Part shown: positions 1-64,000 of the stretch, piece after piece
How the letters are laid out: every line of letters begins with the position of its first letter
Position numbering within the stretch: the stretch's first letter is position 1
Source of the DNA: a virus
Taxonomy: Duplodnaviria > Heunggongvirae > Uroviricota > Caudoviricetes
Length of the DNA: 64,000 nucleotides
Direction: 5' to 3' (one strand)
Virus record (IMG/VR): IMGVR_UViG_2861084961_000001
Made by a program: the position numbers and the translations under genes
Notes under the pieces: generated by a model
Databases searched by the model: none
What the model saw: only the letters and a program-made list of their open reading frames with translations
What the model was told of the DNA's origin: nothing

Positions 1-130
1 GTTACGTCACTGGAACCCTATGGCTGTCAGCATAGACCCATCTAGTCAGATTCTCACCATCATCTCCAAAGAAGACCGCCACATTGAAGTGGGTGTTACA
101 ACATTTGATGCCAGGTCTACCAACCACTAA
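1..130 (+). CDS. 3' end of an unidentified gene (partial, open frame ending in TAA at 128-130)
   Basis: Open frame from window edge to stop at 128-130, followed by terminator hairpin. Confidence 0.3.
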   Translation, partial: LRHWNPMAVSIDPSSQILTIISKEDRHIEVGVTTFDARSTNH

Positions 131-138
131 TTCCTAAA

Positions 139-165
139 CCCGCTACGGCGGGTTTTTGTTATTAA
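139..165 (+). terminator. Rho-independent terminator hairpin (cccgctacggcggg + T-run)
   Basis: GC stem cccgc/gcggg with tacg loop followed by tttttgtt. Confidence 0.55.
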
Positions 166-291
166 GTCCTTACCAAATCTATGTACCTATCATTAAACCT
201 TTACACCACAGCCGTAGGCATTTAGGCTATATCACATATAAGAAAACAAGTTGTTTCAGACGATAATTATATACGCAAAGGGAACTCTCCA

Positions 292-960
292 ATGACCAAG
301 ATCTTTGTGGTTGGCGGCACAAAGGGCGGGCCTGGCAAATCCACCGTTGCCCAGCAAATTGCCGTTTGCCTGAAAGTCAAAAAGAAGAAGAAGGTTTATA
401 TCACTGATATAGATATTCAGCGCACGACAACAAGCTGGTGTGAAGACCGTCGACAGAACGAAGACCTTGAGCTGATTCCTTTTGCATACGTTCAGGATGA
501 CATCATTAAGCACCTAAAATCGCTTCAGGGTAGAGCTGAGTTTGTAGTGGTAGATGCTGGTGGCTTTGACTCCGAAATTCAGCGACAAGCGATGCTGATG
601 GCCGACGTTATCATTATCCCGCTTCGCCCTAAGCGTCGTGATTTGAAATCTCTGCGTGACATCGATCCTATTATCGACAATGTTCGCAATATAAACGACA
701 AAGTGAAGGTTCGCGCGGTCATGAACCAATGCCCGGCTTTGCCATCACAAGTGTCTCGCATTCTAGCGGCTAAAGAGATTGTCGAGACGTTTGGCATCGA
801 GTCTGCGCCTGTCAATCTATATAACCGCAACGTCTACGATGATGCGGAAGAGTCTGGTCGTTCTATCTTTGAAATGACCGGTAGCGAACGCGACAAAAAG
901 GCGGAAGCCGAGTTTGAAGAATTTGTAGATTATCTGTTGAGTCTGGAGGAAGAAGAATAA
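292..960 (+). CDS. parA: ParA/Soj-family partition ATPase
   Basis: N-terminal deviant Walker A VGGTKGGPGKST; 222 aa typical small ParA; followed by small overlapping partner gene. Confidence 0.85.
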   Translation: MTKIFVVGGTKGGPGKSTVAQQIAVCLKVKKKKKVYITDIDIQRTTTSWCEDRRQNEDLELIPFAYVQDDIIKHLKSLQGRAEFVVVDAGGFDSEIQRQAMLMADVIIIPLRPKRRDLKSLRDIDPIIDNVRNINDKVKVRAVMNQCPALPSQVSRILAAKEIVETFGIESAPVNLYNRNVYDDAEESGRSIFEMTGSERDKKAEAEFEEFVDYLLSLEEEE

Positions 961-1319
961 TGTCCATGAAAATGGGTGACCTAGCAAAGCGCAAAGATAC
1001 TGATGAACCGGCTAAGAATACAACTCCTTTGCGCCAACCACTCAGACCACAGGGACGCCCGACTCGTGGCAAAGAGAAAATTAAAAGCCGCACAATGTCA
1101 TTGGAAGACGAATACTTCGAACTGCTGGAGATGATGAAGTTCATCCCTCGCTTCGAGAAGTTCACTCGTTCTGACGTGATTCGAGCAGCCATTTTCCATC
1201 TGGCAGAGAAGTCACCGCAGGAAATCGAGGACATCGTGAAATTGAATGAGGCGATCACCGCTGCCGATGTCACGATGCGTACCGATGAAATCAAACGAGA
1301 GTTGATGAAGAAAGGTTAA
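960..1319 (+). CDS. Small partition partner protein (ParB/ParG-like centromere-binding candidate)
   Basis: 119 aa ORF start-overlapping parA stop (ATGA-type coupling); basic N-terminus; position typical of type Ib par operon. Confidence 0.45.
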   Translation: MSMKMGDLAKRKDTDEPAKNTTPLRQPLRPQGRPTRGKEKIKSRTMSLEDEYFELLEMMKFIPRFEKFTRSDVIRAAIFHLAEKSPQEIEDIVKLNEAITAADVTMRTDEIKRELMKKG

Positions 1320-1323
1320 AAAT

Positions 1324-1356
1324 CATGCATTGGCGCGTACATTGCGCCAATGCATG
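1324..1356. terminator. Perfect palindrome catgcattggcgc-gtacat-tgcgccaatgcatg, bidirectional terminator candidate between convergent genes
   Basis: 12-13 bp perfect inverted repeat between convergent parB-like (+) and GIY-YIG (-) genes. Confidence 0.5.
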
Positions 1357-1371
1357 AGTACAATGTCAGTT

Positions 1372-2139
1372 TTATGCCGCGCTAACACTATGTTCAGTCC
1401 TAACCACTCCAACCTTCACAAAAGGGCTACCGTAGCTTGGTGGCTTCTTGATTAATTTGCCTACATACAGTTTTCTAATATGCTCATCGGCTATTCTGCC
1501 AACAAATTCATAACGTTTTGTGTCGGGGCCAAGAGCTATATCCCTTGTAAAGTACTGCTGAGAACCGGCTTTGACCCAGCATTCAATCTGATAAACTTCC
1601 ATTATCAGCCCACCATATGTAGCGTAGGCATATTTGAGATTCTCGTCTCTTGGAACCTTTGCCCATACGCCACGCGTTGCTTCATATAATGCCAGAGCGG
1701 ACATTCCTGACTTGTAGGTGCTGTTTAGCAGGAAGGCAAGACCAGCGTGCTCAGGAGCAATTTCAGTTTCCTCTTGCAGCACTAAGTGATGGTAGGCGTC
1801 CAGTGATATTCTGCCCATCATGGAACCACTTCCTCGTACCTTATTCGTAAGCTCTCCGACCCCCATAAGGTCGATGCATGTCGCCTCAACAAGTTTGGCT
1901 GTGGTTTCATCCATACCATGACGAAGAATATCTATGCCTAATTTTTTATTAGCCAAAAGTTCTTTGATCCGCATGGATTTGGGAGAGTCATCGGGATACT
2001 TGATGTGATCGAGACAACGAGTCGATTTGCCTTTTCCTATGTAAAACGGTCTTTTCATCTTGTCTTCTGTATCATAGAGACAGTAAACATAGTATTTAGC
2101 CTTATCCAATGATCTCGCGTATACCGATAAATCGTCCAT
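1372..2139 (-). CDS. GIY-YIG domain protein (homing-endonuclease-like)
   Basis: N-terminal YVYCLYD...PFYIGKGKSTRCLDHIKY matches GIY-YIG nuclease motif; 255 aa; opposite strand to surrounding operons. Confidence 0.55.
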   Translation of the reverse strand: MDDLSVYARSLDKAKYYVYCLYDTEDKMKRPFYIGKGKSTRCLDHIKYPDDSPKSMRIKELLANKKLGIDILRHGMDETTAKLVEATCIDLMGVGELTNKVRGSGSMMGRISLDAYHHLVLQEETEIAPEHAGLAFLLNSTYKSGMSALALYEATRGVWAKVPRDENLKYAYATYGGLIMEVYQIECWVKAGSQQYFTRDIALGPDTKRYEFVGRIADEHIRKLYVGKLIKKPPSYGSPFVKVGVVRTEHSVSAA

Positions 2140-2248
2140 TATTGCATCTCTTAGCTACTGACTAATGCGTTCTATTTTACACATAAGTTTTTAATCAATT
2201 TAACAGGCTCAAAGTGTAGAGCTTCTGGGCGTCTAAGACGACAAGTTA

Positions 2249-2306
2249 TGCCTGCTTCTGTATATATAAATAATAAGTAACTTATTAAATATATACGGAA
2301 GCAGGT
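2249..2306. repeat. Large hairpin cctgcttctgtatat...atatacggaagcagg (15 bp stem, AT-rich loop); near-identical copy at 48859..48912
   Basis: Inverted repeat visible in sequence; second copy 46 kb away. Confidence 0.6.
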
Positions 2307-2412
2307 CTTTTAAAAGACACCACCAGAACAACTCCCTTCCGTTTCCACTTCCAAAAACTGCCACCAGTCGCTATCATCCGCTTATTGTGATAAGTAAGTA
2401 ACTACCTACCAG

Positions 2413-3162
2413 GTGAGCCACATGAGCCAAATCTTTTTCGACACCATCGACAACGACCAGTACGACTTCATGACAGAGTGGAATACCGCTGTTATGGATA
2501 AGTGGGTTGCTGAAAACATTGGTTTGTCGCGCTGCAAAGACGAGGCTGAACTTTTCGATACGAAGTGGTTTGATTACCGCGACATGCATCCTCTTATGGC
2601 CACCTGTCTATTTACGGAGGCATACAAACGTCAGTACTCAAATATCATGCTGACGCACGGTCGTGAACACTTTGAAACAGCTCCGTTCACCACCGGGTTA
2701 AAACGCCTGCCTTATCAGGAGTTGTCGACTGCCAATAAAACGTCGCTATGGAAAGCACGCCAGTTTGCTGACCGCTATTGCTGCTCATACGACTACTTTA
2801 TCTCCACTGTTCTTTCCGCAGCTGCACGACGTCTGTGGGACAAGCTGCCTCGCCCACAACATTTGTGGCAGCCAGAACTGATTGAGATATTTGAAGAGAA
2901 ATTAGCCAGACGCGCAACAACCCGTCTGGATGACTCTCTGGTTAGCTTTAAGCATATGGGAGACATGCAGTTCAACCCGATCCAGGAAAGCTATTTTGAG
3001 TGGATTCTGGAGCGTTTACGCACCATCCCCCGCAGCAAGCGCATACGCGCAATTTTCTCCGCTATCTGGCTAATGGAAATTGTTCCAGAGCGCCTTATTT
3101 CCGCCCACTTTCCAGAAGAACTGGAAGAAGCACGGCGGTTTATTGATCCCCTATCTAATTAA
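2413..3162 (+). CDS. Hypothetical protein (249 aa)
   Basis: Long ORF in operon context upstream of helicase; no recognisable motif. Confidence 0.45.
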   Translation: MSHMSQIFFDTIDNDQYDFMTEWNTAVMDKWVAENIGLSRCKDEAELFDTKWFDYRDMHPLMATCLFTEAYKRQYSNIMLTHGREHFETAPFTTGLKRLPYQELSTANKTSLWKARQFADRYCCSYDYFISTVLSAAARRLWDKLPRPQHLWQPELIEIFEEKLARRATTRLDDSLVSFKHMGDMQFNPIQESYFEWILERLRTIPRSKRIRAIFSAIWLMEIVPERLISAHFPEELEEARRFIDPLSN

Positions 3163-3205
3163 CTAATACTAGAAAACAATTTGTTTAAAAAACAAAGGAA
3201 AGCAC

Positions 3206-4546
3206 ATGACCGAACTTTGCCATACAGGACGCGGGCTGTCCGAAGAGTTTGATGAAGATTTCCAGAACAGACTGACGGCATATTTTTGTCGTGATCACGA
3301 GTTTCTTACTCGTGCGGGAGATCTGGTTGTGCCTAGCCAATTTGCCAATGCGGCCAATGCCATATTGGTTAATATGGTTTCGGGCTATTACCGTATGTAC
3401 AAGAGCGCGCCCTCTTCATCTGCAATTCTGGATATGCTTAAGCGTGCGAAACGCGATAAGACTATCCGTGAGGAACTATTCGCCGATGTTGTTGCTGCGT
3501 TTAAGCGCATCCTTGCAGAAAAATTGTCCGATACCTCGTACATGGTTGACCAGGTATCAACCTTCGCAAAAAGCGTAGCGTTTGATGATGCTCTGATTAA
3601 GGCTGCTGAACTGAAAGAGAAGGGCGACTTTCAGGGGGCGATGGCAATCATGGCCAAGGTTCAGCAGATTGGATCGAACGAAGCGACCGGAATCTATGAC
3701 TACTACACCTCCGCAAGTGAGCGATTGAAAGCGCGTGAATATGAGGCTTCAGAGGAGTATGTACCAAACAGTATTACAACTGGACTCCCTCTTCTCGATA
3801 GGTTGCTGTACCAAAAAGGCTGGGCAAAGCGCGAAATGGTGCTCTTCATGGGGTTCGCTAAATCCGGTAAATCGACCGCAATGGGTGAGTTTTCCATAAA
3901 CGCAACGCTTGCTGGCTACAATGTTCTGTATCTCTCGCTGGAGGTTCACACCAACATTTTGTCCGACCGCTTTGATGCAAGATTGTCGGAGACGGAAATG
4001 TCCAAGCTGGTGGAACGGCGCGATGAAGTTCATCGTAAGTTGGCAGAGTTGGGAGCCACGAAGGGGATTGGTAGTTTGTGGGTTGTTGAGCGTCCGTCAG
4101 GAAGTATGTCACCGGCAGATCTGGACCGTATGCTTAACAGCATGAAAGCCAATGGCATGGTGCCTGACATGGTTGTTGTCGACTACGCAGATTTGATGCG
4201 TGCCAGTTATGACCTTCGTGATGATCGCGCCAATATTCGTAGTATCTACACCGATTTACGTGCTCTTTATGACAAACATAACGTTGCTGGGATCACGGCA
4301 TCGCAGACAAACCGTGAAGGTGGCGCGTCAGAAGTTGCCACAATGATGCACGCTGCCGACAACATCGAAAAAGTACGTATTGCTGACCTGGTAATAACGA
4401 TCAACAAAACCGAAGAAGAAGAAGCGAAAGGAGAGGCTCGTCTCTACTTTGCTGGTTCGCGTAACCAGCAGGGAGGGATCAGCATTCGCGTTAAACAAAA
4501 TCTCGAACAAATGCGCTTCATTGAGCGAATCTTAGACGTTACCTAA
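3206..4546 (+). CDS. DnaB-like replicative DNA helicase
   Basis: RecA-fold C-terminal domain with Walker A GFAKSGKST and Walker B VVVDYADLM; conserved upstream AAAGGAAAGCACATG start context. Confidence 0.8.
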   Translation: MTELCHTGRGLSEEFDEDFQNRLTAYFCRDHEFLTRAGDLVVPSQFANAANAILVNMVSGYYRMYKSAPSSSAILDMLKRAKRDKTIREELFADVVAAFKRILAEKLSDTSYMVDQVSTFAKSVAFDDALIKAAELKEKGDFQGAMAIMAKVQQIGSNEATGIYDYYTSASERLKAREYEASEEYVPNSITTGLPLLDRLLYQKGWAKREMVLFMGFAKSGKSTAMGEFSINATLAGYNVLYLSLEVHTNILSDRFDARLSETEMSKLVERRDEVHRKLAELGATKGIGSLWVVERPSGSMSPADLDRMLNSMKANGMVPDMVVVDYADLMRASYDLRDDRANIRSIYTDLRALYDKHNVAGITASQTNREGGASEVATMMHAADNIEKVRIADLVITINKTEEEEAKGEARLYFAGSRNQQGGISIRVKQNLEQMRFIERILDVT

Positions 4547-4627
4547 AAAATAAGCGTGGAGAACACCTCCACGCTTGATTCATTGGTGAAACAACTTTTC
4601 TTTTGCCAAACCACAAAAGAAAAACAC

Positions 4628-5809
4628 ATGAGCCTTTATGTTATATCAACATTTAGGTTGGTCACAATATTGCCTGTTAAAAGTGGAATTATCGTGAGCG
4701 AGCTGAAAGAGCTAATTACCGAATTAGATTTTGAACAATGGTTGGATACTGAAGGTATCGTTTATCGACGTGGAGGCGTGAGTGCTCGCGGTCGTGAAGT
4801 GAATATCAAGGAGTGTCCGGTATGCGGCAGCTCCAACTGGAAGGTATATTTCAATCTGACCAGCGGCGTCGGTAAATGCTTCGCTGGTGATCATCCCGAA
4901 GAGATTCAGTTCAATAAGCTGGTCTTCCTCAAGCACTACAGCGGTAAATCACGACGACAGTTCGAGGAATATGTGCAGAACGCTCTTCTTTCCCAGGGGT
5001 GGGCACCAAAGAAAGAAGAGATAGTGCTTGCAAGCACAGTCGAGTTAGAGGGACCACTTGCACTCCCTCGTCATTACGAACTTCCTATAGATGGCCGTCT
5101 TCCAGACTATCTGGTTGAACGAAACATATCGCCTGAAATGGCAAAGTATTTTGACCTACGATACTGCGTCGAAGGCAAGCACGCTTATGTTGACCCGTAT
5201 ACAGATCAGGTTAAAGGACAGATATTCGATATGCGAATACTGATACCGGTTTACGATCTGGATGGGGTAATGAAGACATTTCAGGGGCGAGACATTACCG
5301 GTGCAGCAGAACGTCGCTACCTCTTTCCTATGCAGCTTCCAGCTTCAGGTAAGTTTCTCTACAACGGCCATAATGCGCTCGGCAAACAGACTGTAGTTGT
5401 CTGTGAGGGGGCGTTCGATGTTATGGGGGTTAAACGAGCTATTTTTGATGAAGAAACATTACGTGATTACGTGGAACCGATAGGAACGTTCGGGATGCAT
5501 CTATCTGGCAACACCACTCAAGATGCAGAAGATCAGTTGGGCGCGTTCCTGACGCTCAAGGCACGTGGATTACGTAATGTGATCATGATGTGGGATAGTG
5601 AAAAGCAAGCTATACGCAACACTATGGCCGCGGCCAGGCGACTGACCAGTATTGGTCTTAATGTCAAAGTAGCGTGTTTGGGCGAGGAAGGACTCGACCC
5701 CGGCGATGCAACGCCAGAACAAATTATCAAAGCCTATTATCGGGCAAAACCGTATACCAAACAGTTGGAGTTGCAAAGCAAGGTTTTAGGCATTAAGGCT
5801 CTATCGTAA
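4628..5809 (+). CDS. DNA primase (zinc-finger + TOPRIM)
   Basis: CPVCGSS...GKCFAGDH zinc-binding motif; TOPRIM-like VVVCEGAFDVM; start chosen at ATG 4628 preceded by conserved AAAGAAAAACACATG rather than the longer ORF start 4556. Confidence 0.75.
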   Translation: MSLYVISTFRLVTILPVKSGIIVSELKELITELDFEQWLDTEGIVYRRGGVSARGREVNIKECPVCGSSNWKVYFNLTSGVGKCFAGDHPEEIQFNKLVFLKHYSGKSRRQFEEYVQNALLSQGWAPKKEEIVLASTVELEGPLALPRHYELPIDGRLPDYLVERNISPEMAKYFDLRYCVEGKHAYVDPYTDQVKGQIFDMRILIPVYDLDGVMKTFQGRDITGAAERRYLFPMQLPASGKFLYNGHNALGKQTVVVCEGAFDVMGVKRAIFDEETLRDYVEPIGTFGMHLSGNTTQDAEDQLGAFLTLKARGLRNVIMMWDSEKQAIRNTMAAARRLTSIGLNVKVACLGEEGLDPGDATPEQIIKAYYRAKPYTKQLELQSKVLGIKALS

Positions 5810-5884
5810 CAAGTGCCGCTAAAATAAGTAGATGATTACTTATCTTTCTGTAAGAATACTTTCATCTGTTAGCTAGGAGTTGGT

Positions 5885-6667
5885 ATGAAAGACGAAATTC
5901 AGAAATTAGCCTGCGACATCATTGATAAAACTGGTTTAGAAATCAGCGAGAGCAATCGGCTAGACATCATTGAAAAAGCCGTAAAAACAGCAATGGATCA
6001 TATCGCCACTCGTTTGGTTGAGATCCCGCTACCAGGGCTACCTTATCTGAAGGTTAAGTTGTGCGTATGGGGCGAACCTGCACATGCACGACGTTCTGCA
6101 TTAGTTGTTTTTGTACGCAAAGAAAACTTACGTACTCTAAAAGTGCAGGTTGGGGCGTGGTTTGATGGCAGAGTCATCTATACAGATACCATTATCTGTC
6201 CTCCAGGTGACGAACATATTGAAGCCGTCATTCGAGAGTCAATTCGAGCTATGCGCAGTTTAGCTTTGCTGGAAGACAAGCAAAACTTTGAAGATTACTT
6301 GCTGTCGGTAAAAGCTGAACCAACATTGTCTCTAAAAGCCGATTTCGTCACCCCGACAAACCTATTGGAAGTCTTGCTTAATAAAGGGGCTAATGATGCC
6401 GTAAATGTAATCAGAGAGAGTGAGTATGCGTCTCTTTGCGACATGTGCAAAAGCCAGTTGGATCTGGTGCATATCGTTATTGATGCTGGGAAGGCATGTG
6501 ATGGCGTAATGGCGGAATTTGCTGGGAAGATGGTCAGGATTGCTAACGAATTACCGATGATAGAGCAAGAGGCTAAATCATACGCCACCAATCATGTCAC
6601 AGAGCTTCTTGTCCCCTATCGCTTAGAAAGCAATCAGCGCAAGATGATTAGCTGGGGAAGTTGGTAA
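5885..6667 (+). CDS. Hypothetical protein (260 aa)
   Basis: ORF in operon context. Confidence 0.45.
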   Translation: MKDEIQKLACDIIDKTGLEISESNRLDIIEKAVKTAMDHIATRLVEIPLPGLPYLKVKLCVWGEPAHARRSALVVFVRKENLRTLKVQVGAWFDGRVIYTDTIICPPGDEHIEAVIRESIRAMRSLALLEDKQNFEDYLLSVKAEPTLSLKADFVTPTNLLEVLLNKGANDAVNVIRESEYASLCDMCKSQLDLVHIVIDAGKACDGVMAEFAGKMVRIANELPMIEQEAKSYATNHVTELLVPYRLESNQRKMISWGSW

Positions 6668-6723
6668 TCTCTCCGCGCGTCGTTTTTTTACGCAAACAAT
6701 GATAGGTAAGTACAAGATTATCT

Positions 6724-7206
6724 ATGGTGATGGTTGTGAAAGCTGATTTGTCAAAAATCCCCTCTATTTCAGGAAATAATGGTTATTCACTTCGTTGTGA
6801 GGAAGTAAAGATAAACGGTGAGTCGGCATATTGCAGCTACTCCGTTTGCCAGCACACCATTCTTGCCTTCAAAGAAAACCGTCTTCCTCGAACTTCATTC
6901 CAGTCGTGCGCAACCGCTATCAAAGCAGGCAAATGCAAGGCGTTAAAAATGATGGTTGAAGAGATTCGTAAAGGAGAATCTCTGTATTTCGAAGATATGA
7001 CCGCGCTCATTAATGAGGTTGAAGAACGGAATAAACAAGCCAGAACTATAAAACGAAAACGTGACAGTGTAACGATTAATAGCATGGTTAAGAAGAGCGC
7101 CACATCACAAACAGCGATCACTGACGTGTATGCGGCGTTGCTTGAAGAAACAACAAAAGAAACACATGAGCAAATCGATCAACATATGGAGGCAAAACAA
7201 CAATGA
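6724..7206 (+). CDS. Hypothetical protein (160 aa)
   Basis: ORF; stop overlaps ligase start. Confidence 0.4.
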   Translation: MVMVVKADLSKIPSISGNNGYSLRCEEVKINGESAYCSYSVCQHTILAFKENRLPRTSFQSCATAIKAGKCKALKMMVEEIRKGESLYFEDMTALINEVEERNKQARTIKRKRDSVTINSMVKKSATSQTAITDVYAALLEETTKETHEQIDQHMEAKQQ

Positions 7207-8524
7207 AAAAGTTGATCGCACTTAAGCATAAGCTGGACGAAATGAAAGCTATGGGAACCAATGCAAAAAAAGAGGCATTGGCCAACATGGATGACTTCGA
7301 GCAAAGCATGGTTTCATTGATGCTCAACCCTTTCATCCGTTTTGGGGTAAAGAAATACAAAGTGGCAGAGCCGCTTAGTGAGTCCGTCCCAAGTGACGAA
7401 AAAGCCATTGATATACTGAATAAGCTGGCCTCTCGCGAGCTGACGGGGAACGCAGCAATAGCTGCTGTTGAGTCTATCGTGGCGTCAATGTGCGCCGATG
7501 GGCAGGACGTGTTCCGTCGTTTCCTCTTAAAAGACCCGAAAGCAGGTGTTGGGATTAGCCTATGCAACAAGGTTTTGAAAATCCCATTCCGAAATTCGAG
7601 GTGCAGCTGGCGTCACCGTATAAAGAAAAAGGCGACAAATACCCCTTCAAGCCAAATCCTAAAGCAAAATGGCCGATGATTGGCAGCCTTAAGCTCGATG
7701 GTTTGCGAGTAATTTGCGAGGTTATTGTTGACGAGGAAGAGGTGAACTTCCTTTCTCGTACTGGTAATCCAATCACGTCTCTCGATCACCTAAAGCCAGC
7801 CATGCTCGAATTAGGCAAACTTTCAGGCCACAAACACATCTTCTTCGATGGTGAAGGAACAGCCGGTTCATTTAACCAGTCCGTATCTGCATTGCGCAAA
7901 AAGAACGTGCAGGCAATTGGCGCTATTTATCATGTTTTCGACTTCTTCCTACCGGAATGGTGGGCACAGGCTAAATCCAAAGAGTATGCAAAGACAGGTA
8001 TGAAGCTGAAAGAGCGCCTGGCTATGCTCGTGGCGTTGTTCAAAAACGATCGCAGTGAAGACTATGCGCAAGACATTCACCTGCATCCGTTCTACATCAT
8101 CCATAGTCACGAAGACTTCATCGAACGCTTCATGAAACGCCTGGACGATAACGAAGAAGGGGAGATGGGCAAAGATCCGAACTCTGTTTACGAGTTTAAA
8201 CGTACCCGCAGCTGGTGGAAGTTAAAAGACGAAGATTCAGAAGATGGTGAAATTATCGACTTTGAGCCGGGTGACCCGGACTCTGGTTTTGCCAACACGC
8301 TTGGAAAAATTGTTATTCGCCTTGAAAACGGTGTGATTGTTCGTGCGAGCGGAATTAAGCATAAATATCTGGACGAGATCTGGAACAACAAAGAGAAGTA
8401 CCGTGGTCGTATTGTCGAGGTTCATTGTCACGAGAAAACGCCGGATGGCAGCTTACGCCACCCACGACTGAAATGGCCGCGTTGCTTACGCGATACAGAA
8501 GATCGAATCGGAGATAAAGAATGA
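7203..8524 (+). CDS. ATP-dependent DNA ligase (T4-type), reading frame broken at T-run 7573-7576
   Basis: N-terminal part LTGNAAIAAVE...GISLCNKV resembles T4 ligase N-domain; second frame carries adenylation motif SLKLDGLR (KxDG); inserting one T in the tttt run restores NKVFENPIPKF. Confidence 0.8.
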
Positions 8525-8700
8525 TGCTCGGCTGGATGATTGCATTTTTAGCAGTTGGTTTTTTTATCGGTATTGTGGTGATGTCCAGTTGCATTAATGA
8601 TTACATTAAAAACGGTGTTATAGAAAGACGCGGTCGTATTTATCGCATTGTAGAAATAACCAACACCGTGAAGGAGATTAAGGATGATCGTATTAAGTAA
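8521..8700 (+). CDS. Small single-pass membrane protein (59 aa), paralog of 8896..9048
   Basis: Hydrophobic N-terminus MMLGWMIAFLAVGFFIGIVV then RGRIYRIVEIT motif shared with next-but-one ORF. Confidence 0.4.
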   Translation: MMLGWMIAFLAVGFFIGIVVMSSCINDYIKNGVIERRGRIYRIVEITNTVKEIKDDRIK

Positions 8701-8899
8701 ACGGGAGAAGGAAACACTTCATGAAATCAGTAAGTGGCCGGAGTTCCCTGAGTACTGGAAGCCTAAAACGCGGGCTAAGTTAGAGCGGTTAGGGTTGGTT
8801 GCAAACGTTTCTGAAACGAAGTGTTCGGCCAACTACCAGTTAACTGATAAAGGGAAAGTATTGCTACAGCAATTAGTAGAATCAGGAGCGTTAAAATGA
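8684..8899 (+). CDS. Hypothetical small protein (71 aa)
   Basis: ORF with overlapping start/stop in small-gene cluster. Confidence 0.35.
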   Translation: MIVLSKREKETLHEISKWPEFPEYWKPKTRAKLERLGLVANVSETKCSANYQLTDKGKVLLQQLVESGALK

Positions 8900-9048
8900 T
8901 TCCATACATCTCATTAGCTTTTATGGGTGGCTTCCTTATCGGCTTCGGCATCTGTCGTGATTTAATTAAGCAGGAACTTAAAACCAAAACACTGTGCATC
9001 GGAAAGCGTGTGTATCGGGTAGTTCATGAAACAAAGGTTAGAAAATGA
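8896..9048 (+). CDS. Small single-pass membrane protein (50 aa), paralog of 8521..8700
   Basis: MIPYISLAFMGGFLIGFGIC then GKRVYRVVHET motif. Confidence 0.4.
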   Translation: MIPYISLAFMGGFLIGFGICRDLIKQELKTKTLCIGKRVYRVVHETKVRK

Positions 9049-9335
9049 GCAATTTAACTTCTTGGGACTGGTGGTTGGCCACCTATTTCTTAGCGGCCGG
9101 AGTCGCATTCGCCTTTTACGTAGGTCAGTTAGTCGTAAAACTGCTGCTGATTAAATTTGCCAGTCATAAACGTATCGATGATGGTCTGTGGCGTCTTGGC
9201 ACCCTGGTGGAAACTCGCTACGGGCAACTTAAGGAGAACGAAACCATTACTATCCAAGCGAAACGGTTCACTGCCACCATCACAAGAACACCTAGTCGTA
9301 GAGTGGCCTTGATCAAAAAAGTCACAACCGAATAA
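9045..9335 (+). CDS. Small membrane protein (96 aa)
   Basis: N-terminal hydrophobic segment WWLATYFLAAGVAFAFYVGQLVV. Confidence 0.4.
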   Translation: MSNLTSWDWWLATYFLAAGVAFAFYVGQLVVKLLLIKFASHKRIDDGLWRLGTLVETRYGQLKENETITIQAKRFTATITRTPSRRVALIKKVTTE

Positions 9336-10111
9336 AAATACAATAATAAGTATTTACTTACTTATCTTTTATGTATAAGATGACTTTGTTTTCGTTGAGA
9401 CGCGACTGTTTGAACTTAAATACAAGTGCAAACGAAGAAGTCTATCTGGCAGTAGCCTAATAAGCCAAACACCAGCGAGGTCAGTTTCCAGCCTCGTTAC
9501 CGAAATGGGACACACTGAGCGAGTGTGATTGCAGAACGCAGGAGGGAACATTCATGTTCCCTCCGATGAAGTAACAGAATGGGCGGTTGGTATATTTTCA
9601 ACTCCATATGACTCCCGGATTCTTAGCCACTGACCGCCCATCCTGTTACGTCATTTTGTTCAATTATGTCGTTTATACTGGGTTAAAAAGCGGCGACGTA
9701 GCCCGGCTGGTATGGTTAGCCAGCACACAACGTTGAGGCCATTACATTTTTATCAATTCTAAGGTTCTATTCACAGAGATACCGGCGAGCGTTGATATGT
9801 AACATGTTGGGCAAACATTCAATCGGAGTAGTGGCCTCAACGTTGTGAAGACAGGATTGTTGTGTAGGTTTAACCACTGTTGCCATTGGTGCCTGTTTTC
9901 ACAACAAATGATTCCATACATCACATTGTATAAATAACAAAGTAGGTGCTGTCCTCAGAAACATCATCTACTTAAAGATTTAGCCTTCTATTGAGCGAAG
10001 TCGAAAGCGTCTGGCACTAACGTAAAGTGCAAGTAGCGGTGCGTTTCCTGGCAGAAACTAACACCGCCGCGATTGGCACTGTTGAGTAATAAATACTGTC
10101 AGTGCTGAATT

Positions 10112-10186
10112 GATGGTGTAGCTCAGCGGTAGAGCAGTTGGCTGTTAACCAACTGGTCGGTGGTTCGAATCCACCCACCATCGCCA
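10112..10186 (+). tRNA. tRNA-Asn (anticodon GTT)
   Basis: Cloverleaf by eye: acceptor gatggtg/caccatc, anticodon loop ctGTTaa, T-loop ggttcgaat, CCA end. Confidence 0.8.
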
Positions 10187-10191
10187 ATTTA

Positions 10192-10278
10192 GGGGAGTTA
10201 GTCCGTAGAGGTAGCGGTGTAGACTGTAAATCTACTGTCATGGCGACTCGGGTGGTTCGACTCCATCACTCCCCACCA
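10192..10278 (+). tRNA. tRNA-Tyr (anticodon GTA), type II with long variable arm
   Basis: Acceptor ggggagt/actcccc, anticodon loop ctGTAaa, T-loop ggttcgact, CCA end. Confidence 0.75.
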
Positions 10279-10282
10279 AATT

Positions 10283-10358
10283 GCCGGTTTAGCTCAGTTG
10301 GTAGAGCGCCTGCCTTGTAAGCAGGATGTCAGCGGTTCGAGTCCGTTAACCGGCACCA
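10283..10358 (+). tRNA. tRNA-Thr (anticodon TGT)
   Basis: Acceptor gccggtt/aaccggc, D-arm agctcagttggtagagc, anticodon stem cctgc/gcagg with loop ctTGTaa, CCA end. Confidence 0.75.
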
Positions 10359-10582
10359 ATACAACGATAAGATCATTACGGTTAATCGTCGTTCATGTGC
10401 ACAATGACTGGTCGAAAGGTAGTGATCTTACCGTTGTGGTGGATTCGCAGACTGATGCGATAGCTTTCTTGGATGTTAGGGAAATGCGGCCGCAAATCTT
10501 CCCTTTCGCGAGCGGTGATCGTCCGTAGTCCTAATTGGCTGCACCGTATGCCGGAGATTCAGTACCGGCCACCACAACGGCC

Positions 10583-10669
10583 GGAGAGTAGGGAGCATGG
10601 TGCTCAAGCTGTCTTGAAAACCGCCCCATTGCGCAAGCGATGATGGTTCGATTCCATTACTCTCCGCCA
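10583..10669 (+). tRNA. Type II tRNA-like gene, anticodon TGA (Ser?), imperfect stems
   Basis: Acceptor ggagagt/actctcc, loop ctTGAaa, T-loop ggttcgatt, CCA; anticodon stem and variable arm pair poorly, may be non-canonical or pseudo. Confidence 0.5.
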
Positions 10670-10674
10670 GACAC

Positions 10675-10748
10675 AGCGTTGAGCGGTTTGGCCTTTTAAT
10701 CACCCAGATTAAGACTCCGCTAACATAAACCAGACCGCTCAACGCTGT
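10675..10748 (+). terminator. Long stem-loop (acagcgttgagcggtttgg ... ccagaccgctcaacgctgt) after tRNA cluster
   Basis: 19 bp inverted repeat directly after last tRNA. Confidence 0.45.
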
Positions 10749-10819
10749 GATAGACAATTACGGCAGACGTTCTTAACCATAGCTTGCTAACATCCTAGCA
10801 ACACTTTTTTCAGCGCAAA

Positions 10820-10845
10820 ATTCAAAGGGGCTTCGGCCCTTTTTG
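10820..10845. terminator. Bidirectional terminator hairpin aaaggggcttcggcccttttt
   Basis: GC stem gggc/gccc with ttcg loop flanked by A-run and T-run; lies just 3' of minus-strand gene 10846..11619. Confidence 0.65.
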
Positions 10846-11619
10846 TTAATGATTGCCTAGATATGATTTTAGTTCTTCTTTAATGATTAGTGAGTATTCT
10901 AAAATATCACTTAGTAAAAATTTTGCTCTGTTAAAATAACCACCAAAAGAACCAAAAATTTCAGATGGTCTTTCTAAGAGCATTACAATATCATCTTCTT
11001 GCACTTTAGCAATGTAACTTCTAACAGCTCTTTCTCCAATAACTCTTTTCTTACCGTTTATTTCAGATTCATCTAAAACCTTATTTATAAATTTTTCTGT
11101 ATCATTGAATCGTCCACTATTGTGTACTATTGTATGTCTTAGTAGTTCAATTAGCTTGATGTTAAAGCGATAGTTTTTACCAATCTTGTTGTTTATTTCT
11201 ATCTCTTTGAAGCCAGGTATTTTATTTCTGAAAATTTTAATTATTTTTTTCGATGGGTTACTTTTTGCTTTTAATAATTTGTAATAAACTTCCCCTTTCC
11301 CAATGTCATCATCTTCAACCTTACCAAAATAACTTGAGGACCAGAAATCATTTCGAACACATACAGTATAGACATATATTGCCTCAATATAGTCTTCCAG
11401 TAACTCATAGGCTTCAGTAATAACCCACTGATATTGTTTATTTTTCAAAACATTACACAATCTTATCTTTTCTTCTAAATCAATGGCGCTGTTACCTATC
11501 TCTAATGTTGAACCTGTATATGGGTTTGAACATAAATGGCGAGCTAACGTTGTGCCACACTTAATCTTAATAGTTTCATTAATATTAATAATAGTATCTG
11601 GATTCTGTGCATACTCCAC
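10846..11619 (-). CDS. AT-rich hypothetical protein (257 aa), possible HEPN/Abi-like
   Basis: Clean minus-strand ORF with GGAG RBS; markedly AT-rich compared with flanks; contains R-x4-H motif (LLRHTIVHNSGR). Confidence 0.5.
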   Translation of the reverse strand: MEYAQNPDTIININETIKIKCGTTLARHLCSNPYTGSTLEIGNSAIDLEEKIRLCNVLKNKQYQWVITEAYELLEDYIEAIYVYTVCVRNDFWSSSYFGKVEDDDIGKGEVYYKLLKAKSNPSKKIIKIFRNKIPGFKEIEINNKIGKNYRFNIKLIELLRHTIVHNSGRFNDTEKFINKVLDESEINGKKRVIGERAVRSYIAKVQEDDIVMLLERPSEIFGSFGGYFNRAKFLLSDILEYSLIIKEELKSYLGNH

Positions 11620-11925
11620 TTCTTTTAGAAGACGTTTATATTTTTCTTTGTTGTATCATTTATCTGATTTAAATAGTCAAAAAGTAAAGATATTTCTTCT
11701 CTAAATTCGTTGTATTTTTTTCAATCAAAGAATCAGACAACTTACCAATCATTAAAACCTCTATAAAATGTACATTTCAAGGCAATCCTTACTGTAATCT
11801 ATTGTCATAATCACTTCAATTGTTTACCAGTCAATCAATAAGTTACTACATACTTATCAAAAAAATCTGTTTGTAGTATAGTCTGATATGTTCGAATCAA
11901 TATTTATAAAGGTATTTGTTAGGTT

Positions 11926-12171
11926 ATGACGATCACTATCTACGGACGAGATAACTGCTCATACTGCAAACGTGCAGTCGAGCTGGCGAAGCAACTAAAG
12001 GGACATGGCTACGGTGATTATGAGTACATCGACATCACCACTGCCGGTATCGACAAGGAAAAACTAAGTGAAATTGTTGGTAAACCGGTAGAGACTATCC
12101 CCCAGGTGCTGATCGATGGCCAGCCGATTGGCGGATACACAGAACTGGCTGCATACGTCAGCACCCTCTGA
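11926..12171 (+). CDS. Glutaredoxin (Grx1/NrdC-like)
   Basis: 81 aa; CSYC active site near N-terminus; PVETIPQVLIDGQPIGGYTEL closely resembles E. coli glutaredoxin 1. Confidence 0.8.
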   Translation: MTITIYGRDNCSYCKRAVELAKQLKGHGYGDYEYIDITTAGIDKEKLSEIVGKPVETIPQVLIDGQPIGGYTELAAYVSTL

Positions 12172-12381
12172 TTTTAACGGCTCACAGGAGCCGTTTTTAT
12201 TCCCACCAAACTCACTCCTGTTTCCCTTAAAATTCAAAAAACGACGTCTAAATGATTCCATACCTACTATGTATGGAATCATTACTGAAAATGAGTTACT
12301 TTTACTCTTGATCCTATAAGAATCTATGCCTAATATACTGTTTACTTATACAGTGCATCGGCGTAACTCGGTGATTGTCAT

Positions 12382-13483
12382 ATGAAAAATAGCTTTGACA
12401 GAGCACGCGCTGCGGAGAACACCTCAAAAGAGGCGATTGAGTATCTCGAAAGAGCATCTCAAATGCAGGCCGTTATGATCTCCCAGGTCAGCAATGACAT
12501 GAGATTCTCGGACGCATTCATGTTATTCACTCGCTTATCTCTGCTGATAACCAGACGTCGGCCAGAGATCGCTGTTCATTGTATTTTGATACATGTTTTG
12601 CCGCACATTGCTGATGTAAAAGTAAGTGACATTAATAGGTTCATGGTGAACCAACTGGTCAACCCCCTAATACTGGATGGCAAAATTGTTATGGGCCGCC
12701 GCGTTTTCTCTCTGATGAAGCAGTTCCTTAGCTGGTGCGCCTTCCAGGGGATGATAGACGTGTCACCGTTAAACGATATGTCACTAAACAAAGTTGCCGG
12801 TGGCGCAAAGCCCACACCTCGCGAGCGTAAGCTGACCGACGCAGAGGTATGGGTGTTCTGGAATATATGGGACTACTTCAATGTGTGCGCTGGTACAAAA
12901 TGGGCGGCCAGGCTGTGTCTTGTATCAGCAAGACGACCTGACGAAGTACTGCGGGCTAAAAAAGTGAGTTCAATCTTAAGCGTGGAGTTTGGAATCAAGG
13001 CAAGAGAAACAAGTCAGCACGTGAGCATTCGCTGCCTTTAAGCACATTAATGCGCACATGCATTGAAGAGTTGTTCGAATACGGTAAAAACAGCCAGTGG
13101 CTCGTGCCTTCGAATAAAAAATCGGGAAAGACCTTCCTATGTCTAAAGTGGCAATAGCCCAGGCATTACGTCGTATTCTGGAACGACCAGAACTGATGGA
13201 GCTTGAGCCATTTACACCCCGAGATTTGCGCCGTACTGCGCGTAGTTACTTCCCAGCATTAGGCATAAGCCAGGAGGTATCACGCAAAATCATGAACCAC
13301 AGTCTTGAGGGGATAGATCGGGTCTACGACCGGCACGATTATATGGACGAGATGCGAGACGCCTTAGAAAGTTTCTCGACGTACATCGCATCAATCGTAG
13401 AGCAACCGGATTTAGACGAAATTGACCACAAATTCAAGGGAGATCGTCTATCAACAGAGCTTATTCGTGTAAATTTTTCATAG
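12382..13483 (+). CDS. Tyrosine recombinase/integrase (P4-like), frame broken twice (around 13041 and 13139)
   Basis: C-terminal HSLPLSTLMRT..., FTPRDLRRTARSY..., IMNHSLEGIDRVYDRHDY resemble integrase catalytic region (R..H..R..Y); three frames all shifting -1. Confidence 0.6.
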
Positions 13484-13864
13484 AGACTTTATGGCCTCAA
13501 CAACCTTTTGTGATGCGCCTTTCTCTTTACCGAATCGCTCGTTATATGCAGCAAGAACCTGTTTTTCGTCCTCGTTAAGAGGAGCGGTGCCTTCTTTGTA
13601 TAAAAATGCTGCGAGTTCAGGTTGGCGTTCTTCCAGCACCATCATCATAAGACGACTTGGCTCAATACCCAGCGCCAGCGCCAGCGGACGAACCTTATCG
13701 ATAGGCAAAGGAATTTTGCCACTTTTAATTAAAGAAAGGTTGTTGGCATTTTTATAACCAATAAGTCTGGCTATTTGGGCCTGACTCATAGGTGAGGATT
13801 CAATCAGCCCTGCGATAAAAGCAGCATAGCGACTTTCTATAAATTCAATCTTGTTGTCAGACAT
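13478..13864 (-). CDS. XRE-family HTH transcriptional regulator (CI/Cro-like repressor candidate)
   Basis: Helix-turn-helix SQAQIARLIGYKNANNLSLIKSGK; divergent from downstream operon; palindromic ggtaagtgcttacc in its upstream region. Confidence 0.7.
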   Translation of the reverse strand: MSDNKIEFIESRYAAFIAGLIESSPMSQAQIARLIGYKNANNLSLIKSGKIPLPIDKVRPLALALGIEPSRLMMMVLEERQPELAAFLYKEGTAPLNEDEKQVLAAYNERFGKEKGASQKVVEAIKSL

Positions 13865-13894
13865 TGTTACAACCTTTGCGCGTTTAATTCTCTC

Positions 13895-13908
13895 TGGTAA
13901 GTGCTTAC
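13895..13908. promoter_or_regulatory. Palindromic operator candidate GGTAAGTGCTTACC in the XRE regulator promoter region
   Basis: Perfect 14 bp palindrome; same half-site as dispersed intergenic motif. Confidence 0.5.
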
Positions 13909-14115
13909 CGATATTACATCAAAGGTTAGGGTTGTAAAGCTATTATCATTTTTTTCGGCAGGCACTTGTAAGACCGAGCAAAGGTCCATGCATGGAGAAA
14001 AACTAGCCCCAAATAGGTAAGAAAATTAACTTGCATCTGATATGGATGTATTCAGTATTGATACAAATTTTAGTAGTATTCCTTACCATAGTATAAGTTA
14101 GAATGGATTGATTGA

Positions 14116-14328
14116 ATGAAAACCACTATTTCCAGCCTAATCGCTCTTGAGATCGGACACGTACAGAAATTAGCTGATGAGTGTGTAGCTGACATCCTCA
14201 CCGATCTACCGAATGAGCAGATTCAGGTTGGTGTGAATGACACAACTGGCTTTATATTCGAACTTAACAACAAACGCTTCACACTTCTCAATACCGGCTC
14301 CGGGTCTTTAGCCATCAGAATCTGTTAA
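14116..14328 (+). CDS. Hypothetical small protein (70 aa)
   Basis: ORF only. Confidence 0.3.
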   Translation: MKTTISSLIALEIGHVQKLADECVADILTDLPNEQIQVGVNDTTGFIFELNNKRFTLLNTGSGSLAIRIC

Positions 14329-14426
14329 CCCCTCTTCTCCCTGCGCGAATGGCTTAGTTCCCTGTTCGCGCAGTGCTACATTAAACACACTAGTAAATAA
14401 TTTGTTTTCATAACAAAGGATTAGCC

Positions 14427-16534
14427 ATGTCTAAAAAACGTTCCATCAAAGAGGTTCAGGACTTCCGTGACAGTGTAAAACGAGTAGTCGCTCTCCTTTC
14501 AGGTAAAAACATCCCTGTTGCAGAACGAGGGGACGACGCTTATGTACGCTATAACGATGATGGAGAGCCAATTCTCGTAAACATCCCATCAATCCCGGAT
14601 AACGCAACACCGGCATTGATGAATGCTGTGCGCGGATTTCTCGATCATGAGGTTGCTCACATTTTGTTTACCGATATTCGTGTGTCCAACAAAATGAGAG
14701 AAAAAGGACGCGTTCCTTCCTGGTCACTATGGAATGCCTTAGAAGACGTGTTCATCGAGCGAAAAATGGGGCAGGTCTTTAACGGAACGAGACGTAATCT
14801 GATGGCAACTCAGCGCCTTATAATCGAAAAAGTCTTTAAACCAAAGGCTTCAGAGGCTATTGATTATTGTGGCAAAGATCAGCGCGCGCTTTTTCTAAAC
14901 TTCTTTCTCTGTCCGGTTGTAAGAGCCTGGGATGGCCAAGCACCGTTCGTAGATTTCATGGATGAATACTGGCCTGTCATTGAGAAACCAATTTCATTAT
15001 TAAAAGAACATGGTATCGATGTGGCCGTGCGTAACATGTCTTGCACCGAGGATTGTGTAAAGGTGGCTGCGACCATAGCTAAGATCCTCAAAGACACTGA
15101 AAGTGAAAGCAAAGGTAAGGAGTCAGCTCCGGGAAAAACTTCCGATCCTTCAGATACTGACCAAACGGATGCCTCTGGAGAAAACAATGAAGACAACGAA
15201 GATCATGAGACACCCTCAGCGTTAGATAATCACAAATCTATCGAATCAGAATCACACAGTAAGCACAAACATGATAATAACGACAGTGATGATTCAGATA
15301 ATTCTGAATCATCAGAAACAATATTCGATGATACAGAAAATGATAAAGAGGTATCAGATTCTGATGCTTCTGATAACGCGGCGTCAGAATCATTAACCGC
15401 TGACCACGAAAAAAGAAAAACGACAGAAGACGGCTCTTCAGATATTCCAACTCCGTCAAAAATGAGTCTGGAAGAGGCTTTAGAGGAGCTGGATAGCATA
15501 GAAGATGAAGTCGGAGGCATGACAGAAGATGCTCTATCCGAAACGATTAAAAGCGAGTTAACAGAAAGCTCGAAAGCGAATACAGGCCATACAATCGCTC
15601 ATACGACTTCATCGGCTCGATTGATCAGGCAGAAGCCCATATCAAACGGCTTATTAAAACATTCTCCGATATTGATTTAGGAGGATATCCAATCAGCCGC
15701 TATCGCATCGTTCCTGAAGGCAACCAGCTCTTCGACAAATATATTGAAAAGCATCTTTCGTCAGGTGTTTCGTCGACGCTGGCAAAAGACCTGGAGCGAG
15801 CAATAGCAAGCAGAAACAGAGTTCAGTTTATACCGGGCCAGCGTCGGGGGCGCATTCATGGTTCTAGTATCTACAGATTAGCAATGAATGATGATCGCGT
15901 GTTTCGTAAAAAAGAAGAATCTAAAGCCGTTAACGCCTGTGTTCAACAAGTGATTGATTTATCAGGTTCAATGAGTGGTATAACGATACAATTGGCTCTT
16001 GCAAGTGCATATACCATCGCCGATGCCCTTGATCGAATAAATGTTCCCAACATTATCACCGGCTTCACTACATTTGGTAGTCATATGGCGGCAGGAGAAC
16101 TTAAGGCTGTCAAGTATGAGTTCTCTCGCTTTGAATCTTTAATGCTACCTATCATCAAAAATTGGAATGAAAAGGCAAATTCTCGCGAAGTTCGCTCACG
16201 TATGGGGTGCGTAGGCTACACATTCCCACTTCTTAATAACGTGGATGGTGAAAGCATAGCCAGCCTTGCATCGTTATTTTCTGGTCGCATGGAGGACAAG
16301 AAGATCATGCTTGTTCTAAGCGATGGCGCGCCGTGGGCTGTTGGGAGAGGTTTTGACGCTCATTTGCGTTCGGTTGCGAAGCAAATTGAAACGCAGACTG
16401 ACATTGATTTGATGGCAATTGGCATCATGACTGACGCACCGGAGAGATTTTACGCAAACCATGCCCTGGTAACGAGCGTTGATAGTCTTGGTTCATCTGT
16501 AGTTACTGAACTATCTCGTATCATTTTGAAGTGA
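14427..16534 (+). CDS. CobT-like vWA-domain protein with acidic Ser/Asp-rich linker; frame broken near 15550-15600
   Basis: C-terminal vWA MIDAS motif VIDLSGSMSG; long D/E/S-rich low-complexity region; conserved AACAAAGGATTAGCCATG start context; second frame is open upstream of 15884. Confidence 0.6.
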
Positions 16535-16629
16535 TTAGAACAGCCTTAATGATAAGTAATCACTTACGTTATTTGATGGTATATTTATATAAGAAGTTGA
16601 AAGCTCATTAGAAAACAAAGGAAAAACGC

Positions 16630-16902
16630 ATGACTACTACTGCACTGCAAAATGAAAAAAATCCTTCTGATTACCTTGTTTGCAAGTGGTGCGGAAAATC
16701 ATTTCACTATTTTAAGTCCCATGTAGCCAATGGTAATTGCGAGGGCATTCCTGAGTCAGTAAAAGATGCCGATCCTGACACCGTACTGAAAATGTACACA
16801 ACGCAGTTTCCAGATGAGCCAACGCTATCGAAAAAGGCACTTGATGCAATTCAAGCTAAACGTGCCGAGCAAAAAGCGAAATGGCCAAATCATCTGGCGT
16901 GA
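16630..16902 (+). CDS. Small zinc-ribbon-like protein (90 aa)
   Basis: CKWCGKSFHYFKSH...CEG cysteine/histidine cluster; conserved start context. Confidence 0.4.
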   Translation: MTTTALQNEKNPSDYLVCKWCGKSFHYFKSHVANGNCEGIPESVKDADPDTVLKMYTTQFPDEPTLSKKALDAIQAKRAEQKAKWPNHLA

Positions 16903-17864
16903 CCAATAGCCCAGGCTATACAGGCACAGTTGAGTACAAGACAGATCTGGTCGCAGCTCACGAACTGCTAAATGTAACGGTGAAAGAACTCGGAACAAAA
17001 CGTGGGACGCCGCTCATGGTTAGCGTCAACGTCAATACGCCGTTTCCAGAGTTCGTTCCAGAAGTGAAGAAGGGATACGTATATGGCGACTTCGAACTGA
17101 TCAAAGACATTTTCATGATGCTTGAACTTGGCATACCAGGCTATTTGTGGGGTCATGCAGGAACAGGCAAATCTTCATTGCCTACACAACTATGTGCTTT
17201 GCTCAATCGTCCGTTAATCCGTGCCCAACATACAGCATCAATGGAAGAGGCTCATGTTACGGGACAAATTCTGGCGCGTGATGGCTCTACGTATTTCGAG
17301 CCTGGCTTGCTTGCGCTCGCAATGAAGCATGGCTGGGTTTACCTCGCGGATGAATACGACTTTGCGTTTCCACAGATTCTTGGCGTGTATCAGCCAGTGC
17401 TGGAAGGTGAAGCGTTGGTCATCAAAGAGGCGACTCCAGAATGGCGTCGCATTACTCCGCATGAACGGTTTGCTTTCATTGGCACTGGCAACACGAACGG
17501 ATCTGGTGATGAAACCGGCTTGTACCAGGGTACAAACATCCAGAACGCCGCTAACTTTTCGCGTTTTGGCATCGTTTCGAATGTGAAATACATGAGCAAA
17601 GAGGCAGAGATCAACATGTTGATAAATGCCGGCATCGTGGATGAATACGCTGAAAAGATGGTTAAGTTTGCCGGTATCGTTCGCGATGGATACGAAGAAC
17701 ACCTGATCAGTCAGCCGATTGGCCCTCGTGAACTTTTGTTGTCGGCCAAGATTGGAATGATGCGAGGCGACTTTGTGACAGGTATTGAGCGTTCTTTCAT
17801 TAACAAACTCCCTTCAGCTTCTGCGCAAGCGGCACGTGAAGTTGTTCAAAAAATATTTGGTTAA
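16881..17864 (+). CDS. MoxR/CobS-like AAA+ ATPase
   Basis: Walker A GHAGTGKSS, Walker B WVYLADEYD; size and pairing with vWA protein. Confidence 0.75.
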   Translation: MAKSSGVTNSPGYTGTVEYKTDLVAAHELLNVTVKELGTKRGTPLMVSVNVNTPFPEFVPEVKKGYVYGDFELIKDIFMMLELGIPGYLWGHAGTGKSSLPTQLCALLNRPLIRAQHTASMEEAHVTGQILARDGSTYFEPGLLALAMKHGWVYLADEYDFAFPQILGVYQPVLEGEALVIKEATPEWRRITPHERFAFIGTGNTNGSGDETGLYQGTNIQNAANFSRFGIVSNVKYMSKEAEINMLINAGIVDEYAEKMVKFAGIVRDGYEEHLISQPIGPRELLLSAKIGMMRGDFVTGIERSFINKLPSASAQAAREVVQKIFG

Positions 17865-18043
17865 TCGTGCGTAAAGGATGTTTCGGCTCTCTTATCGCTG
17901 CTTCTGAAACTGGCAAGGCTTGTCTGGTGTGTCCAGACAAGCCCGATTGTCACCAATCAGCAAAAGAAGTTGCGATTTCGATGTATGGGAAGTTCGTAGG
18001 CTTCCCCAATGACAAAATCAAAAAACCAGAAAGGTAAAAACAC

Positions 18044-21000
18044 ATGAAGGCTCTGATGGTTCGAACTGACTTCTCTCTTGGGGAGTCGGCTCTAAAAGCA
18101 GAAAACGCGGTGAAGATTGCCAGAGAAGCTGGCTACACCGCTGTAATTTCGGCAGATAGCATGAATATTGCGAGTGTTATTCCACTACAACGTGCCGCTG
18201 GTGACGACATGGCGGTTATTTGTGGTGTGAAACTAAACATTGTTGATGATCCCACATACGAGCACCGGGCTAAACTTGCTAAAGAGTCTATGGGATGTAT
18301 GGAATCATTAGAGCGTGGGCGGAACTACTCCTTTACCGCTCTAATTAAAAATGAGCAGGGATATCGAGACATCTGCGAACTAATGACGGCGGCCAACACA
18401 CGAGAACAGTTCTACTTTGTACCGCGTCTCTCGCTCGAACAGTTGGTTTCTACATATGCCAAAGGCAACATCATCCTGCTAACTTCCGACATCGGTAGCG
18501 TGTTCCAACGCAACGATTTTGCAAAAATCATAAGCTCACTGATTACAGCGGGTGGAAAAGACAACTTCTATAGTGTGGTTTATCCGCACCCTACCCATTC
18601 TACGACCAGATTAACGTCCGGGCGATGAAAGTCGCCAGCGCACTGAAAATAGAGCCAGTAGCGTTCTATCCCGCTTATTACGAATCGATCGACGATGCAG
18701 ACATTAAAGACATTGCGCACATGGTTACGAACAACATCAAAATCGACCAGCCGCATCGTCTGCGTATCCCCACCAGCGAGATAACGCCGTCAATTGTCGC
18801 CGCCATCTCCTTGAGGCGCTGAAAGCCTTCTCCGTTCGCATGGATGTGCCGGTAACAGCTGCAATGGCCTCAACAACGCAGGATACCATTATCGATGCCT
18901 GCACATGGCGCTGGCATGAATTGCCACCAGCACTGCCAAAGATGGCAGACGACGAGCCTGCAACTCTGATGAAACTGGCCGTTGCTGGGCTGCGTAAACG
19001 TCTTACCACAAAAGAGTTTGGCTACACACCACCGGCTTCTGAGAACAGGGTTTATGTTGAGCGACTTAAGTACGAAATGGATACGCTGACTCGCCTGGGA
19101 TTCTGTGGTTACTTCCTGATGGTGCGCGATCTGATGAATCATAGTCGTGAAACTGGCATTCCCGTTGGGCCTGGTCGTGGTTCCTCTGCTGGCTCTTTGG
19201 TGGCATGGTGCATAGGCATAACCAACGTCGACCCAATCCGTCACGGTCTTCTGTTTGAACGTTTCATCAACCCTGAGCGTCTCGACTTGCCGGATGCGGA
19301 TTTGGACTTCAGCCAGGCACGTCGCCATGAAGTGATCGAGTATCTGAATGAACGCTACGGCGAAGATTACGTTGCGGGTATTCCGAACTTCACATATCTG
19401 GGCGCAGCCTCTGCACTACGTGACACCGCTCGTATTTATGGTGTGGAGTCCGCAGATATGGCGGTATCAAAGAACTGAAGAACGTCGAGGATGATAGCCT
19501 TCCATTGGAAGAACTGCGCGAACAACTGGCAAGTCTCGACAAATACGCAACAAAATATCCTGATGCATTCAATGCAGCCTGCAAGTTACAAAGCCTTATG
19601 CGTGGCTTTGGTAGACATGCGGCAGGGATGATCGTAGCAGGTGTTCCTCTGACAGAACGTACACCGGTTGAACGACGTGGTGACGCGCGTTGTATCGCAT
19701 TTGACAAGCGTTACTGCGAGGCTATGGGCCTAATTAAGCTGGACGTGCTTGGCCTGGCAACTCTCGATTTGCTCGATAGTGCAAAACGCTACATAAAAGA
19801 GAACACAGGTGAAGATATCAATCTTGATGCCATTTCTCTTGAAGATCGCAAGGTGCTGGATGGTTTTGCTGCTGGGTACACTCAAGGTGTTTTCCAGCTT
19901 GAATCAGGCCCAATGCGCAAGCTGCTTAAAGATTTAGGTGGTGGAATTGAGCCAATGAGCTTTAAAACGGTCGTCGCTACGACTGCGCTCTTCCGGCCGG
20001 GGCCAATTCAGTCAGGCATGTTGGATGACTATGTTTCTGTAGCCAAAGGCTTTATGAAGCCGGAATCATTACACCCCGTTCTTGATGAACTTACCGCAGA
20101 AACAAATGGCGTGATTCTCTATCAGGAACAGACGATGAACGCGACTCGATTGCTTGCTGGCTTCACAATGGCTGAAGCTGACGGTGTTCGTAAAGCGATC
20201 GGCAAAAAGGACATGGAAAAATGAAGAGCATGGGCGAGAAGTTCATCGTTCAGGCTCAAGCTGGCTGGATAGACGTTGAGCTGGAAGATGGCACTACACA
20301 GCGCATTCACCGTGCGGAACATTTTAAATGCGAAGACGGAACTCTGAAAACTGTCGAAGAGGCACTTGAGTACGGCGCAAAACTACCTATAAACGCAGTA
20401 CGCGTTACAGCGTCACATCCAGGGCTATCAGAGATGAAAGCGAAGGAGATCTGGACCGCATTCGAAAAAAATGGAGCCTACCAGTTCAACAAATCACACT
20501 CTGTTGCTTACTCCTTAATCAGTTATCAATCTATGTGGTTGAAAACTCATTATCCCGCAGAGTTTTCGCTGCTGCTCTCACTATTCTTGGCGAAGATAAA
20601 CACCAGGGGCTGGTTAAAGATGCGCTGACCTATGGTATTCGCGTATTGCCACCAGACGTTAACGTGTCATCTAACCGAATCGAGATCCGCACGCTTGAAG
20701 ATGGCAGCCAGGTGCTGTATGCGCCCTTCTCTGCTGTGAAGGGGTGTTCTGAGAATGGCTGCCAGGCCATCATGAGAGCGCGAGAAAGGGTTGGCGGCAA
20801 ATTCGAGTCACTGGCGCAATTCGAAGAAGCTGTCGAGAAACGTGCCTGTAATAGTCGAGTGCGCGAATCACTGCAAAAAGTAGGTGCGTTTGCGTCCATA
20901 GAGCCAGGTAGTCTGCCAGCAACTGATCCAGAGCGTCTCCGCGACCAAGCAGAATTGATGGGAAACCTTGTCATAGATGCAGTTAAAGCCTCACGTCCGT

Positions 21001-21556
21001 TTGAGATGAACCCCAAACGTTCGGCTGAGATTAACGTGCTCATGACACGGATGGCGGCTGAAATGGGCTTAGGTGATGAACTAATCCGCCCAGCATTGGT
21101 ATTAAGCCGAAAATCATGATCATTCTGGACAATGCGAACGGCAATGATGCTCGAACCGGTTACTTCATGGAGAACGGATACGACGATTTTAAGGCCAAGC
21201 TATTGACGGCTGGAGATTTACGCATGGGCGATCTCTATGTCACAGGCGTTTGCAAAAAGGTGAAAGACAAAGAAAAGGACTACACCAAAGACGAGATCGG
21301 CCAGTTCACCGACTTTATGCGTGAAGAGATCAATCTGGTGCGTCCGACCTATGTGCTGACGTGTGGCAGCCGGGCAACGGCATTGTTTAACAACAAAAAC
21401 AAGCCATCCGATTTGGTCGGCAGGAAGGAGTATCTTCCAGACCTTGACGTTACTGTCTTTTACGGGTTTAACCCCAACATTCTTTACTTCAGACCTGAAG
21501 AGGGAGAACGACTAGAAGCGATATTAGCCGACGTAGCAGAAACTATTAAGACGTGA
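18044..21556 (+). CDS. dnaE: DNA polymerase III alpha-like (DnaE-type) replicative polymerase, split into 7 frames by -1 shifts
   Basis: PHP-like N-terminus, [42 protein letters not shown] polymerase core motif; summed length ~1170 aa matches DnaE; consecutive ORFs 18044,18625,18840,19505,20221,20535,21116 each shift frame by -1. Confidence 0.7.
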
Positions 21557-21659
21557 TCCAATAAACATGGCCATAAAGGCCATGTTTTCCCTTATCCCCT
21601 CACATCCCCCTATCTTCAAGCTCATTGCCTCATCATTACAATGATATAATCAATACAAA

Positions 21660-22115
21660 ATGATAAGTGATAAGGAAATGCGCATGATCGCCGATATTTA
21701 CGAGAAAATAATGTCTGATCTCGAGTTTGACCGAGACAATCTGGAAGAAGTCTGGCGTAGACAACCCCGCCTGTTGATGGAATATGGCTCAAAACTCGCT
21801 CATGCAGAAAAAAGTGTCGCAGAGGCAAAACTTAACCTTGAAGCTGTTGAAGCAAAGCTATACGACACAGAGCGTAAGAACTTGAGTATGAACGGCATTA
21901 AGTTCAACGAGTCTGTACTGGACGCTAAGGTTAAAACAAACCCACAGTATCTGTCTAAACGGCAGAAGTTGGATGAAGCACGGCACATCGCAGACATATA
22001 CAAACATGCTGTCGCCGCCTTTTCGCATCGCCGAGACATGATCGTTCAGGCGTCGAAGATGGCCATTGTTGAATTGGAGCGATTAGGCTCCGAACGCTTT
22101 ATTACTCCCCGTTGA
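21660..22115 (+). CDS. Hypothetical coiled-coil protein (151 aa), possible recombination mediator
   Basis: ORF between polymerase and SSB; helical/charged composition. Confidence 0.4.
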   Translation: MISDKEMRMIADIYEKIMSDLEFDRDNLEEVWRRQPRLLMEYGSKLAHAEKSVAEAKLNLEAVEAKLYDTERKNLSMNGIKFNESVLDAKVKTNPQYLSKRQKLDEARHIADIYKHAVAAFSHRRDMIVQASKMAIVELERLGSERFITPR

Positions 22116-22232
22116 TTTTTGATAGATAATAAGTAAGTACTGATCTATCATTGAGCAGCTCGAAAGAGCCACGAATGAACGAAAGCCCAACGCGCATAGC
22201 GCCATCGGCCAAATCACAACAAGGAGAAACAC

Positions 22233-23261
22233 ATGTCTAAGACATTACTTGATTTGCTTAACAAAACTCGTGAAGACATTGCCGCCAAACGTGGTAACAA
22301 CGTTGATCTGACTCGCTTAAAAGATGGCGTCAACTATATCCGTATCTTCCCGAATAAGGACGACCCAAACGGTAAGTTCTTCCAGACTTTCGGTATGCAC
22401 TACGTTAAGTATCAGAACGAGGACGGTAAAGAAGCAACCAACGCTTATATTTGTGAGCAACATACTCACGGTCGCGCTTGTCAGCTATGCGAAATGGTGA
22501 TGGAAGGTCGCGCTCGTCACAAGGGTAACAAAGCAATGGAAGAACGCATCGGTCAAATGCGTGCCACTCCTCGCTACCTGGTCAACGGCATTCTTTCAGC
22601 TCGTGAGGATTTCGCCGATGCAGAGAAATGCCAGTTAATCGAACTGCCTTCCACTGTATTCGATGATATCTGCAAAGCAATCACCGAAGACATCGCTGAT
22701 GATATCGGTAATCCACTGAGCAAAGAGGAAGGCTACGCATTCCTGATTAAACGTACTGGCTCTGGTCGCGATACCAAATATGACGTCTCGCCTAAGCGTA
22801 AAGTCTACAAAGGCGATATCGAAGATAAATTCTGGAATACCCAGCATGATCTGATCGCATACGCAAATCAGGCTGATGAAACTCGTCTTCTCTCGACAGT
22901 TCGCACTATGGGCCGTCTGATTGGCATCGCAGCACCAACTGCCTCTGCATCTGCACCAGCAATTTCCTCTACCGCGAAAACATCGGCCGCGGCACTGCCT
23001 GGATTTGGCTCTGTCACTGGTCATACGGAGGGTGCGACTGCTGTAGCAACCGCTCACACCCCAGCATCTGAACCAACCAGTCTGGTTGATGAAGAAATCC
23101 TCCGAGCCGTTGAAACTGAATTTAAACCAGAGGCAAGTTCCGCTGCCGTTGCCGTATCAGTCAAAGAGTCTGAAGCAGTCGCAGCGACATCTGTAGCAGC
23201 CGCATCTGCGACGGAAGATGAAGGTCTGGATGATCTACTGAGAGAGCTTGACTCTCTGTAA
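22233..23261 (+). CDS. gp32-like single-stranded DNA-binding protein
   Basis: IRIFPNKDDPNGKFF and Cys/His cluster CEQHTHGRACQLC resemble T4 gp32 zinc-binding core; acidic Ala/Ser-rich C-terminal tail. Confidence 0.7.
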   Translation: MSKTLLDLLNKTREDIAAKRGNNVDLTRLKDGVNYIRIFPNKDDPNGKFFQTFGMHYVKYQNEDGKEATNAYICEQHTHGRACQLCEMVMEGRARHKGNKAMEERIGQMRATPRYLVNGILSAREDFADAEKCQLIELPSTVFDDICKAITEDIADDIGNPLSKEEGYAFLIKRTGSGRDTKYDVSPKRKVYKGDIEDKFWNTQHDLIAYANQADETRLLSTVRTMGRLIGIAAPTASASAPAISSTAKTSAAALPGFGSVTGHTEGATAVATAHTPASEPTSLVDEEILRAVETEFKPEASSAAVAVSVKESEAVAATSVAAASATEDEGLDDLLRELDSL

Positions 23262-23277
23262 TCCCATTACGTGACCA

Positions 23278-23306
23278 GTAAGGCGTCTACGGACGCCTTA
23301 CTTTTT
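23278..23306 (+). terminator. Terminator hairpin gtaaggcgtctacggacgccttac + T-run
   Basis: Stem ggcgtc/gacgcc, tacg loop, ttttt. Confidence 0.7.
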
Positions 23307-23321
23307 GGAAGGAATGTACCG

Positions 23322-24266
23322 GTGAATTATCTCTTCGTAGATGGCAATAGCCTGGGTTATTACCACCAACAATCTGACAAATTGCACAACGGCGAAATGG
23401 AAGTACAGGCTGCTTTCGGCTTTGTTAAGAACGTCCGTCGTTATGCCTCCATCCTCCATGCCCGACCTATGATTCTTTGGGATGGATTTAGTGACAAGCG
23501 TCGCGACTTTTACCCGGACTACAAAGCAAATCGCGACGACGATCCTGATATGAAAAAGATGAAGGAAGGCTTTGCTATCCAGAAGCCATACATCCTCAAA
23601 ATGATGACCGCGCTTGGAGTTACCCAACTCATTGCAAAAGATGCAGAAGCGGATGATCTGGCCGGGCTGCTGGTATCCCGCATGGCACCGCAGCCAACCG
23701 TTGAACACATCTATCTGTTAACAGGCGATAGCGACTGGCTTCAGTTAGTTCGTGAAAACGTAAGCTGGGTAAGCCTGCGTGAAGACGCCAAAAACAAGCA
23801 GGTTAATTTTGAGCAATTTGCGAAGCTGACAGGATTCGCCACGCCTCGCGCATTTTTGGAAGCAAAAGCATTACAAGGCGATAACTCGGACAACATTAGC
23901 GGTGTTGGTGGCATTGGTGCTGGCGGTGCGAAAGAGCTGCTGCATGAATGGGGAAGTGTCGCAACGATGGTACGCGGCATCAACGACGGCTCAATCGTGG
24001 TTAATAAAGGGCGTCATAAGACCGCCTTCAACAAACTAGCGAAGAATGCCTTCAACGAGAAAACAGGCTGTCGAATGCTCGAAGCGTTCAAGAGAAACAT
24101 CACGCTAATGAACCTGATTGAGACGAAGTTTCCGCCTACCGAAATCGAAACAATCAAAGGCAATCGTGACGTGAAAGCATTCGAGCAACTGTGCTACGAG
24201 CTGAATTTCCGTTCGTTCCTTGAAGACCTTGAAGTGTTTGTTCTTCCATTCGAAAGGTATTGCTAA
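23322..24266 (+). CDS. 5'-3' exonuclease / flap endonuclease (phage RNase H-type)
   Basis: VNYLFVDGNSLGYY N-terminal FEN motif, YLLTGDSDWLQLV; start placed at GTG 23322 after terminator and GGAAGG RBS (longer ORF from 23271 would overlap the terminator). Confidence 0.75.
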   Translation: MNYLFVDGNSLGYYHQQSDKLHNGEMEVQAAFGFVKNVRRYASILHARPMILWDGFSDKRRDFYPDYKANRDDDPDMKKMKEGFAIQKPYILKMMTALGVTQLIAKDAEADDLAGLLVSRMAPQPTVEHIYLLTGDSDWLQLVRENVSWVSLREDAKNKQVNFEQFAKLTGFATPRAFLEAKALQGDNSDNISGVGGIGAGGAKELLHEWGSVATMVRGINDGSIVVNKGRHKTAFNKLAKNAFNEKTGCRMLEAFKRNITLMNLIETKFPPTEIETIKGNRDVKAFEQLCYELNFRSFLEDLEVFVLPFERYC

Positions 24267-24532
24267 TGCTTAAATCGATTATTAATGGCGCTACAACCAC
24301 CCCTGCCCAACTGGCAAAAGAGATTGTCTTTTATCACGGTGAGTACGCTGTCATCGCACTGCCGTCAATTCTAGGCACTGCCGGAATGAAAGCGACAGAT
24401 CGCGAGTTTGGATTAGTCAGCGAGCAGGTCGTAAAAATCCTCGCTCGTGTATCCAGACTCCTTAACCACGATGCGATTGTATTCGACGAATCCGCCGCTT
24501 TAAAACGAATCAACGAAACAAAAGGAGCCTGA
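24260..24532 (+). CDS. Hypothetical protein (90 aa)
   Basis: ORF start-overlapping upstream stop. Confidence 0.35.
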   Translation: MLMLKSIINGATTTPAQLAKEIVFYHGEYAVIALPSILGTAGMKATDREFGLVSEQVVKILARVSRLLNHDAIVFDESAALKRINETKGA

Positions 24533-24534
24533 TC

Positions 24535-25608
24535 ATGGCAAAAGGAAAATCCGCACTGGCACTTGCTCTGAAAAAGAAAATCGGTAGCAACGACGAAATT
24601 CAGAAAGTAACTCATTGGATTGACACAGGCTTTCCTCCGTTAAACAAAGCTATTTCCGGTCGTTACGATGGCGGTTTCCCATGTGGTCGTATCGTCGAAG
24701 TATTCGGGCCGCCAAGCGCGGGGAAAACTTTTTTGGCAACGGCAGCAATGATCTCCGCTCAGAAACAAGATGGCCTGGCGGTATTCCTCGATCATGAGAA
24801 CAGTTTTGACGTTGGCCTGGCTGTCGCCAATGGTCTGAACGCAGATGAGGATGACGGCCAGTGGGTATACAAGCAGCCTGATACCTTCGAAGACTCTGTA
24901 GAGTTGATCGGCACAATACTTAAATTGGTACGTGATGAAGAGCTTATCCCTGAATCAGCACCTATCTGTATCGTGGCTGACTCACTTGCGTCTATGGTTC
25001 CGAACTCCAAAGCCGAGAAGTTCGAAAAGATGGCTGAAGGCACTGCCAAAGACAAAGATCAGCTAAACATGAACGACAATACGGCGCTGGCTCGTGCAAC
25101 GAGTGCGAACTTCCCCACTCTGGCTTTGTGGGCACGCAAATACAACGCCTGCATCATCTTCTTGAATCAGGTTCGCACAAAAATCGGTGTAATGTTTGGC
25201 GACCCTACTACGTCACCAGGCGGCGATTCACCGAAGTTTTACGCTTCTGTGCGCATCCGTCTCGGTGCATCGGTGATGAAGGATGGTAAAGAGAAGATCG
25301 GTCAGGACGTAGGCGCAGAGTGCATCAAAAACAAAGTTGCACCACCGTATGGCAAATGCACCTGGAAATTCTACTTCGATCCTACTCGTGGCCTCGACGT
25401 TATCGAGTCGCTCGTCGAGTACATGCTGGAAGAAGGATACCTGCCAAAGAACGCCAGCGGTCGAGTAGAAATTGGTGACAAGAAATACACCAAATCACAG
25501 ATCGTCGAGATGTATCGGGAGAAGCCACTAGCTGAAATCATTGCAGCTTTACAGGCAATCGACGACCGGAGAGCAAAAGATACCCCCACCGAGTCAGTAG
25601 AAGGGTAA
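24535..25608 (+). CDS. RecA/UvsX-like recombinase
   Basis: GRIVEVFGPPSAGKTFLA Walker A in RecA core context; 357 aa. Confidence 0.85.
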   Translation: MAKGKSALALALKKKIGSNDEIQKVTHWIDTGFPPLNKAISGRYDGGFPCGRIVEVFGPPSAGKTFLATAAMISAQKQDGLAVFLDHENSFDVGLAVANGLNADEDDGQWVYKQPDTFEDSVELIGTILKLVRDEELIPESAPICIVADSLASMVPNSKAEKFEKMAEGTAKDKDQLNMNDNTALARATSANFPTLALWARKYNACIIFLNQVRTKIGVMFGDPTTSPGGDSPKFYASVRIRLGASVMKDGKEKIGQDVGAECIKNKVAPPYGKCTWKFYFDPTRGLDVIESLVEYMLEEGYLPKNASGRVEIGDKKYTKSQIVEMYREKPLAEIIAALQAIDDRRAKDTPTESVEG

Positions 25609-25613
25609 ACACA

Positions 25614-25636
25614 AGGCGTCCATAGGACGCCTTTTT
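25614..25636 (+). terminator. Terminator hairpin ggcgtccataggacgcc + T6
   Basis: Stem ggcgtcc/ggacgcc followed by tttttt. Confidence 0.75.
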
Positions 25637-25700
25637 TATCTCTTGAAAATATATAAGTACTTACTTATTATTTTCGCATAACAACCACATAGGAAAACAC

Positions 25701-25901
25701 ATGATCAAAATCTATCTATTGGCAGTAGCCACAGGCCTTTCTGTGGCTCTCATCTACGGATTACTGGTTCCGTCGCTGATTTCTGCAAAGAGTGATTTGG
25801 CCGTCATGCTTGGAGTTCTCGTTGGTTTTGGCACTCCTGTAATCGGTCTTATTGCTGGTCGTAAGTTTATTAACTCATTAATCAAAGCAAAGGGGAAATA
25901 A
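25701..25901 (+). CDS. Small two-helix membrane protein (66 aa), possible NfeD-like partner of SPFH protein
   Basis: Two hydrophobic segments; immediately upstream of SPFH gene; conserved GGAAAACACATG start context. Confidence 0.4.
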   Translation: MIKIYLLAVATGLSVALIYGLLVPSLISAKSDLAVMLGVLVGFGTPVIGLIAGRKFINSLIKAKGK

Positions 25902-25904
25902 GTA

Positions 25905-26734
25905 ATGAAGAAAGGTTTACTTGCAGTTGCTCTGGCGGCTATTTGCACAATGGGTCTTACTGGCTGTGATCGCGTGGAGCCTGGATACGTTGGCATCAAA
26001 GTAAACAAATTAGGTGAAGACAAAGGGATTGGTGAAGTGGTTGGCGTTGGTCGCCAATGGACAGGTCTTAACACCGAACTTTACGTATTCCCGACCTTCA
26101 AACAAATGAAGACCTACGACGAGCCGTTCACATTCCAGATGAGTGACGGTACTGCTATTGGTCATAAAATTGGCGTTGCGTATCTGGTTAATCGTGACAA
26201 GGTAACGACGGTGTTCCAGACCTATCGCAAAGGCGTAGACGATATCACCGAATCAGATCTGCGTCAGAAAATTGCCGACTCTCTAAACCGTTTGGCCAGC
26301 CGTATGACCACTGACTCATTTATCGACGGTGGTAAGGCGCAATTGCTGGACAACGCACTGAAAGATATTCAGAAAGAGATGTCTCCGGTTGGTATTGAGG
26401 TACTGAGCCTATCATGGGTTGGAAGCCTGATTACCCAAAAACCGTCATTGAATCTATCAACGCCAAAGTAACGGCTAACCAGCGTACTCTGCAACGTCAG
26501 CAGGAAGTCGAACAACGTAAAGCTGAGGCGAATATGCTGCGTGAACAGGCTAATGGTGAAGCTGATGCTATTCGTGCTCGTGCGCAAGCAGAAGCAGACG
26601 CTATTCGTCTGCGCGGTGAAGCTCTGCGTCAAAACCCGAACGTTATGGAACTGGAAGCCATCAATAAATGGAATGGCCAGTTACCGCAGTACATGACTCA
26701 AGGGGCTAACACTCCTTTCATTACAGTGAAATAA
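25905..26734 (+). CDS. SPFH/band-7 family lipoprotein; frame broken near 26400-26470
   Basis: Lipoprotein signal MKKGLLAVALAAICTMGLTGC; C-terminal coiled-coil with EAxA repeats; -1 frame relation between the two ORFs. Confidence 0.55.
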
Positions 26735-26753
26735 CTCTCTTTAAGAAGATCAG

Positions 26754-26778
26754 GCGTCCAGTTGGACGCCGTTTTATT
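26754..26778 (+). terminator. Terminator hairpin ggcgtccagttggacgcc + T-rich tail
   Basis: Same GGCGTCC stem family as terminators at 23278 and 25614. Confidence 0.65.
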
Positions 26779-26829
26779 CTCGTTATTATCACACACAAGA
26801 AAACAATTTGTTAAAAGGTTAAGTTAATT

Positions 26830-27654
26830 ATGCCCAACCACATTACAAACGAAATCCGAGTCATAGGTGGTACAAATAAACAACGCTTAGATTTCATACG
26901 TGCCATAACTAACAAAAAAGGTCTAATTGACTTTAATACCATTTGCAGACGTCCGAAAAGTATAGAAATGGAAGAAAACAATCATATCAGGCGCATGGCC
27001 TCTGCAATGGCGGGCGAAACAGTTTACGACTACATGTTCGGTGAATTAAAGACTCCAGAACAGGTCGAATTAGCTATGCGTGAATCTGGAATGACACGCA
27101 AGGAAATTCGCAAAATCAAAGAGCAGGCTCTTATGCGGCTTGAGAATTATCGTCGCTATGGCTATTACTCATGGTTTGACTGGTCGCGAGCTAATTGGGG
27201 AACAAAATGGAATGCCTACAACATCGAAATGCCCGTAAAACGTATCCCTACACGTATTAAGTACGGCCATAATTTCCGCCATACACACGTTCGAGCATAT
27301 GCAAAACGAATCTATAAAAAACGTCTTGCAAGACATGCCGCAACTGGTGGTGAGTTGGTGATTCGCTTTGAAACAGCCTGGTCTATGCCAAAACCAATTT
27401 ATCAAGCGATGGCTAGAAAGTTCCCGCACCTTGAATTTGTAATACGTTATGCAGACGAAGACTTCGGCAATAACTGCGGATTCATTTTACTTCGCAACGG
27501 CAAATGGGAATATGACTACATTGCACCGGCGAATAACGAACAATCGTCAGAAGAAAAAATCAAATGGCGCAAGTTCGCCTTTGAGTTATGTTGTCCTGGT
27601 ATTACTCCACAAGAATACGGTCTAAATGAAGAATACGAATACGCCGGATATTAA
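26830..27654 (+). CDS. Hypothetical protein (274 aa)
   Basis: ORF preceded by AGAAAACAATTTGTT motif; Trp-rich segment YSWFDWSRANWGTKWNAY. Confidence 0.45.
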   Translation: MPNHITNEIRVIGGTNKQRLDFIRAITNKKGLIDFNTICRRPKSIEMEENNHIRRMASAMAGETVYDYMFGELKTPEQVELAMRESGMTRKEIRKIKEQALMRLENYRRYGYYSWFDWSRANWGTKWNAYNIEMPVKRIPTRIKYGHNFRHTHVRAYAKRIYKKRLARHAATGGELVIRFETAWSMPKPIYQAMARKFPHLEFVIRYADEDFGNNCGFILLRNGKWEYDYIAPANNEQSSEEKIKWRKFAFELCCPGITPQEYGLNEEYEYAGY

Positions 27655-27779
27655 AAAATTGTCATTTAGCTTTACGCATGAAGCATAGAGGTTAATAAGA
27701 TGAAAAGAAAATTGAAGAACCAAAAACAACCCTTAATAAACATGGGGAAAAAATTCAAACACATCCAGCGTTCGGTCTT

Positions 27780-28439
27780 GTGAAAACAAGCCGTGTTAGC
27801 ACAACTGGCATTCGCCTATTTGATTCAGAACTGGAACATAGAGACTATATTGAAATAGGCGTTTACGAGGCAGAGCTGTCCTTAGACAATGAACGAACCC
27901 GGCCACAAAGAAGTAGCAATAGACGGCCTTTAGTTGAAATTAGACTTAGCCAGGCACAATGGGCTGCTATGGTTAGCAGTTTTGGTGTGGGCGAAGGTGT
28001 GCCATGCACTATTTCATATAAAACCATTGGCGACTCAATTAGAGTTCATGATATTGCCGAGCAAAAAAGTATTCGGCAAAAATTCAACGATCAAATAAAG
28101 GCAGCTACGAATAGTGAGATTGATCGACTTAATCAGCAAGTTTCAGAGCTAGGTGAGCTTGTGAAAAAAGGAAGAGCTGGAAAACGTGACCTTGAAGAAC
28201 TATATAGAAAACTTGCATCTGCTGTAGCTAACCTTCCTGAAAATCTGTGCTTTGCTACCGAATTAATGCAGGAGCAAATGGATGAAATTGTCTCATCTGG
28301 AAAGGCGGAGATTGAGGCGTATGTTGCAGGCACTGTTATGCGTAAAGGATTAGCAGCATTAGGTACAGAATCATGCATTAACGATGATCCTACAGTCTCT
28401 ATCACCAAAATGGAAAGCGGTAAAGAATTACTGCCATAA
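27780..28439 (+). CDS. Hypothetical coiled-coil protein (219 aa as given; may start upstream at ATG 27700 via a frame break)
   Basis: ORF; upstream in-frame continuation and ATG 27700 in -1 related frame near an A-run. Confidence 0.4.
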   Translation: MKTSRVSTTGIRLFDSELEHRDYIEIGVYEAELSLDNERTRPQRSSNRRPLVEIRLSQAQWAAMVSSFGVGEGVPCTISYKTIGDSIRVHDIAEQKSIRQKFNDQIKAATNSEIDRLNQQVSELGELVKKGRAGKRDLEELYRKLASAVANLPENLCFATELMQEQMDEIVSSGKAEIEAYVAGTVMRKGLAALGTESCINDDPTVSITKMESGKELLP

Positions 28440-28506
28440 ATGTATCTGAGGTACTGACAATGCTTTTAATTCAACCTGGGTTCGGTTTAAAGATAAAAAA
28501 GGACAT

Positions 28507-28848
28507 ATGTTTGGTGAGAGAGATTCCAAACGAAAAATTCTGTCTATTCGATTGCCATTTATCACCATTCATTGGTTAAACAGAGAGTCAACCGATTATT
28601 GGTATAAATGTGCAAGAGCAGCATTTAACGACCCTGACTGGTTTATAGAAAACCACCACGCGGTTCGTCAGGCAAAAAGAAAGGCAAATACGACATATAT
28701 GAAGGCATATCAGGATGCCTGGGAAGAACATCGTGGTCGATACCAAAAAAACATTGAAAAACTTGAATCTGAAAATATGGACCTAAGAAGAAAACTCGGT
28801 GAAGCACGGCGAGATATTGAAGCATATAAACGTCTTGTATCGGAGTGA
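28507..28848 (+). CDS. Hypothetical protein (113 aa)
   Basis: ORF in AT-rich block. Confidence 0.35.
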   Translation: MFGERDSKRKILSIRLPFITIHWLNRESTDYWYKCARAAFNDPDWFIENHHAVRQAKRKANTTYMKAYQDAWEEHRGRYQKNIEKLESENMDLRRKLGEARRDIEAYKRLVSE

Positions 28849-29010
28849 ATATGACTTTACATTGTTTTTCAAAGGGCATTGCTTTTCACTATACAGAAAC
28901 AGAAATAATAATGGGGCATTCTACATATGTAGTAAATGTGGCAGAACAAAATATCTTCCAGATGTCAAATTTGAAGGTCCTTAAATGTTTGCATTAAATG
29001 GGCAATACAG

Positions 29011-29427
29011 ATGATCGCAACAGACTTTTCTAAATTAAGTGATTTTGAAATTAACAGACGAGTATGTGAGGCTTTAGATATGGAGGAGTATTTCTTCATA
29101 CCTGATGACGAAGCAGATTTCGATTCGGAGATCCCCACTGATGAAAGAGGTCCTGTTTGGCAAACGTCAAAAAGGGATATTAATGGCTTCCGTGCTTCAA
29201 ACGGAAATTGCTTCAATCCTTGCAACAATCCGGCAGACGCAAAGCCTATTATCGTAGAGAATAGAATTGGCATCATTCCAGCGCCAGAAAATGGATTATG
29301 GAAGGCTGCGCATAGAAAGGTTGGTAACGATAATACTCCATACCATATGACTCAAAATGTAAATCCACTCCGCGCCGCTATGATTGTCTTTCTGATGATG
29401 AAAGAAAGTGAGAGTTGTACCGATTAA
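29011..29427 (+). CDS. Hypothetical protein (138 aa)
   Basis: ORF. Confidence 0.35.
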   Translation: MIATDFSKLSDFEINRRVCEALDMEEYFFIPDDEADFDSEIPTDERGPVWQTSKRDINGFRASNGNCFNPCNNPADAKPIIVENRIGIIPAPENGLWKAAHRKVGNDNTPYHMTQNVNPLRAAMIVFLMMKESESCTD

Positions 29428-29725
29428 TGAATATATACGATTTTTTAAAAAACCTAACACATGTGTCAGAAAAGGGTATAGACCGTCAGTCATCGATTGC
29501 TGGTCGCTATCAGCAAATAATCTCAACAATGTATTCAAAATGCATTGGGAGTTTCTTTGTGAAGCGCGCGGCGTTCTCGACATGACAGTCAGAGAAGCAA
29601 TTATCTGGATTCTTTGGTTTCCGGTAAGAACATTTATGACTCTGACGTACCCATTTACCTTCTGGATTTGGGGAACCGTCCTTTATTTCATATTAAAAGG
29701 AGAAGTAAAACATGGCAGCAATTAA
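29408..29725 (+). CDS. Hypothetical membrane protein (105 aa)
   Basis: Hydrophobic C-terminal half WILWFPVRTFMTLTYPFTFWIWGTVLYFIL. Confidence 0.35.
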   Translation: MRVVPINEYIRFFKKPNTCVRKGYRPSVIDCWSLSANNLNNVFKMHWEFLCEARGVLDMTVREAIIWILWFPVRTFMTLTYPFTFWIWGTVLYFILKGEVKHGSN

Positions 29726-30137
29726 GAAACTCTACGATGCCGCAAACGCGGCTCTGAATGTTATTGATGATGAAGTATCAAAAGGCTTTCCTGAACCTGA
29801 TTGGGCGCATCAGCTACGAAACGCTATCGCCGAAATGAAGCCACCAGCTCCGACCACCGACGAGACAGACTGGCAGCGATTTATCCGTATGTACGCTCAG
29901 GAAATAGGTCCAACGCCAACGGCAGAGCAAGCAATGCTGCTGAAATACTTCAAAGAGGCGGGAGAGGATTTACCAATTGATGACTCAGCATATTGGTTCC
30001 ACTGCGCATGGCGTAAATATGACGTGATATTCACACAAGGCATGGGGAGCAAAGATATGGTTGTGTGGCATCTACTCCATATAGACACAGCCGTTGACAG
30101 AGTTATTGAACAGTTTTTCCCTAAACAAGAAGATTGA
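29712..30137 (+). CDS. Hypothetical protein (141 aa)
   Basis: ORF overlapping neighbours in operon fashion. Confidence 0.4.
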   Translation: MAAIKKLYDAANAALNVIDDEVSKGFPEPDWAHQLRNAIAEMKPPAPTTDETDWQRFIRMYAQEIGPTPTAEQAMLLKYFKEAGEDLPIDDSAYWFHCAWRKYDVIFTQGMGSKDMVVWHLLHIDTAVDRVIEQFFPKQED

Positions 30138-30192
30138 TCGCCTATTCATAACTAACAAAATAAGTAAACACTAACCACAAAAGGAAAAACAC

Positions 30193-30468
30193 ATGAGAGT
30201 TTTAGTTCGAATCGTTACCAGCACTGTCTATGACGTGTTTCCGCTTTTTATGGTCAAAGCCGATGGCCTTAACGACGAAGAAACTGACGCACTGATCCAG
30301 CGTATTCTCGTTGAATATACAGGTCATGACGCTGATTCAGTGATGGTTGATGATGATGGTGTTTGTTGGCATAACGGCAACTGTTGGTACGTAGAAGAGA
30401 CTCAACAAATCAGTGATGAAGATGCCGCACATCTTGAGCGTATTCTAAGCATCAGCACTTTTGAGTGA
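30193..30468 (+). CDS. Hypothetical acidic protein (91 aa)
   Basis: Conserved AAAGGAAAAACACATG start context. Confidence 0.45.
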   Translation: MRVLVRIVTSTVYDVFPLFMVKADGLNDEETDALIQRILVEYTGHDADSVMVDDDGVCWHNGNCWYVEETQQISDEDAAHLERILSISTFE

Positions 30469-30682
30469 GTTTACAGTAAAATTTATATAAGTTAGTATCT
30501 ACCTATCATGAAGATTTTATTGAATACTTGTTGCTCATCGTGTCAATAGCTTTTGTCATCGACTGCATTTTCACTGGTGTCATTCGTAAAGTCTTTTCCC
30601 CGGTGAACGACGTAGTCATAAACGCTTTGGCTATCGTGCTCGTATTTAATTCAGCATTTGATGTAATCAAAGAGGTGGCAGC

Positions 30683-31018
30683 ATGAAGGCCATCCCATTC
30701 GCGCTGTTGTTCCTTTCTTCGATCGTTGTGGCCGACACCACTGTTTATCAGTGTGAAATGTCTGTAGCCGACGTTAAGAATGGCGCTCTTACCGACGTCA
30801 TAAAAGCACCATATGGAGCGATGGTCGTAGACAGCGGCGACCAGTTCTATGTTGTGCGTGACGATCGAGTATTGTCATCCCCATATCTCACAAACCGTAA
30901 TGGCAAATTAACCGGCGTCGGAGAAGACCACTTCGTATACAACAAATACAAGGGCTTCTATGGCGTTCACGCTTCTCAGCAAAGCTACCTTTTCGATGAC
31001 TGCAAGGAGGTTGGATAA
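30683..31018 (+). CDS. Secreted/periplasmic hypothetical protein (111 aa)
   Basis: N-terminal signal peptide MKAIPFALLFLSSIVVADTT. Confidence 0.45.
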   Translation: MKAIPFALLFLSSIVVADTTVYQCEMSVADVKNGALTDVIKAPYGAMVVDSGDQFYVVRDDRVLSSPYLTNRNGKLTGVGEDHFVYNKYKGFYGVHASQQSYLFDDCKEVG

Positions 31019-31230
31019 TGGCATTAACACTAGCAGGTCTGGAAATCGAGAAAACAAGCGGATACTGGCGTGCTAAGGGTTTCAAGCAGCCTGGCGTTCT
31101 TGAGCGTCTGGAGCGTGAAGATGGGTATATCGTCCACCAGCGGCGTGAATGGCGCATGTACGATCCAGAAACAGGAAAACTGACTACAAAAGCCGGAACA
31201 CTTTGGGGTCTGTTAAAGAAAATACACTAA
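31018..31230 (+). CDS. Hypothetical protein (70 aa)
   Basis: ORF start-overlapping upstream stop; followed by hairpin actgcggctcgttccgcagt. Confidence 0.35.
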   Translation: MALTLAGLEIEKTSGYWRAKGFKQPGVLERLEREDGYIVHQRREWRMYDPETGKLTTKAGTLWGLLKKIH

Positions 31231-31278
31231 ATGCAAACTGACTGCGGCTCGTTCCGCAGTCATATTTCATAGTCGTCA

Positions 31279-31809
31279 CCGCTGACAGCATACACAATCA
31301 ACTGCCGCTGATAGCATATCGAGAGTCTATCTCACCGCTCACAGCATACTTTACTCGATTTTTACCGCTGACAGCATACTTAAGGCATTGCATGAATAAT
31401 GTGTACCGGTATGGGTATAACCAGAACAAAATTACCGCTGGCAGCATACGAAGGTCTGACATATGCCATTAATTACCGCTGATAGCATATCCAAACAAAA
31501 TTCCTCAATAAAACACCGCTGACAGCATACGTTCTATCAGGGAGCAGCAGGCAATAAATGCCTTTCACTACAAGTAATCAGCGCAATGGCAATAGAATGT
31601 TAGTGAGCGCAAACCTATATGGAATGCACTCTTCGAGGTTAGTAACCACTGGGGAGGTATAAAAGAGCATTGAGTGGTGATAGATGATTTACCGCTCACG
31701 GCATACGTTCATCTCACTATACCGCTGGTAGCATATCTTTAACCGTTCACAGCATACTTTTCAGAAAAATAGCCGCTGATAGCATACATTTCACCGCTGA
31801 CAGCATATC
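31279..31809. repeat. Iteron array: 12 copies of ~15-19 bp repeat CCGCTGACAGCATAC (variants) in two groups (7 + 5), downstream of repA
   Basis: Counted by eye at approx 31279, 31305, 31335, 31366, 31435, 31474, 31516, 31691, 31722, 31742, 31773, 31793. Confidence 0.85.
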
Positions 31810-32901
31810 AAAGCAGTTTGAGACTATTGGAAAGGATCTCAATCATCTTGATATTTTCAGGCGTCAAATTCTGTGAAAGTTCGGTTATCTTATTGATAAT
31901 GTTCTGTTTGGCATCAATTTCCCCGGCTTTCTCATCTGGTTTTTTGGGTTCGATGTCTTCAGGTTTTGGCGGTGCGACTTTGAGTTTTGGATTGCGGCTG
32001 TGAATCTGGATATAGATCGACCGCCCTCGCTTAATCTCGCTGTATTCGAGATAACCCAAATCTTGGAGAGCTTTTAAGCCGTTACGTATAGTCTGATTCT
32101 GCGAGCTGACATTCCTGCTACTCAAATTGAGTCGCGCACGCAATCGAGCAAGCGATACCGGCGCAGGCTTGGTTGGAAGACTTTCGATGAAGGTGTACAG
32201 AGCCTGTGCTGTTTCTTTGCGTGGTAGCTTATTGATAACCTTTAACTGTAAAAGAACCTTATGGTCAAAGCGATATAGTTCGGCCAGCTTCGGTTCTGCA
32301 TAGAACACCACCGTATCTTTCTGCTCGTTGTAGTCCACGCTATTGATGAGGTGCACCATCAGAAGCGAGATCTTGTTAGAGCCGTCGACATTCTTTTCTT
32401 CATACGTTCTCTGGAAAGACAGAGTGGTACGCATAATCTTCAAAAGACTGTTTGTAAGCCGGTCGCGGAGTGTTTTGCGGATCTGTGACGATGGATAGCC
32501 ACAAAACTTCGCAAATTTCGTGATGCTTAACTCGACACGACCGTTAGGTTCGCCGTATTCTGCCAGCGAACGCACAACGCCCACCCACGTTTTGAAATCA
32601 TGATCCATGTCGAGACGAGGACCGGTTATCTTGATATCGGAATAGCCTTCAGAACGGGCTACTTCGAGCTGAACAAGCTCCTTTGAAGCATCGATCTCAT
32701 TTGGCTTGTTACGCTTGCTGTATTTTGTCCCTTGAGCGTTGGCACGAACAACCCCAGCCGCATCAACGCAATTGGTTGGACTGTATTGTTGCTATTAGGG
32801 ACAAGTTCCCCTGTGTACAATTCAAGGGAACCTTCTTCAAAGTTGTCGAGATTATCTTCTACTTCTTTGTTATTTTTACCTTTTTTATTTTTTGTGGACA
32901 T
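31808..32901 (-). CDS. repA: Replication initiator RepA (iteron-binding), probable frame break near 32650-32760
   Basis: Minus-strand ORF 31808..32608 flanked on both sides by iterons; N-terminal Lys-rich segment MSTKNKKGKNNK starting at 32901 is in -1-related frame; larger ORF start at 33021 lies inside iterons and is rejected. Confidence 0.7.
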
Positions 32902-32922
32902 GTGGACACCTTTGTCATTCAA

Positions 32923-33023
32923 CCGCTGACAGCATACTTGATTTGCCGCTGGCAGCATACCAAAAACAGTTGGCAGCATACGGCGAACCGTTGACAGACT
33001 ATCAATTACCGCTGGCAGCATAC
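32923..33023. repeat. Upstream iteron group (4-5 copies) overlapping repA promoter
   Basis: aaccgctgacagcatac, tgccgctggcagcatac, agttggcagcatac, ccgttgacagactat, ccgctggcagcatac. Confidence 0.8.
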
Positions 33024-33059
33024 ATGAACATGGCTTCAGACCAGTCGTGGCGCGGCTTA

Positions 33060-33140
33060 CAGCGATCGGGGATCTTATTTGATCTATACAAGGATCTATC
33101 TATGGATCTCTTTATTAGGATCTATCCTGTGGATATGTAA
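33060..33140. promoter_or_regulatory. Origin-like AT-rich segment with six GATC sites in ~60 bp and a DnaA-box-like TGTGGATAT
   Basis: GATC at ~33064, 33071, 33081, 33093, 33105, 33119; tgtggatat at 33129-33137 (8/9 match to reverse DnaA box). Confidence 0.6.
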
Positions 33141-33221
33141 TAATTAAAACAGGCATTTACTACCTTCGGCGCACCTGGTGGGTTATCGTTGCCTCGGCTA
33201 ACAATCACAGAAAAATGACAT

Positions 33222-33866
33222 ATGGATCTAAAACGCACGCGCTGGGTTCGTCGTCTTGAAGACGGCTCCTACACTATCGAATCAAATTCCAACCTGAATA
33301 AGCAGAAGCTGCTTTGTGACATCTGCGGTATAGCGGCGAAGTGCCCGATCTACGAAACCAGAATTAAACTTGATAAGGCTGGTGTGAATTTTCATTTAAA
33401 CAGTTGCATCAGGTACGTTCCATTGCTCGCATTTCGTAAACCGATCATCGGATTGGATGCCCCCTACTTCAACACACTCCGTTCAGGTGTGACGTGGCGA
33501 GATCGTTTATCACCAGACAAGCTGATTTGCCTTGTATCCGCAGACACAGGGAAAATCATCCGTTTTGGGAAAGTAGACAAGGTTTACTCAGGTCCAGTAG
33601 ACGAAATGTTGCGGAAACACAGCCGGTTTAATCATCTCTGTATGGGGGGTGAGAAAATCGAAAAGGTGGAAGAAGTGATCCGTAAATCCTACGGACACTT
33701 CCTGACCAAAGATAGCCTGCTCACCGCAATCTACATCAGACATGTAAAACGTGAGTTCGACCTCGAATACCACAGTGAAGAAGAGCTTAACCTTGTTGAC
33801 CCACGTCCAAAAGCTGGCGTCATAAGCATAAACGCAGCGCGTAAAAAGCCCACTGACGCGCTGTAA
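33222..33866 (+). CDS. Hypothetical protein (214 aa)
   Basis: ORF. Confidence 0.45.
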   Translation: MDLKRTRWVRRLEDGSYTIESNSNLNKQKLLCDICGIAAKCPIYETRIKLDKAGVNFHLNSCIRYVPLLAFRKPIIGLDAPYFNTLRSGVTWRDRLSPDKLICLVSADTGKIIRFGKVDKVYSGPVDEMLRKHSRFNHLCMGGEKIEKVEEVIRKSYGHFLTKDSLLTAIYIRHVKREFDLEYHSEEELNLVDPRPKAGVISINAARKKPTDAL

Positions 33867-34120
33867 CCCTCCAGATCGCATATTGGCGTAGATAGAATCT
33901 ACGCCCCCTCAAAATAGCTCTCATAGCGTTCTACAGTGATTCTGTCTTATTTTTAGTCATACAGACAAGCAAAGTTGCGCCACGATAAATAGGTATATAC
34001 TTACTTATAAATTTTGTATATTAAGACGCTCGTTTCATTCCTAACATACCGTTATGCATAGTTGTTTACCTTCTCATTGCTCTTAAAATTTGTATCAAAA
34101 TAACCACAAAGGAAAAACAC

Positions 34121-35436
34121 ATGACTTTGCCATACGGCGTCATTTCTGACTGCCACTACCACAAATGGGATGCGTTCTCCACGACGAACGCTGAGGGGCT
34201 TAACTCCAGACTTGAAATACAGTTGGAAGCAACGAAAGAAGCAGCCATCGCCATGAAGAAGGCCGGTTGTAAGTACATGTTGGTTGCCGGTGATACATTT
34301 CACGTCCGAGGAACTGTGTCCCCTTCTGTTTTGCATTACGTAACTGAAACGTACAAGTGGATTATCAACGAGCTTGATCTGACAGTAGTAATGCTGGCCG
34401 GTAATCACGATCTTGAAACCAACGATTCAGTATATAGCGCCAACGCAGCAGCATCGCTGAGTTCTATCGGCGTGGTAATCGTATGTGGCAAGCGCCCACA
34501 CTCAATAAAAATTGGTGATGTCACTGTCCACCTGATTAGCTGGCGTAACAATCATGCGGAGCTTATCAGCGATCTGAAAGCATTACGTAAGAGCGTAGAA
34601 GGTGATAATCATGACGTTGTTATCCATACATCCATTAACAAAGCCATTCCAACAATGCCTGACGTCGGTATCGATGCGCAGGAGTTAAAGGATATCGGCT
34701 TTCGTCTCGTGCTTAGTGGGCATTACCACAACCACAAAGAGGTCATTCCTGGAGTTATCAGTGTCGGTGCACTGACCATCAAAATTGGGGAGATGTTGGA
34801 TCTCTGGCTGGTTACATGATCGTAAACCCGGACGGCAGTTTCAGTCACTACGAAACCAGTGCGCCTAAATTCATTAACCTGGAAGATTATGTTGCCGATG
34901 ATCAAATTCGCGGCAACTACGTGCGTTTCCGCGCCGTAATGAGAACGATGAAGAAGGCATTAAGTACCAGAACATCCTCAAAACAATGGGTGCAAAGGTG
35001 TTGTGTGCAACTTCATCCGTAAGTCATCAATGATGGAAGGGACAGCAAGCACAACGGAAACCAGCAAAATCGATAGCCTGGGAGAGTCGGTATCTGCTTA
35101 TTGCAAGATTGTCCACGATACTGACGGCGGATTTGATCTGAGCAAGTTGGATATTTTGTGTCAGGAAATCCTCACCGAAGCGGAGAGTTCGGAGGCTGTG
35201 TGAGGCAAAGTCGTTATGGGAGCTTTCGAGACTTTGCCATCACGATGAAAAGACTTGAACGAGGCCAGACGGTGATGTTTCACAAGCCCTACCCGCCACA
35301 AGGAAATCCCGTAGCGTTTTATCTTGGAAGGTTAACCAGAAAAGGCGTATTGAGGCGCAGATCCTTCCCGGCGCATACGGAGTTCAGATTGAAAGAAGGT
35401 CAAAAGCTAACACACGGTATCAAAGGTGTTATATGA
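34121..35436 (+). CDS. SbcD/Mre11-like nuclease (calcineurin-like phosphoesterase), C-terminal part frame-broken
   Basis: Phosphoesterase motifs DCHYH, AGDTFH, GNHD, GHYH; conserved start context; C-terminal fragments 34816, 35003, 35158. Confidence 0.7.
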
Positions 35437-37346
35437 AGTTTTTAAAACTCCAGGTTGAGAATTTTATGGCTATCGCCAGCGCGGAGGTCGAGTTAGATCA
35501 GCGTGGTTTAGTGCTAATTCAGGGCATTAATAGTGATGATAGTTCCGCATCAAGTAATGGCTCTGGAAAGTCAACTCTAATGAATAGCCTGATGTGGTGT
35601 CTTTATGGCGAAACAGCTCATGGTGTGAAGGGTGACGATGTGTTGTCTACCGACCATGAAAAGAACTGTCGTGTTGCAGTAACCATCGAGGATGAAGGCA
35701 AGAGATATGCGATCATTCGTCACCGTAACACAAAGAGTTCAAAAATCGTCTTATCGTTCGTGGTGAAGATGGCGATATGACGAAAGGCAAAGATGCGCTG
35801 ACGCAGGAGTTCGTCGAGCGTCTGATCGGTGCATCTAAAGAGGTTTTCATGGCTTCCATCTATGCGAGCCAAGAAGCTATGCCAGATCTACCTGGAATGT
35901 CCGACAAAAACCTCAAAACCATCGTAGAAGAAGCCGCTGGCGTTGACAGACTGACACGCGCCTACGCTATTGCTCGTGAACGAGCTAACGCAGCTGCCGC
36001 ACGCATGGACGTGGTTAAAACCAAATTGGAGTCGACAATCTCGACCATTGAGGCAACACAGTCAGAAATTGAGTCCGCGAAAGCCTCCTCTGAATCATGG
36101 GAACAAGAGCGTTCTAAACGTTATGACGATGCCCTAGCTGGGCTGGCAAGTGCCGAAGTTGAGTTAACGGAAGTTGAACTTGAGATCCGCACTCTTCCCG
36201 AACAGATCCGTGATACCGAGAAGGCAATCGAAAGTGAGCGCAAAAAGTTAGCCTCAAAAGAAGAACATGATGCCAAGTTGCTCAAAGTGCGTGGTGCGAT
36301 AACTGATATTCGGGCAAGCATCAAAGCTACAGAAATAGTCAGGCTGATGCAATGAGCCGCGCGCGCAATTTTAAGACCAAAGCAGAAGAGGTTGGTACTA
36401 AAGTAGGATCACCATGCCCTACTTGTGGCAAAGCCTACTGCGAAGAAGATCTATCAACGGTGAAGGAGAATTTCATTGAACAAGCACGTCAGGAAATTGG
36501 TCAGGCGAAGACACTTGCAGAGGCAATGGCTAAACACAAAACGAATCTTGAGAAGGCGTTAAGCATTGAGTCTGCCCTTGTTAAAACGACACCTGATGTA
36601 ACGGCTATCATTGCCCGGATTGAAGAGCTTACTAAACAACTTTCATCTTTGCGTCATCGTGAGAAGGAGGTTGTTGCTATTGAGTCTCTTGTGACTCGTG
36701 CTCGTACTGAGGTCGATCGTATATCAAAAGAGATTAATCCGTTTATTGCTCTTATCGCCAGACACGAAGATAACCTGGTATCCAGTAAGTCTACCTTCAA
36801 GTCCTTAAAAGATGAGTTGAAGGCTATTCAGGAACAAACGTTGCTATTGGAAAAAGCTCGTCAGGTCTACTCTCCTGCCGGGGTGCGTTCTCATATTTTG
36901 ACGTCTGTTACGCCTTTCCTGAATACACGCACTGCCGAGTATCTCAATACGTTGTCTGACGGGAATATTACTGCTGAGTGGTCGACGATGGATGTCACTA
37001 AAAAGGTGAGTATCGCGACAAATTCAACATTAGTGTGCAGAAGAAAGGTTCAAGTAAGTCGTTCCAAACCCTCTCTGGTGGTGAGAAGCGGAAGGTTCGC
37101 ATTGCGTGTTCTTTGGCATTGCAGGATCTGGTTAGTAACCGGGCGAGTAAAAACATCGATTTGTTTATCGGCGACGAAATTGACGATGCACTCGATACAG
37201 CCGGTCTTGAACGCCTCATGGGTATTCTGGAGTCCAAAGCTCGCGAGCGAGGTACTGTGCTGATTATCTCCCATAAAGAGATGAAGTCATGGTTCCGGGA
37301 AACTATTACGCTGGAAGTTAAAGAGGGGCGCAGCTATGTCGTTTAA
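35433..37346 (+). CDS. SbcC/Rad50-like ATPase, split into 4 frames by -1 shifts
   Basis: Walker A GSGKST, coiled-coil, zinc-hook CPTCGK, ABC signature LSGGEKR, D-loop DLFIGDEIDDALD across ORFs 35433, 35777, 36352, 37035. Confidence 0.7.
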
Positions 37347-38078
37347 ATTAAGCCGCACGCAGTTTTTGCAGGTATTTGCAGTGATGCAGTCGATAAAACT
37401 GATCAATGGGCATACTTCCAATGGTGCGGCTCCACGTATTCTGTGGGGCAGCAACAATATTGACGGAGTACAATTCGCCGCGTTGCTTGGTCTAATATCC
37501 GAGACACCATTGATGCAAAGTTTGAAATCACTACCACCTGGATGTATTGCGCCGATCCTGATTAATCCTTTTGTTGAGGGGGATATCTTCCCAACGTCGG
37601 GCCTGGGTTTATTGCATCCCATGAAACTGAAGATCTTAACATTAATAGCGAAGGGTTCTTTGGGGGAATGGGTGCGCATCACTGTATGGCTTTCACGAAC
37701 CTTATTCGACTTGCCAATAAGCGGGTGGATAGTTTGGCATCTCCAGGTGATGCTTTTACTGATTTCCTTATCCAAAGGAGGGATAAAAAGTACAGTGCGG
37801 ACAAACTACAGTTTATTGGTAAGTATGGAGAAATGGTAGAAATCGAACTTCAGCTCCCTCATGTTTTAGCAAACGATAGTGCAGACAGTCGGAGGCTGTT
37901 GGGCATCATGCGTCATTTCATAGCAAGTGGCGTTAAACATGCCGTAGATAAACGTGTCACGCAGGAAAATGAGTATTCAGACTTTGCAAACTATCCCCAA
38001 CCAACGTTGCAAACGGCAATAATAGCCAATTCGTTGGAGGCGAGATTATTGGAAAACCCTATATGGGGAACATGGTAA
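37336..38078 (+). CDS. Hypothetical protein (two overlapping ORFs in -1 relation)
   Basis: ORFs 37336..37839 and 37668..38078; first frame looks partly non-protein-like, true frame path uncertain. Confidence 0.3.
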
Positions 38079-38124
38079 GGAGACTATATGAGTAAAAAAT
38101 CAGCGTAGTTGGTGTTGATCCTCA

Positions 38125-38654
38125 ATGAGTAACTTTGGGCTTGCTGTGGGCACTTTAGACCTTGAAACGGACGAACTTGAGATTCACGGCCTTACTCTTG
38201 TTGAGACTAAAGCGGGGAGTAACAAAAAGACAGTTCGTGTGAACAGCGACGATCTGCGCCGTGCCAGTGAAATATGGCGTGTTGCGAAGCCAATCATTGA
38301 TAAGGCAAATATGGTTTTTTGTGAGCTACCGGTTGGGAGCCAAACTCTCGTTCGCAGACGTCTTACGGAATTTGTATCGGTGTACTTGCGTGTGTGGATA
38401 AGCCATTGATCCAGGTTACTCCAAACGAAATTAAGCATTTTGTCGGCAATAAACTTACTACATCGAAAGAAGAGATTATCCAGTGGGCTACGAAAAAACA
38501 CCCTAAAGCACCGTGGCTGCGTCGTAAGCAATCTGGACAGGATGTTCTCGTGAACAAAAACGAACATTTGGCTGATGCGGTGGCTGCCATCCATACCGGT
38601 ATGCAAACGGATCAGTTCCGCCAGGTGCGCGATGTTCTTAAGTCTCTCATTTGA
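38125..38654 (+). CDS. RuvC-like Holliday junction resolvase candidate (frame break near 38400)
   Basis: C-terminal EHLADAVAAIHTG resembles RuvC D..DA.A.A..H motif; combined length ~176 aa. Confidence 0.45.
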
Positions 38655-38688
38655 TTTCATTGATAGGTAAGTGCTTATCTATTAACAT

Positions 38689-38720
38689 GGGCCACTATAT
38701 TTAGTGGCCCTCTTTATTTG
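38689..38720 (+). terminator. Terminator hairpin gggccactatatttagtggccc + T-rich
   Basis: 7 bp GC stem, followed by tctttattt. Confidence 0.6.
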
Positions 38721-38727
38721 GTGATAC

Positions 38728-41043
38728 ATGATAAGCATCGTAAAACGTAACGGCCAAACAGAGCCGTTATCCGAAGAAAAATACAACCGCGTCGTAATGT
38801 ATGGCGTAGAAGGCATTCGTGGTGTAAGCGCATCCGCTGTAGCAATGGGAGCTGCGGCCAGCATTTTTGATGGGATTACCACCAGCCAGTTGCATGAGGC
38901 TTTGGTTAAATCTGCCGCTGATTTGATCTCACCAGATGCACCAAATTACTCACAGGTGGCTGCCCGCCTGAACATTTTTAAAATCCGCAAAGATGCCTTC
39001 GGTCGTTACGACTATCCGAACTTCTACCAACACATTGTCAAGAACGTTAACAAGGGCGTTTATGACAAGGATTTGCTGACACATTATTCGTTTGAAGAGA
39101 TCGAAGAACTCGGCAATTACATTAAGCCTAAACGTGACGATCTTTTTGGCTATGCAGCTACGGTGCAATTGCAAAGCAAATACCTCGTTCAAAACCGTGT
39201 TACTGGTGAGATTCATGAGGGGCCGCAACATATCTATATGCTGGTAGGCATGTGTCTGTTCCAGAATTGGGAAGACGACTGCGCTGGCAAAACACGTATG
39301 GAGATGGTCAAAGGTTTCTATGACGTTACAAGTACGTTCAAACTGTCTCTGCCCACACCAATCATGGCCGGCGTCCGTACTCCAACCCGTCAGTTCTCCA
39401 GTTGTGTGCTGATTGAGTCTGGCGATAGTCTGAAAGGGATTAGCGCAGCTTCAGCCGCAATTATCGACTACGTTTCACGTCGTGCTGGAATTGGTATTGG
39501 TTTTGGCCGTATCCGTGCGCTGGGCAGTGAGATCCGCAATGGTGAAGCCACCCATACCGGAGTTATTCCATTCCTGAAGCATTTCCAGACGGCTGTTAAA
39601 TCTTGCTCGCAAGGTGGTGTCCGTGGTGGCGCAGCAACAGCGTTTTACCCGATTTGGCATCTTGAAGTTGAAAGTCTGCTGGTGGTGAAAAATAACCGTG
39701 GTATCGATGAAAACCGCGTTCGCCATCTTGATTACGGTGTCATGAGTAACCGTCTGATGTACCGTCGACTCGTCAGAAGCGAGAACATCACTCTGTTCAG
39801 CCCGCATGATGTGCCTGATATGTACGAAGCCTTCTTCACAGACCAGGATCTGTTTGAAAAGCTGTACCATAAATACGAAGCCGATGATTCAATTCGCAAG
39901 AAGTCAGTGCCTGCCATTGAGCTGTTCTCATCTCTGATGCAGGAACGAGCGTCCACGGGCCGAATTTATATTGCGAACGTCGATCATATTAACGAGCATG
40001 GCGCTTTCATTCCTGCTCTTGCACCTGTCCGCCAGTCAAACCTGTGTATGGAGATCACCCTACCCACCCGTCCACTGACATTTACCGACGACCCGAACGG
40101 TGAGATCGCGCTTTGCACTTTATCCGCTTTTAACCTCGGAGCCATCCGTTCACTGGAGTCTCTTAAAGAGGTGGCGTTCTATGCCGTCGCTGCACTGGAT
40201 TCGTTACTGGATTATCAAGACTATCCGATGGAGGCAGCCGAAGTGCCTGCCAAAGCTCGTCGTAGCCTGGGAATCGGTGTAACCAACTTTGCTTATTACC
40301 TGGCAAAGAATGGCGTTCGTTATTCTGATACCGCTGGCAATAAACTGGTGCATGAAACGTTCGAAGCTATCCAGTATTACCTTCTCGATGCCAGCTGCCA
40401 ACTTGCTGAAGCTAAAGGTGAGTGTGACTGGTTTGAGCAGACCAAATACGCAATTGGTCAGTTGCCGATCGACCATTACCGTTCTTCATTAGACGAAAGT
40501 GGTGAAACCAACTTTGAGTTAAAGATGCCGTGGGAAGAACTGCGTGAACGTATTGCAAAATTCGGTCTTCGCAACTCCACACTGACGGCACAAATGCCAT
40601 GCGAGACTTCCAGCCAGATCACTAATTCCACCAACGGCATCGAACCGCCTCGTGGACCGGTGTCGGTGAAATCTTCTAAGGACGGCATCGTTAAGATGGT
40701 CGTGCCTGAGTTTGAAAAACTGAAGGAACAGTATGAATACCTGTGGGATATGCCGGACAACCGCGGCTATCTGACAAAGGTGGCGATCATCCAGAAGTTC
40801 TTTGACCAGGCTATTTCAGCCAATACCAACTATGACCCTTCTCGCTTTGAAGGCGATAAAGTCCCAATGATGACGCTACTGTCAGATTTGCTTCTCGCCT
40901 ACAAGATGGGAGTTAAAACGCTTTACTACCACAACACCAGAGATGGGGCAGGAAAGCGTGATGACGACGAACCGCAGAATCCACTGACGCAAGCTGTAGC
41001 CGTCGAGCCAGAAGATGAGTGCGACGGAGCCTGCAAAATCTGA
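38728..41043 (+). CDS. nrdA: Ribonucleotide reductase class Ia large subunit NrdA (T4-like)
   Basis: 771 aa intact ORF; N-terminal ATP cone; TPIMAGVRTPTRQFSSCVLIESGDSLKGI and NLCMEI, CETSSQITNSTNGIEPPRGP active-site regions closely match T4/E. coli NrdA. Confidence 0.95.
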   Translation: MISIVKRNGQTEPLSEEKYNRVVMYGVEGIRGVSASAVAMGAAASIFDGITTSQLHEALVKSAADLISPDAPNYSQVAARLNIFKIRKDAFGRYDYPNFYQHIVKNVNKGVYDKDLLTHYSFEEIEELGNYIKPKRDDLFGYAATVQLQSKYLVQNRVTGEIHEGPQHIYMLVGMCLFQNWEDDCAGKTRMEMVKGFYDVTSTFKLSLPTPIMAGVRTPTRQFSSCVLIESGDSLKGISAASAAIIDYVSRRAGIGIGFGRIRALGSEIRNGEATHTGVIPFLKHFQTAVKSCSQGGVRGGAATAFYPIWHLEVESLLVVKNNRGIDENRVRHLDYGVMSNRLMYRRLVRSENITLFSPHDVPDMYEAFFTDQDLFEKLYHKYEADDSIRKKSVPAIELFSSLMQERASTGRIYIANVDHINEHGAFIPALAPVRQSNLCMEITLPTRPLTFTDDPNGEIALCTLSAFNLGAIRSLESLKEVAFYAVAALDSLLDYQDYPMEAAEVPAKARRSLGIGVTNFAYYLAKNGVRYSDTAGNKLVHETFEAIQYYLLDASCQLAEAKGECDWFEQTKYAIGQLPIDHYRSSLDESGETNFELKMPWEELRERIAKFGLRNSTLTAQMPCETSSQITNSTNGIEPPRGPVSVKSSKDGIVKMVVPEFEKLKEQYEYLWDMPDNRGYLTKVAIIQKFFDQAISANTNYDPSRFEGDKVPMMTLLSDLLLAYKMGVKTLYYHNTRDGAGKRDDDEPQNPLTQAVAVEPEDECDGACKI

Positions 41044-41147
41044 CATATGGTGGGGGGTATCCCACCTTCTCTTTGATTTGTAAGCCTTGTTTAAACAAAT
41101 AAGATAACAACTTGTTTAAACACATCAAAAAGCAAAAGGAAAAACAC

Positions 41148-42290
41148 ATGTCATATTCAACGTTCCGTTTGGGTGCTAATGATGCAACCAAAGAGCCTAT
41201 GTTCCTCGGACAATCTGTCAACGTGGCACGTTACGATCAGCAAAAATACCGTGATTTTGAAAAGTTGATTGAACGTCAATTGTCTTTCTTCTGGCGGCCG
41301 GAAGAAGTTGATATTTCGAGCGATCGTATCGACTTCAACACGAAGCTGCGGGACCACGAACGTCACATTTTTCTGAGCAATCTCCGTTATCAAACGTTAC
41401 TCGATTCAGTTCAGGGACGTAGCCCAAATGCAACGTTGCTGCCGCTTATCTCTATTCCTGAACTGGAAACGTGGGTTGAAACATGGTCTTTCTCTGAGAC
41501 TATCCATAGCCGCAGCTACACCCACATTATTCGTGGCATGGTGGACGATCCGAGCATTGTTTTTGACGGTATTGTTACGGATGAAGAAATCATCAACCGA
41601 GCGATCAGTATCTCTGCTGAATATGACAGGCTTTATGGGATGACCTGCGAGCGCCAGTCGTTAGGTGAGAAGGAGTTTGAACGTCTGTACGTAAATGAAT
41701 ATGGCTGGGAGCCATACCCTTTGCACCGTCAGCTTTTCCGCACGTTGGTGTCCATTAATGCGCTTGAGGCGATCCGTTTCTATGTAAGTTTTGCATGTAC
41801 GTTTGCCTTTGGCGAACGGAAGTTGCTTGAGGGTAACACCAAAATTATGCGCTTTATTGCCCGTGATGAAGCTCTGCATTGCGAAGGAACTGAACGCATG
41901 ATCCGCTTCATGCGTACCGGTCGCGAAGGTTTATTGTGGAAAGAGATTGCTGCTGATGAAGAAAATGTCATTTACGACACCATGAAATCAGTCGCCGAAC
42001 AAGAAATGAACTGGGCAGACTATCTCTTCAAAGACGGTTCGATGATTGGTTTAAACGCGGATATTCTGAAGACCTATGTAAAATACCGCACCAATCTGGC
42101 TATGAATCGTCTTGGCCTGAAGGCTTTATTTCCAGAGGTTACCACCGATCCGCTGATCTGGATGAACAAGTGGTTGTTAACCGACACACTGCAAATTGCA
42201 CCACAAGAGGCAGAGCAAAGCACATATCTGGTAGGTCAGATCGATTCTACCGTGGATAAGGCTTCTCTAAGCCAGTTTGCTGACCTGTAA
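41148..42290 (+). CDS. nrdB: Ribonucleotide reductase small subunit NrdB
   Basis: [22 protein letters not shown]-terminus like E. coli NrdB; di-iron motifs in EAIRFYVSF and RDEALHCEG; start at ATG 41148 after conserved AAAGGAAAAACACATG. Confidence 0.9.
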
Positions 42291-42367
42291 ACCGATACAA
42301 AGCATTATGTGGCCTGGCAACGCTGGGCCACAATGGATCACAAGAATTAAGAAGGAACAAAACTAGC

Positions 42368-43237
42368 ATGAACTTTACCAAACTGACTGACCACCTGAAA
42401 CTTGCCACCGATCGACTCATTGGATTTAAACCAGAACCATATGAGTTGCATGAAGGTCATGGTGTAGCTACTGAAAGTATTTACAAGATGGTCGATCAGT
42501 TTCATGAACTCTTCCAGCATCCGAGACGCGTTATGCCGACACCAGAGCTGCTTCGTCTCCGTGCAAGCCTGATTCATGAAGAAGCTGTAGTGGAAGGTAT
42601 TCCAGCCGCAATGAATGGGGATATTGAGCAACTGCTGGATGCAATGGCCGACTTTTTATACGTTGGTGTTGGTACGATGGTCGCCATCAAAGGTGGTATT
42701 TCTACCGGCATGACCTATTACACGCAGGAACAGAGCATTGATCGCTTTATGCAGACAATTTTTGTGCCTGGTAACACTGTTTTCGATGATATGGCAATGC
42801 CATTTCAGGAAGCTCGTGAGGCGTCATGTATGCTCGAAGAGCTGGCAGATAAACTTGAGAACAAGACTGTTAAGGATTCTGAGCTGATTCAGGAACTGCG
42901 CCGTGTCATGAACAAAATCTATGTGGCGTGCATGATGACCTATCGACTGGCTGATTTCCTCGGTATCAATGTCGTCGAGCTGGTTGGCGAAATTCATCGG
43001 TCCAACATGACAAAATTATGGCCTGCAGATGCCGAAGAGCGTCGCCATGCTGTGGCCAACTGCAAATACGACTCTTCTGACCTGGGATTTCGCCATGCTG
43101 ATGGCACCGATAAGATGATCGGTTTTCGAATTTCCGATGGAAAAATTCTGAAGTCTCCAACCTATAGTGATGTCGATTTATCCTCCTTTGTTGAGCAAGC
43201 TAAAGCCTCAGCAATGTACGGAATGATCAAAAAATAA
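42368..43237 (+). CDS. MazG-like all-alpha NTP pyrophosphohydrolase candidate (dCTPase/dUTPase-like)
   Basis: LIHEEAVVEGIPAAMNGDIEQLLDAMADFLYV resembles MazG EExxE...D motif; location inside nucleotide-metabolism block. Confidence 0.4.
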   Translation: MNFTKLTDHLKLATDRLIGFKPEPYELHEGHGVATESIYKMVDQFHELFQHPRRVMPTPELLRLRASLIHEEAVVEGIPAAMNGDIEQLLDAMADFLYVGVGTMVAIKGGISTGMTYYTQEQSIDRFMQTIFVPGNTVFDDMAMPFQEAREASCMLEELADKLENKTVKDSELIQELRRVMNKIYVACMMTYRLADFLGINVVELVGEIHRSNMTKLWPADAEERRHAVANCKYDSSDLGFRHADGTDKMIGFRISDGKILKSPTYSDVDLSSFVEQAKASAMYGMIKK

Positions 43238-43306
43238 TTGTAGGTAGTTATCTATCTATGTATATTGTGTCGGCGCGTTAAATTTCTGAAACAACTATCC
43301 GTTTTT

Positions 43307-43331
43307 GGTGGCCTATGGCCACCATTTTTTT
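43307..43331 (+). terminator. Terminator hairpin ggtggcctatggccacc + T7
   Basis: 7 bp GC stem, tat loop, tttttttt. Confidence 0.75.
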
Positions 43332-43408
43332 ATCTATCTGGTCTTGTTCTCTCAATAAATGTAAACTCACACGATGAATAAGTAATTACTTATCTCTGTG
43401 AGGTTTTT

Positions 43409-44511
43409 GTGTCACTCCTTTTGAATCGTGAGCATACGAACGGTCAGGTAACAAACGCATCGTATGCAAAAGTTATTGAGACGGTGCTTAAAGCGGCGTG
43501 CAGGCTGATGATCGCACAGGCACTGGTACTTTAAGCACCTGCTACGTTCCCTCTTACTACATGCTTACTGGTGGGACTGTGCCGCTTATTTCTGGAAAGG
43601 CGGTAAATCTTAAGCCACTACTTGTCGAACTTGAGTGGTATCTGAAAGGCACGGGTAACATCCAATTTCTCAAGGATAACGGCGTGAAGATTTGGGACGC
43701 ATGGGCCGATGAGAATGGTGATTTGGGGCCGGTTTACGGCAAGCAGTGGCGTCGCTGGGAAGATACCCGCATCGTGAGCCATAGTGAGTATCTGAGCAAG
43801 ATCGATACGTTCCGTGAACGCGGGTACAAAGTCGAGGGATACCTGGGTATCAGTGAAGATCGCGTAGTGCTGTCCCGTGAAATCGATCAGCTACAGCGTA
43901 TTGTCGATACACTGCGCACGAACCCTACCGATCGTCGCATCATGCTTAACGCATGGAACGTAGGCGAGCTTGAGGATATGAAACTGCCACCTTGCCACTT
44001 TGTCTTCTCTTTGTGGAGTCGTGAGCTTGATTTTGAAACCCGTTTAACGATGGCAACTGACATTGGTCTTCAACACAGTCGCCTCGGTTACGAGTCTATC
44101 TATACCAAGATGCTATACGATCTGGAGATGGTCGGCAGTGTTACTGAAACTGAACTGGATGAACTTGGAATCCCCAAACGCATCCTCAACTCCTGCCTCG
44201 TACAGCGTAGCGTAGACACTTTTGTTGGTATGCCATTCAATATTGCTGGTTATGGCATTCTCACTCATTTTCTCGCGAAGATTACGGGTCACATGGCCGG
44301 TGCCTTTGTGCATTTTGGCTTTGACGTGCATTTGTACAACAACCACATGGAAGGTGTGTGTGAGCTAATGAAACGACAGGCTCCAGAGCATTCAGATCCG
44401 GTCGTTATTTTCCCTCATGAATGGTCAGAGTTGGATGATTTCAAATGGGACGAGGTTCTAATTCTTGGCTATGCCCCTCTACCGTGGATCAAGGTTCCAG
44501 TGGCGGTGTGA
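43409..44511 (+). CDS. thyA: Thymidylate synthase (ThyA-type) with two internal insertions; N-terminal frame break at A-run 43490-43492, start uncertain
   Basis: DRTGTGTLS, WDAWADENGDLGPVYGKQWR, catalytic LPPCHF, PFNIAGY (Asn retained); adding one A at 43490-43492 joins VIETVLK to SGVQADDRTGTGT. Confidence 0.8.
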
Positions 44512-44512
44512 T

Positions 44513-44926
44513 ATGGCAAGAGGTATGTATGTCTTATGCGAAATTGAAGGTGTGCTGGCAAATACCAGCCATCGTAAATCTGTATCTGACGCGGATGCAG
44601 GCCAGCTCATTGCCGGTGATGAACTCATTTTCCCCACCAGCCGTATGTTGCGTGGTTTTGCTCGCTCAGGGGCTGAAGTGGTGCTTATCAGTAGCCGCTC
44701 TGAAACTCTTGAAGCGCCCACTAAACGATGGCTGAAAGATTTTGGTGTTGATTACGACTGGCTTCATCTCGTACCGAATGGCATCAGTTATGAGAAGCAT
44801 ATTAAGCGCACATTAGCGGAGCATAAAGGCGATCTGCTTATCGCTGCGCTGGTGCACGATCCTCGACTCCGTGCCGCTTTAGCTGACTCTCATCATAGAC
44901 CGGTCATCTATGAGGTGGGCAAATGA
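44513..44926 (+). CDS. HAD-like hydrolase fold protein (possible deoxyribonucleotidase) with E-for-D substitutions in motif I
   Basis: YVLCEIEGVLAN in place of canonical DxDGVL; VVLISSRSE motif II-like. Confidence 0.35.
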   Translation: MARGMYVLCEIEGVLANTSHRKSVSDADAGQLIAGDELIFPTSRMLRGFARSGAEVVLISSRSETLEAPTKRWLKDFGVDYDWLHLVPNGISYEKHIKRTLAEHKGDLLIAALVHDPRLRAALADSHHRPVIYEVGK

Positions 44927-45398
44927 AGATGATAGCTGCTGTTGGCCGTAACTATGAGATCGGCATAGCGAACGAACTGCCCTGGCGTTGTTCTACCGAT
45001 CTGAAGCTATTTAAGAGACTCACCAAAAACGCCACTGTCGTTATGGGCGTAAAACGATGGAAAGTCTCAAACGTCCTCTTCCAGAGCGTCATAACCTCGT
45101 TTTGACGCGCTCTCATGGCTTTGTACCAAATGGATTCTACCCTGCTGGTGTGGATGATGTGTTGCGATTACCAGAGCCTGTGTGGGTGATTGGCGGGGAA
45201 CAAATTTACTCGCTATTCATGCCGCATGTTGAAGAGATTTGGCTCTCCCACATCGGCGTTGATGTACCAAACGCTGATGCATTCTTCCCGGCAAGCATGA
45301 TGCGTAACTTAGGCTTTGTGCCTGTTGAAACAGCTTATACCCAACGAGCCAGCGAGGAAGAGCCTGGCTTTTCGCAGATCGTATACAGAAGGTCGTAA
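44923..45398 (+). CDS. folA: Dihydrofolate reductase, frame broken at A-run 45051-45054
   Basis: MIAAVGRNYEIGIANELPW and VMGVK...ESLKRPLPERHNLVLT, VWVIGGEQIY match DHFR; adding one A restores GVKTMESLKRPLPER. Confidence 0.8.
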
Positions 45399-46041
45399 TG
45401 GATTACCGGATTGGGATCACTGGTGCTCAGGGCAGTGGGAAAACAACCCTGGCTAAATATATCGACAAACATTACGGAATCCCTTACGTGGATGCTGGTG
45501 TCGGAAGTTTGATGAGCCGCCTCGGTGTTCGAGTAGGTGAGTCTATGCCTCTATATGAGCGGCTTCAGATTCAAATGGAAATAGCAAAGCATATAGAGCT
45601 ACTTACGCGTGGTGTTGAAGGCTTTGTTATCGATCGCACACCTGCTGATGTTATGGCCTACACGTTGGATTTGGTCGGTCATACCAATGAAGATCGGTGT
45701 ATTGAGTTAGCCCTCGATATCGAAAAGTTTTGCCACAAAACTGCTATTTCAAACTTTAACGCCATTGCTGGCCTACGCCCGGAGTCGCTCTCACAGAGCG
45801 AGATTACTTGCGATCACAACGAGCATCATTAGACCGTCTGTATGTTGCTCGTATTGATGCGTTGATGTGCGGGGAACTGACAAAAATTCACCTGCATCCG
45901 CAAAGGGGAGATCTGCAAACCTTCGTCGTTTCCAACCGATATCGCACGGTTGAAGCAAGAGCCAGATCAGTGATGAGAATGCTAGATAACGCTGTAGAAA
46001 AGATAGAAAACCGGTTCTGTGGCCGAGTGACCGTTCATTAG
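45398..46041 (+). CDS. P-loop kinase (dNMP kinase-like candidate), frame break near 45810
   Basis: Walker A GITGAQGSGKTTLA; two ORFs in -1 relation. Confidence 0.5.
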
Positions 46042-46102
46042 AAATTGTTCGCCTCTTCTACATTGCGACAATAAAACTCTCAAAATGGGTTAAGGATAAA
46101 AA

Positions 46103-46522
46103 ATGTTTAGTGAAATGTTGCTTGAAGATGAACTGGATCGGAAAACAACAGAGGCTTTGATTCGTGTAGCGGACGAACATTCCCGGTCGCTTATGACCGA
46201 TCGAGAGGCTCGTCTGGCTATTCGAGCCATATTCGAAACTGCGCAGGGGCTTGTTGGCGCACAAGTAGGTGAAGCCATTAACATCGCCATGTCTCAGTTC
46301 AGTGAAGGCAGTAAAAAGCCTCTGTTTCCTATGCATTTGATGCTGGCTGGTGGCACGGTGCTTTATATCTCTGTTTGTCTGGATAGCAACCAAATCAACA
46401 TTCTCAACACAGCATCAGGTAAGTGGAAAGATCCGATTGTCTGTGAAACCAGTGAAGAAACTTTGAAAAAAGCGGCTCAATTTGTACGTAGCGCACTACT
46501 TAAGGGCGCTAAGAAGTTGTAA
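46103..46522 (+). CDS. Hypothetical protein (139 aa)
   Basis: ORF with RBS-like AAGGATAAAAA upstream. Confidence 0.45.
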   Translation: MFSEMLLEDELDRKTTEALIRVADEHSRSLMTDREARLAIRAIFETAQGLVGAQVGEAINIAMSQFSEGSKKPLFPMHLMLAGGTVLYISVCLDSNQINILNTASGKWKDPIVCETSEETLKKAAQFVRSALLKGAKKL

Positions 46523-46531
46523 GGAGTTCTG

Positions 46532-47088
46532 ATGACAACGATTGTTGCAGGCATCGATATCGAGTCTACGGGACTGGATTTCCTTGCTGGTCATAAAATT
46601 ATTGAAATCGCAATTACCCGCTATGAACTGGAGACACAGAGACATATTGATAGTCTGGAGATGCGTTTTAACCCTCGCAGAAACATAGATCCGAAAGCTC
46701 AAGCCGTTCATGGCATTTCATTGGAACAGCTCGCAGCTGAACCTTTGTTGTCAAATCATGCCAGCGAAATTGGCGCTTATATGGGGGCATGTAGTGCGTG
46801 GATTGCTCATAACGGCGAAGCGTTTGATATACCATTTATTCGACACGAGTTTTCAGGGTATGGAGTAAGACTGCCAGACGTTCCTGTTATAGATACTATG
46901 TTATCGGGATTGTGGCCACAGAAGACGGTAAACGTCCCCGCCTTGAAGAGTTGGCCTTCTCTCTTGGCTTTATATACGATCATGCCAAAGCACATAGTGC
47001 CTTATATGACACAAACTTAATGATGCAATGCTTCTTTAAGGCACGTAATAAGTACGGATTTTTTAAATTACCCTCTGAAATTGTGTAA
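46532..47088 (+). CDS. DnaQ-like 3'-5' exonuclease (DEDDh), frame break near 46940-46960
   Basis: Exo I GIDIESTGLD, Exo II HNGEAFDIPFI, and Exo III HSALYDTNLM in the -1 frame downstream of a cccc run. Confidence 0.65.
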
Positions 47089-47248
47089 AGCAAAAGCCTA
47101 CTTTAAAGAGAGTTTAAAGTAGGCTTTCTTTTAAAGAACAGTCGCCTTTCAATCATTTCCTGCCTGTATTTAATACTTTTCCGCCTGATAGGTTTAGTCA
47201 AAATATAGCCATCGAAACGCAAATGTAACCAAACAGAAGGAGACTTAC

Positions 47249-48057
47249 ATGAGTTCGGTTGAAAATGTAATGACAAATGATGATCTGGACGAACTGACAG
47301 CTATGTTGCAATCACTTGATGAACCGGTAAAAAAAGCTGCACAGGTTGAGAATACTGATGATATTGACGATCTGCTTCTAGGCCTCGATGCTGGCGTAGC
47401 CATGAGTTCTGATGATGTTGCCGAAGAACTGTTCAATGAAGAAAAAGCAGGTGATTTTAGCTCCGCTTTAAATGAGTTGGAGTTAGCGCATGAGCCTATA
47501 AACGTAATTAACGCTGAAAGTGGTGAAGCTGCCGAAAATGAGCCAGAACAGTTGGGGATCATTGAGGTTGAAGAGTGTGTTGAGGTTAATGATGAATTAA
47601 AAGTTCAACAGTCAAATGATAGCAATACAAATAAAAAGCTCGTGCTGCAAGAGGTCCTCGTTTTACTTTAAGTGATAAAGATGATTCGTTTTTCAATAAA
47701 GCAGGCTTAGAAAAAGATATTTTCTTAGACGCTTATGAAAACGCGCCTGTCAAAGCGAAGGATAAGATATTAAACCTTCTTAATTGGTTTAGCGGAGGTC
47801 CAGATATTAGTGTTTACACGGTAATTTCCATGAGACACCTTCTCACAGAAAAGAAGGCTACAAGTAATAGTATTAAGATTGCTTTAATGAGCAATCCAGA
47901 AAAACCGTATCCGCTTAACACTGCGTCAACTCAGGCTGGGCAAATGATGGCTGTATTTCCAGCTACAGGAATTGCCGTTAGAGACGGTGGAAATCTAACA
48001 TTGAACGAAGAATCACCGATCGTTAAGAAGTTTGTCGCGGAGTACACTATTGGATGA
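47249..48057 (+). CDS. Highly acidic N-terminal protein (DNA-mimic-like anti-restriction candidate), frame break near 47650
   Basis: N-terminal 130 aa rich in D/E; C-terminal part continues in -1 frame; sits immediately upstream of orphan methyltransferase. Confidence 0.4.
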
Positions 48058-48227
48058 CGTTCCCCTACTGAAAATAAAGCCCATAGAGAGCTTTATAGTG
48101 CTGGGTAAGCTAACCCATACCCAGCACCACAAAAACGCGCCAGAGAGCTTCTTGTTCGCATTTCTGGCGCGTTTTATTTGATTGCCATACATAAAATCAA
48201 ATGCAAAAATAGGTAATCACTTACCTA

Positions 48228-48833
48228 TTGAGAAAGAAGATGATTGCAGCCGAAAAAATCAAACAGCGAAAGCGCGACAACTCTCTTCGTGACCTCTGGA
48301 GAACACCTGATTGGCTGTTTTCTGCCATTCAACGTTATCTTGGGGTGACATTTGATGTTGACGTTGCCTGCAACAAGGACAATGCAAAGCTGCCTAATTT
48401 CATAGGCGTTGAGCGTGATGCTTTGAAATCTGAATGGGGACAGCCAGGTACAATTGCCTTCCTCAATCCACCCTACTCCAAAATCTCCCCCTGGATTGAT
48501 GCTGCTATACGTGAGCAGGCTCGCGGAGTTACAACAGTGATGCTAATTCCTCAATCCCTCGATACAAAGTGGTATGAGCGTGCAACAGAGTATGCGAATG
48601 AGACGATTATTCTGTCTGGTGGCCGCGTAGCGTTTGTCGAGCCTGACGTCAATTTGGGTCAGGTAGAAGTAAACATCAACCCCGGTGGCAGTATGCTCGT
48701 TGTTTTTCGAGGATTCTGTCAGGACGCTGGGCACTCTATAAGCAAGATCCCTTTGGACGTAATGAAAAGTCTGGGAGGGTATGATCCTGCGAATGTGGTC
48801 AGGAAAAAAAGACCATCAAAGAAGGCTGCTTAG
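48228..48833 (+). CDS. Phage-type DNA N6-adenine methyltransferase (orphan)
   Basis: Catalytic motif FLNPPYS; ~200 aa; no adjacent restriction endonuclease. Confidence 0.7.
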   Translation: MRKKMIAAEKIKQRKRDNSLRDLWRTPDWLFSAIQRYLGVTFDVDVACNKDNAKLPNFIGVERDALKSEWGQPGTIAFLNPPYSKISPWIDAAIREQARGVTTVMLIPQSLDTKWYERATEYANETIILSGGRVAFVEPDVNLGQVEVNINPGGSMLVVFRGFCQDAGHSISKIPLDVMKSLGGYDPANVVRKKRPSKKAA

Positions 48834-48858
48834 TTTGTTCTGGCGAGTGTAATTAACC

Positions 48859-48912
48859 TGCTTCTGTATATAAATAACTACATATTAATTATTAATATAC
48901 GGAAGCAGGCTG
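48859..48912. repeat. Large hairpin cctgcttctgtatat...atatacggaagcagg, second copy of element at 2249..2306
   Basis: Near-identical stems in both copies. Confidence 0.6.
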
Positions 48913-49018
48913 TTTTGTATCAGAGACTCCCAGACCTGAACACCACTACAGAATCCACTAGAACCCCTTCTCAGACGCTTTAAAATCGATTTTATGAACC
49001 ACTTTAAGGAAAACTAAC

Positions 49019-49249
49019 ATGTCATACCCGACCAATGTTGTTGCGCTCGTAGAGAGCGATTTTCTGGCTAAGGCTCGTGAAATGATGAAAGATCGCGAGC
49101 AGGCTTTCAACTTGTACGAATGGGCAATTAAGTGCTTGCATCTTGGGGAGCATCGCGAACTTGTTGAACAGCTTTTAGGTGAGTTGATCAACGAGGTGTT
49201 TGCCTTGAATGTTCAACTACATGGTCGAGAAAATAACCAATCGAAATGA
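49019..49249 (+). CDS. Hypothetical protein (76 aa)
   Basis: ORF with RBS AAGGAAAACTAACATG. Confidence 0.4.
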   Translation: MSYPTNVVALVESDFLAKAREMMKDREQAFNLYEWAIKCLHLGEHRELVEQLLGELINEVFALNVQLHGRENNQSK

Positions 49250-49830
49250 TAGATAAGTACAAACTATTCATAAGATGGATTGTAAGTGCTAAGATCTGAT
49301 AGTTTCCAGTCGTAGACTGGAGACTCGACCTGATGGGTGGGGGTAAGCGTCACTGGCGTCAGGTTTAAAAAAGCTCACTACCAGCGTAGAACCGGTGCCG
49401 TTTAGGTGTCGGGGAAGGGGGAACCAAAGTGAGCGGAGACAAGGGTCACTTTATGATTGTCGAGTCTGGGATGTTTCGAGAGGTTGAATCCAGTACTCCC
49501 CTTCATAAAGTGTGGGAAGATCTCGGTTCTGGGGTGCTGTCATCCATAACTTCCCAAGTCTAAGCTGGCAGTAGACTTAGACCATAGCTTTTCAGGTTAT
49601 GAAACGACCAGGTTGGTGAGGAATTTTATACTCACCTCCCTGGGAGAGTATTACCTGAAAAGACAACCTCTCACTTCGTTCGAGGTGAACTTCACTCACT
49701 TCGTTCGTTCAGTTCAGGTTTATAAAAACCTGTACTGGGAAGTAATTTGTTTATTTTAATAATTATTACACGCACGCGTGTGCGCACGCGCGAGGAAAAA
49801 ATCGGCGCGGCGCTTGATTCAGGAGTTTAT

Positions 49831-50421
49831 ATGACGTCGAAGACACCAGCCCGGTCGCAAGCAAAAACTCGCAAAAAAGACAAAAACAAAAATTCTCCCC
49901 GCACCAATCCCACAACGCCTGTCGTAGAGTTCAATCCCCAGCTTAAAACCGTGAAAATCTTCAGTGATGGCTCTTGCCTTAAAAATCCGGGTGGCCCGGG
50001 CGGTTACGGTATAGTTCTCCAGTATCGTGGTGAGGAACGCGAGTTCTCAGATGGTTTTCATAGCACCACCAATAACCGCATGGAGATGATGGGGGCACTT
50101 ATCGGGCTGGAGCGTTTGAAATATCCATGCAACGTTATTTTGCACTCTGATAGCCAGTATCTGAAAAACGGCATGACACAGTGGATGAAATGGTGGAAAC
50201 GCAATGGATGGATGACTTCTGACAAAAAACCGGTAAAGAATGTTGATCTGTGGAAGCGTCTGGATGAGGCCGCAAGTCGACATAATGTTCGCTGGAAGTG
50301 GGTTAAAGGTCACGCCGGGCATCGTGAAAATGAAATATGTGATCGACTCGCGAAGATCGCAGCTTTTTCCGCAGCAGATATGCCTCACAAGAAAGATATT
50401 GGTTTTGTTTATAACAAGTAG
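49831..50421 (+). CDS. rnhA: Ribonuclease HI with short basic N-terminal extension
   Basis: [62 protein letters not shown] closely match E. coli RNase HI; start at ATG 49831 rather than ORF start 49747. Confidence 0.85.
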
Positions 50422-50569
50422 TAAGTAAGTGTTTACCTATCATTTTAAATCATGTATCTTATCGGCGTCAGGATGACAATGTGTCGGTAAGACACAGTTC
50501 CAGGATGGAACGAGAAAGGCGGCTGGCAATCGCCAGCCGCAACTCTTTCTGACACTGGATGGAGTCCAC

Positions 50570-51064
50570 ATGGCACGTCAAACCTATTTCACTTCTGCAA
50601 CTAAACGTCCTCGTTCTTTACGTCAAATTTTGGCCGAATTATTTAGCGGTCGTGTTATGTCACGTCTTGATGAACTAGAGACTACCGTTCGGTTGCTGAA
50701 TGAACGTTTAGATAATCAAGCGTCAGTTGTTGCGAACGTGGGGGCGATTGTTGCCTCTGGTTCTTCACGCGAAGCGAAAAGTACACGGCCTTTAGTGAAG
50801 GAGAAAAACAACAAGGACAGTTCGAATGGAAAATTTTCAAAGAAAGAGGCTGAAACCAATGGCCTACGTTCTCATTATAGTTTCACTGGCGACGGTAGCC
50901 GTTCCAGCCGGCCAGAGCCTTTTGATGCCGGATTCATCCATCACCACACCTTCGTCGACGACAATTACCACCACTCCAGTGGAGCGTCCTGTCACTCTGG
51001 ATGGGATGGCGGTGGATGCGATACCTCAAGTTCATCCAGTTACTCAGGATCATGCTGTGACTAA
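50570..51064 (+). CDS. Hypothetical Ser/His/Cys-rich protein (164 aa)
   Basis: ORF. Confidence 0.4.
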   Translation: MARQTYFTSATKRPRSLRQILAELFSGRVMSRLDELETTVRLLNERLDNQASVVANVGAIVASGSSREAKSTRPLVKEKNNKDSSNGKFSKKEAETNGLRSHYSFTGDGSRSSRPEPFDAGFIHHHTFVDDNYHHSSGASCHSGWDGGGCDTSSSSSYSGSCCD

Positions 51065-51073
51065 GGCGGTTGT

Positions 51074-51262
51074 ATGAACTGGTTTTCAAATCACTTTGGA
51101 AAAATTTGGCTGGCAATTCTTGCCCTCATGGCCGCCGGTTGGGTATCGAACATTATAAAACTTGTTTGCTCTGGCGATCTCCAGTTTCAGGCTGGCATGA
51201 CCTTGGCTCGTGTAGTTGGGATTTTTGTTTTTCCAGTTGGTTCGGTACTTGGTTATTTCTGA
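51074..51262 (+). CDS. Small membrane protein (62 aa)
   Basis: Two hydrophobic segments. Confidence 0.35.
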   Translation: MNWFSNHFGKIWLAILALMAAGWVSNIIKLVCSGDLQFQAGMTLARVVGIFVFPVGSVLGYF

Positions 51263-51355
51263 CGGCTGTTAGTGCATATGCATTGACCATCTCTGCGTAA
51301 GCAATTTATGTAATTAGAAAACAACTTGTTTTGACAAATAATAAAAGGAAAACAC

Positions 51356-51780
51356 ATGTTAGGTTTCTTCAAAAAGAAAACTCGTAAAGCTGTTATCGAA
51401 GTCAAAAAATGGAGAACCGTGATGCGGTTGAGGCCACCGTGTGGGGCGCGTACATGATCTCCTATGCCGACGGCACATGTGACGCAAAAGAAATTGCCAT
51501 TCTTGAGAAGACAATTGCAGCTCTGCCTGCGTTTTCTCCGTTTGCTGGTGAAATTGCCCAAATGAGCGCCAATATCCGTGCTCGTTACGAAGCGTCCCCT
51601 CGTTCTGCTAATGCACAGGCTATTCGTGAGCTGTCTGATATTGCGGGTACTCCAGAGGCGGTCGATGTTCTGTGTCTGTGCCTTGATATTGCCGATCAGG
51701 ACGGCATTGGTGAACAAGAAGAGCAGGCACTGAAAAAGATCGCCCAGGCGCTTCAGTTGTCACTGGATGCTTATCTCTAA
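51356..51780 (+). CDS. TerB-like domain protein, frame broken at A-run 51404-51409
   Basis: ATVWGAYMISYADGTCDAKEIAILEK...DQDGIGEQEEQALKKIAQAL resembles TerB; ATG 51356 follows conserved AAAAGGAAAACACATG. Confidence 0.5.
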
Positions 51781-52076
51781 TGCTTGAGAGATTCCGGCTT
51801 GTGATCGTCATTGCTCTTCTGGTGATGGCGGTGTTGGTGGATTTACGGGAAAGATGATGTCTGTCATTTCTGATGGCGTCCTCATTGGTTTGGCGATCTA
51901 CTTCGCTTATCCGTTAGTTCGTAAAGCAAAGTGTTAATGACAAGGGCCAAATGGCCCTTGTGTTTCGTTGACCGAAATAGAGAGTTTGCACCTTTACGTT
52001 TAGCTTGCTCCCCTTTTATGCCACATCACAATAAAGCCAATAAGAAAACAACTTGTTTAAGCATTAGGAAAAACAC

Positions 52077-52643
52077 ATGTGCAAGAAATGCAAAGCGATA
52101 GCTGATGAACAAAACGCCTTATTCGAAGAAATGGATGCTAATGAACTGGTCAAAATGTTAGCCATTCTTCGAGGAATAGAAGACGTTTCCATATTTGAGA
52201 GAGTGGTTACAGCACTTAATTTTGAGTCCACCTTTGAAGAGCCAACTCAGGTTGTAGCTTTAGCACATCATTTCGGTGTTCATTATCTTGCTGAAAAAGA
52301 GAGAGCTGATAAGTTGCAAGCGACTTTGGATATGGTGAGCGAGACTCAAGGAACTCATGACGGTAACAAAAGTGAGACGATTATTGCCAGCAAAGATCGT
52401 GAAATTGCCGGGCTTAAATCCTCTCTAACGATGTTGATGTCTGCAATTAACCTTATGTCTTCTAAAGCAGGTTATAAAATGCCATCACTAAACAGCGACG
52501 ATCCGATGGCCGTTCGCCAGCTTTTAGGTGCAATGGCCGACCAGCTCGACGACACAAAGAGTCGCCTTGAAGACATGATGCGGGAGCTCACGCATCGCCA
52601 TGACTTGAATAAGCAGCCACACAAAACGCAATACGCACTCTAA
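52077..52643 (+). CDS. Hypothetical coiled-coil protein (188 aa)
   Basis: Conserved start context. Confidence 0.45.
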   Translation: MCKKCKAIADEQNALFEEMDANELVKMLAILRGIEDVSIFERVVTALNFESTFEEPTQVVALAHHFGVHYLAEKERADKLQATLDMVSETQGTHDGNKSETIIASKDREIAGLKSSLTMLMSAINLMSSKAGYKMPSLNSDDPMAVRQLLGAMADQLDDTKSRLEDMMRELTHRHDLNKQPHKTQYAL

Positions 52644-52784
52644 TACTGCACCAGTCGACAGGGGGCGAAAGCCCCCATTTTTACGCCTTAAATCTGCTGT
52701 AACGCCTATGAATGCAGCTTTTATGCCTTTTCAAGTTTGCGATAATTACACCAATAAGAAAACAAATTATTTAATGGTGTAATT

Positions 52785-54470
52785 ATGAATACAGCCCTTT
52801 CCATCATCGACGATGCCAGCTCAAACACGGCTATCGACTATCGTCAGGAAATGAATGTCATCCACGAAATCGTGGACGAGTGCGAGAAAGAGATCGCCTT
52901 CATGTATCAGGTACACGACTTCGTTTATGGCGACGAACGCCACAACATGATTAATCGCCTGCTGAGACTAAACCATCGACCAGATGAAGATCGCTCGCGT
53001 TTAAATCGAGGTTGGTTGGATAAAGTTGATCTGGAATGGGTGAAACAGAATATTTGGGCCGAGTACTGGAGGAAGGTCACGGACATGACTAACGTTTTGC
53101 TGATCATGCCAGCTTCCCGTCGAGATGAGTGGCGCGAGCAGTTTATAGAGGGCAAACAGGAAGTCATCAAAACTGACAGAACCGGCTACCAGATGAAGGT
53201 TAAAGAGTTCGTTGGTGTACCGGAGTTCAAAGCAGAAACGGTCATACCCACGATGCTTAATTTGCTGAATGACAGGCACAAATATCTCTCTGAGCGCGTG
53301 TATGGCTTGTTTAAGGCGCTGAGTCCTGCGCACAAGACAAATAAGACAAACGGTTTCAGCGAGCGTCTGATAATCGCTGACTGCATTTCTGATTTCTGGC
53401 GGGACAGCGTTAGCGTGAACTATCGCAAAGAGGACTACATCGACGATCTGCGTGTCTTGCTTCATTTCTTCGCGCACAAAGAATTTATTACCATCAACCG
53501 CACTGCTGAGGTGCTATCAGCTGCGTATCGGGCAAACGACTGCCAGACCGGTGACTGGATGAACGTCGATGGAAATCTGATGCGCGTGAAGATGTTCAAG
53601 AACGGCAACGTTCACTTTGAAATACATCCTGACGTGGCCTGGAAGTTGAATGAGGTGCTGGCTTACAGTATGCCTGCTGCAATCCCCGCGCCATGCCGAA
53701 CTGCGCCAAAAACACGGGCACCAAAGCAGTTCGGTTTAATCCAGAAGACGATCTCCGTGCCGGTTCGCACTGCGCTTCGTGACGGGCGATTGAGCAAAGA
53801 CAAAGGCGTATGGTACTTCTCTGATTCAGCTCTCCAGAAGTCGCAGGTGGAAGAGCTTGAGCGCACACTGAGCTTCATTGGCGGCGTGCAGGAGAAAAAG
53901 CACTGGCAGTTCCCGTATGACATCGGCCATACGCTAAATACGATTGTGGCTACCGGTTTAATACCGGATACAAAATCACACCAGTTCTACCCTACCCCAC
54001 GCTTGATTGCTGAGTACGTTGCCAGAGCCACTGAATTGAAGCCTGGTGAGAAGCTGCTTGAGCCTCACGCCGGACGTGGGGATCTTCTGGCCTATATTAA
54101 CGCCGATCTGGAAGATGTTACCTGCATAGAAATCGCACCTCTCTTCGCTGATATCCTGCGTGGAAAAGGGTATACGAACACGATTTGCTGCGACTTCATA
54201 AAGTGGTCTGAGGACAACGCAGGTTATCAGTTCGACAAAATCGTTATGAACCCGCCGTACTCGCTTGGTCGTCATAGGGAGCACACGATGGCTGCGCTGG
54301 GGCATCTGAAAGTCGGCGGGCGTCTTGTAGCAGTATTGCCGGGCACTGCGCCAATACTGGACTGGATGACGATGGATAATTACGTTTATGCCAGAGGGAA
54401 GTCGTTTACCAACGAGTTTGAAGACACAGGGATCACAGTCAGCGTATACGTTTTCAAACGCGTTAAATGA
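52785..54470 (+). CDS. Large protein with C-terminal N6-adenine DNA methyltransferase domain and ~400 aa N-terminal domain of unknown function
   Basis: FYPTP, LLEPHAGRGDLLAYI (SAM-binding) and VMNPPYS (catalytic) in C-terminal third; 561 aa intact ORF. Confidence 0.7.
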   Translation: MNTALSIIDDASSNTAIDYRQEMNVIHEIVDECEKEIAFMYQVHDFVYGDERHNMINRLLRLNHRPDEDRSRLNRGWLDKVDLEWVKQNIWAEYWRKVTDMTNVLLIMPASRRDEWREQFIEGKQEVIKTDRTGYQMKVKEFVGVPEFKAETVIPTMLNLLNDRHKYLSERVYGLFKALSPAHKTNKTNGFSERLIIADCISDFWRDSVSVNYRKEDYIDDLRVLLHFFAHKEFITINRTAEVLSAAYRANDCQTGDWMNVDGNLMRVKMFKNGNVHFEIHPDVAWKLNEVLAYSMPAAIPAPCRTAPKTRAPKQFGLIQKTISVPVRTALRDGRLSKDKGVWYFSDSALQKSQVEELERTLSFIGGVQEKKHWQFPYDIGHTLNTIVATGLIPDTKSHQFYPTPRLIAEYVARATELKPGEKLLEPHAGRGDLLAYINADLEDVTCIEIAPLFADILRGKGYTNTICCDFIKWSEDNAGYQFDKIVMNPPYSLGRHREHTMAALGHLKVGGRLVAVLPGTAPILDWMTMDNYVYARGKSFTNEFEDTGITVSVYVFKRVK

Positions 54471-54531
54471 TAGGTAAATACTTACTTAATTTATGTAAGA
54501 ATGTAGTAACTAAACGATAAGAGAAAAACAC

Positions 54532-55236
54532 ATGAGCAACCTCCAGTTAGAGCATTTTAACGTCACAGGCCATTCCGATTTTCCTTTCAAGTTTACATTG
54601 AAAGGTTATGCGGAGGATGCGGTAGGCCAGATCATTATTGATAAAGGTATCGTTAAGTTTGAGGGGAATTTTGATGAATCCGCGAAAACATTCATAGACT
54701 TCGTTGCCAAACGTTGGAGCGAGCAATGGAAAGACCTGGAAAAGCGCGCCAATGAGTTTGATCGGTTCATGGATGCAATGGATACAGCAAAAGAGGCTCT
54801 GGCTGCCGGGACTCCGTTAGATCTGGAGTCACTTTTCAACGGCACAATGGCCTCTGCGATGTTCGCCACCATGTTCGCGGGTGAGTTCGTCCGCAGCGGT
54901 GCCAAAAACTACCTTGAGCTGGATTACAACGTCCCTGAAATTGGCGATTTCGTCGTTACCATCCAACGAAAAGAAGGTAAGACGCCAGGTGAACGCGTCG
55001 CAGAACTTGAGGCCGTTGTGGAGCAGCGTAACGGCGAGTGCGTTCGTTTGATCAACGAACGTAATGCTCTTCGTGAAGAAAAAATATGCACAGGTAGCAA
55101 TACACGTAATGCAGCGGATATCTACTTCCAGTTAGTTGAGGAATGCCAGATTCCACCAGGTGGCTCTCTTGTCGATTACGTCAGACATTTAATGGCGGAA
55201 GTTAACTCCAGCCATAAAGATGGTGAGGTGCGCTGA
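54532..55236 (+). CDS. Hypothetical protein (234 aa)
   Basis: Conserved start context AGAAAAACACATG. Confidence 0.45.
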   Translation: MSNLQLEHFNVTGHSDFPFKFTLKGYAEDAVGQIIIDKGIVKFEGNFDESAKTFIDFVAKRWSEQWKDLEKRANEFDRFMDAMDTAKEALAAGTPLDLESLFNGTMASAMFATMFAGEFVRSGAKNYLELDYNVPEIGDFVVTIQRKEGKTPGERVAELEAVVEQRNGECVRLINERNALREEKICTGSNTRNAADIYFQLVEECQIPPGGSLVDYVRHLMAEVNSSHKDGEVR

Positions 55237-55616
55237 TGTTTGGCATTGATGCACAGCGTATAGCAGCTTTTGCAAAAAGCCCTCTTGATAATCCCTTGTC
55301 TCGTAGTGAGCAAATGGAGCTGGCAAGGCTTTTTCTTCACATTCAAAAACAGGCAGACGTTTTCAATAACATGCCTGATCAACCTATTCTGGATGGTCAC
55401 ATCCAGATGGTCATTAACAGTCATGAGAAAGGCTGGGCTGCAATCGTCCCCTGCACAATTACATACAAGTTGGCGAAAGAGGTTCAAGAGTTTCGAAAAG
55501 CCAGTGTCGAATCGGAGTCTACCAAAGCCGCAATAAACACTCTTATTCGCATGGGGTTCACATGGGACGGTGGAGTTTACTGGCAAGCACCTCAACCCAT
55601 TTTATCCGGCAATTAG
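55236..55616 (+). CDS. Hypothetical protein (126 aa)
   Basis: Start-overlaps upstream stop. Confidence 0.4.
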   Translation: MFGIDAQRIAAFAKSPLDNPLSRSEQMELARLFLHIQKQADVFNNMPDQPILDGHIQMVINSHEKGWAAIVPCTITYKLAKEVQEFRKASVESESTKAAINTLIRMGFTWDGGVYWQAPQPILSGN

Positions 55617-55735
55617 GCGCTACAAATCCTTCTGCATGAATAAATAAAGGCCATAACTTATGGCCTTAAATAAATTGTTTTCTACCTTTTCTTATTTGTG
55701 AAAATAACCACAACTAGAAAACAACGGAGTTAAGA

Positions 55736-56377
55736 ATGTCTAGTATTTCCGAAGCTCATATGTTCGCCGCTGGCGCTCATGGTGGCGTTGGTCAGAAAAG
55801 AAAATATACCGGCGAAGACTACATCAACCACCCGGTTGCTGTACGAGAGATTGTTGCATTGCATGACGGAACCGTGGATATGCAAATCGCGGCGCTTCTG
55901 CATGATGTGGTCGAAGACACCCATGTAACCATAGAGATGGTTCGTGATCACTTCGGTGAGCGCGTAGCTGAAATGGTTCAGGCTCTGACCAACATTGCAA
56001 GGCCAGAAGACGGCAATCGAATACAGCGTTTCATCATCAATGTCCGGGAGCTGGAGCAAAATCTCGACATGCAGACGCGCATGATCAAGCTGGCTGACCT
56101 GCTCGACAATACCTCTTCTATCGTGAGTCGCGATCCTGAGTTTTCAGCTATCTACCTTGCAGAGAAAGAGCTGATGCTGGACGTACTTTTTAACGGGAAG
56201 GAGATTGGTGCCAACGCTGATGTTGTCGAGTACATGGAGAGGATAGGTATAGAACACCCGTTGCTATTAAGCGCAATGGCGAAAGTCACTGAAGGTATTG
56301 CGCTTCTGAAACCGGAACACATCAAACGTTATGAAAAACACAAATCGCTGATCTGGAGCGCGTGGGAGGCTGCATGA
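55736..56377 (+). CDS. HD-domain hydrolase resembling RelA/SpoT-type (p)ppGpp hydrolase (small alarmone hydrolase candidate)
   Basis: INHPVAVREIV...AALLHDVVEDT HD motif and downstream ADLLDN; ~213 aa, no synthetase domain. Confidence 0.65.
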   Translation: MSSISEAHMFAAGAHGGVGQKRKYTGEDYINHPVAVREIVALHDGTVDMQIAALLHDVVEDTHVTIEMVRDHFGERVAEMVQALTNIARPEDGNRIQRFIINVRELEQNLDMQTRMIKLADLLDNTSSIVSRDPEFSAIYLAEKELMLDVLFNGKEIGANADVVEYMERIGIEHPLLLSAMAKVTEGIALLKPEHIKRYEKHKSLIWSAWEAA

Positions 56378-56520
56378 AGGTAGAAAAAATAGATGTTCTT
56401 TCCTTTGTGCTGACGGATCTGGAACGTCTCGATCCGGTTCGAGTGATGATTGAAAACTACGAACCTGGTAAGGGAAGAATCACCATCACCTGCTACGGAA
56501 AAGCGTGGACTGCGGCTTAG
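56374..56520 (+). CDS. Small hypothetical protein (48 aa)
   Basis: ATGA start-stop overlap with upstream gene. Confidence 0.3.
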   Translation: MKVEKIDVLSFVLTDLERLDPVRVMIENYEPGKGRITITCYGKAWTAA

Positions 56521-56526
56521 TTTGCT

Positions 56527-56916
56527 ATGGGCGGTGATGATGTGCAGACGTTCATCAAGCGAGTTAGCAACGACTATCTAATCGACAATTTCGACCCTCA
56601 ACTGCTAAGCACGGTCGACGATGACAACGATGCAAATCTGCTTTTCGTGAAGTCAGAAATCATAAAGTTACGAAGAGAGAGAGAAATCGACGCCGTACTA
56701 GCTCGTGAAATGTGGGACGAGGCGGAAAACGCCGATGACGTAAAAGAAAGCTGCTGTTGTTTCGGCGTCGGTAACAAACTGTTGAATCTCTTTGGTGATG
56801 ATCCGTGGTATGCCGACTGGCCAACTGTACCAAACCCGAAATACCAGTATCTGGAACGCATTGTGAACGCGGTACGTGAAGGGCTGAAAGAGTTAGACAA
56901 GTTAGAGGCATCGTAA
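56527..56916 (+). CDS. Hypothetical protein (129 aa)
   Basis: ORF in tightly coupled operon. Confidence 0.4.
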   Translation: MGGDDVQTFIKRVSNDYLIDNFDPQLLSTVDDDNDANLLFVKSEIIKLRREREIDAVLAREMWDEAENADDVKESCCCFGVGNKLLNLFGDDPWYADWPTVPNPKYQYLERIVNAVREGLKELDKLEAS

Positions 56917-57371
56917 TGAGAGAGAAAATCAAGAACCCGGTCGTCGTATTGTATAAACGGGAAACCAGCGATTCTTATGCGGTATCCATCACTGATGGAA
57001 GCCAGAACATGCACGATGGTCTGCTAATGGCCGCCGTATCTCCTGATGATTCGGACTACCCTTTCGCCACTTTCGCTATGGTTGGTTACTACATGGCTGC
57101 CGAAATTGAGAAGTTGCGGGCGCAGAGAGACGCATTAGCGGCGGAGAATGCAGCCCTGAAAGAATCTGAGCGAGCATTCGATGCGATGTGTGCCGAGGAA
57201 CACGGAGATAATTGGGTTAGCGAATTAACGGAGACTCCAGCCACCGATGCTTTTCTGGCTGAAGTACGTGCGCAGGGCGTGGAGATGTTTGCGGAGTGTG
57301 CATACACACTTGAACATCATGATCACGCAGTAGCTTTTGCCGCCGAGCTACGTAAAGGAGATAGACAGTGA
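56916..57371 (+). CDS. Hypothetical protein (151 aa)
   Basis: ORF; start overlaps upstream stop. Confidence 0.4.
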   Translation: MREKIKNPVVVLYKRETSDSYAVSITDGSQNMHDGLLMAAVSPDDSDYPFATFAMVGYYMAAEIEKLRAQRDALAAENAALKESERAFDAMCAEEHGDNWVSELTETPATDAFLAEVRAQGVEMFAECAYTLEHHDHAVAFAAELRKGDRQ

Positions 57372-57841
57372 GTGAGATTAACTACCTGGCGTTACGTGAG
57401 CGTTATTCACCAAAACCAGCGCCTAGATGCTCTGTTTGTGGCGAGGAAATGTCAATACAGCGCATATCTGGAGCACATGTCGTTTATGCCTGCTCCGGTG
57501 AGGGTGATGACGGATATTTTAAGATAGGACGTACTTTTGCAGACGAACATTATGAAAAATCACGCGTAACAGTAGTTGATGATAGTGATCCCGATGTGAT
57601 TGCACTGCTGGAAGAACTGGATAAAAGACGACATTACATCGGACGTCTTGAGCAGGAGAACGTAGAGATGGCCCTAACGCTTGAGAAGCTGCGTGTTGAG
57701 ATGAAGGCAGCCAAATCAAAACTCAACGAGCAGCGTGAGTATTACGAAGGTGTTATCTCGGATGGAAGCAAGCGCATAGCCGCTCTTCTTTGCAAGGACA
57801 ATCTTGTCAGCACCACGAACATTGAAGGTGAAAGAAGATGA
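57368..57841 (+). CDS. Hypothetical protein with CxxC pair and coiled-coil (157 aa)
   Basis: ORF; start overlaps upstream stop. Confidence 0.4.
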
Positions 57842-58161
57842 CCACATCGCATTCTGCTATTACCCAGGAAAAAGCCTTCAACATACTCGAACGACTAGAG
57901 ACGCTCGCTACGGAGGAGGAGATATCCCTGGAGAAACTGGTTGAGTTCAGCCGTGTGATATTGCGTCGCAAGAACGATATGGAGCGGCTGACATCTGGCG
58001 CTCCATCCTTATCAGCCAGGCGAACACTTTGTTGCAGCTTCTGCAACAAATCCCAGTACGCCGTCAAAAAGTTAATTGCTGGGGACGCCGTTTTCATCTG
58101 CGACGAGTGTGTGGATGTGTGCAACAGAATTATCCGGGGAGAGAAAGAGGGATCAGCATGA
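57838..58161 (+). CDS. ClpX N-terminal zinc-binding-domain-like protein (stand-alone, 107 aa)
   Basis: [38 protein letters not shown] closely parallels E. coli ClpX ZBD ([37 protein letters not shown]); no AAA+ module follows. Confidence 0.65.
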
Positions 58162-58709
58162 AATTTTCCAAATTTTCTGAGTCGGTGAATCGTATTTTGT
58201 CCAACAACCACAGCCATCGTCGCGATATGGATGTAACGATCGTTGTTCATTCGCCTGGTCGCATCGGTTCAACACCATCAGTTGAGGTTCAGTCAATTCA
58301 GGCGGGTTTTGATTGGGATGCCGGGCAAGTGATGATTTTTCCAGCACAGCCACTGACCACGCTAACACCGGAGCAGGTTGCTGATATTACTGAAAGTGTG
58401 CACAAAGGCCAGTCATGGCACGCGTATCAGGAATACAAGAAGCATAAAGAGCAGTTGGAAAAATTGTCGATGGAGTTGGAAGCCGCTAAACAGAGGGAAA
58501 AAGATCTGTTTATGGAAAATGTTCGACTTAAGTCAGGTATAGCCGGTCTGATACACCTCGGTATTCGATATGCGGATGTCGAGGTCATGAAAATAGCTGG
58601 AGATGCCCAGCTTTCTACTCCCTGTACTGACAGCATCATAAACAGTATTGCATCAGGCGTTTTCACCAAAGAGGGTCAGCATGATGAGAACAGTAGAAGT
58701 TCGCGCTGA
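58158..58709 (+). CDS. Hypothetical protein (183 aa)
   Basis: ATG 58158 overlapping upstream stop; longer ORF start 58029 rejected. Confidence 0.4.
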
Positions 58710-58869
58710 AGATGTAACCCCAGGCGATGTGGTCATAACATCTAAAGGCAAACGATGTGCGGTTAAATCTTTCTGGATGAACGGTGAAAAAGTGACTCTG
58801 TTCGGTACGGATGGTTCCGAAACTGATTATGACTACGACGAATTGCTTGTTGTTGAGAGAGCTACCTAA
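58681..58869 (+). CDS. Small hypothetical protein (62 aa)
   Basis: ORF; internal ATG chosen. Confidence 0.3.
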   Translation: MMRTVEVRAEDVTPGDVVITSKGKRCAVKSFWMNGEKVTLFGTDGSETDYDYDELLVVERAT

Positions 58870-59405
58870 TGACCACCTTTACCAAAGAACAGTTAATCTC
58901 CCATGCACGCGAAAGCGTTAGTTATCTGGAAGACTTGAAAGGACGTGTTAGTAAAGAAGGAGCGGACTGCAAAGTTGTTCATGAGATGGTTGAACGAGAT
59001 CTAAAACTGGCTCGAATTGCGCTGACCTCACTGGAGGCAGAGCCAGTGGCGTGGCAGGTAACACTCACAAAAAACGATCAGGAATCAGTCTCTATTATTT
59101 ACCGTGACTGTGCAGAGAAAGATACATGGGTTCGGATATATGAGTCACTCGGTTCTGTCGCACATGTTGCCCCGCTTTACATGGCGCAGCCAGAACCGTC
59201 GAAGGAGGAGAAAGGACGTTCAGTCATCCAGGGTAAAGCCGATAATTCACCATTGCCGCGCTACCAGGTTATCGAATTAACAATGCTGGTTAAACAATTG
59301 GTCAGCCAACTGAAAAAAGCAAAACCTGATTGCAAATTACCGGATAGGGCGATGGATTATCTTTTGCGGAACGGACTGCTAAGTGTGGAGGATGCCTTAC
59401 GATGA
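58869..59405 (+). CDS. Hypothetical protein (178 aa)
   Basis: ORF. Confidence 0.4.
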   Translation: MTTFTKEQLISHARESVSYLEDLKGRVSKEGADCKVVHEMVERDLKLARIALTSLEAEPVAWQVTLTKNDQESVSIIYRDCAEKDTWVRIYESLGSVAHVAPLYMAQPEPSKEEKGRSVIQGKADNSPLPRYQVIELTMLVKQLVSQLKKAKPDCKLPDRAMDYLLRNGLLSVEDALR

Positions 59406-59680
59406 TTGAAATGACAAAAGAAGAACTAACACAGGCAACAAAGGATTACGGAAAAATGCACATCGCACATCGTATGGCGAATGTGTTACTGGCCTTGTCT
59501 GAACAAAAGCCATCTGCGTTTGTAATGAAAGATGATTTGGCCGATCCGGCAATTGTTTCGACTCCGGCATATTTAGATATTGAGGATGCGGAACAAAAAA
59601 CGATTGGGATATTGTCGCGCTTTATGCCGATCCCTTTCCTGTCATCGGCGACACTACTGCTCTTGTGGACGATATTTTAA
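59402..59680 (+). CDS. Hypothetical protein (92 aa)
   Basis: ORF; start-stop overlap. Confidence 0.35.
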   Translation: MIEMTKEELTQATKDYGKMHIAHRMANVLLALSEQKPSAFVMKDDLADPAIVSTPAYLDIEDAEQKTIGILSRFMPIPFLSSATLLLLWTIF

Positions 59681-59988
59681 ACATTCTCGCGCTTCTTGAG
59701 GCTGGCGATTGGTCAGAACATTGCACTAAAACGGAGTTAGGCGGTCGGCTTGAAAGAGAGATTACACAACTTATTGGTGATGCCCAAAATGATTTGTCAC
59801 CTGAGCATCTCCCCTGCGATGTAGTCCTTGTGCCAGGGATGAGGATACACGAAGGCGTCAGAACGAAAACATTATTAACCGCATTACAGAGAAGAGCCGA
59901 ACTAAGCTCGCGGATAAAGTTGATGCCATCCAAAATATTTGATGTCGTCAAATTTACGCCATCGCAACATACTGAGAGAGATAAATGA
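59665..59988 (+). CDS. Hypothetical protein (107 aa)
   Basis: ORF. Confidence 0.35.
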   Translation: MDDILNILALLEAGDWSEHCTKTELGGRLEREITQLIGDAQNDLSPEHLPCDVVLVPGMRIHEGVRTKTLLTALQRRAELSSRIKLMPSKIFDVVKFTPSQHTERDK

Positions 59989-60611
59989 GCACGGTAGCGA
60001 AAGATCTCACAGAAGATATTCTCAATGAAATTATTGTTGGTGCAAATACCTCGCTTGAGCAACTTCTTGCGTTAGCACTGAGAGCCGAACGTCGAGACAG
60101 AAATCGTTTTTATGAGCGATTACCTGGGAAACGACCAGATAGATCAGATGAAGAAGGTTGCGATATAGACTACATGGAGCCTTCAGAGATTTATCAACTT
60201 GGTAAAGATGACGGCTGGAACGCTTATCACGATGCTGTGATGAAGTTGGATGAAAAAGTTAAACCTCTTTCTCGAACGGTAGATCACGGTTTCCGCGATA
60301 ACTGCGAATGCTCTAGTTGCCAGACCACGGCCCGTATTTGTTCCGAATTGACAGATAAATCCAGCCTAATCTACGAAGTTAATGTAGGCGGTAATACATG
60401 GGTCGAATGCACAAGAGCTGCATACGTAAGAGCAAAAGACAAGGGTGAATTAACCAGAGTTGTTGCCCATCACCCAAATAATGAGCTTAAAGATCACCAA
60501 ATTCGAGAACTGGTGAACGAGTTGAGGGATATTGCGGTTCAGTACCACGGAACGCAGCAATTGCGGGAGAAGATTGCCAGAGCAGTGAACAACTCAGTCC
60601 GTAAAAAATAA
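59985..60611 (+). CDS. Hypothetical protein with Cys cluster (208 aa)
   Basis: ORF; CECSSCQ motif; last gene before noncoding junction. Confidence 0.4.
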   Translation: MSTVAKDLTEDILNEIIVGANTSLEQLLALALRAERRDRNRFYERLPGKRPDRSDEEGCDIDYMEPSEIYQLGKDDGWNAYHDAVMKLDEKVKPLSRTVDHGFRDNCECSSCQTTARICSELTDKSSLIYEVNVGGNTWVECTRAAYVRAKDKGELTRVVAHHPNNELKDHQIRELVNELRDIAVQYHGTQQLREKIARAVNNSVRKK

Positions 60612-60720
60612 GCAATAGTACGATAAAGAGGCCCCATGCTCTTGATGGGGCCTGTAGCAACTAGCGTTATGGACGCTGGTTTACGTACTCAATGATCGCT
60701 TTGATAATCGCGAACATCGG

Positions 60721-61024
60721 CGGCACGATTTTGAACAGTAAGTTAACCATAACAGGCCTCACTTAGTTTTATCGCGCCTAGCTGCAAATACCTTTGGGCT
60801 TGCCTTTGCAGTTGCAATATCTGTAGTCGCCAGATACTTACGGCACGATTTCGAGTTAAGGTAAGGTTTTAGAGTCACCAAAAACCTGGACTTAAATCTT
60901 CTTTGAGAACAACGATGTTTAGTAAATGGTCATTATTACCTGGTATGACCACTCAACGTTTCTTGATGAATCCAGTACATTCGGTTAATCTTAATTCAGT
61001 CGCCAGATACTTATGGCTCAGGAA
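60721..61024. repeat. Interleaved direct repeats: composite agtcgccagatacttacggcacgattt (60825-60851) with its right half repeated at 60721-60731 and left half at 61008-61023
   Basis: Exact 11 bp and 16 bp matches read from sequence. Confidence 0.6.
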
Positions 61025-61049
61025 CAGAGCCGCAAACTCTGTTTCCTTT

Positions 61050-61082
61050 TAAAAAGCCCAGCCTAGTCAACTGGGCTTTTTA
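61050..61082. terminator. Hairpin aaaaagcccagcctagtcaactgggcttttt (bidirectional terminator candidate), preceded by second hairpin ggaacagag...ctctgtttcc
   Basis: GC stem flanked by A-run and T-run. Confidence 0.6.
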
Positions 61083-61379
61083 ATGTCTATTTTTAACCCA
61101 ATGAACCTTCAATACCGCAACATCAGTGTCTTGCGAATTAAGATAGTGTGTATAGGTTATACATGCAAGTGCATAACTCTGTGGATAACTCAGGAAGGAA
61201 AAAGTAGCTTCCGCGCAATTTAGGCCAGACAAGGCTTTCGCAAAAATCAACGGAGAGAAAAAAATTTGTTAAAAATAACGTTTGTTGGAATTGTATATAT
61301 TTATGCCTTTCAATAGTTAGCATCTTATTAACATCTTTTTTAAGAGATAGAGTTCAAAAATATATAGCTTCAACATATA

Positions 61380-61395
61380 CTGTATGCATATACAG
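61380..61395. promoter_or_regulatory. LexA (SOS) box CTGTATGCATATACAG upstream of UmuD'-like gene
   Basis: Perfect CTGT-N8-ACAG palindrome 19 bp upstream of ATG 61414. Confidence 0.8.
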
Positions 61396-61413
61396 TATTA
61401 AGAGGCGAGTATT

Positions 61414-61803
61414 ATGGGCTTCCCTTCTCCTGCGGCGGATTATGCTGAGAGCCGTATTTCTCTTGATCAGCAGATAATTAGACATCCTTCAGCGACCTAC
61501 TTCTTGAGGGCAGCTGATAGCCATCATCGTGAGGGAATATTGCAGGGTGCATTGCTGGTGGTCGATTCCTCACTCACTCCTGTTGATGGATCTCTTCTTG
61601 TATGTGCTCTGGATGGGGAATATCGCGTAAAAAGATACCGGAAGTATCCACGTCAGCATCTGGAGGATTTAAGAACTGGTAAGAAGGAAGCATTGCCAAA
61701 GGATGATGATGGATGCACGGGCAGCAATGCCGTGTTTGGTGTGATCACTCACATTATCAACGACGCAAGAAGTGGCGAGTTTGATGATTGTCCTGTGATG
61801 TAG
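61414..61803 (+). CDS. UmuD'-like protein (HumD-like; starts at the position corresponding to the UmuD self-cleavage site)
   Basis: MGFPSPAADYAESRISLDQQIIRHPSATYF matches UmuD residues ~25 onward; Ser-containing ADS motif; no umuC-like gene follows. Confidence 0.7.
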   Translation: MGFPSPAADYAESRISLDQQIIRHPSATYFLRAADSHHREGILQGALLVVDSSLTPVDGSLLVCALDGEYRVKRYRKYPRQHLEDLRTGKKEALPKDDDGCTGSNAVFGVITHIINDARSGEFDDCPVM

Positions 61804-61815
61804 GAGAACTGTTTA

Positions 61816-61839
61816 GGTGGTGCATTGCACCACCTTTTT
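61816..61839. terminator. Bidirectional terminator hairpin ggtggtgcattgcaccacc + T-run between convergent umuD'-like and mrp
   Basis: 9 bp stem with T-run on plus strand and A-run equivalent on minus strand. Confidence 0.65.
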
Positions 61840-61840
61840 A

Positions 61841-62941
61841 TCACACTGCGCGGAATGCGATTTCGCCAGGTATTACTTCACCTTGCCAATACATTTGGGC
61901 AGCAACGCGATCTGCGAGGTCACGATAAATAGCCGTAAATTCGCTATCTGGACGACTAATAACGGTTGGTGTTCCGTTATCCAGATCCTCACGAAGAGAG
62001 ATATGAAGTGGCATTTGGCCTAACAACTGCGTGTTGTATTTCTCGGCCAGTTTCTGTGCGCCACCGGTGCCAAAAATTGGCTCGTGATGACCGCAGTTAC
62101 TGCAAATATGCACACTCATGTTTTCGACGATACCTAGTACCGGCACTTCGACTTTTTCGAACATCACAATGCCTTTCTTCGCATCGATCAGCGCGATGTC
62201 TTGCGGCGTAGTTACCACAACCGCACCAGTTACAGGAATGTTCTGCGCCAGCGTCAATTGAATATCACCAGTGCCCGGCGGCATATCGAGAACGAGATAG
62301 TCCAGATCAGGCCACAGTGTTTCCTGCAACATCTGCATCAGCGCCTTGCTGGCCATCGGTCCACGCCACACCATTGCATTGTCGTCGGTGACCAGATAAC
62401 CAATAGAGTTGGTTGCCAGGCCATGAGACATGATAGGTGCCATGTGAGTACCGTCCGGTGAGGTTGGACGTTGGTTTTCCGCACCCAGCATGGTTGGAAT
62501 TGATGGACCGTAGATATCGGCATCCAAAATACCAACTTTCGCACCTTCAGCAGCCAACGCCAGTGCCAAGTTTACTGCTGTGGACGATTTGCCTACACCG
62601 CCCTTGCCTGAGCTGACGGCGATGATGTTCTTAACGCCATTAATGCCTGGTTGGTTTTTGACGCGCTTAAGCGTGGCAATGTTGTACGACAGCTTCCAGT
62701 CGATAGCCTTTGCGCCAGTGATACGGAGCAGATCACCACTACATTGCTCTTTCAGGTCTTCAAAAGGCTTATTCCACACGAAAGGCATGATTAGTTCGAC
62801 ATGCAGTGTGTCATCCATCAACGCAACATGGTGTAACGCTTTAAGCGTAGTCAGGTTGTGCTTCAGGGTTGGGTGCTGAAAATTAGCCAGCGTACCGGCT
62901 ACCATTGCTCTCAGGGCATCCGGCGATTTGGACTCGCTCAT
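61841..62941 (-). CDS. apbC: Fe-S cluster carrier ATPase ApbC/Mrp
   Basis: 366 aa; P-loop GKGGVGKS, CxxC; chromosomal gene divergent from metG as in E. coli. Confidence 0.9.
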   Translation of the reverse strand: MSESKSPDALRAMVAGTLANFQHPTLKHNLTTLKALHHVALMDDTLHVELIMPFVWNKPFEDLKEQCSGDLLRITGAKAIDWKLSYNIATLKRVKNQPGINGVKNIIAVSSGKGGVGKSSTAVNLALALAAEGAKVGILDADIYGPSIPTMLGAENQRPTSPDGTHMAPIMSHGLATNSIGYLVTDDNAMVWRGPMASKALMQMLQETLWPDLDYLVLDMPPGTGDIQLTLAQNIPVTGAVVVTTPQDIALIDAKKGIVMFEKVEVPVLGIVENMSVHICSNCGHHEPIFGTGGAQKLAEKYNTQLLGQMPLHISLREDLDNGTPTVISRPDSEFTAIYRDLADRVAAQMYWQGEVIPGEIAFRAV

Positions 62942-63098
62942 CCCGTCTCCTTTATTTTAATTTGCGCAATTGTCGCCTTGTAGTGTACTCCAGCTACGAC
63001 ATTTAATCATTTATGAGAAATGCTGTTATCACATGGCAGACATAAGGCCATTTTGTTACTATCAAGCCCCTTTTCACTACAAAGAAGTAATGCCTACT

Positions 63099-64000
63099 AT
63101 GACCCAAGTCGCGAAGAAAATTCTGGTGACGTGCGCGCTGCCGTACGCTAACGGCTCAATCCACCTCGGCCATATGCTGGAGCACATCCAGGCTGATGTC
63201 TGGGTTCGTTACCAGCGAATGCGCGGCCACGAGGTTAATTTCATCTGTGCCGACGATGCCCACGGTACGCCGATCATGCTGAAAGCACAGCAGCTTGGTA
63301 TCACACCGGAACAGATGATTGGCGAAATGAGCCAGGAACACCAGACTGATTTCGCAGGCTTTAACATCAGCTATGACAACTATCACTCGACGCACAGCGA
63401 AGAGAACCGCCAGCTGTCTGAGCTTATCTATACTCGCCTGAAAGAGAACGGTTTTATTAAAAACCGCACTATCTCTCAGTTGTACGACCCGGAAAAAGGC
63501 ATGTTCCTGCCGGATCGTTTTGTGAAAGGCACCTGTCCGAAATGTAAAGCGCCAGATCAATACGGCGATAACTGTGAAGTTTGCGGCGCGACCTACAGCC
63601 CGACTGAACTGATTGAGCCGAAATCGGTAGTTTCTGGCGCTACGCCGGTAATGCGTGATTCTGAACACTTCTTCTTTGATCTGCCCTCTTTCAGCGAAAT
63701 GTTGCAGGCATGGACCCGCAGCGGTGCGTTGCAGGAGCAGGTGGCAAACAAAATGCAGGAGTGGTTTGAATCTGGTCTGCAACAGTGGGATATCTCCCGC
63801 GACGCACCTTACTTCGGTTTTGAAATTCCGAACGCGCCGGGTAAATATTTCTACGTCTGGCTGGACGCACCGATTGGCTACATGGGTTCCTTCAAGAATC
63901 TGTGCGACAAGCGCGGCGACACTACCAGCTTCGATGAATACTGGAAGAAAGACTCCACCGCCGAGCTGTACCACTTCATCGGTAAAGATATCGTTTACTT
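63099..64000 (+). CDS. metG: Methionyl-tRNA synthetase (5' portion, continues beyond window)
   Basis: [43 protein letters not shown] with HLGH motif and zinc knuckles CPKC...CEVC; essentially identical to E. coli MetG as recalled. Confidence 0.95.

What the first reader, a model, noticed from the sequence alone, without database searches (positions are those of the whole stretch)
52785..54470. 561 aa protein fusing an uncharacterised about 400 aa N-terminal domain to a C-terminal N6-adenine methyltransferase
This is a second orphan methyltransferase (motifs FYPTP, EPHAGRGDL, NPPY), with a large N-terminal region lacking recognisable motifs. It may be a target-recognition or effector domain. 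The gene is intact, with no frame break over 1.7 kb, and has its own AAACAA-N-TTATTT upstream element.
Basis: partly seen in the sequence, partly recalled or inferred. Interest (0 to 1): 0.6.

Follow-up and report, generated by a model that had tools for sequence, protein, structure and literature searches.

The report
Phage-plasmid orphan adenine methyltransferase with DUF4942
This is an intact, already catalogued gene of SSU5-type phage-plasmids: a stand-alone DNA adenine methyltransferase, probably protective against restriction, joined to a widespread mobile-element domain (DUF4942/YdiA) whose function nobody has yet established.

Summary
The 561-aa ORF at 52785-54470 (+) is real and intact, and it carries the stated motifs: FYPTP at aa 401-405, EPHAGRGDL at 426-434 and NPPY at 489-492. 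The window is an SSU5/pHCM2-type phage-plasmid. The same gene, 98-99% identical, sits on over a hundred ~110-kb E. coli plasmids, where it is annotated "DUF4942 domain-containing protein". In phage SSU5 it is annotated "DNA methyltransferase" (PHROG 6263).

The C-terminal 166 aa form a minimal TaqI/EcoKI-like N6-adenine methyltransferase core with no C-terminal target-recognition domain. The same core occurs in DarB-like giant "polyvalent" phage proteins.

The N-terminal region is recognisable. Residues 88-303 are Pfam DUF4942. This domain also exists as the stand-alone 282-aa YdiA protein at the oriT-proximal tip of IncI1 leading regions. Published data count that family 2171 times in leading regions and once in lagging regions.

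Verdict: a known family and an ordinary orphan mobile-element methyltransferase. The only open question is what DUF4942 does.

The parts
52661..52685 (+). Terminator-like GC hairpin (GGGGGCGAAAGCCCCC) plus T-run ending the upstream gene (52077-52643). It separates the methyltransferase gene into its own transcription unit.
   Evidence: scan; sequence. Conserved in Kluyvera relatives.
52760..52772 (+). AAACAAATTATTT, one copy of the recurrent palindromic intergenic motif AAAYAANTTRTTT (extended consensus about CAC..TAAGAAAACAAnTTGTTTaa), ending 12 nt before the ATG. Candidate operator or promoter element of the phage-plasmid.
   Evidence: 10 sites against 1.6 expected; aligned contexts; conserved in relatives as AAACAATTTGTTT.
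52745..52784 (+). Inverted repeat AATTACACCA / TGGTGTAATT flanking the motif. As RNA it would bury the GGUG ribosome-binding site. Only the CACCA/TGGTG core is conserved in relatives.
   Evidence: (-14.1 kcal/mol, z -3.7).
52785..54470 (+). Complete CDS, 561 aa plus stop: DUF4942-methyltransferase fusion.
52785..53045 (+). aa 1-87: poorly conserved, acidic (pI 4.9), mostly helical N-terminal extension. The first 17 residues are disordered in the model.
53046..53693 (+). aa 88-303: DUF4942 (PF13708) core, homologous to stand-alone plasmid leading-region protein YdiA. The stretch aa 146-305, which lies almost wholly within it, is the most conserved part of the protein. Signature motifs are LS..H.TN.P.GFS (HKTN at aa 183-186) and KNGN.H.E.HPD (aa 272-283).
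   Evidence: searches (E 1.7e-20; 78 of 78 homologues), (hhalign 99.7%).
53694..53969 (+). aa 304-395: variable, basic (pI 9.6) small alpha/beta domain with a conserved FIGGV...FPY motif, directly preceding the catalytic core. Part of it (from aa 328) co-occurs with the core in a 1259-aa phage protein family.
   Evidence: (phrog_9133 matches aa 328-560).
53970..54467 (+). aa 396-561: minimal class I (Rossmann) SAM-dependent N6-adenine methyltransferase core. Motif order is X (FYPTP), I (EPHAGRGDL), II (E449), III (D470-F471), IV (NPPY). No C-terminal recognition domain follows.
   Evidence: Foldseek: type I M subunit, M.TaqI, M.BseCI, CamA, E about 1e-7; profile against M.TaqI, E 1e-5; PADLOC mad2 2e-15, MTase_II 2e-10.

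Best explanation
The gene encodes an orphan SAM-dependent DNA N6-adenine methyltransferase of an SSU5-type phage-plasmid. The catalytic part (aa 396-561) is a stripped-down TaqI/EcoKI-like core. It is the type that mobile elements shuffle among anti-restriction 'polyvalent' proteins such as P1 DarB. It methylates adenines in the element's DNA, and incidentally the host's, so that progeny DNA is pre-protected against m6A-sensitive restriction systems when it enters a new cell. Because the core has no C-terminal recognition domain, DNA engagement must come from the N-terminal parts. I propose that the variable basic domain (aa 304-395) plus variable loops in the core contact the target. I propose that the strongly conserved DUF4942 module (aa 88-303) supplies a constant function shared with stand-alone YdiA proteins: docking onto newly entered or replicating mobile-element DNA, or onto a host factor there. 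What is shown: gene integrity, the fold and motifs of the methyltransferase core, DUF4942 homology, orphan status and restriction to mobile elements. What is inferred: DNA as substrate, the protective role, and the division of labour between the N-terminal modules.
For: Methyltransferase core: all catalytic motifs are present and invariant. The core has a Rossmann fold, and DNA adenine methyltransferases (type I M subunit, M.TaqI, M.BseCI, CamA) are among its closest solved structures, alongside RNA methyltransferases. The family profile hits M.TaqI at E=1e-5. PADLOC hits are mad2 and MTase_II.

Polyvalent-protein link: the core matches 770-3900-aa phage proteins and a 'DarB-like antirestriction' protein. 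It is also fused to LPD29 elsewhere. Iyer et al. 2017 place these methyltransferases in the EcoKI/TaqI-like family and link them to protection of entering DNA (PMC5512222).

Mobile-element restriction and orphan status: homologues occur in phages between early or recombination genes, in prophage early regions, in IncHI2 plasmids, and in contigs with ParB/NikA-like contexts. No neighbour is conserved in 52 loci.

DUF4942 as a constant module: it is the most conserved region. It is homologous to stand-alone YdiA at the oriT-proximal end of the IncI1 leading region. Samuel et al. 2024 count that family 2171 times in leading regions and once in lagging regions (PMC11541004 supplement). The fused architecture is stable: of the 150 best of 612 representatives matching the N-terminal region, nearly all are 500-590 aa. 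The full-length AlphaFold model has pTM 0.69, which is compatible with a defined domain arrangement.
Confidence: 0.6

Rival explanations
1. Bifunctional 'polyvalent' counter-defence protein. DUF4942 is an independent effector, for example an inhibitor or decoy for a host defence protein. It works equally well alone, as YdiA does in plasmids. It is fused to a methyltransferase only because both act early after entry, and the methyltransferase does not need it.
For: DUF4942 exists as a large stand-alone family of about 285-aa proteins. It is placed as one of the first genes to enter the recipient in IncI1 plasmids and is strongly enriched in leading regions. The same methyltransferase core occurs with unrelated partners (LPD29, giant proteins) or alone at 265 aa. 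This is the shuffling logic described for polyvalent proteins. Polar residues are conserved across both the fused and stand-alone families (S180, T185, N186, D221, H277, N289), which suggests a self-contained functional site.
Against: The fusion is very stable and long-lived: nearly all of the 150 best-scoring representatives, 27-43% identical to the query's N-terminal region apart from a few short fragments, keep the same architecture and length. Stability of this kind is more typical of domains that work together. There is no similarity to any known anti-restriction protein, and the domain lacks the acidic DNA-mimic character of ArdA or Ocr (pI 7.9). No interaction partner is known.
Confidence: 0.2
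2. Epigenetic regulator of the element's own life cycle, not an anti-restriction device. Methylation would time replication, packaging or the lysogeny switch, as Dam methylation does for P1 pac cleavage and replication.
For: The gene lies among replication and nucleotide-metabolism genes. It sits behind a recurrent operator-like motif shared with other genes of that module. A Dam-like enzyme is also present, so two methylation marks could serve different purposes. The P1 precedent is from established knowledge.
Against: The same protein family sits in unrelated phages, prophages and conjugative plasmids with different replication and packaging systems. That argues for a generic function and against an element-specific regulatory one. 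The link to leading regions and polyvalent proteins points to entry-phase defence evasion.
Confidence: 0.1
3. The substrate is RNA (tRNA or rRNA) or protein, not DNA. The enzyme would be a phage-encoded modifier of host or phage tRNA, for instance to escape anticodon nucleases, or of the translation apparatus.
For: Fold neighbours include TrmN, Trm11, RlmKL, DIMT1/KsgA and ErmE. Weak NCBIfam and Pfam hits go to KsgA/Erm-type enzymes. The element encodes four tRNAs. NPPY also occurs in tRNA m6A and HemK enzymes (established knowledge).
Against: The best sequence-profile match is the DNA enzyme M.TaqI. PADLOC and PHROG matches are all DNA methyltransferases. No THUMP or other RNA-binding domain is detected in the N-terminal part. 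The gene's company is DNA methyltransferases and recombination genes. The homologous cores in polyvalent proteins are classed as DNA adenine methylases.
Confidence: 0.08

Closest known systems
Salmonella phage SSU5 'DNA methyltransferase' / RefSeq 'DUF4942 domain-containing protein' of SSU5/pHCM2-type phage-plasmids (PHROG 6263; 'YdiA' in the pHCM2 annotation)
   Same: Same gene: 92% amino-acid identity to SSU5 and 98-99% to over a hundred E. coli plasmid copies. Same length, same neighbours, same upstream region.
   Different: Nothing substantive; this is one more copy. None of these copies has an experimentally determined activity that I could find.
[not shown]
   Same: Homologous over aa 88-303 (hhalign probability 99.7%). 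Both are carried by mobile elements. The family is among the most leading-region-enriched in plasmids.
   Different: YdiA is 282 aa and has no methyltransferase domain and no aa 304-395 linker. Sequence identity is only about 20%. H183 of the fused family is Tyr in YdiA. The window gene is on a non-conjugative phage-plasmid, so it is not in a leading region.
M.TaqI / EcoKI HsdM-type (gamma-order) N6-adenine DNA methyltransferases
   Same: Same motif order (X, I, II, III, IV with NPPY) and Rossmann core. Best PDB sequence match is M.TaqI; close fold matches are a type I M subunit, M.BseCI and CamA.
   Different: It lacks the C-terminal recognition domain of M.TaqI, M.BseCI and CamA, and it has no S subunit partner. 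Instead it has a 395-aa N-terminal region with no structural match to those proteins.
P1 DarB-type methylase modules of phage and plasmid polyvalent proteins (Iyer et al. 2017)
   Same: The catalytic core is similar to cores inside 770-3900-aa phage proteins and a 'DarB-like antirestriction' protein. The core is also found fused to LPD29. The presumed anti-restriction role is shared.
   Different: No SF2 helicase partner and no evidence of virion packaging. The protein is small (561 aa). LPD36 was not detected by the searches run.
M.EcoGIX/YfbB single-strand-specific leading-region methyltransferase
   Same: Both are orphan adenine methyltransferases of mobile elements with a presumed or shown anti-restriction role (PMC4288162, PMC7736820).
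   Different: M.EcoGIX is a 227-aa beta-order enzyme (PF01555, DPPY before the SAM motif) with no meaningful similarity to this core.

Membership tests
Gamma-order (TaqI/EcoKI-like) SAM-dependent N6-adenine DNA methyltransferases | Class I Rossmann methyltransferase fold | tested here: met
   AlphaFold model pLDDT about 90 over aa 400-520. Foldseek E about 1e-7 to many class I methyltransferases.
Gamma-order (TaqI/EcoKI-like) SAM-dependent N6-adenine DNA methyltransferases | Motif order X - I (SAM binding) - IV (NPPY), with the acidic motif II and motif III residues | tested here: met
   FYPTP 401-405, EPHAGRGDL 426-434, E449, D470-F471, NPPY 489-492. All are invariant or nearly invariant.
Gamma-order (TaqI/EcoKI-like) SAM-dependent N6-adenine DNA methyltransferases | Target-recognition domain C-terminal to the catalytic domain, or a separate S subunit | tested here: not met
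   The protein ends 69 aa after NPPY with the last strands of the Rossmann sheet. No S-subunit gene lies nearby.
Gamma-order (TaqI/EcoKI-like) SAM-dependent N6-adenine DNA methyltransferases | Transfers methyl to N6 of adenine in DNA | not testable with these tools
   Needs a methylome or an enzyme assay. No published data were found.
Pfam PF13708 DUF4942 (YdiA family) | Score above the Pfam gathering threshold | tested here: met
   74 bits against a cut-off of 25, E 1.7e-20, aa 140-295. 78 of 78 homologues also match.
Pfam PF13708 DUF4942 (YdiA family) | Homology to stand-alone YdiA across the whole domain | tested here: met
   hhalign probability 99.7%, E 4.7e-26, window aa 88-303 against YdiA 87-281.
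Plasmid leading-region anti-defence genes | Located in the first-transferred region next to oriT of a conjugative element | tested here: not met
   The window is an SSU5-type phage-plasmid typed non-mobilizable. The YdiA relatives do meet this feature.
Restriction-modification system (Type II / IIG / I) | Cognate restriction endonuclease gene or domain | tested here: not met
   [not shown]
DarB-like methylase-helicase dyad of polyvalent proteins | Methyltransferase core of the polyvalent-protein clade | tested here: inconclusive
   The core matches giant phage protein families at E 1e-14 to 1e-20, and DarB-like Parlo at 1e-7. No phylogeny was made.
DarB-like methylase-helicase dyad of polyvalent proteins | C-terminal SF2 helicase and N-terminal LPD36 | tested here: not met
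   The protein ends at the methyltransferase core. No helicase or LPD hit in Pfam.
M.EcoGIX-type single-strand-specific methyltransferases | Beta-order N6_N4_Mtase (PF01555) core | tested here: not met
   The IncI1 M.EcoGIX homologue is PF01555. BLASTP against this core shows only the short PPY motif.
THUMP-type RNA methyltransferases (TrmN/Trm11/RlmKL) | N-terminal THUMP RNA-binding domain | tested here: not met
   [not shown]

The most novel reading that the evidence does not exclude
DUF4942 is a new, autonomous entry-phase module of mobile elements. Alone, as YdiA, it is among the first genes a conjugative plasmid delivers. Fused, as here, it steers a minimal adenine methyltransferase onto incoming or replicating element DNA, possibly single-stranded or fork DNA, or a host replisome factor. 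The fusion would then be the clue that assigns the uncharacterised YdiA family, one of the largest in plasmid leading regions, to the restriction/methylation conflict. The N-terminal region would also represent a fold absent from the PDB.
Probability: 0.3. Interest if true: 0.6.

Novelty: already known. Interest (0 to 1): 0.3.

Why it matters
As a gene it adds nothing new. It is a near-identical copy of an annotated, very common phage-plasmid gene, and orphan methyltransferases on mobile elements are a well-known way to evade restriction.

The useful point is indirect. The N-terminal DUF4942 module is the same domain as YdiA. YdiA belongs to one of the largest gene families specifically enriched in plasmid leading regions, and it still has no known function and no solved structure. 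A stable fusion to an adenine methyltransferase in phages, phage-plasmids and IncHI2 plasmids is a concrete, testable hint about what that family does. This bears on how resistance plasmids and phage-plasmids establish themselves in new hosts.

Tried and rejected

2. AFDB fold search. The library was unavailable.

3. Identity with M.EcoGIX, the single-strand methyltransferase of IncI1/IncF. I suspected this because DUF4942 also lies in IncI1 leading regions. Rejected: M.EcoGIX is a separate 227-aa beta-class enzyme.

4. Nuclease-methyltransferase (Type IIG) reading, prompted by the 'RE endonuclease' label in phage Dolphis. No nuclease domain or fold was detected, so the label looks like an annotation artefact.

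5. DNA-mimic anti-restriction protein. Rejected on charge: pI 7.9 for the core and 6.0 for YdiA.

6. Conserved partner gene. All-against-all clustering of neighbours in 52 loci found none shared by more than 6 loci.

7. Split-gene arrangement (YdiA next to a separate minimal methyltransferase). Not seen in IncI1. The stand-alone 265-aa core in Lacrimispora has other neighbours.

8. Literature. No functional study of DUF4942/YdiA or of the SSU5 methyltransferase was found.

9. The upstream RNA hairpin as a conserved translational switch. The outer stem is not maintained in Kluyvera relatives. Left as a note.

10. The 60-aa N-terminal matches on Klebsiella plasmids. These are 71-aa gene remnants beside IS elements, not a mobile module.

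11. The search for related loci with the deep alignment failed for lack of a conserved stretch. It was repeated with the shallower alignment.

Full report
**Observation.** The ORF at 52785-54470 on the + strand is present exactly as described. It has an ATG start, 561 codons and no frame break. The three quoted motifs are at aa 401-405 (FYPTP), 426-434 (EPHAGRGDL) and 489-492 (NPPY). A terminator-like GC hairpin with a T-run (52661-52685) closes the upstream gene. The quoted upstream element AAACAAATTATTT lies at 52760-52772, ending 12 nt before the ATG. It is one copy of a 13-bp palindrome, AAAYAANTTRTTT. That palindrome occurs 10 times in the window against 1.6 expected, and none of 100 shuffles reached 10. 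Every copy lies just upstream of a + strand gene and sits in a longer shared consensus, about CAC..TAAGAAAACAAnTTGTTTaa.

**What the window is.** The 3.3 kb around the gene is 98-99% identical to over a hundred ~110-kb, non-mobilizable Escherichia plasmids. The protein is 92% identical to a gene of Salmonella phage SSU5 annotated 'DNA methyltransferase'. The annotated relative shows the gene inside a block containing thymidylate synthase, dihydrofolate reductase, an exonuclease, a Dam-like 'phage N-6-adenine-methyltransferase', RNase HI, an HD-domain protein and a toprim protein. This is an SSU5/pHCM2-type phage-plasmid. RefSeq names the gene 'DUF4942 domain-containing protein', one source calls the pHCM2 copy 'YdiA', and it is PHROG 6263 'DNA methyltransferase' over its full length. 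The gene and the fusion are thus already catalogued.

**Anatomy.** Four parts can be separated.

- *aa 1-87.* Poorly conserved, acidic (pI 4.9) and helical.
- *aa 88-303.* This is Pfam DUF4942. hmmscan gives E=1.7e-20 for aa 140-295, and all 78 aligned homologues match the family. Profile-profile comparison with a family of stand-alone 282-295-aa proteins gives 99.7% probability over window aa 88-303. The stretch aa 146-305 is the most conserved part of the whole protein: mean identity to the query is 0.66, against 0.54 for the catalytic domain and 0.42 for aa 306-395.
- *aa 304-395.* A variable, basic (pI 9.6) small alpha/beta domain with a conserved FIGGV...FPY signature. From aa 328 it travels with the catalytic core in a 1259-aa phage protein family.
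- *aa 396-561.* A minimal Rossmann methyltransferase. Motifs X, I, II (E449), III (D470-F471) and IV (NPPY) are invariant or nearly invariant down to 34% identity. Among the best structural matches are a type I M subunit, M.TaqI, M.BseCI and CamA, together with TrmN/Trm11-type RNA enzymes. The family profile finds M.TaqI as the best PDB sequence at E=1e-5. PADLOC gives mad2 and Type II methyltransferases. The chain ends 69 residues after NPPY, so there is no C-terminal recognition domain.

**Distribution and context.** An exhaustive search with aa 1-395 finds 612 cluster representatives. Of the best 150, nearly all are 500-590 aa with the match at the N-terminus, so they share the same fused architecture. 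Full-length relatives occur in these places:

- Aeromonas and Pseudomonas phages, among early, recombination and nin-type genes.
- IncHI2 plasmids, beside a Dam-family methyltransferase (31% identity).
- Large contigs next to ParB-, NikA- and UmuDC-like genes.
- 338 loci of diverse Proteobacteria.

Clustering all neighbours in 52 such loci shows no partner shared by more than six loci. The recurring neighbours are prophage early genes (Cro/CI-type HTH, YdaT, YqaJ, a DnaT-domain protein, integrase) and other orphan methyltransferases. The enzyme is therefore orphan and confined to mobile elements.

**The catalytic core as a shuffled module.** The same core matches regions inside 770-3900-aa phage proteins and a 'DarB-like antirestriction' protein. 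It is fused to LPD29 in a 699-aa protein. It also stands alone (265 aa) beside DUF3560 and 'Swiss Army Knife' phosphatase genes in a Firmicute. Iyer et al. 2017 describe such EcoKI/TaqI-like adenine methylases as a hub domain of 'polyvalent' proteins that phages and conjugative elements deploy at entry, with P1 DarB as the archetype (PMC5512222).

**Most likely mechanism.** I take the protein to be an active SAM-dependent DNA adenine methyltransferase that pre-protects the phage-plasmid's DNA against restriction in the next host. The variable basic domain and variable loops of the core probably contact the target. The conserved DUF4942 module probably provides a constant function shared with YdiA: docking to entering or replicating element DNA, or to a host factor. 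The shown parts are integrity, fold, motifs, homology, orphan status and restriction to mobile elements. The inferred parts are DNA as substrate, protection, and the roles of the N-terminal modules. My confidence is about 0.6 that it is a protective orphan DNA m6A enzyme, and much lower for the specific role of DUF4942.

**Rivals.**

- DUF4942 is an independent counter-defence effector merely fused to a methyltransferase (0.2).
- The enzyme regulates the element's own life cycle (0.1).
- The substrate is RNA or protein (0.08). This is kept alive by tRNA/rRNA enzymes among the fold neighbours and by weak KsgA/Erm hits. It is opposed by the TaqI, PADLOC and PHROG matches and by the absence of any detectable RNA-binding domain.

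**Novelty and verdict.** The gene is a near-identical copy of an annotated, abundant gene, and orphan methyltransferases on mobile elements are a known kind: 'already known'. What remains open, and modestly interesting, is the function and fold of DUF4942/YdiA. The stable fusion to a methyltransferase is a usable lead for that question. Interest 0.3. The most novel reading is DUF4942 as a new entry-phase targeting or anti-defence module with an unsolved fold. I give it probability about 0.3 and interest about 0.6 if true.

Noticed in passing
window 244, 3174, 14395, 26801, 41105, 49740, 51319, 52046, 52760, 55668 (13-bp sites): Recurrent palindrome AAAYAANTTRTTT inside a longer consensus (about CAC..TAAGAAAACAAnTTGTTTaa), 10 copies against 1.6 expected. 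Each copy lies 12-55 nt upstream of a + strand start codon. It looks like a shared operator or promoter of the phage-plasmid's early or replication genes. The regulator is unknown.
   Followed up: partly
window 52742-52786: An inverted repeat around the motif folds as RNA (-14.1 kcal/mol, z -3.7) and would bury the GGUG ribosome-binding site and the AUG of the methyltransferase gene. Only the CACCA/TGGTG core is kept in Kluyvera relatives, so conservation of the hairpin is doubtful.
   Followed up: partly
window 10112-10669: Cluster of four tRNA genes (Asn-GTT, Tyr-GTA, Thr-TGT, Ser-TGA) on the phage-plasmid. Rfam confirms three of them.
   Followed up: no
window 61841-62941 (-), and onward to the window end: A 366-aa ORF is 100% identical to the gene annotated as iron-sulfur carrier ApbC on plasmid pEC00678_4, where it is followed by metG. 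These are host-like housekeeping genes carried by the phage-plasmid.
   Followed up: partly
window 48228-48833 (+): A Dam-like 'phage N-6-adenine-methyltransferase' (PHROG 111) lies 4 kb upstream, so the element carries two unrelated orphan adenine methyltransferases.
   Followed up: partly
L091 5001-5216; L092 5001-5216 (Klebsiella IncFIB/HI1B plasmids): 71-aa ORFs about 63% identical to aa 1-62/68 of this protein. They sit between IS elements and a type I restriction-modification operon and are probably remnants of a truncated copy. One is mis-annotated 'restriction endonuclease subunit M'.
   Followed up: partly
L084 4768-6867; L081 5908-6705: The same methyltransferase core is fused to LPD29 in a 699-aa protein of an Acidobacteriales MAG. 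It also stands alone (265 aa) in Lacrimispora, beside a weak, sub-threshold DUF3560 match and a PTP-SAK ('Swiss Army Knife') gene. This shows the core is a shuffled polyvalent-protein module.
   Followed up: partly
L003 4968-6656 (Pseudomonas phage Dolphis gp121): A full-length homologue is annotated 'RE endonuclease'. No nuclease domain is detectable in the family, so this is probably an annotation error.
   Followed up: partly

Follow-up and report, generated by a model that had tools for sequence, protein, structure and literature searches.

A stand-alone RelA/SpoT-type hydrolase on an SSU5-like phage-plasmid: an accessory orphan gene that probably reverses damage by toxic small alarmone synthetases

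Background

In a 64,000-nucleotide stretch of viral DNA (the window; IMG/VR record IMGVR_UViG_2861084961_000001, Caudoviricetes) lies a short gene whose product resembles the hydrolase domain of RelA/SpoT homologs (RSH). The locus raises the question of what such a small alarmone hydrolase (SAH) removes, and whether it serves the infecting element, the host that carries it or a partner gene beside it. An initial annotation, made from the raw sequence, had proposed a stand-alone alarmone hydrolase on a phage-plasmid, which could blunt the host stringent response or counter toxic small alarmone synthetases (toxSAS). The explanation that we favour, and hold to be likely, is that the protein is a single-domain RSH hydrolase which reverses toxSAS damage and is encoded by an accessory orphan gene, with counter-defence as its likeliest purpose; within this explanation the activity of the window allele, its choice of substrate and its native counter-defence role are parts that we infer, by analogy with relatives.

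The locus and its reading frame

The following features of the locus are used below (positions are those of the window).

52785-54470, plus strand: gene for a 561-aa DUF4942 / N6-adenine DNA methyltransferase-like protein (Pfam DUF4942, E 1.7e-20; phrog_6263, DNA methyltransferase)
55647-55667, no strand assigned: perfect 9-bp hairpin AAGGCCATA-ACT-TATGGCCTT, found in the sequence, with a terminator-like match on the minus strand
55726-55729, plus strand: ribosome-binding site GGAG of the SAH gene, 6 nt 5' of the ATG, read directly from the sequence
55736-56377, plus strand: SAH gene, 213 aa (ORF; HD_4; orthologue of SSU5 gp099, PaSpo-SSU5)
56374-56916, plus strand: downstream ORF, 180 aa when intact (phrog_3451, function not assigned), with an ATG that overlaps the SAH stop (ATGA)

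The SAH reading frame runs on the plus strand from an ATG at 55736 to a TGA at 56375-56377 and encodes, as first described, a protein with the motifs of an HD hydrolase, namely INHP (H32), AALLHDVVEDT (H56, D57, E60 and D61) and KLADLLDN (D121 and N125). The hairpin at 55647-55667 sits within the 119-nt gap that separates the upstream gene from the SAH gene. It is possibly a weak or bidirectional terminator, to judge from its sequence, and the SAH gene may therefore have some transcriptional autonomy. No convincing plus-strand sigma-70 promoter was found in the 119-nt gap 5' of the SAH gene, and the numbers of promoter-like and terminator-like matches at the locus did not exceed the shuffled expectation.

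Domain content, catalytic residues and fold

Residues 8-135 of the protein match the Pfam model HD_4 (RelA/SpoT-type hydrolase) with an E-value of 1.2e-18 and a score of 67.7 bits against a gathering cut-off of 27.2 bits, in a search of the kind that the initial annotation had proposed. The generic HD model gives a far weaker match (E 5e-06), and the Pfam scan of the protein returned no significant domain besides HD_4 and HD. The sole match to the NCBIfam model TIGR00691 (spoT_relA) pairs residues 7-130 with model positions 1-123 of 687, and because it is confined to the N-terminal hydrolase part of the model, the protein lacks a synthetase domain, in agreement with the first description. In PHROGs the protein falls into phrog_990 ('metal-dependent phosphohydrolase', E 8e-54), and 1544 homologues were collected at E <= 1e-5.

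The significant sequence matches in the PDB (E <= 4.4e-4) are RSH hydrolases without exception, comprising A. baumannii SpoT, human and fly MESH1, Rel of several bacteria, the SAHs of Pseudomonas, Corynebacterium and Leptospira, and the (p)ppApp hydrolase Aph1. The best of them are the hydrolase domains of long RSH enzymes (A. baumannii SpoT, 7qpr/7qps, and T. thermophilus Rel, 6s2t). The alignment with SpoT covers residues 10-196, so that the whole protein corresponds to one complete hydrolase domain; because the alignment reaches residue 196, the C-terminal third is the remainder of that domain and not an added module. Unlike the long RSH enzymes, the window SAH has no synthetase, TGS or ACT domain, and it would therefore be free of their ribosome- or domain-coupled regulation.

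An alignment of 27 homologues with identities down to 42% shows no variation at R22, H32, H56, E60, D61, K118, D121 or N125, and almost none at D57 or K23. HMMER alignments place H32, H56, D57 and D121 on the H...HD...D metal tetrad of MESH1 (3nr1) and SpoT, the RSH-specific ED pair (E60-D61) on the catalytic Glu-Asp pair of the same two enzymes, and R22-K23 and N125 on their substrate-binding Arg/Lys and Asn. An AlphaFold2 model built with the 27-homologue alignment as input is all-helical (pLDDT 96.5, pTM 0.92). Compared with the PDB by Foldseek, this model finds only RSH hydrolase domains among its best 50 matches (MESH1, bacterial SAHs and Rel/SpoT), with MESH1 3nr1 at the top (TM 0.82, target-normalised). 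The profile match, the conserved catalytic residues and the agreement between model and structure search bear out the reading as a stand-alone RelA/SpoT-type hydrolase, and the window protein is almost certainly an RSH-type SAH.

The MESH1 structures of human and Drosophila (3nr1, 5vxa, 3nqw), at 26-28% identity, have metal-binding and catalytic residues in common with the window SAH, including the YINHP motif. The window SAH is about 35 residues longer than MESH1 and differs from it by an insert (about residues 153-175) and an additional C-terminal helix, which are specific to the phage-plasmid clade. MESH1 detoxifies FaRel2 and repairs pyrophosphorylated tRNA, and the human enzyme is also an NADPH phosphatase. 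Another instructive relative is ATfaRel of Cellulomonas marina (PbcSpo subfamily), the SAH-type type IV antitoxin of the toxSAS FaRel and, like the window protein, a single-domain RSH hydrolase. ATfaRel neutralises all tested toxSAS, reversing their chemistry rather than binding the toxin (PMC7229694). It shares an operon with its toxin, whereas the window SAH has no toxin partner, and according to Jimmy et al. the two fall into separate SAH subfamilies.

Some homologues depart from the common pattern. An E. coli homologue of 231 aa (P0009, 63% identical) has the catalytic HD replaced by HG (LLHGVIEDT) and a different, longer C-terminus, and is possibly an inactivated or repurposed SAH copy. 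Four partial homologues (P0010 and P0012-P0014) align with about 75% of the query at 70-85% identity and have no HD_4 match; one of them carries the annotation AAA family ATPase (PF13521), and they may represent chimeric or rearranged versions of the gene.

Relationship to the SSU5 protein

The closest studied protein is PaSpo-SSU5 of Salmonella phage SSU5 (SSU5_099, gp099, YP_006906731), which is likewise 213 aa long and aligns with the window SAH without gaps over 213/213 positions at 87% identity. The catalytic residues are identical, and 19 of the 28 substitutions that separate the two proteins lie in the final 65 residues. Between the window gene and its SSU5 orthologue, dN/dS amounts to 0.19 for the whole gene and 0.11 for the catalytic core; the gene is under purifying selection, and the window allele seems functional. 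The two genes also hold an equal position, 3' of the DUF4942 methyltransferase gene and small 'ea'-like genes and 5' of a phrog_3451-type ORF. The carriers differ in host (E. coli for the window element, Salmonella for SSU5), in one small gene that SSU5 has in addition between the 234-aa gene and the SAH gene, and in the downstream ORF, which is broken by a stop codon in the window and not in SSU5.

GenBank lists the product of the SSU5 gene as a putative guanosine polyphosphate pyrophosphohydrolase. It was cloned by Jimmy et al. 2020 (PMC7229694), who place this stand-alone, phage-encoded SAH in the PaSpo subfamily, a name that stands for Proteobacteria/Acidobacteria and not for P. aeruginosa. 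The putative PaSpo membership of the window protein is taken from its 87% identity to this protein; MESH1 and SpoT match it better (E about 1e-13) than the P. aeruginosa SAH does (6yvc, E 1.4e-4). PaSpo-SSU5 neutralised all five of the validated toxSAS against which it was tested (CapRel, PhRel, PhRel2, FaRel and FaRel2), and the authors proposed in their Discussion that incoming phages may bypass alarmone-mediated defence by means of encoded alarmone hydrolases (PMC7229694). The countering of toxic small alarmone synthetases, which the initial annotation had raised as a possibility, is thus on record for an 87%-identical protein, and by this analogy the window allele very likely neutralises toxSAS as its orthologue does.

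The substrates call for a wider view than the one taken at first. Kurata et al. [quoted passage not shown] Leaky expression of PaSpo-SSU5 suffices against FaRel2, and the protein is stated to remove the tRNA modification. The hydrolase role assigned in the initial annotation is upheld, but its restriction to nucleotide alarmones is too narrow, since pyrophosphorylated tRNA 3'-CCA is the relevant target for four of the five toxins. A helper plasmid with PaSpo-SSU5 has enabled the overproduction of CapRel-SJ46, and the protein is a routine detoxifier when such toxins are expressed. Neutralisation on overexpression is what has been reported for the SSU5 protein; the literature searched held no in vitro substrate profile or ppGpp hydrolysis data for it, nor any report of a phage-encoded SAH that lets a phage escape toxSAS defence in a real infection. 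The SAH family, its occurrence on SSU5, the neutralisation of toxSAS and the counter-defence idea are therefore already known, having been published in 2020.

The carrier element and the distribution of the gene

The 2.5 kb around the SAH gene match 353 plasmid records, as well as phage SSU5. Almost all of these records are non-mobilisable plasmids of about 110 kb from Escherichia, Enterobacter, Salmonella and Citrobacter. One of them, pEC881_2, is 98% identical to the window and covers 92% of it. Because it encodes tail, capsid, portal and terminase proteins together with RepB and ParB, pEC881_2 is an SSU5/pHCM2-type phage-plasmid, and so is the window; its early description as a phage-plasmid proved correct on the strength of the plasmid matches, SSU5 and the gene content of pEC881_2.

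The SAH gene itself is present in 143 plasmid records, compared with 353 for its neighbourhood. In phages PhiR41_1 and Cyrano an Eae-like gene takes the place of both the SAH gene and the downstream ORF. Among 5426 complete E. coli genomes, 44 carry the gene (36 of them with at least 80% of its length), invariably on a plasmid, and it also occurs on plasmids of Salmonella, Enterobacter and Citrobacter. The gene is accessory and dispensable, most SSU5-like elements being without it. CapRel systems occur in Salmonella and E. coli prophages, in Enterobacter and in Klebsiella, and targets for the SAH are thus present in the host range of SSU5-like elements.

Several other genes of the element deserve mention in their own right. 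Four tRNA genes (Asn-GTT, Tyr-GTA, Thr-TGT and Ser-TGA) are clustered at 10112-10669. The toxin FaRel2 acts on tRNA-Thr and tRNA-Gly, and defences that attack tRNA can be circumvented by phage tRNAs; the cluster may be a second feature of the element directed against tRNA damage. The methionyl-tRNA synthetase gene metG (63099-64000, plus strand), which continues past the end of the window, adjoins the iron-sulfur carrier gene apbC (61841-62941, minus strand), and the two are unusual cargo for a phage-plasmid. An insert that is absent from pEC881_2 (1372-2139, minus strand) codes for a protein of 254 aa in which a LEM-3-like GIY-YIG nuclease domain is recognised (E 5.5e-07), and is probably a gene of the homing-endonuclease type. 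Four genes 3' of the SAH gene, a 107-aa protein (57838-58161, plus strand) is made up almost entirely of a ClpX-type C4 zinc finger (Pfam E 1.2e-15) and could interfere with or mimic the binding of host ClpX adaptors.

Neighbouring genes

Small 'ea'-like genes make up the variable early region in which the SAH gene is located. The DUF4942 methyltransferase gene recurs beside the SAH gene in Klebsiella-type and other divergent phage-plasmid lineages, where the gene order differs, and is a candidate association that we treat as context only. In one divergent SSU5-like lineage (L010, Logan SRR31304528, 110.6 kb), whose SAH is 40% identical to that of the window, a Tad2-like anti-Thoeris gene (1563-1877; Pfam E 2.6e-08) is found approximately 2 kb upstream of the SAH gene, and genes for a TerB-like protein and a DUF4942 methyltransferase are also near. 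Such surroundings would fit an anti-defence neighbourhood, as circumstantial evidence.

On either side, the SAH gene is flanked by sequences related to phrog_3451, a family of 287 aa. The upstream gene for a 234-aa protein (54532-55236) matches N-terminal positions 11-102, and the downstream ORF (56374-56916) matches C-terminal positions 105-282. Since the flanking genes match its two parts, these halves form one gene in some phages, and the SAH block possibly occupies a junction that is prone to recombination. The downstream ORF has an in-frame TAG at 56518-56520, where both pEC881_2 and SSU5 have TGG (Trp); this divides the 180-aa protein into 48 and 129 aa and could reflect a pseudogene, a sequencing error or an amber mutation.

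No gene with a RelA_SpoT synthetase domain was found by Pfam among the neighbours of the SAH gene, no synthetase-domain protein occurs in the full annotation of pEC881_2, and a Pfam scan of the window-specific ORFs relative to pEC881_2 revealed no such domain. The SAH gene is thus an orphan, with no synthetase toxin found on the element.

Proposed mechanism and native role

By reference to solved relatives, a Mn2+ ion would be held by H32, H56, D57 and D121, water would be activated by the E60-D61 pair, and the substrate would be positioned by R22/K23 and N125, so that the enzyme would cleave a pyrophosphate esterified to the 3'-OH of ribose. The genetics of the orthologue lead us to expect (p)ppApp, (p)ppGpp and the 3'-pyrophosphorylated CCA end of tRNA as substrates. 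The damage done by toxSAS would be undone by removal of the pyrophosphate, and binding of the toxin would not be needed.

The likeliest native use of such an enzyme would be to shield an infection by the element, or its lysogen, from toxSAS abortive-infection systems such as CapRel, and CapRel-type systems do occur in prophages of the Enterobacteriaceae that host SSU5-like elements. A counter-defence role would explain the patchy, accessory distribution of the gene in a variable early region, which in relatives includes a Tad2-like gene. That counter-defence is the native role has nearly an even chance in our estimation. The more specific proposal, an early, broad-spectrum counter-defence gene that protects an SSU5-type infection or lysogen against CapRel-type systems by repair of tRNA 3' ends, is tentative and falls a little short of even. 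Two alternatives are live, control of host ppGpp and a shielding of the lysogen against (p)ppApp toxins, and neither excludes counter-defence.

Alternative explanations

It is possible that the SAH acts mainly by lowering host (p)ppGpp, whereby transcription and translation would continue in a starving or stressed host and serve lytic growth, or plasmid replication or the choice between lysis and lysogeny would be tuned. The closest relatives in sequence and structure do include the true ppGpp hydrolases SpoT, Rel and MESH1, the many replication and nucleotide-metabolism genes of the element (nrdAB, thyA, dfr, dnaE) are consistent with a productive-host strategy, and Jimmy et al. note an accumulation of alarmones linked to phage infection (PMC7229694). 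However, E. coli already possesses SpoT, the literature searched contained no assay of the SSU5 protein on ppGpp, and the gene, because it is missing from most related elements, is not needed for their basic life cycle. Modulation of the stringent response is compatible with toxSAS reversal, and as the main function we consider it unlikely.

Considerably less probable is a role in immunity by lysogenic conversion, in which the SAH would mainly help the carrier bacterium by degrading (p)ppApp produced by the toxins of competitors, such as Tas1-like type VI effectors or secreted alarmone synthetases. The element is kept long-term as a plasmid and the orthologue neutralises the (pp)pApp-producing FaRel (PMC7229694); toxins with (p)ppApp synthetase activity are known in secretion systems and among polymorphic toxins, according to PMC12691689 and PMC12226406. 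Nevertheless, the gene is placed among early, lytic-type 'ea'-like genes, and the dedicated (p)ppApp hydrolases (Aph1, 7smg) stand further away from its product (E 7e-07).

The ATGA overlap between the SAH stop and the start of the downstream ORF, by which the two are coupled in translation, resembles the layout of a toxin-antitoxin pair, PhiR41_1 and Cyrano lack both genes together, and ATfaRel provides a precedent for an SAH antitoxin (PMC7229694), so that the SAH could be thought of as a type IV antitoxin paired with the downstream ORF or with another gene of the element as toxin. The adjacent RelA_SpoT toxin that characterises a toxSAS operon is missing here, and no such synthetase was found elsewhere on the element. 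The downstream ORF was rejected as partner toxin: its product has neither a synthetase nor any other Pfam domain, and it is interrupted by the TAG in the window while the SAH gene is intact. Nor is it kept beside divergent SAH genes, where the ORF 3' of the SAH gene is non-homologous, or absent in the Klebsiella-type lineage. The antitoxin reading is largely refuted and very improbable.

A place in an unrelated HD phosphohydrolase family (dNTPase or nuclease), or a metabolic role as a MESH1-like NADPH phosphatase, is less probable still: the generic HD model does match and human MESH1, the best structural match, has the latter activity, but the HD_4 score stands well above that of generic HD, conservation extends to the RSH-specific ED pair and to the R/K and N motifs, all of the best 50 structural matches are RSH hydrolases and the toxSAS neutralisation by the orthologue is a direct functional result (PMC7229694), and we therefore reject the unrelated family, which the initial annotation had named as the outcome that would overturn it.

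Significance

The discovery value of this locus is small, the SSU5 protein having been published in 2020 and being now a standard laboratory helper. What is added here is that the SAH gene of the window is an orphan, accessory and under purifying selection, in a variable early region by a DUF4942 methyltransferase gene. The case also illustrates that enzymes of this kind can be recognised correctly from raw sequence at a first reading. For the biology of the family, SSU5-like elements that bear an SAH gene offer a convenient natural system in which to ask whether a phage-borne alarmone hydrolase can defeat CapRel-type immunity during infection.

Follow-up and report, generated by a model that had tools for sequence, protein, structure and literature searches.

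A variable array of overlapping accessory genes, one encoding a stand-alone ClpX zinc-binding domain, on an SSU5-like phage-plasmid of Escherichia coli

In the 64,000-nt stretch of viral DNA analyzed here (hereafter, the window), ten plus-strand genes are packed between positions 55736 and 60611: a gene for an HD-domain protein, followed by nine genes designated G1 to G9. A preliminary description of this DNA had recognized a run of small genes filling 56374-60611, most of them overlapping by 1-4 nt (ATGA or TAATG) or more, and our analysis recovers a run of same-strand ORFs there, with overlaps of the ATGA/GTGA (-4) or TAATG (-1) type and one of -29 nt. Its estimate of about twelve genes is too high, the real number in that interval being nine plus-strand genes, because two pairs of ORFs (56374-56520/56527-56916 and 59402-59680/59665-59988) each represent a single broken gene. 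The '+6' and '-16' junctions within these pairs are therefore artefacts, and the claim that neighbouring genes overlap fails there, whereas it stands for all nine true junctions, which overlap by 1, 4 or 29 nt. The coupled chain also begins one gene upstream of the proposed start at 56374, with the HD gene (55736-56377), which shares a 4-nt ATGA overlap with G1. Each true start is preceded by an SD-like purine run within the 3'-terminal part of the gene before it; no such motif was found upstream of the fallback starts at 56527 (ATG) and 59665 (GTG).

The background frequency of such packing was taken from the PGAP-annotated relative pECAZ162_2, in which 23 of the 100 same-strand junctions outside the cluster overlap and the median same-strand gap is +43.5 nt, compared with 9/9 overlapping junctions in the window cluster (Fisher p = 6.6e-6). 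The array has the architecture of a coupled operon, i.e., overlapping or abutting stop and start codons, the ribosome-binding motif being embedded in the preceding gene. A promoter scan detected no plus-strand promoter-like site within 55736-60611, and the only plus-strand terminator-like site in this interval is a weak one inside the HD gene (56120-56134), a pattern that indirectly favours a single transcript. We infer by analogy that the timing may be 'early', that translation may actually be coupled and that the products might serve 'host takeover', as had been proposed.

The array is preceded by a conserved plus-strand leader (55617-55735), which comprises a hairpin (55647-55667; z = -2.8 for the fold) and then a T-rich box, TTGTTTTCTACCTTTTCTTATTTGTGAAAATAAC (55675-55708). 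Every E. coli relative has this leader, as does Salmonella phage SSU5; base changes in it leave the stem preserved, and it marks a point of divergence: arrays with and without the HD gene differ directly after it. Second copies of the element occur elsewhere in relatives, and the promoter scan found no canonical plus-strand sigma-70 site in the leader. On the downstream side, a GC-rich 9-bp hairpin with no plus-strand U-tract (60629-60653; z = -3.8 for the fold of 60612-60680) is situated 18 nt past the G9 stop. Beyond the array, the first intrinsic terminator of canonical form is a bidirectional one, AAAAAGCCCAG-N9-CTGGGCTTTTT, at 61051-61081 (z = -4.2).

Apart from a ClpX zinc-binding domain (ZBD), no recognizable motif had been seen in these genes. 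The ZBD is indeed present, in G4 (Pfam zf-C4_ClpX, E 1.2e-15), but G3 also matches Pfam Ead_Ea22 (E 1.9e-30), homologues of G1 carry PF26211, and eight of the nine genes as called match PHROG families, the ORF fragment 59402-59680 alone being without a match. The first gene of the array (55736-56377) encodes a 213-aa HD-domain protein (Pfam HD_4, E 1.2e-18) that resembles small alarmone hydrolases; its sequence matches in the PDB are MESH1, small alarmone hydrolases and the hydrolase domains of RelA/SpoT (E 1e-12 to 1e-8). The gene is present in five of the eight first relatives (L001-L008), as well as in L017 and L018. G1 (56374-56916), a gene for a 180-aa PF26211 (Phage_phiTE_072) protein, is interrupted by an in-frame TAG at 56518-56520, the result of a TGG>TAG change (G>A at 56519); the ORFs 56374-56520 and 56527-56916 share one frame, and the 180-aa protein is intact in relatives. 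G2 (56916-57371; 151 aa; phrog_492, E 3e-38) has homologues in seven relatives at 60-99% amino-acid identity (dN/dS 0.22-0.34), annotated as 'Eae-like' in Cyrano and PhiR41_1.

G3 (57368-57841) is a GTG-initiated, 157-aa Ead/Ea22-like protein that covers positions 1-138 of the 139 in the PF13935 profile and scores 106.7 bits against a cut-off of 27, which places it in this family. It combines an N-terminal Cys-containing module with an Ea22-type coiled coil, and its match to lambda Ea22 (phmmer E 8.6e-25) extends through this coiled coil; nothing in G3 corresponds to the C-terminal domain of the lambda protein. The protein ends 17 residues past the segment common to its relatives, and PGAP labels the pEC881_2 copy, whose 140 called residues are identical to G3, as 'incomplete, missing C-terminus'. 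Orthology with lambda Ea22 was rejected for G3, which does not have the three-part architecture with a dimeric C-terminal domain (solved by NMR). The pro-lysogenic effect of Ea22 itself comes from genetics in lambda and Phi24B only (PMC7093339).

G4 (57838-58161) encodes a 107-aa protein composed of an N-terminal helical hairpin, a flexible linker and a stand-alone C4 ZBD; in the AlphaFold2 model, the helices span residues 10-26 and 31-52, and the ZBD extends from ~64 to 105. Residues 62-102 align with residues 10-50 of E. coli ClpX, and a count along these 41 aligned residues gives ~70% identity. The four zinc-ligand Cys are all retained, together with the equivalents of ClpX F16 and I46, and these cysteines are invariant across the G4 family, as expected of a C4 zinc-binding N-domain. 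In ClpX, F16 and I46 belong to a hydrophobic patch through which lambda O, SspB, RssB and trigger factor are bound (PMC7804408). The ligands and the patch are thus common to G4 and the N-terminal ZBD of E. coli ClpX (PDB 1OVX, 2DS5-2DS8), but G4 differs in carrying the helical hairpin, a family-specific element seen only with a ZBD or as short truncated forms, and in missing the AAA+ module. Without this module it cannot unfold proteins, and an identity as the ClpX unfoldase was rejected on these grounds and on its score of 42 bits against a cut-off of 359 for the NCBIfam ClpX equivalog. The G4 family is very small, with seven representative clusters among 1.8 billion proteins, and is confined to enterobacterial phages.

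G5 (58158-58709; 183 aa; phrog_6026, E 1.4e-56, and phrog_368, E 8.5e-38) joins a specific N-terminal domain (residues 1-114) to an Ea22-like coiled coil, and over its last 84 aa it shares 95% identity with the C-terminal end of the Ea22-like protein of HCP5S3_I4, where there is only one such gene. It overlaps by 29 nt with G6 (58681-58869; 62 aa, or 61 aa if the start is 58684; phrog_15283, E 4e-42), which alone among the array genes occurs in all the E. coli relatives examined, with 99-100% nucleotide coverage in the nine compared. G7 (58869-59405; 178 aa; phrog_660, E 4.9e-39, and phrog_60) is 99% identical to its homologue in HCP5S3_I4, and only its residues 1-61 are common to a DUF551-annotated gene of RMDEC364 (a PGAP pseudogene) and to the 'EaA protein' of PhiR41_1 (the depositor's name). 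G8 (59402-59988), a gene of 195 aa, is frameshifted by the loss of one G after 59605 (GGGG>GGG): in the alignment with the intact G8 of three relatives (L005, L006 and L007), the fragments 59402-59680 and 59665-59988 correspond to residues 1-89 and 89-195. The repaired 195-aa protein matches its PHROG family (phrog_19524) through the C-terminal part only. G9 (59985-60611; 208 aa; phrog_21749, E 1e-146), the last gene of the array, shares its C-terminal 125 aa with longer variants and its last ~35 aa with many DUF551 proteins.

Judged by long collinear nucleotide similarity to the ~100-115 kb elements of the SSU5 group, which carry both phage and plasmid genes, the replicon bearing the array is an SSU5-like phage-plasmid of E. 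coli. Plasmids of E. coli of 109-113 kb give 92-94% coverage at ~98% identity, with 91-94% for the segment 40000-64000; the phages CMS-2020a, Cyrano and PhiR41_1 reach 70-82% coverage at 96-97% identity, and SSU5 is 87% identical over the common part. RepB, ParB, terminase, portal, capsid and tail genes are all found in the annotation of a relative. The phage origin assigned to these genes in the preliminary description agrees with this placement and with membership of the gene pool that lambdoid and P22-like phages carry in their early accessory regions. Replication and nucleotide-metabolism genes make up a long rightward block, and the array lies at its distal end, bordered on the left by the conserved leader and on the right by the SOS-regulated humD.

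Between these borders, the relatives carry 5-12 genes in differing combinations. The flanks have 100% coverage in most relatives at 97-99% identity (two of the fetched loci end short), and the cluster only 27-76%. The window matches pEC881_2 over 55600-59045 and HCP5S3_I4 over 58473-60700, its exact arrangement occurs in no sampled record, and its copy of the array is a recombinant of two known arrangements. The dN/dS values of the ten genes range from 0.09 to 0.66, a signature of real genes under purifying selection. With two of the nine genes broken and one C-terminally truncated, the array is at least partly dispensable in this copy; the G1 nonsense codon and the G8 frameshift, if real, would be expected to break the coupling of the genes that follow and probably to lower their expression. 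The same lesions, together with pseudogenes marked by PGAP in the slots of three relatives and the highly variable gene content, could also be read as signs of decaying functionless cargo, i.e., remnants of lambdoid genes gained by recombination and now out of use. This is very improbable, considering that dN/dS is well under 1 for every gene, that G1 is unbroken in nearly all of the cluster representatives listed, from many genera, that G6 is kept throughout the E. coli relatives, and that the junction architecture and SD motifs are maintained.

By homology, the array is related to the lambda 'ea / exo-xis' genes, themselves little understood, and it is ordinary for a temperate phage. The exo-xis region of lambda and of lambdoid and Stx phages (ea22, ea8.5, orf61, orf63, orf60a, orf73) likewise consists of small non-essential same-strand genes that overlap (orf61/orf63, orf63/orf60a and orf60a/exo in lambda), and it includes an Ea22-family gene with the same coiled coil. 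As in the array, high sequence diversity is accompanied by conserved segments (PMC7093339, PMC10834534). Homologues of G1 with PF26211 lie between exo/RecT and TraR-xis-int in Klebsiella lambdoid prophages, with the same -4 junctions, and also in a nin region in Pectobacterium. The features by which an exo-xis/nin-type region is recognized, namely shared gene families, variability and dispensability, are all found in the array. In contrast to lambda exo-xis, however, the array lies in a phage-plasmid without adjoining int/xis or exo/bet, contains no homologues of ea8.5, orf60a, orf61 or orf63, and has a G3 without the Ea22 C-terminal domain; an N-antiterminated pL is a feature of lambda exo-xis. 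The P22-type 'ea' genes (EaA, Ead, Eae) are represented by DNA and annotation matches in phages assigned by their depositors to Salmonella and Escherichia and in SSU5-like relatives, with no function stated in the matching records; the depositors' labels for the slot genes of Cyrano and PhiR41_1 are Eae-, Ea22- and EaA-like. DNA matches to lambdoid, Stx and P22-like phages fall mostly on coiled-coil segments, and the similarity to the P22 'ea' genes is modular, chiefly in coiled-coil and terminal segments, rather than whole-gene, and the backbone is different.

Taken together, we consider the region to be, probably, a variable accessory-gene array of an SSU5-like phage-plasmid that holds lytic-phase cassettes of the lambda exo-xis / P22 ea kind. 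Points against this reading are the leader without a canonical sigma-70 site and the damaged genes of this copy. The array genes come from the pool shared with accessory regions of the lambda exo-xis, P22 ea and nin types and are exchanged both as cassettes and as half-genes, via common coiled-coil or terminal segments, which accounts for the different gene set of each relative and for stop and start codons that abut or overlap. The array would be repressed while the element is a plasmid-prophage and, at the onset of the lytic programme, would be transcribed as a single polycistronic mRNA, with translation by termination-reinitiation at the ATGA/TAATG junctions. The small products may exert their effects by binding to proteins of the host or the phage: the HD protein could be a hydrolase of (p)ppGpp or (p)ppApp, the Ea22-like coiled-coil proteins could bias the lysis/lysogeny decision in the manner of lambda Ea22, and the free ClpX ZBD could compete with ClpX for adaptors or substrates.

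Published RNA-seq of the Cyrano lysogen (strain LF82) puts four genes of the corresponding slot at 5.5-14 reads and the final gene, CYRAN_97, at 32, where the Cyrano median is 9.8 and the cut-off for morons 49; humD and apbC, the neighbours of the slot, are at 148 and 92 (PMC9928086 S1 Table). CYRAN_97, the counterpart of G9, is the only slot gene clearly over background, and the Cyrano slot is essentially silent in the plasmid-prophage state. These data represent the lysogen state only and a slot gene set mostly different from that of the window, and they lend indirect support to the view that the array is not a lysogeny function.

The opposite view is that the slot is a lysogenic-conversion or defence hotspot, from which the resident plasmid-prophage would express cassettes excluding other phages or mobile elements, like old, tin and the systems of the P2 gpA-gpQ locus. 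The P2 gpA-gpQ variable locus (the old/tin hotspot) is also a cassette slot between conserved phage genes and has been documented as a site where anti-phage systems concentrate (PMC9122126). Several prophages of E. coli carry there both a ZBD homologue (~72% aa identity) and a G3 homologue (~56% aa identity). This co-occurrence in a locus of lysogen-expressed defence would fit lysogenic conversion better than the lytic reading, and the variable cassette site with conserved flanks points in the same direction, as does a gene with a toprim domain on the right-hand edge of the slot in relatives. However, the slot is silent in the one lysogen measured, where true lysogen-expressed genes stand out, although the difference between the Cyrano and window gene sets makes this a weak test. 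In addition, PADLOC gave no credible match for ten proteins (G1-G9; HD protein excluded), the one weak match having an E-value of 0.011, and the families concerned occupy lytic early regions (exo-xis, nin) of lambdoid prophages. We regard a defence hotspot as quite unlikely.

Anti-defence genes are usually found in variable small-gene arrays expressed outside lysogeny. The array could accordingly be seen as a counter-defence or host-proteostasis island, in which the HD protein would destroy the alarmone signals of toxic alarmone synthetase defences, the ZBD would block ClpXP-dependent steps and the remaining products would inhibit host immunity; the match of the HD protein to small alarmone hydrolases and MESH1 and the intact Cys ligands and F16/I46 patch of the G4 ZBD are in line with such roles. 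No array protein, however, matches a characterised anti-defence family, and the HD and ZBD genes are each missing from several relatives and mutually unlinked. Such an island is unlikely, and it overlaps with the lytic-phase accessory array, of which it would be a more specific version rather than an alternative.

Within the lytic-phase array, the one lead of note is that the ClpX-domain protein G4 might be a decoy for ClpXP. The G4 gene adjoins an Ea22-like gene, or lies at most two genes from it, in SSU5-like phage-plasmids as well as in P2-like prophages, whose backbones are unrelated; a third array (L021/L022) has Ead_Ea22 genes at a distance of ~4 kb from the ClpX-ZBD gene. We tentatively suggest, as a conceivable but doubtful role, that G4 is a phage-encoded ClpXP decoy or anti-adaptor, perhaps acting together with Ea22-like proteins; if so, the 'unknown host partner' that lets Ea22-type proteins tilt the balance between lysis and lysogeny would be ClpX or its adaptors.

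The chain of overlapping plus-strand reading frames at 56374-60611 is genuine but ordinary: a phage accessory array of a known kind, in a new arrangement. Listing the ORFs and inspecting their junctions bore out the ATGA/GTGA or TAATG overlaps throughout this span, but the true start of the chain lies one gene earlier, at an HD gene (55736-56377) that only some relatives carry and whose stop overlaps the start of the first array gene. The twelve or so small genes of the preliminary description come down to nine, G1 (56374-56916), G2 (56916-57371), G3 (57368-57841), G4 (57838-58161), G5 (58158-58709), G6 (58681-58869), G7 (58869-59405), G8 (59402-59988) and G9 (59985-60611), two of them disrupted; naive ORF counting inflated the number because point lesions split two single genes into pairs of ORFs. 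In G1, the ORFs 56374-56520 and 56527-56916 share one frame and are parted by a single TAG, which is TGG in both closest relatives (G>A at 56519); joined, they yield the 180-aa protein WP_022644967.1. The ORFs 59402-59680 and 59665-59988 are halves of the 195-aa gene G8, intact in three relatives, in which one G is missing from a GGGG run just after 59605. A Shine-Dalgarno-like motif precedes every true start, and junction inspection found none at the fallback starts of the second halves of G1 and G8. If the lesions are real, translation would stop prematurely, 396 nt ahead of G2 and 305 nt ahead of G9, which should uncouple these two genes, and polarity may extend to all genes downstream.

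The tight packing is genuine and stands out within this replicon. From the HD gene onwards, the nine true junctions measure -4, -1, -4, -4, -4, -29, -1, -4 and -4, so that all nine overlap; for the related plasmid pECAZ162_2, as annotated by PGAP, the figure outside the cluster is 23 of 100 same-strand junctions (median spacing +43.5 nt; p = 6.6e-6). Such packing is common among phage accessory regions, and the main value of the analysis is corrective, in that a normal array of this type takes the place of an unusual operon.

By sequence relationship, the array is carried on an SSU5-group phage-plasmid of E. coli. Circular E. coli plasmids of 109-113 kb, among them pECAZ162_2 and pEC881_2, cover 91-94% of window positions 40000-64000 at about 98% identity, and the annotation of pECAZ162_2 lists a plasmid replication protein and ParB alongside genes for terminase, portal, capsid and tail. 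The phages CMS-2020a, Cyrano and PhiR41_1 cover 70-82% of positions 50000-64000 at 96-97% identity, and Salmonella phage SSU5 shows 87% identity across the conserved part of the same interval. The phage-plasmid has its own copies of apbC (mrp; 61841-62941, minus strand) and metG (methionyl-tRNA synthetase; about 63100 to the window end, plus strand). A chromosomal island beside apbC/metG was ruled out because both genes are carried on the plasmid and conserved throughout the E. coli relatives.

The array occupies a variable slot flanked by a conserved 126-aa gene and humD, which encodes a UmuD/HumD-like S24 peptidase (61414-61803, plus strand) and has its own perfect LexA box (CTGTATGCATATACAG; 61380-61395) just upstream. 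Across nine E. coli relatives, with SSU5 for the left-hand end, the slot holds 5 to 12 genes in varying combinations. The flanks are covered at 100% in most relatives with 97-99% identity, two fetched loci ending early, and coverage of the cluster itself is 27-76% in the E. coli relatives and 12% in SSU5. The 62-aa G6 is the sole array gene found in every E. coli relative examined; the HD and G1 pair, the ClpX-domain gene and other array genes are variably present. Positions 55600-59045 follow pEC881_2 (98.2%) and positions 58473-60700 follow the plasmid of strain HCP5S3_I4 (97.7%), and the window arrangement is a recombinant of these two array types. Its exact gene order was absent from the three collections searched, where the best coverage was 85%. 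In about half of the relatives a toprim-domain gene stands at the right end of the slot (fetched loci L002:7280-7804, L004:12113-12637, L005:8212-8736 and L007:8833-9354), replacing the window's 800-nt non-coding spacer.

Exchange also reaches inside genes. HCP5S3_I4 has a single 188-aa Ea22-like gene in which the first 118 residues of G3 are fused to the last 84 of G5; the segment made up of the end of G3, all of G4 and the beginning of G5 therefore represents an insertion between two coiled-coil halves. Many DUF551 proteins that are otherwise unrelated share the last 35 or so residues of G9 at about 80% identity. Genes preceding the G6 cassette share a nearly identical tail, ...QHDEN(S/Y)RSSR (window 58676-58709; proteins P0004 and P0007), which ends G5 in the window and the ClpX-domain gene in other elements and runs into the 5' end of G6 in a different frame; it looks like a trace left by the joining of cassettes. 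The junctions are tight because the exchange of cassettes and modules puts joints at or just inside gene ends. The array illustrates clearly how temperate phages assemble such regions, with cassettes and half-genes swapped at conserved coiled-coil or terminal segments and the joints leaving overlapping stop and start codons.

DNA matches were found in nearly 500 phage records, including lambda-like, Stx-converting and Salmonella phages, mainly confined to the coiled-coil-encoding parts of G2/G3 and G5, and the matching phage genes are annotated Ea22, EaA, Eae or EaE. Slot genes of Cyrano and PhiR41_1 likewise carry depositors' labels of Eae-, Ea22- and EaA-like. The G1 family occupies exactly the exo-xis position in lambdoid prophages of Klebsiella, with RecT/exo on one side, a TraR-like gene, xis and int on the other, and 4-nt overlaps as in the window; a Pectobacterium prophage has its member in the nin region, flanked by P and Q. 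These G1 homologues have no HD neighbor, which rules out HD plus G1 as a fixed two-gene module. The lambda exo-xis genes overlap one another in the same manner as the array genes; they are among the earliest transcribed, and lambda Ea22 promotes lysogeny via a host partner of unknown identity (PMC10834534, PMC7093339).

The genes are also more recognizable than the preliminary description supposed, which had seen no motif apart from the ClpX-like zinc-binding domain (ZBD). G3 is a clear Ead/Ea22-family member (Pfam E 1.9e-30) whose coiled coil directly matches lambda Ea22 (E 8.6e-25); it is without the Ea22 C-terminal domain, and the pEC881_2 copy, identical across the 140 aa annotated, was flagged by PGAP as C-terminally incomplete. 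G1 belongs to PF26211 (Phage_phiTE_072), a family widespread across Enterobacterales, whose listed members are nearly all full-length and mostly 178-181 aa. Its structural model is confident (pLDDT 88), and a comparison with solved structures gave no informative neighbor, the model resembling uncharacterized phage proteins only. The array genes other than G1, G3 and G4 fall into PHROG families without known function. Several families match more than one gene, namely phrog_368 (G2, G3, G5), phrog_492 (G2, G5) and phrog_20174 (G8, G9), and therefore point to shared modules; for G2, G3 and G5 this is profile-level similarity only, because there are no direct DNA repeats of at least 25 nt within 54400-60700. 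BLASTP among the window proteins detected no paralogy at E 0.01. The HD protein matches MESH1, small alarmone hydrolases and RelA/SpoT hydrolase domains. A PDB sequence search with all array proteins returned matches to the ClpX ZBD and HD/alarmone hydrolases only, NCBIfam gave nothing besides the ClpX domain, and Rfam found nothing in 50000-64000 at E <= 0.1. Against divergent homologues, dN/dS is 0.09-0.66 for all ten genes, and the reading frames are therefore under purifying selection. This selection, together with the conservation of G1 and G6, contradicts pure decay of the array.

The lead with most potential could be G4, a stand-alone ClpX zinc-binding-domain protein of 107 aa. Its residues 62-102 share about 70% identity with the ClpX domain and retain all four cysteines and the equivalents of F16 and I46, which in ClpX form the hydrophobic patch for lambda O, SspB, RssB and trigger factor (PMC7804408). 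In the AlphaFold2 prediction, a helical hairpin at the N-terminus is followed by a flexible linker and the zinc domain. The hairpin is confined to a small family, with seven representative clusters among 1.8 billion proteins; searched alone against these representatives, it occurs only with the ZBD or as truncated forms and therefore offers no independent functional clue. In two phage backbones that are unrelated to each other, a G4-type gene adjoins an Ea22-like gene or is at most two genes away from it. If G4 titrates ClpX adaptors or substrates, this would be a new way of manipulating host proteolysis and could help to explain the long-puzzling Ea22 phenotype of lambda and Shiga-toxin phages.

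A role in defence or lysogenic conversion is suggested by the P2 gpA-gpQ locus, a documented anti-phage hotspot (PMC9122126), where a ZBD gene (about 72% identity) and a G3-like Ea22 gene (about 56%) occur together beside ParM/StbB genes. However, PADLOC returned no credible match for G1-G9, the array families typically reside in exo-xis and nin regions, and the slot is silent in the lysogen. In some P2-like E. coli prophages (fetched loci L012-L016, L019 and L020), the hotspot carries the plasmid-stability genes ParM/StbA and StbB followed by the ClpX zinc-domain and Ea22-like genes, a combination not discussed in the hotspot literature searched.

The silence was seen in LF82 transcriptomes from overnight LB culture (PMC9928086, S1 Table), the sole experimental data found. 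The five Cyrano slot genes gave 6.3, 5.5, 8.3, 14.1 and 31.9 normalized reads, against a Cyrano median of 9.8 and a cut-off of 49 for lysogen-expressed genes (PMC9928086), so that the slot is all but silent while the element is a plasmid-prophage. Measured in overnight culture and with a mostly different gene set in Cyrano, this agrees with a role in the lytic phase. The analysis shows what the array is; we infer its timing, coupling and all activities, and hypothesize that it is a lytic-phase accessory operon of the exo-xis or ea kind, which would be transcribed as a single message upon induction or infection and translated via termination-reinitiation, its products acting as small binders of host or phage proteins. 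Counter-defence, with an alarmone hydrolase and a ClpX decoy, would be an attractive reading of the same proteins, but it is a narrower version of this explanation.

Upstream of the HD gene lies a 119-nt spacer with a hairpin (55647-55667) and a T-rich box (55675-55708). All relatives, SSU5 among them, preserve both features, and the stem survives base changes; HD-containing and HD-lacking arrays part ways immediately 3' of this element. A promoter scan found no canonical sigma-70 promoter in it; as a guess, it may combine a terminator with a promoter specific to the phage. SSU5-like elements carry this hairpin and box (TTGTTTTCTACCTTTTCTTATTTG(T/A)GAAAATAAC) in several intergenic regions, for example between a toprim gene and humD. 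Copies lie at window 55647-55708, L005:8750-8814, L007:9370-9434, L002:7834-7860, L008:12236-12269 and L009:46839-46869, at both array ends in some relatives and singly in the window; the element could serve as a promoter/terminator module specific to the phage, or mark a recombination joint. Downstream of G9 lies a GC-rich hairpin without a U-tract (60629-60653), and the first canonical terminator 3' of the array, a bidirectional one, is at 61051-61081. Small ORFs in the 800-nt spacer (60612-61413) had no family matches. One of them, a 31-aa hydrophobic ORF (MRPVMVNLLFKIVPPMFAIIKAIIEYVNQRP; 60667-60762, minus strand) with the strong GC hairpin directly 3' of it (60653-60629) and no Pfam or PHROG match, may encode a small membrane peptide or nothing. 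Beyond the spacer, humD and apbC are both expressed in the LF82 lysogen (148 and 92 normalized reads in Cyrano; PMC9928086), and the strong expression of the humD homologue rises further inside macrophages (log2 about 7 to 12).

Follow-up and report, generated by a model that had tools for sequence, protein, structure and literature searches.

A two-domain phage protein that carries a ClpX-type zinc-binding domain and may act as a free ClpX N-domain

Gene organization and genomic setting

The window analyzed here, a 64,000-nucleotide stretch from the IMG/VR virus record IMGVR_UViG_2861084961_000001, belongs to an SSU5-like phage-plasmid. At 55-61 kb, the region that holds the gene described below is related to Salmonella phage SSU5 and is 97% identical to phage-like plasmids of E. 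albertii, E. fergusonii, and E. coli. Among the genes of the window are those for a DnaB-like helicase, a RecA-like protein, a ribonucleotide reductase, a thymidylate synthase, a UmuD'-like protein (61414-61803), and four tRNAs. The gene of interest encodes a small protein ending in a ClpX-type zinc-binding domain (ZBD) and lies inside a co-directional block that runs from ~52.7 to 60.6 kb (Table 1). Terminator-like sites flank the block at both ends, and none within it is convincing. The remaining contents include a DUF4942 methyltransferase-like gene, an HD_4 phosphohydrolase, and several mosaic Ead/Ea22-like genes.

Table 1. Coordinates of the ZBD gene, its signals, its encoded domains, and its neighbors in the window
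Feature	Position	Strand	Remarks
Two-domain ClpX-ZBD protein gene, PHROG 6797	57838..58161	+	ATG start, 107 codons, TGA stop
Shine-Dalgarno-like AAGGTG	57825..57830	+	7 nt 5' of the ATG; sequence read directly
N-terminal family-specific helical-hairpin domain, residues 8-53	57859..57996	+	predicted helices 10-25 and 31-52
Flexible linker, residues 54-62	57997..58023	+	pLDDT <50 at 55-60; dN/dS ~2
ClpX-type C4 zinc-binding domain (treble clef), residues 63-103	58024..58146	+	Pfam, PDB, Foldseek
First zinc knuckle C66-S-F-C69	58033..58044	+	equivalent to ClpX Cys14/Cys17 (literature numbering)
Second zinc knuckle C88-D-E-C91	58099..58110	+	equivalent to ClpX Cys36/Cys39
Ead/Ea22-like gene, 5' neighbor	57368..57841	+	Pfam PF13935, E=1.9e-30
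Mosaic ORF, 3' neighbor	58158..58709	+	phrog_6026/368 matches

The gene overlaps its neighbors at both ends. An ATGA at 57838-57841 combines the stop codon of the upstream Ead/Ea22-like gene with the start of the ZBD gene, and a second ATGA at 58158-58161 combines the stop of the ZBD gene with the ATG of the downstream ORF. Given these start/stop overlaps, the ZBD gene appears to be part of a translationally coupled string of small genes, and its translation is probably coupled to that of the Ead/Ea22-like gene in front of it. The family phrog_368 matches both the downstream ORF and the upstream Ea22-like ORF. The downstream ORF has no Pfam match and no AAA+ domain. The strand opposite the ZBD gene carries a 147-aa shadow ORF.

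Is this arrangement peculiar to SSU5-like elements? In the P1-like phage-plasmid D6, the gene likewise comes after an Ead/Ea22-like gene, and in the P2-like phage P88 and related prophages a ParM/StbB module and the gene for the gpA replication endonuclease lie upstream of it, with Ead/Ea22-like genes nearby. Throughout these three unrelated temperate backbones, the gene is co-oriented with the early genes. When immediate neighbors were clustered across 77 viral loci in IMG/VR, no universal neighbor emerged, and a conserved partner gene was therefore rejected. Subfamily A, the type found in the window, is flanked by Ead/Ea22-like genes in ~29 of 36 loci, while in subfamily B the gene usually has ParM/StbB before it and unrelated small ORFs after it. 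The gene thus behaves as an independently mobile early accessory gene.

The original prediction connected the protein to the degradation of replication or addiction proteins. Genomic context lends this link no support: the gene sits among Ead/Ea22-like accessory genes, and the neighbor clustering across the 77 loci does not place it beside a replication initiator or a toxin-antitoxin pair. That the gene occupies early operons in three phage backbones points to a function in early development and not to one in plasmid addiction. Two further annotations were considered and rejected. A role in defense or anti-defense was set aside because neither the protein nor any of five neighbors gave a match in PADLOC-DB at E<=0.01, and a zinc-finger activator of the P2 Ogr/Delta type was set aside because there is no such Pfam match and the position of the gene differs.

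A ClpX-type zinc-binding domain behind a conserved helical hairpin

The C-terminal domain was identified with little ambiguity. Pfam model PF06689 (zf-C4_ClpX) matches residues 65-100 with 57.5 bits (E=1.2e-15, profile positions 2-38 of 39), where the gathering cut-off is 27 bits; this search had been proposed with the original prediction and bears it out. The best matches among PDB chains are the E. coli ClpX ZBD structures 2DS5 and 1OVX (E=7e-15), which align to residues 62-102 without gaps and with 28 of 41 residues identical, so that the near position-for-position alignment claimed for residues 65-102 is confirmed. The putative zinc ligands C66, C69, C88, and C91 are spaced CxxC-(18)-CxxC and are invariant in 45 distinct sequences, two obvious deletion mutants excepted.

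A family alignment of 23 sequences served as input for an AlphaFold model with a mean pLDDT of 71, which consists of two helices at residues 10-25 and 31-52 (pLDDT ~72), a disordered linker (pLDDT <50 for residues 55-60), and a ZBD at residues 63-103 made up of two short strands and a C-terminal helix (pLDDT 80-87). In Foldseek comparisons, the predicted ZBD superimposes on 2DS5, 2DS6, 2DS7, and 2DS8 to 0.4-0.5 Å over 38 columns, and its target-normalized TM scores against ClpX ZBD structures are 0.83-0.93. The domain is thus predicted to share the treble-clef fold of 1OVX and 2DS5.

What is missing is the rest of ClpX. The protein stops at residue 107, five residues beyond the ZBD helix, and therefore has no AAA+ module. 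In agreement with this, the ClpX equivalog models TIGR00382 and NF003745 score only 39-42 bits against cut-offs of 359-371 and align through their first 46-48 profile positions only; the claim that no AAA+ module follows the ZBD thus holds. The full length of the protein matches phrog_6797, whose annotated function is unknown (E=2.5e-57, residues 1-106 on profile positions 1-106 of 107). All the sequence and fold criteria that could be tested assign the protein to PF06689 and PHROG 6797, and it is not a ClpX.

The description of the protein as stand-alone holds only in part. It does lack the AAA+ motor, but it is not a bare ZBD, for residues 1-62 form a conserved helical hairpin and a linker that precede the domain. 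Across 23 homologues, residues 7-59 contain 23 invariant positions, and the N-terminal half is conserved at least as strongly as the ZBD. This domain, the more constrained of the two, is absent from the original reading of the gene. It is also confined to the family. A HMMER search with residues 1-60 alone against 1.84 billion representative proteins returned only seven clusters, all from the PHROG 6797 family, in which the N-terminal domain is followed by the ZBD or the sequence is an evident frameshifted fragment. The domain has no Pfam match and no sequence relative in the PDB, a structure search gave generic helical-hairpin matches only, and a scan of GTDB genomes with the N-domain profile gave no confirmed loci. 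The linker differs between subfamilies in both length and sequence.

Distribution of the family

About 25 full-length relatives, 64-98% identical to the window protein, were found in a large protein collection, from Escherichia and Salmonella. Their database names are either 'ClpX C4-type zinc finger protein' (RefSeq) or 'carboxylate--amine ligase', of which the latter is wrong and widespread. Scanning IMG/VR with the N-domain profile identified the 77 viral loci mentioned above, which fall into two subfamilies: A (MTTSHSAIT…) and B (MQHIDREKA…), the type of phage P88, which is ~42% identical to A in the N-terminal domain. The two-domain protein is intact at 75 of the 77 loci. In the other two (L008 and L027), a deletion inside the ZBD fuses the truncated gene to the downstream ORF; as these natural copies have lost the integrity of the ZBD, the gene is dispensable.

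Related sequences occur in 220 of 5,426 complete E. coli genomes (~4%), and in 110 of the 220 the match spans 80% or more of the query. Plasmids account for 106 of the places matched and chromosomes for 127.

Evolutionary relationship to host clpX

Was the ZBD captured from the host? At the DNA level, the ZBD codons are 63% identical to codons 11-51 of E. coli K-12 clpX, only 19 of 41 third codon positions agree, and serine codons switch between the AGY and TCN families. For all ZBDs of the family compared with E. coli clpX, pS is 0.8-1.0, which is saturated, and pN is 0.15-0.28. Sensitive blastn of the gene against the 5,426 E. coli genomes never matched clpX. Because synonymous sites are saturated and clpX goes unmatched, the ZBD is neither a recent capture nor homogenized with the host gene by conversion, and both of these origins were rejected. 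The 67-82% protein identity between family ZBDs and ClpX is held by selection.

In subfamily A, dN/dS is ~0.26 for the N-terminal domain, ~0.58 for the ZBD, and ~2 for the linker. Both domains are under purifying selection, which is tighter on the N-terminal domain, and the linker amounts to a free tether. Judged from the sequence record, both domains are functional.

The original prediction went further and called the domain a mimic of host ClpX. Genuine ClpX fragments from Acidobacteria-like metagenome bacteria (e.g., P0059) agree with the window ZBD at 30 of 36 residues, versus 26 of 36 for E. coli ClpX. Subfamily B is nearer to E. coli ClpX, with 30-32 of 39 residues shared. Since the ZBD of subfamily A is no closer to the ClpX of its host than to that of unrelated phyla, mimicry of a host protein is too strong a term. 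Host-specific mimicry is unsupported for this subfamily, which looks like a generic ClpX ZBD that is not host-tuned.

Conservation of the docking and dimer surfaces

In ClpX, Phe16 and Ile46 were defined by the mutagenesis of Rizzolo et al. as residues of a hydrophobic pocket, which that paper gives as shared by trigger factor (TF), SspB, and RssB for docking (PMC7804408). The equivalent of Phe16, F68, is invariant in the 45 distinct sequences. Position 98, the equivalent of Ile46, is isoleucine or valine in 43 of 45 sequences, with alanine in one and phenylalanine in the other of the remaining two, and is I98 in the window. At the level of sequence, then, the phage family retains the adaptor-pocket residues. 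Also nearly invariant, and identical to ClpX, are the strand K78-L-I-A-G82 and, in the helix, V92, C95, N96, and I99.

Other positions differ from ClpX. Gly19 is replaced by Asn or Lys in both subfamilies, and in subfamily A Pro32 is replaced by Asp or Glu and Tyr35 by Phe. At the equivalent of Leu43 the residue varies, and one clade has Asp there. The ClpX N-domain dimer forms by antiparallel packing of C-terminal helices and beta-hairpins (PMC5890618). Because the C-terminal helices pack against each other in that dimer, the change from Leu43 to Asp may be relevant to dimer geometry.

A model for action in trans

ClpXP control points include lambda-O turnover, MuA remodelling, the P1 Phd antitoxin, UmuD', sigma-S via RssB, and host stress responses. 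Why would a temperate phage carry the docking domain of ClpX without its motor? Starting from the observed domain identity, architecture, conservation, purifying selection, and genomic setting, we favor, with a probability of roughly 45%, a protein that serves as a soluble, trans-acting paralogue of the ClpX N-domain and intercepts adaptors or substrates. Carrying a close copy of the docking domain and no motor, the protein probably interferes with what ClpXP degrades. The gene would be expressed from the early or accessory operon of the temperate phage or phage-plasmid. The C-terminal ZBD, predicted to fold, would bind zinc and dimerize like the ClpX N-domain, and would present the same hydrophobic docking pocket. 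Free of the unfoldase ring, it could then intercept ligands that are normally tethered to ClpX through this pocket. The adaptors SspB and RssB are candidate ligands, as are trigger factor and those substrates, of the lambda-O, MuA, or UmuD type, that depend on the N-domain. Fewer of these ligands would be delivered to ClpXP, whose N-domain-independent degradation would go on. Dimerization of the ZBDs would pair the N-terminal hairpins through a flexible tether, which could contribute avidity, or else a second specificity directed at a partner from phage or host.

Biochemical precedent comes from the purified ClpX ZBD, which dimerizes alone and cross-links to RssB's C-terminal domain (PMC7226468). 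At 5-20 µM against 0.6 µM ClpXP, the isolated domain inhibits RssB-mediated sigma-S degradation in trans (PMC7226468, Fig. 1d). Titration of adaptors or substrates, or heterodimerization with ClpX, as originally proposed, is on this analogy biochemically plausible. As inhibition in vitro required a ~10-30-fold molar excess over ClpXP, a decoy would need high expression.

Several observations bear on a trans-acting role. In its favor, an intact and translationally coupled ORF is kept in three unrelated temperate backbones. Against it, PF06689 is a promiscuous accessory domain, fused for instance to cyanobacterial sigma factors (PMC11119718), and its presence is no proof of action on ClpXP. Subfamily A has no sign of host-specific tuning, and its ZBD is less constrained than its N-terminal domain. 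One clade carries Asp in place of ClpX Leu43, on the helix that packs in the dimer. A simple decoy, moreover, has no need of a conserved N-terminal domain and leaves that domain unexplained.

Alternative modes of action

Could the protein work outside the Clp system altogether? The ZBD would then be only a zinc-stabilized scaffold for dimerization or protein binding, and the hairpin or a ZBD surface would bind a transcription, replication, or defense protein. The B. subtilis anti-sigma factor CsfB (Gin; PDB 5N7Y) provides a precedent, being a small stand-alone treble clef that dimerizes like the ClpX N-domain and functions without Clp (PMC5890618). PF06689 itself occurs not only in the sigma-factor fusions but also in hundreds of short proteins other than ClpX, whose extensions vary. 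The N-terminal domain is the more constrained half of the protein, and the gene keeps company with Ead/Ea22-like genes, which have their roles in phage development and not in proteolysis. CsfB, however, is only ~20% identical to ClpX and has divergent surfaces, whereas the phage ZBDs are true members of PF06689 that keep 67-82% identity, surface and pocket residues included, despite saturated synonymous sites. Upkeep of the fold alone hardly explains this, and the retained ClpX-like surface residues argue against a ClpX-independent function. No alternative target came from any search (Pfam, PADLOC, or N-domain sequence and structure). We regard such a function as somewhat unlikely. A captured clpX fragment or a chance ORF is scarcely credible. 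The region is highly mosaic, two relatives carry disrupting deletions, and the opposite strand holds the shadow ORF; however, both domains are under purifying selection, the cysteines are invariant outside the two deletion mutants, the two-domain architecture persists in subfamilies only ~42% identical in the N-terminal domain, the ribosome-binding site is good and translation appears coupled, and the gene has no DNA similarity to clpX. Selection and conservation together leave practically no room for a pseudogene or chance ORF.

Other possibilities leave the protein within the Clp system and give the N-terminal domain a task. The phage ZBD could heterodimerize with the ClpX N-domain, or dock on the ring, and so either cripple N-domain function or give ClpXP a new receptor, the helical domain, that would deliver a protein of the host or of a rival element for destruction; the protease would then be retargeted, not inhibited. 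Such a hijacking or poisoning subunit would account for a strongly conserved N-terminal domain (dN/dS ~0.26, 23 invariant positions) tethered to a ZBD in an adaptor-like layout. It also agrees with the nearly invariant, ClpX-identical core and helix residues V92, C95, N96, and I99, and with dimerization of the ClpX N-domain through its C-terminal helix and beta-hairpins. On the other side, the ClpX ZBD dimer is said, from the work of Wojtyra and colleagues in 2003, to be constitutive and very stable, and with the partner at high local concentration in the hexamer, exchange with a free ZBD would be disfavored. One clade has Asp at the Leu43 position, and sequence and structure searches with the N-terminal domain found no target for it. 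We consider poisoning or hijacking of this kind improbable. A true substrate receptor, whose ZBD would pair with or replace the ClpX N-domain while the helical domain recruits a host defense or competitor protein for the redirected protease to destroy, strikes us as distinctly improbable; were it correct, it would be the first viral adaptor made from the protease's own docking domain.

Comparison with known regulators

Under the favored reading as a free ClpX N-domain, the protein is comparable to several known regulators. Its likeness to the E. coli ClpX ZBD extends from the Pfam match and cysteine spacing to the 28 of 41 identical residues, the 0.5 Å fit, and the retained pocket residues. 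In ClpX, however, the domain is N-terminal and joined to the AAA+ unfoldase, while in the phage protein it is C-terminal, lies behind a family-specific helical domain, and has no unfoldase. The nearest functional analog is the recombinant isolated ClpX ZBD of Micevski et al. 2020 (PMC7226468), a free ZBD without a motor, whose binding of RssB and inhibition of sigma-S degradation are the activity proposed here. That ZBD differs in being a laboratory construct with no helical domain at its N-terminus, and one that works only at a large molar excess.

The enterobacterial anti-adaptors IraD, IraM, and IraP offer a second parallel, as small proteins that stabilize sigma-S by blocking delivery by the adaptor rather than the protease. 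A common docking site on RssB has been proposed for IraD and the ClpX ZBD (PMC7226468). In sequence and fold the two are unrelated; none of the Ira families appeared in a Pfam search of the protein at E<=1. Other folds mediate adaptor binding by the Ira proteins, whereas the phage protein would copy the docking domain of the protease. An isolated recombinant ClpX ZBD was reportedly used by Wojtyra and colleagues in 2003 to compete in vitro.

Phages are known to encode small early modulators of host ATP-dependent proteases, by which phage or host proteins are protected: T4 PinA and T7 Gp4.5 act against Lon, and lambda CIII acts against FtsH. Unlike the protein described here, they have other targets and unrelated folds, and none is a copied protease domain. 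To our knowledge, no phage inhibitor or modulator of ClpX is built on a ZBD; literature searches found none, nor any paper on the PHROG 6797 family or on a phage-encoded free ClpX ZBD. Databases already recognize the domain, while a natural trans-acting copy of the adaptor-docking domain of ClpX is not described in the literature searched. As to function as a whole, we infer a domain-copy decoy among the phage modulators of host AAA+ proteases.

If the protein were indeed a decoy or a hijacker, phages would have a new and simple strategy, the cloning of a protease's receptor domain. It would also be a natural and selective tool for switching off N-domain-dependent degradation by ClpXP, and a function would be gained for a gene present in ~4% of sequenced E. 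coli and on clinically relevant, resistance-carrying SSU5-like and P1-like phage-plasmids. The widespread 'carboxylate--amine ligase' misannotation would be corrected at the same time.

Free domains of this type may be used by phages more widely. The gp258 protein of Bacillus phage G was considered as a stand-alone ZBD and rejected, as it is a full-length ClpX-like protein encoded beside a ClpP-like gene. Bare ZBD-only ORFs do occur in unrelated lytic phages, namely Caulobacter phage Cr30 and Pseudomonas phage PP9W2 (65 aa), which suggests that phages have made recurring use of the domain.

Annotation and natural variants of the ZBD family

Many database records, P0004, P0005, P0007 and P0008 among them, label the ZBD family 'carboxylate--amine ligase', and the relatives grouped under this misnomer include phage P88 gp19 and phage D6 gp034. 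None of the profile searches run supported a 'carboxylate--amine ligase' identity, and the name appears to be a propagated error. A different annotation problem is found in Caulobacter phage Cr30, whose record shows the small ORF for a bare ClpX-type ZBD as two short hypothetical CDS, either split or mis-annotated. The ZBD gene also has natural knock-outs or fusions: in two IMG/VR relatives (loci L008 and L027, from about position 5001 onward), a short deletion within the ZBD removes the fourth cysteine and makes an in-frame fusion with the ORF downstream.

Genes in and near the ZBD operon

Three ORFs neighbouring the ZBD gene make up a mosaic group; they contain coiled-coil segments, and their starts and stops overlap in the ATGA manner. 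They share the PHROG modules phrog_368 and phrog_492 in varying combinations, and only 57368-57841 reaches Pfam Ead_Ea22. The operon opens with the DUF4942 gene, whose product may be an anti-restriction methylase. An HD_4 phosphohydrolase gene also lies in this operon; the SSU5 annotation calls it a putative guanosine polyphosphate pyrophosphohydrolase/synthetase, and its product may be an alarmone hydrolase.

Features of the window and of related loci
Feature	Location	Strand	Matches and remarks
Four-tRNA cluster	window 10112-10669	+	Asn-GTT, Tyr-GTA, Thr-TGT, Ser-TGA
DUF4942 protein, 561 aa	window 52785-54470	+	PHROG 6263 ('DNA methyltransferase')
HD_4/HD-domain phosphohydrolase	window 55736-56377	+	Pfam E=1.2e-18; PHROG 990
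ORFs neighbouring ZBD gene	window 56916-57371, 57368-57841, 58158-58709		phrog_368, phrog_492
S24-family peptidase, 129 aa	window 61414-61803	+	N-terminus MGFPSPAADYAE…
ApbC/Mrp-like iron-sulfur cluster carrier ATPase	window 61841-62941	-	
ParM/StbB plasmid-partition module	L003 2665-3940; L005/L006 6439-7714		P88-like prophages
Small ORF, bare ClpX-type ZBD	L085 1222-1461		Caulobacter phage Cr30

Which protein might the ZBD protein protect? The S24-family peptidase begins at the exact UmuD self-cleavage point (Cys24/Gly25), and we therefore speculate that it is a UmuD'-like protein, naturally pre-processed and comparable to P1 HumD. UmuD' is a ClpXP substrate, delivered for degradation by being tethered to the N-domain of ClpX; by extension, and also speculatively, the peptidase could be among the clients shielded by the ZBD protein.

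Partition and cargo genes

In P88-like P2-family prophages (L003, L005 and L006), the ParM/StbB module lies directly 5' of the subfamily-B ZBD gene. Its presence hints that these 'integrated' phages may be maintained as plasmids too. The cargo of the phage-plasmid includes the ApbC/Mrp-like ATPase; in the related plasmid pECAZ162_2 (L001 13362-16653), a complete gene for methionyl-tRNA synthetase comes after the ApbC/Mrp-like one, and the phage-plasmid thus carries housekeeping-type genes.
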